This document shows positions 1 through 49,681 of a DNA stretch of 49,681 nt, in pieces (position 1 is the first letter of the stretch; each line of letters opens with the position of its first letter). Origin of the DNA: Vermamoeba vermiformis (taxonomy: Eukaryota). The stretch covers positions 496,001 to 545,681 of the forward strand of contig JBEWZL010000076.1 of assembly GCA_045837725.1 (NCBI GenBank). The letters run 5' to 3'. Both the position numbers and the translations under genes were made by a program. The notes under the pieces were generated by a model. The model made no database searches and was not told the origin of the DNA. It saw only the letters and a list, made by a program, of their open reading frames with translations.

Positions 1-1234
1 CCACGGCAAACAGGTCGCAGCGTGACACCACGAGCAGACGAAGTGACTCCACAACGCCACACTGAGCAGCACGAGGGCAGTCACAATGACACTCACGCCC
101 AGTAGCGCTCTGACACGTGTCTTGTGACGTGCGGCACGCTCCCACTGCGCAGCGACACTCCACTGCCGCGGCACACAGACCAGCGAGGCCAGCACGCCGA
201 ACACCAGTCCACCCACGTGCGCAAAGTTCTAAGAATAGTGTCAATAAATATAACACACGTTCAAAACTACTTGCATCGATGTGCGGTGCAATGCCCACGA
301 GCAGCGAGAGCAGTGTCGAGGCCACGATTTGAATCACTTTCACGCGTCGATGTGTGTGCACGCACCAGTTCACGGCCAGATCCACTGCAAAGATGCCGAA
401 CAGACCGAAGATGGCGGAACTCGCACCGACTTGCAGTGTCTCGGGCAAGAAGACAGCACTCGCCATGTTGCCGCCAATCCCAGATAGGAAATAAATCAGT
501 GCCAGGCGCCACCAGCCCAAGAAGCGCTCAGTCTGCATGCCGAGCCACAGCTGCGAGAACATGTTGAGCAACAGGTGCACGAATCCCGAGTGCAAGAACA
601 GCGCAGTGAATAGGCGCCACACTTGTCCCTGCAAGATGAGCGGGGTGAATTTGGCGCCCAGCTGGATCAAGCTGTCGAGCGAGACATTGAGCCACCAGCC
701 CTTGGTGACGCCTTGATTGACGACGAGCTGCACGATGAACATGATCATATCGATGGCAGTGATGGTGAAGGTGAAGTACGCGCGACGGTGCAGCTTCAAA
801 TTGAGAAACGGACGCGGCTTGTGGCGCCTCTGCTGCACTGCTCCATCTGACTCGAGCTGCGACATGATAAACTTGTCCTGCAGTGTGTCTGTGTCTGTGC
901 TTTGAAGCATTTCTAGCAGTTGTTCGTCTTTGAATTCTGGCTTGATCAACTCTAATTTTCGTGGCGCAGAATCTGCATAAAAATGTAAATTGGAAATTTA
1001 AGGCAGTATGACCCATATAGTATTTATTGGCACTATAATATGTTTTATAACAAATGATAATTTTAGAAGCGATAATTGATGATTTCTAATTGTCTGCAAA
1101 GTCATACCACCGCGTAGACTGATGAATCTGTTTTCGTCGTCAGAGTCGATGTAGTCTTGATCATCGTCGTCCTAGTATCATCGTCTCTGTTAGCATGGCT
1201 GTTGGTGCATTCGCGTATCACTTACATAATTCAT
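1..1234 (-). CDS. Rhomboid-family intramembrane serine protease (spliced; 3' end runs off window)
   Basis: Manual minus-strand translation (absent from ORF track): LGAKFTPLILQGQVWRLFTALFLHSGFVHLLLNM...GIGGN...VGASSAIFG...PHID|NFAHVGG. WR motif, catalytic GxS and His present. Exons 1234-1226, 1171-1108, 951-275, 228-<1. Confidence 0.92.
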
Positions 1235-1347
1235 CGTGGTGTTCGTGTCAGTCTAAGTTAAATTAGTGCAAGGCTTCGGAAACACTGCACGACACCGCAC
1301 ATGACACGTGTCAACTGCCTTGCTGCACCGCGGCATTGAACTGAGTG

Positions 1348-1471
1348 TCATGCACCTCTCCTTGCTGGGAAAGAGGTCCCCAATCTTTGAGTCCCTGCAT
1401 GGGGTTTGTCTTAAGGACGAGTGGCACTACAACCCTACCATGCCCTGACGATTAGATTATCGAGTGCATGA
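1348..1471. ncRNA. Candidate structured RNA element, class unknown
   Basis: Nested inverted repeats: TCATGCAC/GTGCATGA closing stem, AATCT/AGATT, GCATGG/CCATGC, GGGTTTGT/ACAACCC, and side hairpin CCTCTCC...GGAAAGAGG. GC-rich island in a divergent intergenic region. Confidence 0.3.
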
Positions 1472-1610
1472 GCGGATCCGATACTCCGAGCGATCACGTG
1501 GTTTTATTTATCCGCGAAATGTCCTTTGCTCCCGTCCGTTCATTAAAACATTTAATTCTGAACGCACGACCACACACCAAGTATTCAATCAGATAGATAA
1601 TCAATTAGTA

Positions 1611-3541
1611 ATGTTGACTCGCTTCGGATTCGCTCTTACAAAGCAGTGCGCTAGATCTGCGCTCAAGTCACGCGCCTCAGCAAGATTATTTGCTCGATCA
1701 TATTCGCAGGTAATAGGCAAATATTTCAGTAACGAAGGTTATCATAATTGCCACTAATATTATTTGTGGAAATTTGATATTTTTTTTTCCTCGTGTGGTT
1801 CATGATCCGAGCTCTAAACACCTCACCTAACACCTTGTTACAGGAAGCATCGCGACCAGCACTGACGATGTGGTCCGAAGAAGAGAGCATGTTGCGCGAC
1901 AGTGTGGCTCGATTCGCGAATGAGACCATCAAACCACGTGTGCGCGCCATGGACGAGTCGAGCACGCTGGATCACGAAGTGCTCAAGGGGTGCTTCGATC
2001 AGGGTGAGTGTCGGACACTAGGGCGAGATATATATATGCACATTGTATCTGTTTCAGTGAACGGCGTGACGCTGACCAATCATTGCAGGTCTGATGGGCA
2101 TTGAGACCTCCACGGAGCTGTCAGGTACGTATTCACTGAATGCCAGTCACGCGAGTCAGTGATTGACAGGTGTCACTGTTTGACAGGTGCGGGTCTGAGC
2201 TTCACTTCAGCGTGCATTGTGATTGAAGAGCTGGCCAAAGTAGACCCCGCCGTGAGTGTGGTGGTGGATGTGCAGGTATGACACGTGTCAACCTTGGAGT
2301 GTCAAACGCTGACTCGTATCTGCAGAACACACTCGTCGGAACTCTGCTCCGAACATACGGCACAGCAGAGCAGCAGAAGAAGTATTTGACACGCCTCGCC
2401 ACTGACACTGTGGGCTCATTCTGTCTCAGTGAGTGGGGTTCTGGCTCTGATGTAGGTCACTGCTTGACACGTGTCATCAGTATTCACTGAAGTACTCTAA
2501 GTTACTGACTATATTTAGGCATTCGCCATGAAAACTACTGCCGTGAAGAAGGGTGACAAGTACGTCATCAACGGCACTAAAGGTAAGTGCAGACCTCTGT
2601 TTGACACGTGTCATTGACTGGTTCGCAGCGTGGATCACAAATGCCAAAGAAGCAGGTATCTTCATCGTGTTCGCGAATGCAGATCCGAGCAAGGGCTACA
2701 AGGTACTGCGTGACACCTGTCATTGAGAGGGCTGGACTGACGCTTGCCTAATTAGGGAATTACGGCTTTTATTGTCGAGAAGGGCACTCCTGGCCTCATT
2801 GTTGGCAAGAAAGAGGACAAGGTACGTTGAAAGTATTCCTAATTAGGTAATATTCGCTGACTTGCCTGATTTAGCTCGGTATTCGCGCGAGTTCCACATG
2901 CGAAGTTCGATTTGAAGACATGGAAGTGTCAGAAGCAAACATCTTGGGTCAGGTGCGTCTATTAATACTCATTTTCACGCGAGTCAGTGATTGACACGTG
3001 TCACTCGCAGTTCGGCAAGGGCTACAAGCTGGCCATTGAAGTGCTGAATGAAGGACGCATTGGCATTGGCGCGCAAATGCTCGGTCTCGCAGCTGGTGCC
3101 CTGGACAGCACATTGCCTTATTTGGCACAGCGCCGTCAGTTCGGGCAGCCCATTGCTTCGTTCCAGGGCATGCAGTTCAACTACGCGCAGTGTGCGATGG
3201 AGATTGAAGCAGCGCGTCTGTTGGTGTACAACGCAGCACGACTCAAAGACAGCGCGCAGCCGTTCATTCAAGAGGCCTCGATGGCCAAGCTCTACGCCTC
3301 ACTCGTCGCGGAGAAAGTGTCCTCCAAGTGCATTGAGATGTTGGGCGGCGTTGGATTCACCAAGGGTACGTCAACTGTTGTTGTTATTGGCTGTATTTAG
3401 ACACGCGAATTCATTTCTTGCCGCGCAGAATTCCCCGCGGAGAAGTATTTCCGAGACTCGAAGATTGGTCAGATCTATGAGGGCACGACGAATATGCAGC
3501 TAGTGACTATTGCCAAGCACATTATGGACAAGTACAAATAA
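1611..3541 (+). CDS. ACADSB: Mitochondrial short/branched-chain acyl-CoA dehydrogenase (multi-exon)
   Basis: Arg/Ser-rich presequence [88 protein letters not shown]; canonical introns. Confidence 0.93.
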
Positions 3542-3713
3542 GCGCATCTGCTCGGTCAGTGTAACGAGTGCTATTCAGTAAATACGAGTGTACATTCATT
3601 TCAATACGACTATAATGAGGTCCATAAGAGTCAGTCCACTACTATTTACCTTCTAATTCACAGTCACAATATTATAGTCACAATAATTATAGTACAAGTT
3701 GTCATTCCAGCTG

Positions 3714-4350
3714 TTACGAAGCATTCCTCTCTTTCCACTGTTTGATTGCCTCGTCTAAATATGGTGCACTGTTGTCCTTGCTAGACACTACGTAATTATC
3801 TGCATACGGCCAAGCAATGTTCAGCGTTGGATCCCGCCAGTTGACTTCCATGTCACGGCCAGGCACAAATGTACCTTCTTGGCCATAGACTACGATATTT
3901 TCATTATCGACCTGTCAGAGGGATGCATTTCTTAGTATTGACCACAGCGAACTGAGACGTAAGTAGCTTCAAAAATACTTTCAAATTGAAATTACTCCAT
4001 AAAATACTTACAGCAAAGAACGAGCTGCCACAATTAGCAGGGACATATATTTGACGGTTATCATACAATTCTACGCTGATCCATTTTTTGAAAGTCGGCG
4101 AGTCAAGTCGCAGATCTACACAGACGTAGATGACTTTGCCCTTGACGCACGCTATTAACTTGGCATATGGTGAGCAGTGTATGCCGCGCACGACATTGGC
4201 CGCGGAGCAGGAGTAAGAGATCTGCTTGCACTGCGCGAACATGGGATAGCGCTCATCGCGATAGAGTTCTTGGAAATAGCCGCGCTCGTCACTGAAGCGC
4301 TGACACTCGATCAAATAGGTACCGGGTACTTCGAGCTCGCGAATGTTCAT
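3714..4350 (-). CDS. rmlC: dTDP-4-dehydrorhamnose 3,5-epimerase (RmlC-like cupin), one intron 3912-4011
   Basis: FSDERGYFQE, VVRGIH, KLIACVKGKV..VCVDLRLDSPTFKKW, QIYVP, NWRDPTLNIAWP, VSSKD match the RmlC pattern. Confidence 0.9.
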
Positions 4351-4960
4351 GGCTGTTGTTGTTGTTGTGTTCCGCGTGTTGATGTGAAATGATAGAGTTC
4401 GGTGTGCTGATTGCCACACTCCTCGCTGGTACTAAAGTTAAATATAGACTTAACATCCTCCGTGTACTGATAGTACTGATAATCCTTGGACATCACATGA
4501 TATCATATTCGTGTTCGCAGCGGTGTGCCGTCGCATCAGTTCTAACTGTCGCTGTGGCTGCAACTACTCTGTAATCACACTGTCACTCACGCCTTTCAAG
4601 GCACTACTGGGTGATATTTCCGCAGAGATCGATCGAGCAGGCTGTATACTTTTGCATACCTGTCTCTGCTTGAAAAGTTAAAACGCGTGTCAATTCACAA
4701 AGGAAGGCAGTTCTCGCGTAACCAATTTCGTTCTGCACCGCCAATCAAATCAAAATCACTACTGCGGAGATTAGCGGAACAACTCCAACGACAGAGAACG
4801 AGCCGGTCAGCAACCGAGGCCGTCCGCTCATTGGTGTAGACAGCACAGTGCTGGTCGTGACACTAGCTACTTAACGCAACACTCGTCCTACAAACCACAC
4901 TCTTTATGGTCTCATGCGTGCATATTCACAAAGTATAATACAACAGTCCAGTCCCAACTA

Positions 4961-6533
4961 CTACTGGTCCTCAGTGATCACCACGGTGTGTTCCATGCCA
5001 GCAATCACGTGCTTGACGTGTTTGTCTGCAAAGAAGGTCAGTGGCGTCGGCTCATCACGTGCTGTCGTGTCACCAGTGCCCAGCTGGCCAAAGTCATTCA
5101 GCCCCCAGCTGTACAGTGCGCCGTCCTCTGTGCCTCGTGTTAGCAAGATATTGCCTAAATAGGAAATAACGTACCCATGAGTGCTAGGAAGTGATGTGCT
5201 CCAGCAGCGAGTGATTTGATTGGTTGTTGCAGCGTGTCAAAGAACGGTAGCAGTTCGGGCTTGGTCACGGGCTGAGGTTCGGGCTGTTGTCGCGGATCTG
5301 CAGCGAATCGACCCCAGCGGTACACGTGATTGTCATGCGTCACACCTAGGGCACTGAATCCGCCGCTAATCACGTGCTTGAAGCGCAGACCATTCGTTGA
5401 CACTTTTGACACTTTGGGCACTGTGCTGGTGGTGCCATTGCCGAGCTGTCCAATGTCGTTGTTGCCCCACCCCCAGATCTCGCCAGTCTCTGTGTGACAC
5501 GTGTCAGTTGCTGTATGACACTTTGACAGGTCACGTGACTTACTCGTGAGGCCCAAGGTGAAGTCAGCGCCGACACTCAACTGCACCACATCGCGCACTT
5601 CAGGGTGCAGCACCGGCACCGCGCGATCACTCTCGTCGCCCAGGGCCAGTTGATAGTCGCCGTTGTAGCCCCACACGTACACGCGTCCGTCATCTGCAAA
5701 TGACACGTGTCAAACAACTACCTGTCCCAACAGTGCACTTACCTCGCAGTGCCACGCAGTGATCGAACCCCGTGCCGACAGTGACAATGTGCTTGCCCTT
5801 GAGTGCATCGATCGGACGCGGCAGTTCCATGGCCTGATCTGCTGCCGTGCCGTGGCCGAGCTGACCGAACTCCGTGTTGCCGAACGAGAACACCAGCCCC
5901 TCTTTGGTGCGCACCAGACTGTGTGCACGACCAGCGGCAGCTTGCAGCGCGGTGAGGGGCTTGAGGGGCTGAATGAGCTCGGGGTCGTAGGTCACATTCT
6001 AGGGCTGCTGTTAGTGCTGCGCGGGGAGCAGATCTCATGGACTTACATTGCGGCGATAAATGAGGCCTAATTGACCGTAGCGATTGTCACCCCACGTCCA
6101 CACGCGTCCTTCGTCTAGCGTAGTATTAAATAATGCATATTAAACTGTCTAATACGCACCCGTAACGAGCATAGTGTACAGCCAATTAGCAGATCCACCA
6201 ACAAATCTCTTGCCGGCGAGTTGTTCGACGCGCATAGGGGTAGGCTTATATTCTTCGTCCGTAGTCAACTGTCCTGCATCGCCTGGTGATAATGCTGCTC
6301 AGTACTGCAACTTTAACGGGATCTAACAAAATTATGTACCTTTTCCAAACACCCACACTGAATGCGTCTTGGCCGTAGAATATTTCTTAGAATTATTTAA
6401 AAATAATTTCGATTTTTTGGTGCGCGCAACACTGGATGTGATCCGCAGAACCGTTCTATTGACTAGGAATGGTTAGTTATGCGCGTGCTCTACTCGCAAC
6501 GCATATGTACATACGAGTCTGAAGCAGTGACAT
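4961..6533 (-). CDS. RCC1-repeat (beta-propeller) protein, probably mitochondrial RCC1L-like
   Basis: Repeated VWG/SWGxNxxGQLG and aGxxHs motifs across exons; basic N-terminus MSLLQTLNRTVLRITSSVARTKKSK resembles a targeting peptide. Confidence 0.85.
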
Positions 6534-6678
6534 GAGTGCAGCGATGTGCTCGTGTGTCAAACTTCGTGCTGTGAATGACAAGCAGATCCAGACTCGTTGT
6601 TTTCCTTTGTTTCTCACTTTATTTACAAATACATCACTACATTCATAGCGCTATTATAACACCACACCCTCTATACAC

Positions 6679-9040
6679 CTACTGCTGCGTGTGCTCGCTG
6701 CTCGTGCCCAGCTCACTGCGCGGTGAAATTTCAGCACTCGAGCCGACTTTCCTGTCACGTGCGCGCGACCCTCGGTGCACGGTCACGTTGTCAAAGGACG
6801 AGGTGCGACGATGATGTCCCTCGTGCTCCTTGTTGAGCTGGTCACTGCGCGTGCTCTTGGTCGTGTCCTTGCGGCGGTCAGGGGTCTTGGCGCGGCGTTC
6901 TTGGCGCGGCGAGGGCAGCAGCACGACGTAGGGCTGTGGCGGAGTGCCACTCAACTGCACGGGCACTTCAATCTGTTGCTGCACGCCGCGCTGATCGGTG
7001 TACGTCAGCAGATTGCCACTGGCACTGCGCGGCAATTCACCCGAGCTGTTGTTGGACACCTGTGCTGGCATCACCACTGGCTGAATCACGTGGCCTTGAT
7101 CTCCGAGCGGACGAGGCACGTGCTGTATCATCATCGGACTCGACATGACGTGCGGCACTGGCGCGAATGAGTCGTTGACAGGTGCCACGCCGTTGACAGG
7201 TGCCATCATGTGCGGACTGGACGAGGCCTGGGGAACAAATCCAGGGCCTGGCTGCATCACGTGACCGTTGACAGGTGTCACGCCGTTGACAGGTGCCACC
7301 ATGTCCGGGCCCACCGCGCCAGGAGCAGCAGCACCGACGTTCTGACCAAAGTACTGCAGCGTGCTGGGCGACTGTTGCAGCTGCGTCTCGACGGGCACAA
7401 AGGTGTTTTGACCGCGCAGATAGTCCTCGCGCGTCTGAAGCAGCGTGAGTCAGGAGCAGCACTAATGACGGCACTTACCCGTTCAGCGGTGCGCAAGAGA
7501 ATGGGCGGATTGAAGAAGGGAAAGTTGACAATGTCGAGCTGTGTGGTGCGCGTGGACTCGACGCTCTCCGACAGCAGTCCCAGCATTCTAGTGGCACCTG
7601 GTCAGTCACGTGTCACACTGCGATCGATGGCACTTACTTGTAGAAGCGCGTGGCCACTTCAGCGCTGCGAATGTCACAGAGCGGTGCGGCGAGTTTCTTG
7701 GCCTCGATGGCAAAGTCCTCGAGTGTGGCGCGCATGCTGTCGTCGAGTGCATTCTCCACCAGCCGCAGATCAATCTCTTGGCGCACGTACTCGCGCCACA
7801 GCCACTGCACGCCCTCCTCCTGCAACAATTACCATATTTAGCAAGTGTCACGTGCCAGGGACAGGTGACAGCACTCACCGCTTTGCTGGTCTCGACTTGC
7901 TGTCGGAGACTGCTCCACCAGATGCCCGAGCCAAAGAACTGATGCAGCCGTTCAAAGAGGCGATAGATCTTCATGCCCGCGCCTTTCTCTTCTTTGAATG
8001 CGTCGCGAAAGTCCTCCAAATTGCTGTTGGACTCCACCACGTACAGCTCTTCGTCTTTGGTCCACTTGTTCGCCAGCTTGACGATGATGCCGCAGTGTGA
8101 GAACGGTGTGCCCGTCATCAGCTTGGTGAGTGCGGCGGTGATGCCGTTGCCGCTGTAGAGCAGCAGATCTCCCGTCTTGAACAGATGCGCGTAGTTCTTG
8201 TAAAAATAAAAGTTGCGCTCGCCGCTCTTCAACAGTGTACTACGATCCTGGGGTACGTATATTAATTCTACAGTAATGACTGACATCAGCGGTGCAATCA
8301 CGTACTGGCAGAGTGGAGTAGTACATCCGGATCTTCAATTGACCAGTCACGGGTTTCTTAGACTTCTTTTTCGGGTCTTCAGTGAGCGGCAGGACCTTTT
8401 CAACGACTACATCGCGTGGTATAGCGCCAAGCTCCTTACTAATCATTTTAAGGTTGAAATTAAAGAATGTGGTGGTGATCGGTCTCGCATCTCACTTACA
8501 GTTCGATTTGACCAATAAATGCTTCTGAATAGTTATCTTTGCAAACTGATAGCGTAATGCTCGTCGGTGCGCCTTCACTGTTGACGGAATTAGATCGAGC
8601 AGCGGATTAATTAAACTATTTTGGCTATTATCGATGAATACTTACAGATAAAAGAACTGCGAGAAATTTGGATTGAGATCTTTTTTAACTGATTTGGTGC
8701 GCAATTCGCGCTTCTTTTTATCGAAATTTAGTTTCAATTTCACCATTGAATCGTATCCGCCTGACCGTTACGCATTAGTCGTCCGTAAGTCGTGTAATAT
8801 ATGGGAAATCCATGTAATTACAAGTGTACATAATTATAGTTCGCGCAACTACATTAGGAACGCGAAAATAAAGGAAAAAACTATCAATTACCTGATCCCT
8901 CTTTCTTGGGTGGCAAATTGGTTGCTTGCATCACTAGTGATATGACATATATAAGTCTACTATTTTGACGAATTATTTGCGCTAAAATTACCGTAAATGA
9001 TGAAGTGTTCTTGCATCTCGTTCCAATCTCGCCTCGACAT
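6679..9040 (-). CDS. C2 domain + permuted papain-like (YiiX/YebB, permuted NlpC/P60) domain + low-complexity tail
   Basis: Spliced N-terminus IYVMQATNLPPKKEG..RTKSVKKDLNPNF..FIGQIEL..GQLKIRMYY (C2); then KTGDLLLYSG..TGTPFSHCGIIV..YVVES (permuted papain fold); Pro/Gln-rich tail. Confidence 0.75.
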
Positions 9041-9261
9041 TGTTAAATCAGGCCGTGCAGACTATCTACCTCTATATATGACCTCGTCACGATATACGAT
9101 ATTAACGCTGATACGATGTGTCGTGAGCTAATTGTTCGAATAGAATCAAAATCGAATTCCTAATCATTGATCTCGTGTTTTTTAGCCGCCACGTGATCGC
9201 ATTAAGTAACTGCTGAGACGTTCTTTATATTCACTGCAGTGCGTGGACCACTCGTAGCACA

Positions 9262-10674
9262 ATGGAGGACTATCCGCTGCTCAAACCAGTTAATGGCGAC
9301 TATTCGAGCGACAGTGCTGAATCCAAGCCAGCTGCGTGGAAGTGGCTGCTCGCTATAGTATTCAGCTTAGTATTGTCAGGTGGTTTTGCACTGGGCTGCG
9401 TGCAGTCTAATGGCCAGTGGAACAAGTTGGTCGTGTTGGATTGGATAGCGTTGATGACATGTACAGTGCCTTTATTGTTTTTAGAGGTATTTTTAGGCAT
9501 ACCTTTTGTTATGAAACAGTTTCAGGTAGGAACAGCTATTTAACTCTGTCATTAATTGGTGACAATTTGAAGTTTTATTAATATAATTATTGGATTTGCA
9601 GTTGTGGTCGCGAAAAAGCAAAGCTTTCGTGTTTTTCCCGACAAGTATAGTTGTTGCCACATATATTGGCTTTGGATTGTTTTATAAAAGGTTTGTGAAG
9701 GTGGATCCGCATGTTCCTACGAATTTTCATGCTTACTTTAACTTACAGATACGATCCATTAGCGACACTATATGTAGTTATGACTTGCTTTGCTGTTCTG
9801 GGCTCCATGAGGAATATTAGCCGCCGAGAAGAGATGGATCTGCGTACGTGCCCGTTGTGCTTCAAGCGAATATTAGTATCAATCATTGACCGATCTTTAA
9901 TATAGCGCGCGAGGACTACTGGACGGAGCTGGTTATTTGGCTGTTGATATGGGTGCCACTCGATCTGCGCTGGTACTACAAAGACTACTTCTACGGCGCA
10001 GGCTTCATGGGCTATGATTGGTGGGCACTGGTCGGTGAGTACTGCAATCCTATTCGCACCATATATATATATATATATATATATTGACCCTCACTCTGCG
10101 CAGTGACCTTGCTCGTGATCCTGGGCTGGGGTGTGCAATGGCCGCACGACGAGTTCAAGTTCAGAATTATTCCGACTGGATGGCGCGACATAGTTATTCC
10201 GCTCGGATTCATGGTCATTCAGGCAGCAGCTATTGTTCCGCTGGGTATCTGGCTCGGTACGACACTCGCACTCGTGTGTGCAGCGCTGAGTATTGACGTG
10301 TTCGCGCAGATTTCTTGCACTTCCCGCCCAAGAACGGCTATTTGCCACCACTCGATGGCCTCGCTGGCTTTACAGAGAACTTTGCGACCGTGGCGCTGAC
10401 GGAGGAGGTGTTGTTCCGCGGCATTCTGATGCCCTGGTTCGAGCGCCTGTTGCCCTCCAAGCACGGCTGGTTCGGCGTGTTGTGCTCGTCACTCGTGTTC
10501 GGAGCCATGCACTGGCCACGCCGCACAGGACTCGAGGCACGACTGATCTACGTGTTGCTCGCGGTGATTGCAGGTGTGATCTACGCCCTCACTGCCAAGC
10601 TCTCGCGCGGTTTGTTCGGCTCTGCGCTGCTGCACGCCCTGACCGACACGGCCTGGGCAGTTGTACTCAATTAA
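9262..10674 (+). CDS. CPBP/Abi-family (type II CAAX protease-like) intramembrane glutamic protease
   Basis: TEEVLFRG, SSLVFGAMH and LLHALTD motifs; many TM segments; multi-exon. Confidence 0.88.
10061..10084. repeat. (AT)n microsatellite in an intron of the CPBP gene
   Basis: About 12 AT units seen directly. Confidence 0.95.
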
Positions 10675-10742
10675 ATTACACTACCACTGGTATCAGTTCC
10701 ACGCAACACAGTAGCGCACAAAACTATTTGTCTCTTGCATCA

Positions 10743-13647
10743 ATGTCCGCTCGTCGCTCTTCAGTGCTTACCCGCCGCAAGAGAAAAGTTGCAGAAGTGG
10801 CGGATTGCGTTTCAGAAGACAAAAATCCACCAAAGCGTCAAAAGAAATTCTACGGTAATGATAATTATTATCCCAGTATTTCGCTAATCCGATTTTTGTG
10901 TTTTGATCAAAAAAAATTTGGATCGTTTCTTCTATTAGTTCTAATCCAGGCCCCAAAATATTAAAATTTCAAACCACCGCATTATTTTGATTTTTCGAAC
11001 ATTAACTAACGCCATATTTTAACTTGCTAAGGTTCGCAAAAGCGTACTTTGGATCTGCAAACGAACTCCGCTGTGGCTGGCGATGAAGGATACACACCTA
11101 ACCCGAACGGAAGTCGTGGTGAAAAGACGACCAGTCCACCAGGCTACAATACCAGTGTAGAAAGCCCCTCTCATGACGACATTGACGAATTGTTTGCTAC
11201 CGAAAAATTGAATTCAAAAGCGGCAGTGTTAGACTGGCTGAACAAAGTCGTCAAAACAATTCCAACCACTCAAGTAACGGACGTAAGTTCCAACAGTTTA
11301 TCGTCATTAATCTAATACGTTGCAGGTGTTGCGGACTATTGGGGCTCAATTTCCTCACTGTGTACCTCAGCTAACTAAGGATCGTGTTTATCGAGCGGCA
11401 TTAGACTCGCAACATGCAATTGGTTATAACAAAGAGCGGTTGCAAATTCCTTTCATCAATGGTGCTCCTGGCATTGGCAAGACACGCATGCTCTTGGAAT
11501 CGTTGAACATACTTAAGGTATTACTCGTCATGTGAAATCTCTTTCTGATTCGTGTGCAAGGAATGTGCAGCCTCAAAACCTGATGCTGAAGACGAGGTTG
11601 AAAGAAACTTTAAGAGAGTATTAGAGGACCCAATCAGGTGCACACTATTGTACACGAGCTGGGGAAATGGATCTAGCTTGAGTACGGTCCCACAAGTTTA
11701 TAAGTTATTGCCATACTAATCATGTCTGCAGACAATGAAGACGATGAATTTTGGAATTGTTCTGATTGTAGTGGAGTTGTAGCTATCAGAATAATATGGA
11801 AGTACTTCCTTAATCCTCTTCGTCAGACCTTGTTAGAGCATGTTGCTGTAACAAAGGCAATGGCTAAGTATTTAACTGTATGATTATCCCCACTTGGTTA
11901 TTGTTTCTTAACTGTTCTTTGCAGCTTGCTACATTGATTGAGCACTTAAAGAAGATAGGAGTCAAATACATAGTCCTAGCAATTGATGAAATGAATATGC
12001 TCTATGCTGATGGCAGTAACATGCAGCAATTTAAGAAGTTCATTACTTCAACTGTTAATGTAATGCTCAAGTTCTGCAATGATCTATTTGTACTTTATGC
12101 AGGTAAGCAAGTCATCACACATTGACAAAATCAACTGATCAGAGAGCAGGAACAATTTATAGTCCTGTAAAGTCTGTCATCATTGAGTCTCTAGCTGTTC
12201 CTGTTAGCATTTCACCAACCATGCTGTCTCTGTCTGATATGCACAAAATCCTTAATGGTAATAATTATAATACGAAGTGATTTGACTCTGATCAGGTTAG
12301 CTAACCTGCAAATATAGATTTGGCTTCCCACCCAGACAATTCTTATCTGGCTGGTTGGCAGTGTGCTGGTGCTTTCAGACAATGTGTTGCAGACATGTTA
12401 AATCCTCCACGTGCTTTTGACTATCTGATGATGGGAATTCAAGCATATTTTAGCCAGGTCAAGCACAAAAAAATGAACTTGTGGACACTGCCATATGCTA
12501 CTTTCATGGATGAAGTGGTGTTCAAAACTGACAGCAAGATGGCAGTTGTACCTGTAGCTGATGCTAAGATCCTCATTGAATATTGCATCACCAGGAAGCT
12601 TGTTAGGCCTGAACATGTCCTGCCAAGTGGAAAGACCATTGAGTGTGCTGCTCAGGAGGGCTATGTATTTGCGGCTGAACCTAAACAAGATGGAATGCCA
12701 GTTGCAGTGCCATTCTTCCTCCTCTATTATTGGTTGCAGAATGATCCAAAAGCTTTTGGTTGTGCTGCACATCTCTTCAAGTTTTCTTGGAATGATCCAA
12801 CTGCTATAGGACCAACAGCTTGGGAAATATTCAATGTCAACTATACAGCTTTCAAATTGACATTGCTTACTAGTGAACACACCAAAACAGTGCCGCTTTG
12901 TAAGTTACTTACATTAAGTACTGTCATTGTTATAATACTTTTTAGGTACATTTCACTCAGGTGCATTATTTGGTGATGAATGCAAAGTCTATTCAGTTCA
13001 ACCCAGACCCACCACTGCAGTTAGGCATTTGCAACAATTCCCAGCTTGTTTTGATGGCAATATGCAATCAAATTTCATGACCTCAATGATTGATGAGTCT
13101 CAACACCCTTCCTCATACATGGATACAGTGTGCTTGAATGGAAAAAACACTATTGGTATTGACACATTCTATTGGCTATCAGAAAATGTCATTGAACTTC
13201 AACAGTACAAGGCCAATGATGCTGACTCCCAAAACCCAACATTGACACAAGCTGACTTGGATAATGAATACCAAAAGGCTGAAGCATTGTTTAAGAAGTG
13301 TTTAGCTAAATGTGACCTTAAATTCATCTTTGGCTTGATCTCAAATAGGTCTGCTGAAGCAAATTTGACACTCAAGCCAAACATGTATGTTGTGCACAAA
13401 GGAAATATGGAGAAGTATTATGGTCATTCATTTGCCTCAGTAGCACAGATTAAGTGTAAGTTTCTTTGTTTGCATATTTACTGCAGATTTTGACTTGTTT
13501 GCAGCTTTCATTTCTGTCAATGTCAACACAGATGATGTGTCCAAGCTGATGAAGCTCAAGGGTGTTACTAAAGACAAAGCAGCACAAATAATCAAGGAAA
13601 GAAAGAAACGGCACTTTAACGTCGCGTGTGGTTGGCATTTGTGGTGA
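10743..13647 (+). CDS. Crinkler/CR-type protein: NLS + P-loop NTPase + PD-(D/E)xK-like nuclease + C-terminal HhH
   Basis: RRKRK..PPKRQKK NLS; Walker A GAPGIGKT; Walker B IVLAIDE; YAG|T; PPRA; WEIFNVNY; FHSGA; NGKNTIGID..ELQQYK (REase-like); VNVNT..LMKLKGV..DKAAQIIKER (HhH). Splices in frame. Confidence 0.75.
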
Positions 13648-13801
13648 ACAGGATGGGCTTGTAATTGAGTTTTAGCTTAGCGTGTAGTTTTTGCATTGAC
13701 CGTTGAAATATAAACCTTGTTTTACCTTGCTACTACTATCATACAGTTCGTATGTACAATTGTTTTGCCGTTTAGAATGGAAATTATTGTCCAAGCGATC
13801 T

Positions 13802-15868
13802 TCATTCAGCACGGTCGTGTGTGTTGCCTTCGCGGTACTTGAAACTCCTGAAGCTCAAGTAGAAGATGACTGTGAACAGGGCCATCATTCCAAAGTATAT
13901 CCAAAATTGAACAAACATCGGGGTCGAAGCAAGACCTGAACAAAGTTAGATTTAAAAAAGAAGACGATTGTCACGTGACATTCGTACCTTGCGAGATAAT
14001 AATCACGATAACAGCTCCGCCAGCAACAGCTAGTTGATAGAATGCCATTACAGTAGCTTTCAGGAACTCAGGTGCCTGCGAGTAAGCAATCTCAAGGCCT
14101 GTAACTGAAGTGAAGATCTCGCTGAGCGCAATCAACGAGTACTGCGGCACTTGATAGGCGACAGAGACTGAGTGGGGCTCGGACTTGTCGATGGTCATTT
14201 GCAGTAGTGCTGCCGCAACGAAGGCAGAGGCGGCGATGACTGCACACAAGCATTAGACAAACTTGACAGTCAAGTTATGCACAACACTTACCAAGACCTA
14301 CAACCATGCGCGTGATTGGCTTCAGAGGAAATCCTCGCTTACGCAGCATGGGCAAGAGCCACTGGTCGACAACTGGAATGAAAATCACAATCACAACTGG
14401 ATCGATGATCTGCGTCTGATCTGCGGTCACGCTGAACGAAGAGCTGAGCTGCAAATTCATCTCAGTAGCTTGTGAGATCCACGTGTTGGTCTGTTGATTG
14501 TACAGGGCCCAATAGACGGGCAGTGGAATAAATACCGCGAGAATTTTGAAGAAGTCTTTGTAGCCCTGCACAAAGGTCGCAGAATATGGTGGCACCGCCC
14601 AATCAAGCCAGTGCTCTTTGCGCTCGAGCAGCACTCCTTCACGCACATTGGCGCGCTTGTTTTCGACTGCTGTGCGCATCATTTTGAGGCCCTAATATTT
14701 GACCGGTCGTTAGGTCTTGAACAGTGCTAAATAGCATTAACAAGTGTAACACCGAACACGTACTTTGATCAATGCATTCTCGCGCGAGAGAGGTGGGCGA
14801 ACATAGCGCTCGCGCCCACTGATGAAGATGAGGAGTGCCACGAACATCATCACGGCGGGCAGTCCAAATGAGGCCCAGTAGCCATTGCCCCCTGAGAGTT
14901 GTGCGTGCAGAATGGGCGTCAACAGAATGCCACCAAAACTAACGCGCGTTAGTGCCGATAGTGCTGTGTGACTAGCATTACCTGCCAATATTGATGCACA
15001 AATAGAACAGTCTAAACACGCGCTCTGTGGTCAATTCGTCTGCATTGCGGATCTGATCTGCAACGAATGTGGACACATTGGCCTTGATGCCACCTATAAG
15101 TCATATTAATACACTAGTATACTACTACACGCTGCACGTGCAGTACCTGTGCCCGCGCCAATGAAGATGATGGCCACGACTACACCCGGCAGTCCAATGG
15201 TCGCTTGCAGACTCGGCAGTGCGGAGACCGTCAAGATGATGAGGCCGAGCAGATAGACAATCGACTAGGGACACAGCGAATATGAGCTCATTGAGGTGTA
15301 TATAGGCGCTGAGTTGAGTACTTACGAGAGCCCAAATCGTTTTGAACTTGCCCCACCACACATCAGCGACTATACCGCCAGGCAGACACATGGTATAGGC
15401 CCAGAAAGTGAGGGTGGAGGTCAGCGTCGTGGCCTCTTTTGGACTCAGCGCCAGTCGTTCGGTCAAGTACAGCTGCACGTGTCAGTCTCTCGGGGCTATG
15501 GGCTGTTAGGACGTACCTGCAGGACAGCGACAATGCCATAATAGGCAAATCTCTCGCATAATTCGGTGACGAGAATAAAATACGAAGCTATTGGAATGGA
15601 AGTTGTTTTGTTGTGCTGATCTTCATCTTGCAGGAAGTCGTCGTCAAGCGTTATTGTATCATCGTCTTATTAATTAATTGATTAATTAATTATGGCAATT
15701 AATCGACGTATCTTGAGCGTAGGAGTATCAATGATAATAATTGTAAATAAATAAAAGTTTTTAATTTCCAATGCTCGACCATGATTTTGATGACTCACCG
15801 TTAGAACTAATAGTTTGTAGAAGAATTTCTTGCTCTTCTTCTTTTTTAATAGGCAGTGCATCGTTCAT
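13802..15868 (-). CDS. Proton-dependent oligopeptide transporter (POT/PTR, SLC15-like)
   Basis: ELCERFAYYG (ExxERFxYY), GGIVADVWWGKFKTI, GGIKANVSTFVADQ, CINIGS, WALYNQ, QVPQYSLIALSEIF..TGLEIAYSQAP. Confidence 0.93.
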
Positions 15869-16083
15869 TGTTTTTAACTTCGTCTTTTCATTAGATCCGT
15901 ATAACTCCGCTCTGTACAATACTTAGGCGCTAATGGTGTATTAAACAGGCCGTAGGTTGATCAAAAGGACCGCAAAAATAGACCATTTGTATTCGTGCAC
16001 CACGTGCCGACTCACAAAGAAGAAGATTATAATACATTTTTATGCACACGAGCTCTAACAGTGCAATTAACCGTTATTATCAA

Positions 16084-19000
16084 TTAACCGTTATTTTGCA
16101 CGGTGTTGTTCAGGTTGTTGATGGATTGACTTTTGCTCAAGCCAGGCGCGTCTTTTTCTTTCTCCTTTTCTTTCTTCTCTTTGCCTGGATGTGCCATAAT
16201 GTGCAGCGCGTTGTTCCACTGTTGGAATTTAGTCTTCAAGCTCGTCCATATGAGCGTCTCGAATTTCTTGGTAGCCTGTTCGTCGTTCAGATTCAACGAG
16301 AACGCTTCTCTGAGGTAATCGATGTCCTTTTCAGTGCGCAGCTCCGGAATGCCCGTGGAAATCATCTATGATCCTTAATGAGACTAGGCCTCTATTGTAT
16401 ATGACACGTGGACATACCATGGCGAACAAGTTGATGAACACATTGGCTCGTTTGCGCAGAATGTTGTAAGCCTTGCAACACAGTGCAATGAACCACTTGA
16501 ACAGCGCGTGTTCTGTGCCGCCCATCACGTACGCAAACTACCAGCACGTGATTAGATTACTATATTAGGAAGTGCAGAGTGACGCGTACCTCAGGCGTGA
16601 AGACAAACGGAGCGCGATCTCTGTTGATGGCACCAAACTTCTCGACATTGCCCAAAAAGCGGCCAAAGTCAATGTCTAGCAGTGCCGTTAGTAAGTGACG
16701 CGTGAACAGCGACTAGAGTCAAACGTACGGAACATGTGGCCTTTGGTGGTGCACATAATGTTGTCGTTGTGTCGATCGCCAATGCCGAGCACATATGTCG
16801 CCACGCAATACCCCGCACAGGAGCGAATAAAGTCCTTGACGCACATCTTGTAGTCAGCGTCTGGGGGAGTGTTAAGTGCGTTAGATCCAATCGGACTAGT
16901 AGTACTAACTGTGTCTTACCATCAGGATTGTGCTTGCGCAGCCAGTGTTGCAAAGGCTTTTCACTGAACGCGGCCTTGAAACCACCGCCGTATTGCTAGT
17001 AGAGCCAGTTAGTGACCAGCCTGGCCGCACTAAAATCAAGAGACTCACCTTTTGGATGCCCGCAGTAGTCTCGGCATTGAGCACGACTTCAATCATGCCG
17101 GTCTCATTGCCTGTTTCTACGCAGTGATAAGGCGACATTTTGAGATCGAGTCCTTCGTTCAGCCACATCTGATCCATCAGGCGGAACATTTGGAGCGTCA
17201 GTTGATCCTGGCGCAGATCATCACCAACTTTAAATATCACGTGGATTGGATCACCGAGACTGTCTGCATTTTGAAATACTAGCCACAGCGGTAGCTACGA
17301 TAATATTGGTTATTTCGGTCGGACAGTTTTTCATATCACTTACCGTCTTCGAGTCAAGATATTTACACTTATCTACAATGAATTTGGTGCCAATAAGACT
17401 AAATAATTTAAATTATTATACAGCTGTTAAATCACGATTAAAACCAAAATACGTACTTGGAGTCAATTGGGATCTGCACTTGTTCAGGCAGTTGAAACTG
17501 CAGGGCTTCGAGTTGTTCGCGTAAAAATAAGAGTGCTTTTTTCTTATCTTTAATTGTCTTCAAGTTGGTAGCAATCTACGAAAATTACTATTAGGGCTGA
17601 AGTTGTCCAAAAATAATTAGGGCGGGGAAGAGTACAACAATTTCACATCGTCGTAGTTATTTGCACCTTTTGGTCTCAGTCTCGCGAAAGTCTTGTCGCA
17701 TGTTTGGTGGCAACAAATTGACCGTAAGTAATCGGCTACCGAAAATTTATTTTGACACTTCGACTTTGACACGTGTCATTTAAATGAAAGAAAGCAAGAT
17801 TTCTCAGATAACGAATCAATAAATTACGGATAATGGTGCAGAATAACTCGCGACTGAAGTTGTAATTTGATGTTGCAACATCGGTTGTTCGAACAAAAAA
17901 AAGTAAATGTAAGAATGGTACTTACGTCCGTGAGCTTATCGTACAGGAAGCATTGGCACTTGAGGTCTTGTCTGAATCTGCCGCAGAATCGTAAATAGAT
18001 CTCCAACACCACGGCATATCGCTCGCGATAAGGCGAGACTTTGCTGAGGCACGCTTTCATGAGCCAAAAGAAGTAGTGACCGAGTTGCGTTTGATTGAAC
18101 ACCGCTTTGATGATCAAGAACCGCGCGAGCATGCTGTCGTGATTGTACTCGTGCTTCAGAGCCTGAACTAGCTGCAACAGCACTTGTTGCAACTCGTCAT
18201 CTGAGAGGCGCTGCAAGTAATACACGGCAAACTCGCGCACAAACTTGTCGGAGAAATTGTGGTTGAGCAGCTCGAGTGCGTCAATGGGCTCGATGTCCAC
18301 CCACTGCTGCAACAAGCTGTACACTTCGGTGCTCACTAACGGATCTCCCCAAGGCACTGACAACAAGAACTTTGCCACGGCCTTGGGCTGCGTCTTGCAC
18401 CACGATCTAAACCTCCACAACATTTGCTGCCACAGAAATTAATTGATTATTGACGAGCAGAATAGTGCCAAGTTACCTTCTCTTCATCGCTAGGTCGGTA
18501 CAAAGGATCGGTGTTGATCAACTCTTGCAGTCGCGGCAATATATTGCGCGGTACAGCTTCGTGATGCTGATCCTCCAGCGGTGATTTTAGCACCTCGTCG
18601 TGGAGGTCAATGCTCGGGAACATCACTGGATAATCGTACGATTCGACTTCAAAATGTACTTTAGGTCCGTCTGGCACCTCCAAGAGTGGCGCTGTATAAT
18701 ATAACCCCAACTGTTAGTACCTCTCTGATGTGTGCTACTTAACGACGTACCCATCACATCCGCATCAGCGCCGATCCACAGTGGATGCGACTGAGGGCCA
18801 GTGAAAGCTAGACCTCGATAGTCAAACACCCGCATGTTGCACCAGGCTATGAGCGTGGTCTTTTTGTTGGAGACAGTGCGCACCTGAATGTGCAGCACCG
18901 CACTCCACGGTATCGCGGTGTAGCTGCCGAGACTGACCCACTCGCTGGGACAGAAATTCACCTCTTCTTCCACCCTGTGCAATGGGTGAGCACGCACTAT

Positions 19001-22000
19001 TAGTCGATTTACCACTTACTTCAAGGTCCAAGGAATGATCGGCTGATTGCGCAGATTGAGCATTTGACCGTTGCAATAGAGTGCGAATGAGACGTAAGTG
19101 TCGGGCAATGATTTTTTGTTGAGCTTGAGTGCCTTGAGCTGATCGGGCGTGAAGGGTTCTAGTCGTTTCATGCGCAACATGAGTGGTTGTTCGAGAGCCC
19201 ATGAGCTATATGCAGCCGTGAGCTGATTGGTGTAGTTCATATTCACGTTGAAACTCTCGCGTCGTCCGTCACTGGTGAGCGAGTCAAACACGGGCAGTGA
19301 AGTGTTGCGACCGAGCGAGGCCAGAGTGGGGATATTGGGCGCTGATACGGCCCCAACACTCTGCGCGGGACTGCTGGTGGTGCGCGGGGTCGTATCACTC
19401 ACCGAGGGACTGCTGCTCAGAGTGGCAGTGGTGTCTGAGGGACTCGTGCTCAGGGTCTCTGTGCCCGTGAGTGCAGTGTCAGGGGTCTGATTGGGTGCTT
19501 GAGTGGGCTCTTCCTCCGTGGTGTGGATTTGTGACACGGTACTGTCCATCGCTCCAGTAACAGGACTAGTGGAGAGCGGCGAGGTAGTACTTTGATTGGA
19601 TTCAGCGAGCAGTTCGGACACATCTGCAGCACTCATCAGAGACTTGCGATCACCAGGGGCTGCCTCAGTGCTGGTTTGCGGCTCAACAGGCGCAGCATCG
19701 GGCTGTTGCACAGTAACAGGCTCCGCGCGAGTGTTAGTGAGCAGAGTCTGCACGACCGATAGCTGTTTGTAGGGACTGATTTCCTCGACATTGCCACGAC
19801 GTCGCTTCACGCGTTCAGTGTTGCGCAGATATTCACGCACGTCTTCGCTGATGAAGTTGCGGTGATACACGACAACAGCGAGCTCGCGTCTCTTTCTGAG
19901 TGCATCGCGGATGTACGGCAGTGAAATGAGCAGCATGCTCGAGGTCAAATACTCGTCAATGCCCCGTACTTTGAGAATGAAGTCCCTCGCACTCGCTGCA
20001 CTTGGGAATGAGCTCGGGGCTGCGTCAAATATCGCGCTCAACACTTCTTCACACGAGGCGAGCAGTTTGACGTCGACTGACTTGCACACAGACGGATCAT
20101 CTTGCGGCAAATACCACAACAATTTGAACTCCTGCGGCAAGTGTTTGCAATAAATCTTCTCCATCGTGGGCGTGAATTGTGCCATTGAATGACGCGTGCG
20201 ACGGAATGTTGTTCGGAACACTGAACTCATCGTCCTAGGGGTAGGTGAATAAATGCCTATTGTTATCTGCAGCAAACAAGTGACTTACTTGCGCATTGCG
20301 GCTCTAAAGTCGTTAATTTCAATGCTGTGCGGCACAGTGACACCAATCATGTCGCTGATTTCTTGTTGCACGAGCTCTTGCTCCACACGCGGCACAAAAT
20401 ACACGAGAGGAGGCTCGAATTCTTTGAGGCAGTATTCGATGTACGGTGTCTCCATGCTAACGGTACGACGATTAGTTGTTGTTTGTTATAACATTCGTGC
20501 TTACAATGTCAAACTTTCATCGGTCCAGTAATCATCGTCCTCAGCGCGCAGCACGTAATCGTTTTCGGTGCCGAGTAATTTGTGCTTTTTGACCACTTCT
20601 TGATAGAGTGACACTTTGACACTTTCAATCGACTCGTTGCGCGACACTGGCATGCGCACTTGATCAGCGACCGAGGGGATTTTAAAAGTGATGTTCAGCT
20701 GTTCAAACTTGTTCAACATTTCACCCGCAAATGAATCGCGAGCGCCCTCAGTACTCTCGACAGTGCTACGCGATACTTCAGAAGGGCGTGCCATGGGTGC
20801 GGGTTCCAGTCTGAGCGGATCTGACACGGTCATCGATCGAGCGCTGATTTGTCGCACAATTGCCACATTGCGCGAGCTAATCGAAGGACGCGAGGCCAAG
20901 AACCGCGTGCTAGCGCGCTTGTCCGTTGCAGAGCCCTGCGGTGAAGTGCTGAGCTCGCGCGGACTGGTCTGTGGCTGCACTGAAGTGGCGGCAGTGCTGT
21001 CGGTGTTGAGTGGAATGGCTGGGACAGCAGTACTCGCGGTCTGTTCGCTCTCAGTGGGCATATTCTGTGCACTAGCGACGGACACAGAGCTGTCAGGACT
21101 GGTCTCACTGACTTCTGCTGTCTCAGGCGGCTTAATGACTATACCATTCGACGACCTCAAGCCTCCGATGGTTACGCCTGACACAGATCCACGTCGTTCT
21201 TTGCGCACATTTTGATTGTTGAGCACTAAAATGGATCACAATTAACAGCTGCTGGCGTTAATTTATCGGTGGCGTACTGACCCTTTTGTGACCAAGTGAG
21301 CGGTGTGCTATTATTAGTCACATGATCGCTCGTCGATTCACTGCGTATTTTACGTTCATTATCAGCGTCATTATTGTTGTTAATGTTGCCTGGTTCTTCG
21401 CTAATGATGATTTGTTTTTTTACAATTGCCGATTCGGTGTAGGCAAATGAGGGTCGATAGGTCCTGTCGTAGAGTGGATTGATCTCGCCCTGTGCGATGA
21501 TGGGGGCACTTGAGTTGCGTATTGAATTAGGCAGACTCGTTTGGGCGTCAGCTGCGCTAGCTGGCGCTGAACTGTCAGTTGAATCTGGTGCTACAAAGAA
21601 CCAAAAGTTAGCAAAATTTTAGTGCAATATGTGATGACATATTTGAATATGAAAAGACCGTTAATTTAAATTTGAGCTGATCAAATTGGATCGTGGCATA
21701 TTACTGCATTATTACGGGTGCCAACATTTAGGATTGCATTATTTATTTGATTATCACTATATTTCATGTTAAAATGTTACTTGCACCGACCCAAACCCTA
21801 AATTCCAAATCCCAAACGAAAATATTTTGTTTTTCCGACATACGAATTAAAATTTGAATCAAAGGCATTACCTTTAGCTTTGTTAGTTTGTAAACTATCA
21901 TCATTATTTGGAATGTAAGCTGAAGACGCAAGTGCAGGCCCATTCGAAAGGAAATCTAAGTCCTCCTTGGCTGGATTCTTCTTCTTAGTTGGAATATGAC

Positions 22001-22289
22001 GTGCTTTTTTCTGCATAATGCTTTCAATATTTTGAATTTTTGTTGAAACGCTCGAAAGAATATCTTCCAGCAGATCAACAGTTGACGAACTTGGCTGGAT
22101 GTGAGGTACGCTGTCATTCGTTATTTGAACGTCTTTTTCCTCGTCATTAATTGTATTATCATTAATTATATTAGCACTGTTATTAGAATCTTCAGCAGCT
22201 GCTAGATCTGCGAACAAGTCCTTCTCGTGCTGCGCGAACTGCGACAAGATGTCGTCCAGCGAGTTCGCATTATGTGATTGATCAGCCAT
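16084..22289 (-). CDS. Class I phosphatidylinositol 3-kinase (long N-terminus, RBD, C2, helical, kinase domains)
   Basis: [43 protein letters not shown], helical [14 protein letters not shown]-like [12 protein letters not shown]. Confidence 0.93.
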
Positions 22290-22442
22290 CTACATTCACT
22301 TGCACATTCTAATGTTGATCTCTTGCTGGTTAGAAGAGAAATTAAAACAAAGATTTTGGATCACCACGATTTTTTTGTGATCAAGTTTGAGCTCGCACAG
22401 ATCAAAGAGAAAATCACTGTAAATCTAGTACCACATCGAAGT

Positions 22443-23875
22443 TTATTTGTTTGTAGCAGAGAGAGCTGCGACAATCTTCTTACAACGCTCCATTTTCTTC
22501 TCGAGTTTGACTGCAGCGCGTGCCTGTTCGATAAAAAAGTCGCGAGTTAATAAGTGATTATTAGTACTAGCAAAGGTTCGTTATAGACTAGACTTACCTT
22601 CTTGGCCTTACGTAGCTCGCGTTTCTTTTCTTTCTTCAGCTCGTCCTTGCCCTCCTCGTCTGCATTCACATCGTCCTTGTTGTCCTCGTTCTCCGCATTG
22701 TTTTTCTTGGAATTTTTATTCTTATTGTCCGCAGCACTCTCGTCGGAAGAGCTCTCCGAACTGCTGTCACTGTCACTGCTCGACTCGTCTTTTTTGACTT
22801 GTTTCTTCTTCTTGCTGCTCTTCTTCTTTTCACTCTCAGAACTGCTCGAACTGTCGCTGCTGTCACTGTCGTTCTTCTTCTTGTCGGTCTTATTCTTTTT
22901 GTCTTTGCTGGACTTCTTTTTCTTCTCGCTCTCAGAACTGCTCGAGCTGTCACTGTCGCTGCTGTCACTCTTATTTCCTTTTTTGGCTTTGCTCTTCTTG
23001 TTCTTGTCCTCGCTCTCGCTGTCACTGCTCTCGTCTTTCTCGCTGTTGTTTTTCAGCTTCTCGGCCCACTCTTTCATTTTTTGTTCTTTTTTGGTCTGTT
23101 TCTCTTCGTGCTTCTTCACAAAGTCACTCGCTGTTTGCGCCAAGCGCTGTGCACACGTGGTTATTATTATTCCGAACGTATTTTCTTAAGAAGGGTGTAC
23201 TTACCTTCTTCGAATTCTCAGCACCTGTTTTCAAGTATTCTACCAACAGTTCGAAGGTGTCGTCGTTGATCTGAAAATAACAAGTCAGATCACTTGCATA
23301 GAGGAGCGGCACGGCTTACCAAGTCAAGGTCGAGTATATTCTGCTCTAAATATACTTGGCGCACTTTTTGGAACTTCCAATTCTTATTGTCGTTCTTCCA
23401 CTGCTTCAAATACAAGACCGCTGGATGTTCTGCTGGATTTGCGTAGGCTGCAAGTATTCCGTTAGCTAACGCCAGAAGTGACATTAAGATGTCGAAAATA
23501 TAACATTTCTGGTGCGTTCTGCCATGGATCGCAGATCGGATCGGGATCCAAAAGCGAGCTCGTTACAGAAAAATTCGAAAATAACAACTCGAGCTAACTT
23601 ACTCTTTGCATGTTTGATCTTTTCCTTATAACGACGTTTTAATTTTTTAGCCTGCTTTCCTGTATTTTTAAAATAAGTAAGATCCCAAAAATTTTACTTG
23701 ATAATAACCTACCACTGTAATTATCATTGAAGTCTTTATCATTGTCTGATTCATCCTTCTTTTGCTTCTTTTTAGGAGGCTCGTTTGATTCAGTTTTTGC
23801 TTTGGCTGACTGATCGGCTGGCGCAGCAGATTCGAGCTGATCTGCCTTTCGCTTCTTACTGTCAGTAGTAGACAT
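22443..23875 (-). CDS. WKF-domain protein (C7orf50-like) with Ser/Lys/Asp low-complexity region
   Basis: AVLYLKQWKNDNKNWKFQKVRQVYL..FELLVEYL; basic N-terminus; last exon ..ERCKKIVAALSATNK*. Confidence 0.82.
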
Positions 23876-23989
23876 TGGTGTTATCGATAATATAGGCTGA
23901 AGGTTAATGACACCTGAACACGTTGACCAAAATTTTTATTTGGTTTTTAAGATCGCAACAAGTCTTGTTAGCGTCACTCGCTTGTAATT

Positions 23990-25645
23990 ATGAGCAGTAA
24001 AAGTTCAGCGCAGCCCAATATTACGCACCTTGTTGATAAAATATCGCAGTGGAACGCAGAGAATGAACAAAAGAATGCAGATCTAGCACCTGTCAAAGCC
24101 AAGGCGACAGAAGAATTTTTAAATGCCCAGGTACTACAATAGTAAGCACGTTATTATTGCTTACAACTCGGAAAATACTCCTACAATTTTTCTAAATTAC
24201 TTTTTGTATTTTTCAGGCCCCAGTATTCGATAGCAAGTCATTTAAATACAGCAAAGTACCTCAAAAAGCACTGAGCGAGGTCGATAAGAAAGCACTTGCC
24301 CTTAAAGAGAAAGACAAGGTACATATTTCTACCTGATGGATCTCAGCTTAATTTCGTCTCCGCATAGGGCAATGAGTATTTCTCTAAAGCTCAATACACT
24401 ACAGCCATAGAGCACTATACTGAGGCTATTAACTATGACGCAACGAACACGGCGTGCTTTGCCAACCGAGCACTCTGCTACATCAAAACTGAGCGGTAAG
24501 TTGATTATTCATCGTAATACGGACTTATTGGTGCGCATACTAGTTGGATTAAAGCAATTGAAGACTGCAATGCGGTGATAAAGCTCGATCCGAAGTACGT
24601 CAAGGCCTACTTGCGACGAGGAGTGGCTTACAAAAACTCAAAGAAACTGTCCCTAGCCTTGTTGGGTAAGAATTAGCAGCCACACTTATCGCAGTACTCA
24701 CTCATTGCCCACAGACTTTGAGAAAGTGTTGAGTTTGGAGCCTGCGAACAAAGAAGCAGCGAGCGAGTTGAAAGCAGTCAAAGATCTGCTCGCCAAAGAG
24801 GAACAACAGTACAACAAAGAAGATGAAAATAGGCTCGATGTGAACAATAAGCAGAACTCATCGAGTGTTAACCAAGCAGCTAAGTCACAAGCCCCAGTTT
24901 TGGAAAAGAAAGCGGATGTGTTCCTGCAGCAAGTCAAGTCTGAAAAGAAGAGCACAAGTGACGACAAACAACAGGTGAAGCAAGACACCAGCAAAGACAC
25001 TACACCGCAAGACAGCACACAAAGCTCTGAACCTCCACAAGAAGCCAAGTCAACAGCGAGTGTCATCACAGGTGCACCAGCCAAACAGTCTTCAGAATTG
25101 CCACCGAGCTCCACCCCTCTCAAAACACCAGCACTACCAGCACTAATACCCGTTGCTGTGCCTGAAGTGGCTCCAAAGCACTACTACGAGTTTGAACGCA
25201 GCTGGAATTCACTGAAAGATGACGCCAAAGCGTGCTACAAATATTTCAAGGTAATGCGAGACTAATAGTGAATGGCGCATAATAATAGCATTGTTCAGTT
25301 AATCAAACCCGAAGCATATCCTGCGCTCTTTAAAGAAGCCATGACCAGCGAGCTATTGCTGGCGATCTGGCAATTGTTGCTCGAGAATTCATTCCCGTAA
25401 GTTACACTGCAGTGTCAATAATACATATTGTTATTGGCAATTATTGTATTGACCCATCTTGCAGAGACGACGTAGACTTTGCGCTTCAGGTAATGAAGTA
25501 CTTGCCTAAACTCTCTCGCTTCGACATGCTGCTTCTGTTCCTCGAAAAGAAAGAAAAACAAGCGTTGGAAGAGCTGTGGAATAGATTCGCGCAGTCATAT
25601 GTTGATTTAAAACTGTTATCGGCCATCAAGGCAATGTACAGGTGA
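23990..25645 (+). CDS. RPAP3: TPR protein with RPAP3-like C-terminal domain (R2TP co-chaperone)
   Basis: KEKDK|GNEYF..AIEHYT..CFANRALCY..AIEDC..YVKAYLRRG TPRs; C-terminal YEFERSW..YPALFK..LSRFDMLLLFL. Confidence 0.85.
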
Positions 25646-25707
25646 TAATTAAATTGTGCATAGTCCGTATCAGTCTATTTACATTTATTAACAAGCATTA
25701 TTATTAT

Positions 25708-28700
25708 TTACACGATCGATTTGATCACATCCACGCGCAATCCCTGTGGCTCTTGGACTATGTTACACAAACAGCTCTCCACTGCTTTGCCAATCACCGC
25801 ATGAGGTTCAGATTTGTGCTTTTGTTTCAGTGTCCATTGCTCCACGAGTGCTGCTGCGACATTCACGTGCTGCGCGACTGTTTTGTTCTGTGCTCGACAC
25901 TCGCCGTGCACTTTAAATGATTTTCTCGCCCGTTCAGCTGACTGAATGGTGCGGCATTGCGTGCATTTGAAGTGCGCGTGTTGTGCCTGCAGTGACAGTG
26001 CTGCAGACAGCTCGGTGTTAGCTGCAATGGCCTCTAGACCCTCAGCGAGACAATAAGCGCACTGCAGTTGTGACTCGACGAGGGTTGGTTTGATGGACAA
26101 GGCCACCACGGACCCGCGCGACAAGTCTCGTGGCGCAGGTACAGAAGTGTTGTCAGCTTCCAATGCCTTGATATTGACGCCCAAGGCAGCACACAACGTG
26201 TCGTCAGTGCCAATCTCGCGCACCACGATCTGTTTGTCCAACACTCGTCGACCAGGCAGAGCATTGGTATTGCTGTAAGTGACCGCTGATTTCTTCACCC
26301 ACCGCACCTCTTCAACCGCGCTGTATTCAGTCGCGTGGCACATGTAGTCGTGGTAGTTCACAGCAACAAACAAGTACACGTGCCCTTCACGGACTTGATG
26401 CTCGTTCTGGACACGAATAGGCAGCAGTGTCTTGCTGCCATCGCTCACATAGACTATGCGTCCATTGTCCTCGCTTCAAACAGAGAATCAGCGCTGTGTT
26501 TGTGTTGCAATGAGTGACAGTTGTGCCTTACCTCATCGAGAGCGACTTAGTGTCCTTGCGCACAAACAGCACTTTGCCGAGCACGCTCAAATTGTTAACT
26601 GGTGCTGCATTCAACTTATCTAGTGCTATCAGTGATGCGCATGAGTAGGTAATACCACCCGTTGTGTTGGGATCGGAAGCAAAAGCGAACTCCTCAGTGC
26701 TTTGCAAGTGATTGATTACTCGGCCAAAAGATGCACCACCAACCCTACAACGTATTGTTAGACTATTCCGATGTACACACAAGCTTACCCTAATTTTTTG
26801 TCCTGGGCCAGTCCTTTTAAGCTGATCCACCTGCCTTCGCACTGCAGCAGAGCCTCGCTAAAATAATTAGTCTGATTTACGTAGGTAATTTCAACATACC
26901 ACTTGGCAGTGTGCCGCACATCAATCACCGTCACAGCATTGGGCGAGGACTGCGTAATTAACCGTACACCAAGGCCAGTTGAAGCAGTCAGTTTGTCCGT
27001 ATTGTATTGTGATATTTGCAACTGTTTCAGCTTGTGCAAGAAGAAGCCATCGCACAGGTCACTCAGCGCAGGTCTGCCACGCGTCTTCTTTCTCGGAGCC
27101 TCATCCGAAGCCATTGAGCAGGTGCTTGTGAGCGGTTGCACAATAACTCGCTGCACAAACACGCGCAGTGAGTCTTCTTTGCTGGGCACGTGTTCTGTGG
27201 GCTTGGTGAGCGGTACAATCTGCATTGGCGAGTACTGAAATTCTGTGCTCGGCGAGTACACTGTTAACAACTTCTCAGCTGCGAGTGAGGGTGCTGTGTG
27301 CAATGAATTAATTGGCTGTGCAATGAGAGTAATGCGAGTAGGCTGCTTACAGTCCTCGTGCTCTTCGCTCAGCATGTCATCTTGCTCGTCTTCAGCGTGT
27401 TCGTGTTGCTGGTACATTGACGCCATCACAACACTGGTGCCCTCTTGTTCGGCGACCTTGAGCGAGTAATACGGCGGAATGAGCGTCAGTCTAATGCCCT
27501 CGACTACTTGTGGCAGGTCAATTTCGACAGTTTCTTTCTCGTGCTTGAATGCCACAACCGTGTACTCGCCAGTCTCGAGTCTGCACCTGGCCACTGACAA
27601 GTGATTGAACACACTTTTGACTTTGATGACCTTCACGGTGATCGGCGCATCTGTCAGTGCCTCGTTGTTCTTCATCTGATTCGCCACTTGTTTGCGCTTG
27701 TGCTTGTCAAGCTCGCTCAGTTTAGCCATGCGTTCGGCAAGTCCACCCCTATAAATATCAATTAATACCAGTCTTCCTATTACAATGACAGCACATACTT
27801 CACCAAGTGCGCCATGCCCTTGCGTCCGGTGTTTTCTTCATTGGGCACAAATTGAGTGAATTGTCCCGAATTAACACTGATCTTGTTCAAGAACGTCTGA
27901 TCTGCAGTCCCGCTGTTCTGCACTGGTTTAATGCGCAGTCCTTCTTTGAGCACCACAGGCTGTTGTGTTCGTTTGAGCGGAGATATGAAACTGCCTCTGA
28001 TTTTGTCGGCGGTGTTCCAAGTCTCCTGTTGCTGTTGTTGTTGTTGTGGCTGACCACGGGTGTTATTTACAAGATTGAATTTGATTGGTCCAACATTTGC
28101 TGCGCGAGTCTCTTCTTTTTCTTCTTTGAGCGCCGCGGTGAAAATATCGTCCTCGTTGTCATTGTCATCGACATCATCAACCAGCAGTCGCAAATTCTTG
28201 TTTTCATATATGTCCGGTGATCCACGTTGGATTGGTGGACTTTCAGGCACGTGATCAGGACTGTCGGCAATATAATCCTCGTGCACTTGTTGACCTGCTG
28301 GTGGGCTGTTAGAGCGATCAAACATCTCCTCATCGTCATGATCGTCAATATCCTCAATGTCGTGCTGTTGGGTTGATTGGAATTTGGTCGGTGTTCGGTG
28401 CGTGCTTTCCATAGTCAACATTTCATCGAGCTTTTGACTGTCTTGACTCTCTTCGATAGAGTCATTCAACGACGGCATAATAGGCACTTTAGCGTTCTCT
28501 CTCATTTGTTTCAACATTTCGTTTTGGTGCTTCACTAACGGTGAGAACTTTGACACAGCAGCGACAGGTGAAGAATCAATTTCGTCTTCAATGTCATCGT
28601 GCTTAAATGCTGCGTCGATCTCTTCTATATTCGAGACCATGAGCTTTGATTCTTGGTATCTGTTTTGCTCTTCAGACTCGACAATGTCGTCTTCAATTTC

Positions 28701-29374
28701 TTCTTCAAACTCTTTTTCCAATTTGCGAGGTACCGGTTGCGAGCGATGAACACGCGTTGGAAGTGCAGGGGGCGAGTTCACTCTGGTGTTCTTCGGCGAG
28801 GACTGCGAGGACGGCAATTTGAGTGGTGAAGGCGAGAGTCGCGACTTCTTGTCGGGTGTGGTGGTTTTGACACGACGCGACGCTGCAGCCAAGAACTCTT
28901 CGTTGGACTGGCGCAGCAAAGTGATGCTGTTCTGACGCTCTAGTTTGACTTCAGGCACGTGACTAGAGCTCTCGACAGGCGAACTTTCAATGCGCTCTAG
29001 TGCTTCAAAGGGCGGCTCTAATTGTGATGGTGTCGGGGACTTGGGAGCTTTGATTGGTGACAAAGTGATGGGCGACGAGGCGATTTGCAAGTCTTGTGGA
29101 CTCGATTGAATGTCTTCGTCTTCGAATTGCTCGTTGTGGCGCGAAGCGAGGCTGGTGTATTTGCCATCTGAAGGGAATTTAGATCCGCAGTTAAAATTAT
29201 AGAAAATGTATTTATAGACTTACCAGGAGTTAATTTACTTCTCTTCGGTGATTTTTGTGAGCTACCAGGTAACGAGACGCGTGACGTCTGATCAAGACAA
29301 ATTAAAAATTTAACTCGGCATTTATTTCTGAATTTTAATAGCATTACCTCTTCGCGCTTTCTTTTCTTTTGCAT
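25708..29374 (-). CDS. SPIDR: SPIDR-like DNA-repair scaffold (disordered N-terminus, OB-fold/Zn-ribbon C-terminus)
   Basis: GGLAERM, RLTLIPPYYSL, VFVQRV, RLITQ resemble recalled SPIDR motifs (GGLAERL, IFPPWQKL, QRVY, LVQD); CAYC..CTQC Zn ribbon. Confidence 0.62.
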
Positions 29375-29691
29375 CCACTGGCCTATTTTGACAAATATTA
29401 AAATATTTTAGTAATAGGCCAAACCAGATTTATGGGTATCATCGATGCCGCTGCTTACCATCATTATTATTCTTGCTAGAATTAATTTTGAACGAGGAGC
29501 GCATTAATTAAGATTGCCTTGTGGTCTGGCCGATCAACAGGAAAAAAAACTGCTCTGTTCTCAGAAATCAATTTGTTCTTTCCGTTTGCTTCGTAGTCAA
29601 CAACTCTCTTGATCGTAACAACCATACATCAAGTATTGAGTACACACGACCATATGGCTTTAATTAGGACGCGTTGTTTGTAAACCACCAG

Positions 29692-32406
29692 ATGTCTGAA
29701 TCTACGCATAGAGCTCCTTGGGAGTTAAGTAGAATTAATGACTACGAAAAAATCGAACGCATTGGCGAGGGCACATATGGGTAATCATCAATATTAATTG
29801 TGCGTGTAGGCACTTCAGTCATTAATCGGATTTCTATCTAGAGAGGTATTTAGAGCCCGTCACTACGAAACAAATGAAGTCGTTGCAGTAAAAAAAGTAA
29901 AAATGCCAGAAACAATGCGTGAAGGGGTATGCTCATATTCAATTTAATTCCAAAAAATCATTAGCGGAAATCTGGTTTATAATACGTAAATTCGCAAATT
30001 ATAGAGTGAAAATACGTAAAGCGTAGACCAGTGAATAAATTAAACAAGTTACTCTTCCTATTTTTCTAATATTCACCGTATATTTCAGTTCCCGATAACG
30101 GCTATCAGAGAAATCAAAATTCTGAAAGCACTCGAGCACAACAATATAGTTAAATTAAAAGAAATTGCTATATCAGGTAGTTATGCCACGGCAATGTTAT
30201 AAGTGCGATCTGATTGATTTATTTTCAGCTCAAGAAGAACTCGAATTTAAGAGTATATTTCTCATTTTTGAATTTTTGGAGCATGATTTGCAAGGTCTAT
30301 TAGTACAATTGCACGAAAAGAAGCGATGGCTCACTCTTGGGCAGATCAAGTCAATCGCCAAACAATTGCTCGAGGCCGTTAGTTACTTGCACAAAAATAA
30401 CGTGTTGCATCGTGATATTAAAGGTACGTGATAACAATAACCCTTGTAATAATAATTCGCCTTAACTTACTCGGTTGACAGCTTCGAACATGCTCATCAA
30501 CAATCAAGGCGAAGTCAAGCTCGCTGACTTTGGTTTGGCGCGTATTTTTCAAGGCCCGCAAGGCAATTACACCAATCGCGTGATCACGTTGTGGTTCCGC
30601 CCGCCTGAACTGCTCTTAGGCGCGCAATCATATGGACCTGAAGTTGACGTGTGGAGTGTCGGGTAAGTGTCAAATTGAACCTGTCAATGAAGTGCTAACT
30701 TGTCTTGCAGCTGTATCATTGCTGAGTTGCTCTACAAGCGTGCAATATTGCCTGGTCGCACAGAACTCGATCAGCTCGATCTGATTTTCAAGTTGTGTGG
30801 CACACCGAACGAGGACAATTGGCCTGGCGTGCAGAAACTGCCTTATTGGAACACACTCAAGCCACTCGTTCACCGAGCATCAAACTTGCGTCAAACATTT
30901 TCGTAGTAAGTACTTATCATTTGTCACAGCCCAGCTAACACGTCAATTAGTTTTGACTCAGAGGCCATGCAGCTGATTGAATCCATGTTGAAATTAAATC
31001 CCAAAGATCGCATCACCGCCGAACAAGCATTGCAATCCTCGTGGTTCACATCAGATCCACAGCCTGAAAACCTTACCGAGTATGTCATTTGAGCACCCTC
31101 TGTCGCGTCTAACAAGTACACAGGATGTTGTGCACAGTGGAGTCCTTGCACGAGTACACTGCGAAGGCGAGACGACAAGCCAAGCGCGAGTCCTCGTTCA
31201 GCAACAATCTCAATGCCAAGCTGCAGAGCATGACCTTGCAGCCCTCGCCGAGCAAGTCAGTCACTTCGTTCAACGTGCCATTCAGCACTATCAGCGTAGA
31301 TCAAACCAAGACCTCGCCAACAGTCCCTACGATCAACATTCAAGGCTCGTCCCCTGGACATTTCAGTCCAAAAGCCAGAACACCCAGCAAACGTCCCTCT
31401 CGCTCACCGAGTCCTTCGGCCATCAATGCCTCTCTGCAAAATAGTTTTAAATTCACGAGCAACATGCCGCCGAGCTCTAATCCCTTGCCTCCCATCGCTT
31501 CTCAAGGCTATTTTTCCGCACCGCAGCCACAACTGCAACAACAGCAATCAGAATTTGTGCCGCAGAACATTCCCGCGTACTTTGCGCAACATCAACAACA
31601 ACCGCGCACGCAGTCACAGTTCTTTCCCATGCCGAGCAAGCAACAGACTACGCAGTTCAGTCAAATGTCTCAGCCACAACTGACGCAAATGCCGCAAGTG
31701 AATCAACCTCCCCCGCAGTTCTCATTCCCGAGTGCTGCAGTGCCTGTCATGTTCAAACCTCAGAGCTATCAGACCGCACAGCCCACAACACTGCCTTCAC
31801 ATCCCACGCAGTATCAGCCGTACAACCTGCAACAGCACACTGATCTGCAACAACAGTACATGCACGCGATGCAAGCACAATATCAACACAACTACGCGCA
31901 GTACTATCAACAGGCCTATCAAGACATCAATCAGCAGCTCTATCCGCGCAGTGTGTATCCACAACAACAGCCCGTTCAACACGCGCCTTATCAGTATGTG
32001 GCAGCTGAGCAAGCTATTCACCACGACCTGTCGCTAAGTGGCAGCAATCACAACATTACCGCGCATTCGATAGTCCCGACAGAGCTGGCTGCAGTTCCCA
32101 AGTTTTCGTTTCCCAGCGGTAAGCCACCAGAAATTAACAAAATTGTTCATAAAATAACGTGCACTATCAGGTGCCAAGCCCTCGTTGTTTAGCGCTCAGC
32201 GACAAGCTTCACCGGATTACTCGCAAGCCTCGCCTTCGTATTCCCCTAGCTCGCCGACCTACTCCCCAACTAACGGATCTGAGTCTGACTCTGCGCCGCT
32301 CGACGACAGTGATGACACGGACTACGTGCCGAGTAACTACAAAAAGGACAAACCTGAGACCACCAAAGGAGCCAGATCACTGCGGAGTGCCACAAAAGTA
32401 CCGTAG
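29692..32406 (+). CDS. Transcriptional cyclin-dependent kinase (CDK9/CDK12/CDKC class, PITAIRE) with Gln-rich tail
   Basis: [56 protein letters not shown]; last exon joins in frame (intron ~32119-32170). Confidence 0.93.
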
Positions 32407-32510
32407 AGTTCTCTCCAGCAACCACTGTTTTAAATACTCTTTATCTGATGTACATAAGATTTACTAAAAACAAAAGGACTGCAAAAATGCAACCCAAAAA
32501 ATTCTAAAGC

Positions 32511-33704
32511 CTATTTCCTATTTCGCAATGCTTTAGTAATGCTCGCACTAGGTGGCTCACTGTCGAAGATGCCCGCACAATCAGGCCAGCCATCGAGCAG
32601 ACTGTAGCCCATGTAGTTCGTGTGATCAGGAATGCTCGGCACCCAAATCGAATCAGAGCAAGTCGGATCCTCGCCTGATTTGTCACACACTTTCAGCTTG
32701 CCGTCTATCTCCCAGATCTCAGTGGCGATGTGATGAAAGCCAAGTAACTCGAGTGGTAAGTGCGGCACAATGTCATTCGCATGGACCTGTACATTAATTA
32801 AGGACTGTCCTCATACTCGGTCCGATTTTACTCACGACTCTGGCTGCAGCTGGTAAAAGCTTTGAGACGTAGTTGAAGAACCCATCATTGCCTGAAATAC
32901 ATAAGTGAGCTGCCTATACGTGGCCGTACGTCCAATGTGCACAAATCATACCGACGCGAGGAGAGCCGTAATTATTGAGTGTGACGGGGAATGTGGTGCG
33001 ATTCTTCAGCTCCACCGCTGCAATCGTGGCCACTGCAGCACCGAGTGAGTGACCGGTCACGTGCACTTCATTGCACTGCGGACATTGTTGCTGTGCGCGG
33101 TTAAATCGATATCTAACGTTAACTTTACGTACCAATGTCTTCTGGAAAGCAGACCACATCTGTGGGGCTAGACTATCGTACACTGAAAGAAAACCTTCGT
33201 GCACTTCAACGCCAGGCATGCCGCGGAATAAAACTCTTTTGGCTTGAACAAAGGTGAGGCTCGAGCGAAAGAAATAGTGAGGAGCATACCAAATTCGAGG
33301 TCATCAATCCAATCAGTTATACTAAGCGTTATTGTACCACGATATGCGATCTGAACTGTAGATACGTTCCAAGGTTAGCAAAGTAAAGAAAAATATTTGG
33401 TAATTTTGAAATTGTTATATTGTAATAACATTATTATTTTGTTATTTTATTATTACGTACTAATATTATTATAGTATCCAATGTAGCCGGAAGTGTCAGC
33501 GTTTTGGTTATAGATTGCATCAACAACTGTCAGCTTTGGTATTGACTCTTGTTTGCACCAATAACAGGACCAGTCCTGAATTTTGTTATAAGGACAATAA
33601 GCCGCAAAGGAGAGAAGCGCTTGAGCCTCAAGCACAGAGACCTGATAAGAAAGTCCAAAAAAACTGATAGCAAGCACAAGGCAAAAACAATACGGCGCTT
33701 TCAT
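32511..33704 (-). CDS. Secreted class 3 (fungal-type) lipase
   Basis: Signal peptide; AYRGT; VHEGF; VTGHSLGAA nucleophile; YGSPRVG; DIVPHLP; DHTNY. Confidence 0.92.
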
Positions 33705-33948
33705 GACTAGTCTTTAGTGTCAATTAAATAATCCACTAATAAAAATGAAATTGAAAAAATTAAAAGTGCGGAGATTGTTCGTGAAACAACGAAAATTCCA
33801 GTGGTTTTCTTCTGAAGTGCCTTTAACGGGGAAGAAAGCTCCCTAACCGCTACAATTAGCTTTCGAGGTGCTTCCTCCCAAGTACCGTCTGAGATAGGCG
33901 GCCTGTGAGTTGGAATTCTATTTACAATATACAAGTGCCTGTTACTAT

Positions 33949-35627
33949 TTACACGCGAGGGTCATCTTCTGAAGAATCGCTGCTACTTGATGTTTCAGGT
34001 CGATCTGAATCCGTAGAAAAATCATCAAAGTGAACGTGCTGCTGGAATGGCTTTGAGTGCTCGTGCTTTATGACCTCGTCGCGCATGTCTTGACTAACTC
34101 CGGTTACTTCACTGCCATTACCGCGAACTATTTCTGGTGCATCTCCGTCGTCGCCTCCATCGCCCTTGGTCGAGGATGACTTGCGTTGTGCTCTCTTTAA
34201 ACGAACGTACCGAACTAATTCTCTGTAGACACGCCATAAGTGAATGTTTGCTAGCCTGTAATGTAATTACCTGATGGCGAAGTAGAACACCGAGGGCATG
34301 ACTACCGCAATGATCGCGTAGTACCAGTCAACAAATATGAAAAAGAAGAGCCAAGGGAAGAACAGCCACACCAAGTACTTGGCACGCGCTTCAAAGTAGT
34401 GCAGCGAGTCGCGTGCTTTGACTGACTTACTATCCTTCAGCACGACTCCAATGATGTTAATGATAATACTCAGCGTGATGATGGCGTAACAAATGATCAT
34501 GAAGTAATCCGCCAACCACGTCTCACCTGCAAATGATATTAAGTTACGAAAACACGACGACACAAGACATGAGCTGTGAGTACCTGTGAACGGCACAGTG
34601 TTGAGCAAGTTGGTGTGGAACAACACTTCGGCCACCAGTGCACTCGTTGCAATACCGAGTCGTGTGATTGCCTCTTTGATGGGCAAGCTGAAACTGCCGA
34701 GCACTGAGACGAGCATGAAGGCTGGGGGCAAAAACGTTTTGACCGCCACGGCGAGAGGGCGCGTAATGTTGAACTGAAACACGATCTGCGCCGAGGAACG
34801 TTGTTCAGCGGGGTACAACATTACACGTGTAGTGAAATTCATTGAATTTGACCAGTCCCAGCCCTGTAATCTCATTTGGGGAGATATTCCACTGCAAATG
34901 TTGTTCGTTAGTTGGCTAGCATTACTAAGGAAGTGTCGTTTTGGGGGTCGTCTACCTAATATCGGGTAATGCTTCGAAAAACAATGTAGAGTTCGATGCA
35001 ATGGCGTCTTCCAATACGATTTCTGTACAAAATTAATAATTACACGGCACGAGTTTAATTCGCCTACCAAGAGTCTGTACATCACGGGGGTACATGGCCG
35101 TTGTGGGAAAGAAACTAAATGTAGCAGCAATACGATAGCTTCTATAATAATTACCGTTAGTGTGGTCCTAAATAGATCTGAAAATTACCGAAATAGCAGT
35201 AATTTCGCTTTGGCTAGCGCTTGCGAAATTATCAATAATAATTAATTCAAAAGATCGATACGTTTTCGGTAAACTCGTAACGGTATACGAAGTGGGTTAT
35301 AATTAATTAATAAAGAGGATGTTGATCGCTTACCTGGTTAAATTTTCTACTTTGGAAAAACGTCCTACGTTATTTAAAAATGGTGAAACGACGCCACGAG
35401 CGTCATTTCCATTTGTATCGTACATATAGAGAAGGAAGTCTGCGTTGTAAATCCCGTTTTTCAGATCTATTGTGTCCACATTGAGCACATACAATGCTAC
35501 ATTAATCTGTTGTTGACATAATGACAAATTACTTGCAATTACAACCTATCAAGTGAGTGCAATTAGTTTAACCCAAATCCCAAGCGAAACTTACAATTAA
35601 CAGCGAGCAGTACCCAATCGAACGCAT
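33949..35627 (-). CDS. Pentameric ligand-gated ion channel, Cys-less Pro-loop (GLIC/ELIC-like)
   Basis: Signal peptide; INVALYVLNVDTIDLKNGIYNADF; YPRDVQTL|EIVLED; LQGW; pre-M1 ITRP, KTFLPP; M2 RLGIATSALVAEVLFH; M3 LADYF. Confidence 0.82.
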
Positions 35628-35768
35628 TATTATTTACAAATATATATATACATAAAATACAAATAATAGTATGTGTGTTGTATGGTTTAATGGTGGTATC
35701 AAAAAAACGACAGAAATTCCGGTTCAAACTTTGTCTCATTTTTAATTGTGCACAACAAGAGAGCAACA

Positions 35769-38700
35769 ATGAACAAAGATACACAACACAGCAAAAGTCA
35801 ACCTCAATTACCAACAAATCACATTAAGTCAGTCGATCCAAAGCAAGCGAGCGTTCCAAATTTAATCATCAGTGCGGATCCAACAGAGTCCGATGAGAAA
35901 CATTCGCCCCGTGATGCTTTCAAGGAAGACAAAAAGAAAAAATCATTCGTGGACATATCCAAATTTATGAAGGTTATCAAGGGTCATAAAGACAAAGATA
36001 AGGACTTGAGTGGCGATGAGAGTGAGATGCCAGAAGTAAGACGTGCAACTAGATCCGACAAAGAAAAGGAGCGTGAAGGAAAAGAACTTCGTAGATTAGA
36101 AAAAGAAAAAGAAAAAGAGCGACACCGCGAAGAGAAAGAGGCGAAGAAGAAGACTAAGCACGAAGGGAAAGATGCCCCATCTGCCACTGGCCCTAGCGTT
36201 TCATTTGCTAATGCAGCTACATCACCGCGTACAGCTCATCAACTCAGCGACGATGTAATTAAAACTGCCATCTCTCGTGTACAATCATTCGATGTAGTCT
36301 CAGAAGAAGTGACTGGATCAACAATATCTTCGATGGCTTCAGAGCCAGAAGAATACAGTACTACTAAATTCATTGCGGATAATGCTAAAACTAAATACAG
36401 TGGCGGCGTGACTAAAGTAAAGCTTGAGGAAGGTCAAACAGAAGAAGACTGGGAGATTTGCAAACTCGCTGATCACACTTGGGCTGGTAACTATAATTTT
36501 ACATATTATTTTTGATATTTTTCTATTATTATGATGACTTTGAGACCTCAGTTGATGTGCCCAGGAATTTTTTTGCAATATTTTTCATTTTGAAATCTTG
36601 TCATTTTCATGAAAATTTTGGATTTGACGCAAAACCCAGGCCAAAAGCGCTACCACGTGCCTCATGGATTTGGAGAACTACGTCTTATGAATGGCGATTT
36701 GATTTACTCTGGTCATTGGAAGGAAGGAAAGCGACACGGCCAAGGCGCAGGCACGTTTAAAGACGGAATCTACTCGGGACATTGGAAGAGCGGTCAACCT
36801 GACGGCGAAGGTAATATAATTCAATACCTTTCTTCCTTATTAATCGAAATTTGAGGCACTCTTACGACGGACAAGTTCACCTTCAAAGGCCACTGGTCCA
36901 AGGGTCAAAAAGACGGCTACGGCAATCTCGAGCGCAAAAATGGCTTCAAATACGTTGGCGAATGGAAAGCCGATCAGAAAAATGGCTACGGATCTGTTTA
37001 TTGGCCTGATGGTGCCAAATATGGTAACTTATTCTCGTTGTATTAAGCAATCATCTCATGCTTTATTTTAGAGGGTGAATGGGAGTCAGACAAGCGCGAA
37101 GGTTACGGAATTTGCGTCTATGTTGACGGCGAGCGATACACTGGTAACTGGAGCGATCACTGGCGAAGTGGCAAAGGCGTGAGCGTGTACCCTAACGGCA
37201 ACAGATATGTCGGCGAGTGGTACAAAGACATGAAACAAGGCAAGGGCACATTGTTTTTGTCACTTGATAAGAAGCTCTACGAAGTACGTGCAGCATTTTT
37301 CATGGCACATCCAAAGTACTCACCCCCTTTGATTGATTAGGGCGAGTGGTGGCGAAACAAACGACACGGTCACGGAGAACAATCTTATTTGAATGGCGAT
37401 CGCTACATTGGCGATTGGATTTTGGACAAAAAAGACGGCGAGGGCACGTACTTTGGTGCTGACGGCTCAGAGTACCGCGGCAATTGGGTCAATGACAAGC
37501 GCGAAGGTGTCGGCAAGCTGAAGTATCAAAACGGCGACGAATATGTCGGCAATTGGAAAGAAGACATGCGCAATGGCAGTGGCGCTTTTATTTGGAAAGA
37601 TTACGGGTAGGAAGTGAACTGCAGTAGTTGACGACGAGATGCTCTAACACTGTACAGAAAATTCGTTGGCGAGTGGAAACAAGACAAAATCAATGGCCCT
37701 GGCGAGTATTACACATTTAAGAATAAGAAGCCCTTGCAAGGCACATTCGAAGAGATCCAGTCTACAGACAACGAAGGTACCTACATTGGTCTGAGCATGA
37801 TGGGCAAGCGATGGGGCCGCGGCAAACAAGAATTCATCAACGGAAATGTATACACTGGCGAATGGAAGATTGGTCGTATGTCTGGATTTGGCATAATGCA
37901 ATACGGTAAGAGTGCGAATTTTGGATTATTATGCTGCGCAGATCTAATCGTTAAACAGCCAATGGAGATGTTTACGAAGGATTTTGGCTCGGTGGACAGC
38001 GCAACGGCTTTGGAAACTTCACTTACAGGTACAGCTAGTCAGCTCAAGGCTTTTTTTCTGACAGATCTTGCAGTGATGGCAGGAAGTATGTGGGTCATTG
38101 GAAACGTGACAAGCAAGAAGGCCGCGGAACAATGACGTATCCATCAGGCGATTTGATAGACTGCACATTCACGAACGGAGTCAGCGCTGATTTTTTGAAC
38201 GGAATTTTAAGGTAACAGATCAGAATTTAAATGCGGTGGATTGTTAATCCCTAATCCTAATTAAATTGATAGGTATGCTAATAAGCAAGTCTATCGCGGT
38301 CCGTTGAAAAATGGTTGCCCTCACGGTATTGGTTCACTCTACATTCCGCAAATTGAATTCTTGGACATACGTGATCTAGCTCTTACTATGTACAGACAGT
38401 GGCAAGAAGGTACTGGATCTTGTGGTCATACGTGCGGTGTTAACTCTTTTCTTTTATAGGAATTATGTTGGACGGCGATGGCAGCTTTGAGTCAAATCGC
38501 GCATTTGTTTATGAAGGAGAGTTCGTCGGCTTGTCGTGTCACGGTGTTGGTCAGTTGACTCACGAAGACGGAAGCTGCTACCTCGGACAGTGGGAAAACG
38601 ACCTAATGCATGGTATATTTTTAAATTTAATTTTTATCTGGATTGTCTCAATTTAATTTTCCATTTTTAGGTGTGGGTCAGTTCACCTCCGTTGAGGGAG

Positions 38701-39153
38701 ATATTTATCGTGGATTATGGCAGCGAGGGCAACGTCACGGATGGGGCATTGAGAGCTACGTTGACGGTGGTAAATTTATTGGTGCTTGGAGACTTGGCAA
38801 TCGACACGGTTGCGGCGTGTTTCAATGGCCCGACGGTACTTGCACTCTTCGCGAGTATCGCCAGGATGATCTTGTAACAGGTAATAATATTGTCGTGACT
38901 CAATTAAGTAATACAATACTAACAAAAATAATATCTGCTTTCAGAACGAGCCATTTCTGGTGAGGACGTGAAGGCGGTCCTGTCAAAGATTCCTACCAGC
39001 GTTTTCGAGAAACAAATCGACGATATTGTTCAAGCGATTAGCGAGAAGCAAAGAGATAGTAGCAAGCACATGCTCTCCATGAAAAAGGCCGTTGGAGATG
39101 TGCCCAGCAAGGGTACCACACCGGTAGTACCGCGCAAGGTTCTGCCGAAATAA
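35769..39153 (+). CDS. MORN-repeat protein with charged N-terminus
   Basis: Many YxGxWxxGKRHGxG repeats over multiple exons. Confidence 0.9.
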
Positions 39154-39476
39154 TTAACGCTGTAAATGGCCTAATAATAAATCCGTTAACCGGAGAAGAC
39201 CACGCTTTCCTTTCTTGTCAAACAAAGAGATTGGGATCTAGGTCCAAACCACCTTCTCTCCATTCGCAATCAATGTTTATGACAATGGTAGGAAGAATCC
39301 ACCAGGGATTGTCGGTCAGAATTTGTCAAAGCAAAGGAAATTTCGACTTGTTTGAATAAACAAAAAAGAGAGAAGGTCTCAAAGTCGTTCAATTATTCAA
39401 TTTCGCTTGTTAGAGCAACCACGCAACAACCTAGTTAATCTACATAGTCTCTATCTATTACCCAATCAGCAACACA

Positions 39477-39644
39477 ATGGAACGTACTAGCGCTATCAAC
39501 TTGACTTTCCGACCCAGCCTTCTCCCCAGATCTGGCTCTCGCGTTGCTGCTTTGGTCGTCTCGCAAGTTTTAATCATGGGAAAAGTCCTTGCAGACAACA
39601 AGAACTTTAACAGTCAACGATACAATGGCAACCAATCGAACTAA
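39477..39644 (+). CDS. Putative 55-aa microprotein
   Basis: AACACAATGG start context like neighbouring genes; MERTSAINLTFRPSLLPRSGSRVAALVVSQVLIMGKVLADNKNFNSQRYNGNQSN*. Confidence 0.4.
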   Translation: MERTSAINLTFRPSLLPRSGSRVAALVVSQVLIMGKVLADNKNFNSQRYNGNQSN

Positions 39645-40259
39645 AAGAAACTTCGCGTTGTCGAGCAGTGTTGTAGTGGCGTGTTCGCGTTTTTTGTATT
39701 ATATGTTTAAAATGTACATTTGTTGATATAAAATAGCAAGCTGTTTATCGGATACAGAAGTGAAAGCTTGATCTTGGCGGGATTGTTCAACTTTGATTCT
39801 AAATCTTGGAGTTACAACGCCAAAGGTAACCGGTATAATAAATTAACAATGAGGTAGCAATAAACTATTGGAAAATCAGAAGTTCCTTGTTAAAATTTCA
39901 AGAAGCGCACGATCTAACCCGAAACTAATTCGGAGAGGCCTAAAACAAATTTACCGCACTTATAACCGATGCTTCACCTATTTGGCTGACATTGTTTTGT
40001 TGTTCTGTAGCAGATGAGAATTTTAAATCTGTCCAGAAATTTTGAATAAACTCAACCAGAGCTGCTGTGTCTGTAATCGTAACCAACATTTATCATGCAC
40101 TTATGTTGTAGGACAATACAGTGCTGTTTGGTTTGGAAATAAAAGCGCAAGCAGGTCAAGTGTCATTCGGCGTCACAAAAAAATCTCGCCCAAACAAAAG
40201 ATTTTTTCAAACCGAAACCCAGTTTCCTAACTTACAACCAACAAGAACCACACTACACA

Positions 40260-41118
40260 ATGTCTAGCCGAAAGAGAACTTTGCAACGTGAAGACACCAC
40301 CAGCGTCTTGAAAGAAGATCTTGTCAAGGACTTCGTCTCCGCTTTCCAACTTTTCAGCGGTCGCAAGGAGCGCCTGAGCCCTGAAGATATTCGCATGGTT
40401 ATCAAACAATTCGATTTGAAGTTCACTGCCTCGCAAATCGATGAAATGATCAAGTAATTTTTATTTTTGAGTCGATGTGGTTGACAATTTAAATTTTAAC
40501 TAAATCTTTTTTATAATTATAGGGAAGGAGATACTACTGGTGCTGGTTCATTGGATTCAACCGAATTTATGATTATGATGGCTAGAAAGCTCAAGCAGCT
40601 TGATCCTCGCCCCACTCTCCAAAAAGCTTTTGAGGTAAATGTCAGATCGAGCTTCAGATACGCTCATTATGTTGCTTATGATCGAGACAAATCTATTTGC
40701 TTGCGAGCACTGAGATTATATATAACTTTTCGTTATTTTAAAGTTCGGCCTTTTTTGTTGCAACCGTTCTCTTACTGTTAATTGCATAAACAACTCATCG
40801 AAAATATTTGACCTACTAAATGAACGTCATACCCTTGGACAAACTCCGAAATTAAATTGAATTTGTCGGTGCAAGCAAAAGTTGACTGTGTCAATTTCGA
40901 TCTGGTAGCTAACCATAATCTTTTTATAGGTTTTCGACCCCAAGAAGACCGGCAAGATTAAGCTCGAAGATTTGTATGCCACTCTGACGGAGACTGGCGA
41001 CAAGTTGAAGCACACAGATGTCGATGAGATGCTCAAGGCTTGCAAGGACAAGGACGGTTACTTCTTGTACAACGACTTCCTTGAAGTTGTCTATGGCATG
41101 CAAGCTGGTGACAAATAA
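40260..41118 (+). CDS. mlcR: Myosin II regulatory light chain / EF-hand protein (amoebozoan type)
   Basis: KRTLQREDTTSVL resembles the recalled Dictyostelium RLC N-terminus; EGDTTGAGSLDSTEFMIMMARK, AFEVFDP, GDKL; 3 exons. Confidence 0.8.
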
Positions 41119-41623
41119 GATAGAGTCCTACCTAGAGCTTTGAATCTAAACTATTCCAGATCTTGTCGTAACCTAAAATATTAATTTATTGTGCAGTACT
41201 AATATAAAAACTTTTGTTTGAATTTACAAGTGCACTTTTAGCATTGCAATTACTCCAGTTCAGTTCGTTTCGCATTGATTCCCCTTTAGCTCTGATCCGC
41301 CACGTTTAACGGTTCTATTATTCGCGCAAGTAAGGTAGATACTTGAGACATTAGTCATGCCGGATACGGCGGTGATATTTATGCCTCTAATCGGGCAACA
41401 AATCACGGTCTATTTTAAAAAGTTGTGACAGGTGCGTTGACATTTCATTCTAGTTGTCGGTCCTTTCGCTTTCAGAGCGATTTATAATACACATTGGCAT
41501 ACAAAATTCATATTTATTTCGTTGCATAGCTAGCAGCCGTTTACTTTTCCTCTTGGTGGATTTACCGGCCACACTAATTGCCCGAGATAGCTTACATAAA
41601 CAATCAAAAAATAATATAGCACA

Positions 41624-44600
41624 ATGTCGAAAGCAGATTCGGTAAGGATCATGTCTACCTTTTAATTTTTGCCCGCGAATCTGATACTGAAAAATAATCT
41701 TGAATTCCATGACAAATTTAACACTACGGGCAAGAAATATCATTCCCTCGTCATTTAATTCATGCAGTTTTTCCCCTTTAGGCTATTATTTCGGCCGTAG
41801 GTCAAAATTTTGTTATTTTTACAAACGATTGTCTTATTCAATTACTGATCCCTCAATTAGGCTTTGGTGCGTGTTTTTTTAATAGACGGAACGTTCAAGA
41901 CATTTTTAGTAAAAAGGAGCGATACAGTCCACTCGTTCAAAGATCAAATTGCAAAGAAACTCAAAGTTGATCCCACGACCAGTAGTCAATATGGATTATT
42001 TGTACTTACCGATAATAGAAGAGGTATGTTTTCAAATTCTTTTCTTGACTGCTAGTTGTACGTACCTTATGGTAGTCGATTGATGGATCGATTTTTAATT
42101 GTAGTGGACAACCTAAATTTGTTTACGAACTTTTTCCCACTTAACATTACGAATTGCAATATTAAGGCGGTTAAATTTGAAAAAATTAGCAAATTTATCT
42201 AATATTTAATTAACAATTTTAATTTGCCTGACCGTACTTGACCCCCATGTACTTCGGCGCTACTTGCCAATAGGCTCGTGGTTCGACGTATTTACCGGGC
42301 CTTAAAATACGTATATTTCGTCATCAGCAAGAACGAGCGACACATAATAATGTCTTTGTTTAGTCGATCCAATTATCGACAGTCCCTTTGAGCTGCATGT
42401 TCGATGGGGAACGCAAAGTGGGACAACAAGGAAATTCCTCTTCAAGCGTTTGGATGAAGTAACAGCGGAGGTACGTTAATTTAACGAGTTAGGGTATGCG
42501 TATTATAATATAATTATATCAACCAGCAAAGGACAGAAGAAGATAAAACCAAACGACGGCCCTCCCTGTTCATTAAACGACGTACGTATTGCGATAGTGG
42601 ACTAACATACGACTACATCTAATGCGATTGAATTCACAGCGCCGAGCAAATCAGTAGCGAATAGTCTAAAGAAGCCGTTGGAGCCCTCGGCTTTTGCTTC
42701 GTCCACTTACTTGACACCACTTGGCTCGACTACAAACACCACAAACTCGTCTACACACAACACTACGACTTCTGAAATACAAGCCCAACCAAGTTCGCCG
42801 TCTACACCTGTAAATACTTCAGCAGACGCGCTTGATTTCGCGGCAAATAATAACAATGAAGAACTAGTTGTTGGTTCGTTGCCAACAAAACCTAGTTTTT
42901 CGTCACTGGAGGTCAACATTGGCAGCGGTCACTCTTCCAACGAGTGGCCTGCACCTCAGACGAATTCAGAATCAAACGCCAATCTCAATTTACCGAGCAC
43001 TCCCGCGCGACGCCCTGGCCCATCTGTTTCGCGTCCACTGCCTAAGACACCTGCTTTTTCTCCCGTTCTGTCAGGGTTGAAACGAGCGCCAAGTGTAGCG
43101 GCCCAAGACCGCAATATGAATGGAGGGGTGGCCCGTAAGTCTTCAGCTTCGTGGTCAGTACCGAACAGCAATGTCAAACCGGCCGAACCTGTCATTAGCG
43201 TGCAGGAGGCGATTAAAGAAGTGATGCACGATGAATACACAGCAAAGAGTGAACGTGATGAAAAGAGCAAAAAGGTAAAGAGCAACAAAATATGATGCAT
43301 TAATAATAACGCTATTAACTAATAGATAATCATTGGCTGGATCAATCGCCACTTGGCTAATCGAGGGATGGAAATAACGAATTTGACTACGGATCTGCAA
43401 GATGGTGTTTATTTAATTAATGTAAGACGATTTCCTTTTCTTCATCCTTATTAACGCTCGACTTGAAACAGCTACTCGAAGAGGTCAGCGGGAAGAAATT
43501 AGAATTTTACGTCAAGAAGCCGGACAATATGACGAAGAAAATCGACAACTTGAACTTGTTTATCAAGTTCTTGAGTCACTTGGGCCTTAAAGTTACCGGT
43601 GTTAGTGCAATGGGTAAGTAACGGGAGGTTTGGTCTGATATTCTTTGTCTAATCAATTACGGCAGATATTTATTCGTGCAACGAGAATATTATGATGGCT
43701 ATTCTATTGTTGATCATCAAGAACGATCATAACTTGAATAGTAAGTTGTTAACATCCTTTCTTTATAACTTATGTTTTCGTTAGAGTCAACGTTCGCACG
43801 AGCACGGCTGCCCTCTTCGGGTGCTACTTTGTCGTTAGCAAGTGGGCAAAACAGGAAGAGTTTAGGTGTGCATCGCGAGTTGAAAGACGGAGGTAATATA
43901 AGTGATGATTATGTGGCGTTATAACTGACGGCGAAACAAATCAGAGTCGTCCCCTACCTCGAGTCCCCCTTCGTCGCTCAGTAGCGCATCATTTTCAACC
44001 AATCCACGCGACTCCATGCCACCTCTTGTGCAAGTGCAGAGTAACTCGCATGTTGTGAGACCCGCAGTATCGATAGTACCCTCCAAGCCACGTGCTGACT
44101 CTACCGATTTGCCTTCATTGACGAGCAATGAGTTGCCCTCGTTTGGTCATAGTGACTTGCCAGCATTCAATCAACAGGCTGACTTACCCTCGTTCAATCA
44201 CGCGAGTCATTTGCCTTCGTTTAACAACGGTGCGTCAAGTCCAAAAAGTACCCAGGGTCATGCTCAACACGACAACACTCCTTACCTAGGAGTGCATTCA
44301 TTTGAAGACATGGACCGCAAGTCTAAGCGAATGAGCAGTGCGGTCTGGCTGAGCGATGACATCAAACAACAATTGTTCTTGTTCCACGAAGATTTGCCAC
44401 AACAACATAATGGTACGCCGATCTATTTTACTCTCTGAACTAACGAAGCACAGACGAGGAAGGCAGGAACCATGCATCCAGTGATATTTTTGATGGCCCA
44501 TTCTTACTGAAGGACGCTGAGCCTATTGAACCAGACCTGGACTGGGATGATCCGGACCGGTTTGACCCTGAAAAGGTGTTGTTAGATCTAGGTGATGAGG

Positions 44601-44967
44601 AGCCTTTGTTTCCAAAAGAGGAGAAAGAAGTTCCCTTCGTTTTTGATGATGTTGAAGTTCTATCGTTGAAGGCACTTAAAGGTAACTAGTAACTTAAGTT
44701 GTGTCTGTACTAATTTAACTAGATGAATCAACAAATGTTGTTGAAACACTTGACATATCATTTGAACTACCCAGTTTTGGTGCAACAAACTATCATGAGA
44801 AGACAGCAAATGCAAGATCAATATTAAGGTAACATAGCACCATTTGGAGATTATTCTAAACGTTTGATTTAAGAAATGATCGTGCATCGGTATTTGGCCT
44901 GGAGCAATTCAACAGCATGGAGAATGTACTCTCAACTGTTGCAGATGAATTCCAGCTTACTATTTAG
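41624..44967 (+). CDS. Protein with N-terminal RA/ubiquitin-like domain and a calponin-homology domain
   Basis: VRVFLIDGTFKTFLV..YGLF..KFLFK (RA/FERM-F1-like); WINRHL..ITNLTTDLQDGVYLI|LLEEVSGK..KIDNLN (CH). 3' exons less certain. Confidence 0.75.
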
Positions 44968-45814
44968 AAGTCCCTAGTGCAGCATTGCTTAATAATGCCA
45001 TTTAGTCTTGTTGCACAACAAAGAATAAATTAAGTTTTTGTTCTGCAACTTATTCTCAACAGTTTTTATCATGTGATACTGCAATTGGTTTATTCAACTG
45101 CATAACAGACCAAAGCTTTCCTTAAAACACTTATGGGATGATCTTTTGGTGACATAAAGCAAAGCATTGTTTCATTTTCTTTGTGAAGTGCTTTGCAAGT
45201 TCAAACTTCCTGATTTTTTGCAATGCTAACTGCAGATTCAACACTTTAAGAACAACTAAAACTGATCCCAAGGATAACCCTCTTGTAGGTATTTGAGTAA
45301 ATGTTGTCCTTCTTTTGCTGCACTCACACATGAATTCTCATTCCAAGGTCATTCATTCAAAGAGGCCTTGTTATTTGTACATTGAAGGAGTTCATACTGT
45401 GGCATGGTCATGCTCTCAGTCCCTGTGGAATGGCTGAGCATCATGCGACCAAACAAAGCTTTGCTGAGCTGACTGTTGACAATAGTCAATTGACTTACTA
45501 CTCATTCCTCTGTCTCTGCCCTTGTGACCAGCTGGTCACGCTTCTGTCTCATCCCCCTATAACCAATTGGTCATGCTCTCAATCCCTGTGACCTGTTGGA
45601 CACGCTCTCAGTCCATTATACCCAGCAGCTGGGTTGTAGCTGCAATAAGAAAGCAATATGTAGGCTGTCCATTTTTGCTCTAAGACCTCTAAGCCCTAAA
45701 GATAGACAGGTATTCAAGTTAGTGGACAAATTATCACACAAGTTCACCTCACCACAATTGCAAGGTAAGCAAGATTGCAATTTATTAAAATAATACTAAT
45801 TCTACACACTACAG

Positions 45815-45949
45815 GACAAGATACAGGGGCTTTGTTGTGTCATTCCATTTGGAGAATACAAGGGTGGAGATCTGGTTTTTCAACAGCACAAGCTACCATT
45901 TCCTTTGAAGCCAGGCAATATGATCTTCTTCAGATCAAGAGAGCTTCTT
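45815..45949 (+). pseudogene. Fragment of 2OG-Fe(II) dioxygenase, TET/JBP-like
   Basis: After a CAG acceptor: DKIQGLCCVIPFGEYKGGDLVFQQHKLPFPLKPGNMIFFRSRELL. No HxD seen upstream and the distal His is missing. Confidence 0.55.
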
Positions 45950-46409
45950 GCTGAATGCGATGCTCAACCTCTACAACCATTATATATATAGTTAGGCTTA
46001 GCTAATTTAAGGCTTATAGGCCTAAAGCCTGGAAAATGTCATATTTTTGAATAAAACCCCATGATTTGAATAAACGTTATTTATTTTTGAATATACAATT
46101 ATGCCTAAAATCTGTACAATCTTCATTTTCCCAATTTTGAATCACAAACATTGTTTTCCCATCCATTTGCCTTGGCAGACTTACAATGAAGACTGAGCCT
46201 AAAAGTAAGAACCTTAGTTTCATCGGGTAACTATTTTGAATATGCATACTTACAAAATGTCTATTCATTTGCATGGATGTCCAACCAGTACTGAATTTTA
46301 TATATATTTAGGGTTGCCCACCCTATGGGTTATGGGGTTGTTAGTGGCCCTCTGGGGCTTTTCTTGCCGCTTGAGGGGATGTGACCTCCTTTCACCTTGT
46401 TTAGACGGC

Positions 46410-46956
46410 AAGTTGTTGTCCAACAGGATGCAACCTCATTTTGACAGGAGGTTGTCGTCCAAGAGGATGCGACCTTGTTCGACAAGGGAGGTTGTCGTCC
46501 AAGAGGATGCAACCTCATTCGACAAGGAAGGTTGTCATCCAGGAGGATGCGACCTCAATGAAAAGGAAGGTTGTCGTCCAGGAGGATGCGACCTCGTTCG
46601 ACAAGGGAGGTTGTCGTCCAAGAGGATGTGACCTCATTCGACAAGGAAGGTTGTCGTCCAGGAGGATGCGACCTTGTTCGACAAGGGAGGTTGTCGTCCA
46701 GGAGGATGCAACCTCATTCGGCAAGGAAGGTTGTCATCCAGGAGGATGCAACCTCATTTGACAAGGGAGGTTGTCATCCAAGAGGATGCGACCTCGTTCG
46801 GCAAGGAAGGTTGTCGTCCAGGAGGATGCGACCTCATTCGACAAGGTAGGTTGTTGTCCAGGAGGATGCGACCTCGTTCAACAAGGGAGGTTGTCATCCA
46901 AGAGGATGTGAACTCGTTCGGCAAGGAAGGTTGTTGTCCAGGAGGATGCAACCTCA
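46410..46956. repeat. Tandem array of 14 x ~40-bp hairpin-forming units
   Basis: Unit AGGTTGTCGTCCA(A/G)GAGGATGCGACCTCGTTCGACAAGG(G/A); starts at 46410, 46449, 46489, 46529, 46568 ... 46928. Confidence 0.97.
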
Positions 46957-46989
46957 ATCAAAACCTCATCTTAATAAAATAAACTTTGA

Positions 46990-48236
46990 TTAACTAAATT
47001 TATTTATCTTGTATTGTTGTGCCATTTTTTTAAATTTTTTACAAAGTTTTCTCCGAATTGTAACATCGGATTTGACTGACAAGTTGTCCTCTTCATTCTC
47101 ACTCTCTGTCTCATCACCATCCAAGTCTTTGATTTGACTTTGCAGTTGCCTGTAAGCCAATTATTAAAAAGCCTAATTCGAATTAACATACGTTTTAAGA
47201 GTGTAAGTGATGCCAACGTAAACATCATGGAGCTGCAACCCTTGTAAAAACCCGTCATTGATTTTTTCCTCTCGCAGAGCTGAATTTGACCAATTAGATG
47301 GCAAATCTATCAGACTACAAGTAGTGAAGCATCGCAATATACTCGACGGTGTGCGCACTGATAGACAGTGTACTGGTTTGTTTCCAAAAGCTGTTCGCTT
47401 GTATACATGAATATAGCGAGAGGCGTATTGCTGCCATCCAACAAGATAGAATTGAAGGTAGTTGAAGTCCAGACCCACAAAATCACCAAGTTGGCGCAAG
47501 TACTCCATACAAACATTTATGAGCAGACTTTGGTTTGACTCGGAACTGAGGAAAAGGTAAGCATTCATCCAAGGAGGAACTCCTGTTGAATAGGTAAGTT
47601 TATCGCAAGGCACAAGAGGATTGAATTACCAAAGTATTGTGCCAAGCGCTGAAGAATTTCACTGGCAGTGAGTTCTCCAAAGCCATTAAAGCCAGGTGAG
47701 CAAAGAAGTTCAAACAAACTTAAATGAGAAGACATGTCCATGTTTTTAAGCAATGTAGCCAGTTTGTGCACGAACAAACCATGCTCAAGTCGAATATCTG
47801 GTCCAAGCCGTTCATTCCATTGTAAGGCAGGCATCACAGTTATGCAAGGCTTATTATAAGACGCCTGGATGCATGTGAGCACACACCCAACTCCATCAAA
47901 ACAAATGATCGTAACACTGGTATTTATTAGGTTATTTAATGAGTGTAGAGGGCAATACGCAAAAACATCGTCGCTAGAGAGTTGAATGAGTATTACTGAA
48001 CCATCCTGAAGAATTAGTGCGAGCTGTTCTCCGCGCGAGTAAATCTATCGTGAAGAATTACAATGCAAACGCCATAATTGTCTACTTACTAATTTAATCT
48101 GTAAGTTGAGGTTTTTTCCACTCGACTGGGTTGTTAGCGCACTGATTTGGCCTCGGTAAATTCTCTGAACGCTCAGCCCCAGTACGCGAGCAGACAACCA
48201 GCGATGTAAATACTTGTAATCAATGTATTCTGCCAC
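46990..48236 (-). CDS. Divergent Fpg/Nei (NEIL1-like) glycosylase-fold protein with H2TH motif; catalytic residues altered
   Basis: MAEY start, SRGEQLALILQDG..ILIQL, RLGPD, LFELL..FNGFGELTASEILQRL..G|VPPW; introns ~48046-48090, 47583-47629, ~47150-47191 give an open frame. Confidence 0.6.
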
Positions 48237-48748
48237 TAAATAAATTTAGTTAGTTAATTTGACGTTGAGAGATAAAACAATTTATTGCAGAGGTATTTTG
48301 GATGCGAGTAATTGTAGCGAAATAATTTAAATAAATTGGGCGATAATTAACGAATATTACAATATTACTATTTACAGCTCACTTACACGTAAAAAATACT
48401 AGCCATGCAGTGGCGTGTTGTATTCCAGCGAGGAATATTCAACCCGATCACGATCGCCGTGGTCGGAGTAATGCTTGCACCGTCGAGCGCAAGGTAAATT
48501 CGCTTTAACGAAGCGAAATAATACTTACTTCTTTACGGTGGTTCAGCCAATGAATTGTGCTCGTGTTATTACGCAAGGACTAAAAACGCCAAATTTGGAT
48601 TTCACAACTTTTAAATTTTATTCTTATTCTTATTTATACATAAGCACCATATATCAGCAATTTGGCATTTACGGAGCTCTGTAAGTCTAGCGCGGGCTCG
48701 ATGGTCCGCGTTTCAACTGCGACTTCGTTCGGTCGCATCGAAGCGAGT

Positions 48749-48807
48749 GGAGTGCGTTAGCTCCATTCCTTCACATAATTTAATTCGAGGAGTGCGTTAG
48801 CTCCATT
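48749..48807. repeat. 19-bp direct repeat GGAGTGCGTTAGCTCCATT x2, 40 bp apart
   Basis: Copies at 48749-48767 and 48789-48807; each has GGAG/CTCC arms. Confidence 0.9.
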
Positions 48808-49117
48808 TTCCCTTGGCTTTTAGGCCATTACTAACTTCTTTTGAAGATCGGCGTATCCGTCTTCAATTTACTTTAGATCCCTTAATAAATGGTAAAACGT
48901 GGTTTACGCCACTATTTATTACTATTTAATTGTTTATATTGCATTAATTATTCATATATGTAAGTGGGCTTGCCCATATAGGGCTAGCCCTGACACCCCC
49001 TCAAAAAAATAAAGAATTTTCTACCCCGATCATTTTTTACTTAAGCAAAATTTTACTTTGGAAAATTATCCACGGGAAAAAAAGAAGTCTCGCCCCGAAT
49101 GACATGCTCAAAAACAC

Positions 49118-49514
49118 TAAGTCCTGCAGGTCGTCTCCACGTGGAGACGATCTCATAAAAAAACAAAGTCTCGCAGGTCGTCTCCACGCGGAGACGATCC
49201 TAAAAAAACAAAGTCCTACAGGTCGTCTCCACGCGGAGACAATCCTAAAAAAAAACAAAGTCTCGCAGTTCGTCTCCACGCGGAGACAATCCTAAAAAAA
49301 AACAAAGTCTCGCAGGTCGTCTCCACGTGGAGACGATCCTAAAAAAAACAAAGTCTCGCAGGTCGTCTCCGCGTGGAGACGATCCTAAAAAAACTACGAT
49401 GTCCTACAGGTCGTCTCCGCGTGGAGACGATCCTAAAAAAAATAAAGTCTCACAGGTCGTCTCCACGTGGAGACGATCTACAAAATAAGAATGTCTCGCT
49501 GGTCGTCTCCGCGT
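49118..49514. repeat. Tandem array of 8 full + 1 partial 45-48-bp units with 20-bp palindromic core
   Basis: Core TCGTCTCCACGTGGAGACGA (perfect palindrome, variants ACGC/GCGT in centre) separated by A-tract + AAAGTCTCGC linkers. Confidence 0.97.
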
Positions 49515-49681
49515 ACAAACATTTCTCTTGGTCATGTCAGCACGGAGATGCTTAAAACTGAAATCGTTGAGGTCCACTCCGCGCGCGAAGACGAATCCGT
49601 TAACTAAATAAAAAAAGGTAAAAATAACAAGACTGCCAATACAAACTGGAGGGTCTCACTATTATACATAAAAATATAGCC

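Follow-up and report, generated by a model that had tools for sequence, protein, structure and literature searches.

Kinases that phosphorylate RNA polymerase II's C-terminal domain (CTD) are usually described as reaching their substrate via cyclins or accessory domains. A locus on contig JBEWZL010000076.1 of Vermamoeba vermiformis raises the question of whether such a kinase can itself carry a short CTD, and what use it might make of it. The stretch of DNA analysed, referred to here as the window, is 49,681 nucleotides long. An initial annotation described a PITAIRE cyclin-dependent kinase (CDK) of the CTD-kinase class, whose last exon encodes three in-register, near-consensus YSPTSPS heptads after a Gln-rich disordered tail. 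The heptads were proposed to be a built-in pseudosubstrate, an autophosphorylation switch or a docking mimic for CTD readers. No description of this arrangement was known at that time, and in the literature searched here none was found of a CTD kinase with CTD-like heptads of its own.

Gene model and kinase identity

All eight introns of the 730-amino-acid model (Table 1) are of the GT..AG type, and spliced contigs of the public run X1 have GT..AG joints at seven of the eight. Intron 8 is absent from a 710-nt X1 contig, which covers 31662-32117 and 32170-32423 together with 13 other letters, and which has 254 letters on the shorter side of the exon 8-9 junction. The predicted 32118/32171 junction is joined in this way in the X1 spliced contigs. 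The same junction is in frame in intronless contigs of two relatives (P0001 and P0002), and the last exon is spliced in the frame originally given. For intron 3 (30177-30228) the support is indirect and consists of loose ends in runs X21 and X23, which are read as the end of exon 3. These two runs are raw RNA reads with the same species label, are 90-95% alike to the window and contain the intron 5 joint; at 90% likeness they have next to no depth on the last exon (below 1 in two bins) and no joint there, and they are uninformative on the heptad exon. Coverage by run X15 is limited to parts of exon 8.

Table 1. Features of the kinase gene and their positions in the window
Feature	Position	Strand	Basis or remark
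CDK12/13-type kinase gene	29692..32406	+	9 exons, 730 codons + stop; gene model, spliced contigs, collinear orthologues
Exons 1-7, kinase domain	29692-29780, 29842-29926, 30089-30176, 30229-30423, 30482-30662, 30711-30905, 30951-31079	+	PF00069 matches on exon translations
PITAIRE motif, cyclin-binding helix	30092..30112	+	aligns with human CDK12 PITAIRE
Exon 8: kinase C-terminal extension, then Q/S/P-rich disordered tail	31124..32118	+	model, composition, pLDDT of P0002
HE motif + polybasic cluster	31149..31187	+	13 residues; aligns with human CDK12 HELWSKKRR
Intron 8, 52 nt, GT..AG	32119..32170	+	removed in X1 contig
Exon 9, last exon including stop; mini-CTD module	32171..32406	+	model + X1 contig
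Partial heptad ASPD + three in-register CTD-like heptads	32206..32280	+	25 residues, 665-689 of the 730-aa model
Heptad YSQASPS	32218-32238	+	
Heptad YSPSSPT	32239-32259	+	
Heptad YSPTNGS	32260-32280	+	
Acidic box	32281..32331	+	17 residues; acidic run, then Tyr-x-Pro
Basic C-terminal tip	32332..32403	+	24 residues; K, G, R, S and final TKVP invariant

The Pfam kinase model Pkinase (PF00069) matches exon translations of the window at 2e-11 and 1.5e-16, and orthologues at 6.4e-69 and 1.4e-68. Among solved structures, the best match of the orthologue P0002 is human CDK12 (322.2 bits), followed by CDK13 (319.5), CDK9 (297.7), Ctk1 (289.5) and CDK2 (~250); the margin of CDK12 over CDK9 is modest, and the class assignment comes from match scores. 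The JGI label of the relatives is 'cyclin-dependent kinase 12/13'. A 15-residue stretch aligns with DCHELWSKKRR of human CDK12, and the H and E of the HE motif are at least 90% conserved among 40 family members. A section of one paper (PMC3973122) describes the HE motif with its polybasic cluster as a C-terminal extension common to transcriptional CDKs, and the motif consequently does not separate CDK12 from CDK9. The kinase domain begins ~17 residues after the start codon, with an in-frame stop upstream, so that the long N-terminal RS-rich arm of the animal CDK12/13 type is absent from the window kinase. Such an arm is typical of animal CDK12/13 and is not required for the family.

Judged by its sequence, the window gene is the CDK12/13 orthologue of a Vermamoeba-like amoeba. 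The PITAIRE and HE motifs and the best structure match, CDK12, uphold the CTD-kinase class first assigned to it. Members of this class are expected to pair with cyclin K and to phosphorylate Ser2/Ser5 of the CTD, and both features are putative for the window kinase.

Heptads, acidic box and basic tip

The last exon may be viewed as a mini-CTD, made up of one partial and three full heptads with phosphorylatable Ser-Pro sites, an acidic box ending in Asp-Tyr-Val-Pro and a basic tip. It is preceded by a disordered, Q/S/P-rich tail of ~310 residues, and residues 341-652 contain 17% Q, 13.5% S and 13.5% P. In the AlphaFold model of P0002, pLDDT is below 50 over most of the tail and at the acidic box, and is ~38-44 in the heptad region. 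The Gln-rich, disordered character given to the tail in the initial annotation is borne out by these values.

The three heptads match a tandem YSPTSPS x3 at 15 of 21 positions. Shuffling did not reach this match in any of 5,000 trials on the 409-aa tail, 20,000 on the 78-aa last exon or 20,000 on the 45-aa S/P-rich core; the best scores in these 45,000 composition shuffles were 12-13/21. With the reading frame confirmed as well, the near-consensus heptads originally placed at this site stand. The whole protein has only three YS dipeptides, at 669, 676 and 683, and when all 49,681 bases were scanned in six frames, scores of at least 11 occurred only in three overlapping segments, all at the heptad site. 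Tandem Repeats Finder detected no 21-nt DNA repeat there, and the heptad periodicity thus exists at the protein level only. All three full heptads have Ser at position 2, two of the three have it at position 5, and Pro3 is lost from the first. The Pfam CTD-repeat model PF05001 scores 10.7 bits (E = 0.72) on the last exon, below its cut-off of 20.3, and has no match at E up to 10 on P0002, P0004 or P0161. A search of the ESM Atlas with the last exon gave no usable match.

Likeness to the polymerase CTD is also evident from database matches. A 52-aa region of P0002 retrieves RPB1 in all 120 matches listed (best E = 1.1e-19). The exact heptad YSPASPS is found in 66 of these 120 RPB1s and YSPSSPT in 43. 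Two amoebozoan RPB1s have YSPSSPS as their dominant heptad, with 21 and 33 copies. The Vermamoeba RPB1 was not identified among the 120 matches listed, where the amoebozoan ones named on look-up are from Luapelamoeba and Dracoamoeba.

The acidic box, which directly follows the heptads and was missed by the initial annotation, is the best-conserved element. It is 95% identical to P0002 and to P0004, compared with 58-74% for the whole tail, and DDSDDxDYVP is present in all five clade sequences. At least four D/E in the seven residues before Y-x-P are found in 5/5 clade sequences, 2/150 kinase representatives and 0/120 listed RPB1s. A stricter motif, Y-x-P-[ST] after the acidic run, fits the window only, as the relatives have Asn after Pro, and it was relaxed to Y-x-P. 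Two other readings were set aside. The first, of the box as a CK2 site, finds a single strict S/T-x-x-D/E site in the last exon. The second takes the whole exon as a degenerate heptad array, Tyr704 being exactly five heptads after Tyr669; the register is broken by one residue in P0004.

Passages of Han et al. (2020, PMC7110113) characterize CTD mimics by an acidic stretch followed by Tyr with hydrophobic residues in a disordered region, and give the Sen1 motif as DDDEDD-Y-T-P-S-I. The same passages foresee mimics of this type for 'docking of a CTD kinase'. By inspection, DDSDDxDYVP, a short motif, has the published features and is a candidate phospho-CTD mimic.

Conservation and distribution in relatives

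The heptads are kept in four relatives, including one Vermamoeba vermiformis transcript, within a shallow clade with kinase domains 90-93% identical. Because the clade is shallow, conservation may partly reflect short divergence time. An in-register x-S-P-x-S-P-x array is present in all five distinct clade sequences; the number of units ranges from 3 to 4 and their identity varies. The relatives match YSPTSPS x3 at 16, 16 and 13 of 21 positions. Tyr1 is replaced by Phe in some of their units, and in P0004 in two of three heptads. Compared with P0004, the heptads are 64% conserved and the rest of the tail 58%, which counts against a docking role.

Outside this clade, no tandem heptad array was found in the 150 nearest kinase representatives, where the highest score is 11/21. 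A metagenome scan with the tail alignment gave 98 pattern matches; the one that passed tblastn (L001) is an unrelated ORF sharing only APLDDSDD and was rejected. By comparison with the 150 representatives, the mini-CTD is a lineage-specific gain confined to one small amoebal clade, the Vermamoeba group.

Drift of this kind might also be expected of a generic proline-directed phospho-tail or of near-neutral low-complexity sequence. S/P/Y-rich units would have arisen by slippage, no CTD machinery would be involved, and selection would act on the acidic box with an unrelated partner. Both the number and the identity of the units drift in the clade, and in P0004 and P0161 certain units (FSPHSPT/FSPHSPI, and YSPSSPT twice) resemble recent duplications. 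The change of Tyr to Phe, the Pfam score under threshold and a heptad conservation near the tail average in the comparison with P0004 are in keeping with such an origin, and a second S/T-P cluster at residues 362-417 shows that the tail is SP-rich in general. On the other hand, the observed match lies beyond all the shuffles, the register and S-P spacing are kept in every clade sequence, exact CTD heptad variants are present, all matches listed are RPB1 and the window has no DNA-level repeat. A generic tail is possible and is regarded as somewhat doubtful.

Candidate functions and known systems

Sequence, splicing, family, clade conservation, absence in other CDK12/13 relatives and CTD likeness were observed; phosphorylation, reader binding and an effect on localisation are inferred. 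It is tentatively hypothesized that the tail works as a docking and substrate module, with CTD readers as its partners. CTD kinases would phosphorylate the heptads, and the readiest to do so would be the kinase domain of the same chain or of a neighbouring molecule. CTD-interaction domains (CIDs) and other CTD readers would then bind the phosphorylated heptads jointly with the acidic box, whose layout is that of a constitutive phospho-CTD mimic, and the kinase would thereby be kept within the network of readers and RNA processing that surrounds the elongating polymerase. Animal CDK12/13 are thought to be held in this manner via RS and proline-rich regions, which the window protein does not have.

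The invariant acidic-Tyr-x-Pro box that immediately follows the heptads lends some weight to the docking and substrate module. Against it are the presence of only 3-4 heptads, the Pfam CTD-repeat score under the cut-off and a likeness to yeast that consists of a short motif. In its favour, non-CTD substrates of human CDK12 have sites that resemble the CTD, according to part of one paper (PMC6844070). A more specific form of the proposal, and a doubtful one, is that the mini-CTD joins self-written phosphorylatable heptads with a constitutive phospho-CTD mimic. A CTD writer would in this way show its own CTD code to CID-type readers. Recruitment between it and termination and 3'-processing factors, in either direction, might then take place without the polymerase tail.

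The pseudosubstrate and the autophosphorylation switch of the initial annotation both imply autoinhibition, which is considered unlikely. The tethered heptads would fill the substrate site of their own kinase, in competition with the polymerase CTD, and activity would need phosphorylation or displacement of the tail. Such competition is conceivable for CTD-like heptads that a long, flexible linker joins to the catalytic domain. None of the window heptads has Lys7, a substitution that human Cdk12 does not accept according to a section of PMC3973122, and P-TEFb is reported in an excerpt of PMC3745420 to be inhibited by CTD analogues and by PIE-1. However, the route taken by PIE-1 and the CTD analogues runs via the cyclin histidine-rich region and not the active site (same excerpt), and autoinhibition leaves the invariant acidic box and basic tip unexplained. 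Moreover, units that keep Ser2 and Ser5 would be expected to be phosphorylated and released instead of blocking the site; since the heptads look like real substrates, the strict pseudosubstrate ranks last in likelihood among the three original proposals. The remaining alternative, an artefact arising from wrong prediction of the last exon, from chimeric assembly or from a read-through frame, is highly improbable and for practical purposes refuted: although the unspliced frame is open for 24 more codons to a stop at 32190-32192, where genomic ORF callers stopped (P0007, P0157) and where retention of intron 8 would cost the protein its heptads, the X1 spliced contig crosses the junction and three independent intronless contigs or transcripts of relatives have the same architecture.

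With a short CTD and also a phospho-CTD-like motif on its tail, a natural CDK12/13 would offer a compact system for testing. It could be asked what the fewest heptads are that suffice for reader binding, whether CTD kinases phosphorylate their own chains in the way they phosphorylate the polymerase, and whether CTD mimicry is a wider way of wiring transcription factors together. CTD mimicry has so far been studied mainly in budding yeast termination factors. The presence of the mini-CTD in the Vermamoeba group and its absence from the 150 nearest CDK12/13-family representatives provide a clear comparison for tail swaps and deletions.

Several known systems share parts of this arrangement. Human CDK12 and CDK13 with cyclin K (PDB 4NST, 4CXA, 5EFQ) align with the window kinase in the kinase domain, the PITAIRE helix, the T-loop YTN(R/K)VITLW and the HE motif with its polybasic cluster. 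They differ in having the N-terminal RS arm and an unrelated C-terminal tail; of these tails, only that of the window kinase ends in CTD-like heptads. The RPB1 CTD (PF05001) likewise consists of tandem Y-S-P-x-S-P-x heptads in a disordered region, and YSPASPS and YSPSSPT are exact CTD variants. In contrast, the window array is on a kinase, has 3-4 units only, falls under the Pfam cut-off and has Phe for Tyr1 in some relatives. A looser likeness is that many RPB1 tails end acidic and then basic: 77 of the 120 listed have at least four D/E within their final 30 residues, and among these 77 there are 37 with at least three K/R as well. Heptads, acidic box and basic tip come in an order reminiscent of the distal end of many RPB1s, and the module may have originated when the 3' end of an RPB1 gene was captured.

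CTD-like sequences outside RPB1 that act on a CTD kinase are represented by Caenorhabditis elegans PIE-1 and by synthetic CTD analogues inhibiting P-TEFb (excerpt of PMC3745420), and part of a preprint reports that PIE-1 blocks Ser2 phosphorylation. PIE-1 acts in trans, whereas the window element is in cis on the kinase and keeps its Ser residues. In the PIE-1 heptad the phospho-acceptor Ser is replaced by Ala; the window heptads are not non-phosphorylatable units of this type (Ser2 3/3, Ser5 2/3). The C-terminal repeats of Spt5 are another short-repeat substrate of transcriptional CDKs and recruit processing enzymes (PMC4066402, in part), but their repeat unit and their carrier protein differ from those of the window element, and they are not on the kinase.

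The yeast CTD mimics, the Nrd1-interaction motifs (NIMs) of Trf4, Sen1 and Mpp6, consist of an acidic run followed by Tyr-x-Pro in a disordered region, and the window has a 12-residue counterpart. The residue after Pro is Ser in the window only and Asn in the relatives. The yeast motifs stand alone, whereas that of the window, a candidate CID ligand on sequence grounds, directly follows phosphorylatable heptads.

Gene structure and expression

The kinase gene model was assembled by hand and then checked by script. All eight introns are GT..AG, with lengths of 44–162 nt, an in-frame stop lies 5′ of the ATG and the product comprises 730 residues.

Features of the kinase gene and its neighbours, with positions in the window
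Feature	Position	Strand	Remarks
Rhomboid-domain ORF	2–997	-	7.5e-29
PI3-kinase Ras-binding domain ORF	19016–20284	-	3.1e-07
479-aa Ser/Glu/Asp-rich open frame	27780–29219	-	No Pfam match; just upstream of kinase gene
Exon 1	29692–29780	+	Gene model
Exon 2	29842–29926	+	Gene model
Exon 3	30089–30176	+	Gene model
Exon 4	30229–30423	+	Gene model
Exon 5	30482–30662	+	Gene model
Exon 6	30711–30905	+	Gene model
Exon 7	30951–31079	+	Gene model
Exon 8	31124–32118	+	Gene model
Basic Ser-Pro/Arg-Ser patch (23 aa)	31350–31418	+	Residues 397–419
6-nt insertion (CAGCCA) in X1 contig	31523	+	Gln-rich part of exon 8
Predicted long Q/Y-rich helix	31845–31960	+	Residues ~562–600
Frame through retained intron 8	32119–32192	+	Would end at 32190–32192
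Last-exon ORF	32158–32406	+	
Exon 9 (last)	32171–32406	+	Gene model
CTD-like stretch (25 aa)	32206–32280	+	Partial unit ASPD, residues 665–668; heptads, residues 669–689
Acidic box	32281–32331	+	
Class 3 lipase gene	32511–33300	-	PF01764, 2.8e-14

The CTD-like heptads described in the initial annotation are present, in the frame of the last-exon ORF. If intron 8 (52 nt) is left in, the frame ends early and the heptads are not made. The predicted 32118/32171 junction is crossed by a spliced contig of X1, one of four public sequencing runs with the gene that were compared over window 29600–32500, and the frame is as predicted. This 710-letter contig spans 31662–32117 and 32170–32423, with 13 other letters and a shorter side of 254 letters. 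The X1 contigs omit seven of the eight model introns, every joint being GT..AG at the modelled positions; because these introns are removed precisely, X1, whose library type is RNA by guess only, reads like cDNA. The kinase gene gives rise to a spliced mRNA. With intron 8 retained, the protein would lack heptads and acidic box; X1 displays the spliced form only.

Intron 3 is absent from the listed X1 joints. Its removal has indirect support from two further runs, X21 and X23: when translated, the loose ends of their reads starting at exon 4 give the exon 3 end of a relative. Both runs are only 90–95% alike to the window despite the same species label; over the last exon their depth is close to nil and they yield no joint. 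This level of likeness in RNA reads indicates that the window represents a lineage that, under this label, has clearly diverged. The loose ends in X21 and X23 agree with P0001, a Vermamoeba transcript, and not with the window.

The class 3 lipase gene is convergent with the kinase gene. Its last coding stretch ends ~100 nt from the kinase stop codon, such that the 3′ ends almost meet.

The kinase and its disordered tail

The exon translations hit the protein kinase domain. Structural comparisons and an AlphaFold model were made with P0002, an orthologue from a near relative, and not with the window's own spliced protein. Among solved structures P0002 is closest to human CDK12 (4NST, 6.2e-95, 322 bits), followed by CDK13 (319.5 bits), CDK9 (297.7) and yeast Ctk1 (289.5). 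The CDK12 alignment takes in PITAIRE and the T-loop as well as the C-terminal HE motif and its polybasic cluster. Bösken et al. (PMC3973122) describe this HE motif and cluster for Cdk12; across 40 aligned family members, H and E show conservation of 90% or more. The assignment as a PITAIRE CDK holds, and the class is CDK12/13. Animal CDK12/13 have an N-terminal arm, whereas the amoebal kinase does not.

Beyond the C-terminal extension the tail consists of 17% Q, 13.5% S and 13.5% P. In the P0002 model (40-row alignment, mean pLDDT 66.9) the kinase domain is confident, and pLDDT is below 50 over nearly all of the tail, heptads included, in keeping with the Gln-rich disordered tail proposed. The exception is one Q/Y-rich helix (P0002 residues 580–619, pLDDT 78–88), which in this model could represent a self-association or coiled-coil element. 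The basic patch contains six of the protein's 13 S/T-P sites, is largely kept in all relatives and may amount to a short RS-like element on the C-terminal side of the kinase domain, as opposed to the N-terminal side in animals. Besides the X1 insertion, a near-identical relative, P0007, has an additional QMSQPQLT copy downstream of that site; the length of the Q/P-rich tail therefore differs between strains.

The heptad array and its conservation

The best three-heptad stretch matches YSPTSPS x3 at 15 of 21 positions. This score was reached in none of 5,000 shuffles of the 409-aa tail, nor in 20,000 each of the 78-aa last exon and the 45-aa S/P-rich core, the highest scores being 12–13. The only YS dipeptides of the whole protein are at 669, 676 and 683, and when the entire window was scanned in six frames, scores of at least 11 arose at the heptad site alone. 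Tandem Repeats Finder found no 21-nt repeat at this site. As Ser and Pro codons differ among the three units, the heptads did not arise by recent slippage in this lineage.

A last-exon search returned one cluster out of 50 candidates (E = 6.5e-20, 74% identity, full length). Its representative, P0001, is a Vermamoeba vermiformis Trinity transcript from EukProt and has a corresponding 25-aa stretch, as does its cluster member P0002 (755 aa on a 2,363-nt contig, a fit that makes the contig intronless). With the P0002 tail as query, two of 6,263 candidates were found, P0001 and P0004; the latter reads NSPVTPT YSPSSPT FSPHSPT FSPHSPI TPTIGS, and its cluster member P0161 has its own 28-aa heptad stretch. 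The genomic ORF calls P0007 and P0157 both end shortly beyond the FSFPS site, as expected if the position of intron 8 is shared. Identity to P0002 and P0004, respectively, is 93% and 90% in the kinase domain, 74% and 58% in the tail, 88% and 64% in the heptads and 95% and 95% in the acidic box. The array thus holds register and S-P spacing, yet units have been gained, replaced and partly changed from Tyr to Phe. Heptad arrays are conserved in these four orthologues with varying unit identity, the evidence comprising five closely related sequences of a shallow clade. An artefact is very improbable.

A full HMMER search with P0002 covered 1.84 billion representatives. No tandem array is present among the best 150 matches, where the top score is 11/21 and a lone YSPQSPS occurs in one protein; one of the 150 is P0007, a piece of this gene's own tail. 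The Vermamoeba group therefore seems to have gained the feature.

A 52-residue P0002 region across heptads and acidic box was compared with proteins longer than 1,322 aa. There were 257 matches at E ≤10 among 370 candidates (best E = 1.1e-19), and all 120 listed carry RPB1 Pfam domains. Of these 120, 66 contain YSPASPS and 43 contain YSPSSPT; the remaining clade units occur in none of them. Two amoebozoans are among those listed, Luapelamoeba hula and Dracoamoeba jomungandri, in whose RPB1 the dominant heptad is YSPSSPS (21 and 33 copies), one residue apart from the kinase's central unit. Counting against CTD likeness, the Pfam CTD-repeat model gives 10.7 bits on the window exon versus a cut-off of 20.3, and zero matches on the relatives.

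The acidic box and possible roles

The acidic box, straight after the heptads, is the most conserved stretch of the entire tail. At least four D/E in the seven residues ahead of Y-x-P are found in all five clade sequences, in two of 150 kinase representatives (132,730 residues) and in none of the 120 listed RPB1s (220,136 residues); the stricter Y-x-P-[ST] form occurs in the window sequence only. According to Han et al. (2020, PMC7110113), yeast phospho-CTD mimics are marked by acidic residues ahead of a Tyr, by residues after this Tyr that fill the CID hydrophobic pocket, and by a disordered location, with Sen1 carrying D2052-D-D-E-D-D-Y-T-P-S-I. By inspection the amoebal box fits all three features, a lead from a short motif that suggests a putative CTD mimic. 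An acidic run followed by Y-x-P also occurs outside the kinase domains of P0058 (residue 486, DEEEEDIYTPP) and P0144 (residue 56, DSDDDYSPK), and such motifs may be recurrent in the CDK12/13 family.

The heptads would be phosphorylated, most readily by the attached kinase, and together with the acidic box would form a docking site for CTD readers. Judged from sequence, this role is put forward tentatively. Somewhat doubtful is an S/P-rich tail of a generic or near-neutral kind, with the acidic box as the sole part that matters; the low Pfam score speaks for it, the retained register and the shuffle results against it. It is unlikely that the tethered heptads compete with the polymerase CTD as an autoinhibitory switch. 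Non-CTD substrates with CTD-resembling sites are reported for human CDK12 (PMC6844070).

No description of a CTD kinase with CTD-like heptads was found in a full-text collection with few subscription journals, in line with the initial annotation, which knew of none. In this CDK12/13 orthologue the disordered tail finishes with CTD-type heptads, then an acidic-Tyr-x-Pro box and a basic tip, an arrangement kept by near relatives. The components are already known, namely CDK12/13, CTD heptads and mimics of the CTD, among them the Nrd1-interaction motifs (NIMs) and PIE-1; what is new is their combination on the kinase itself.
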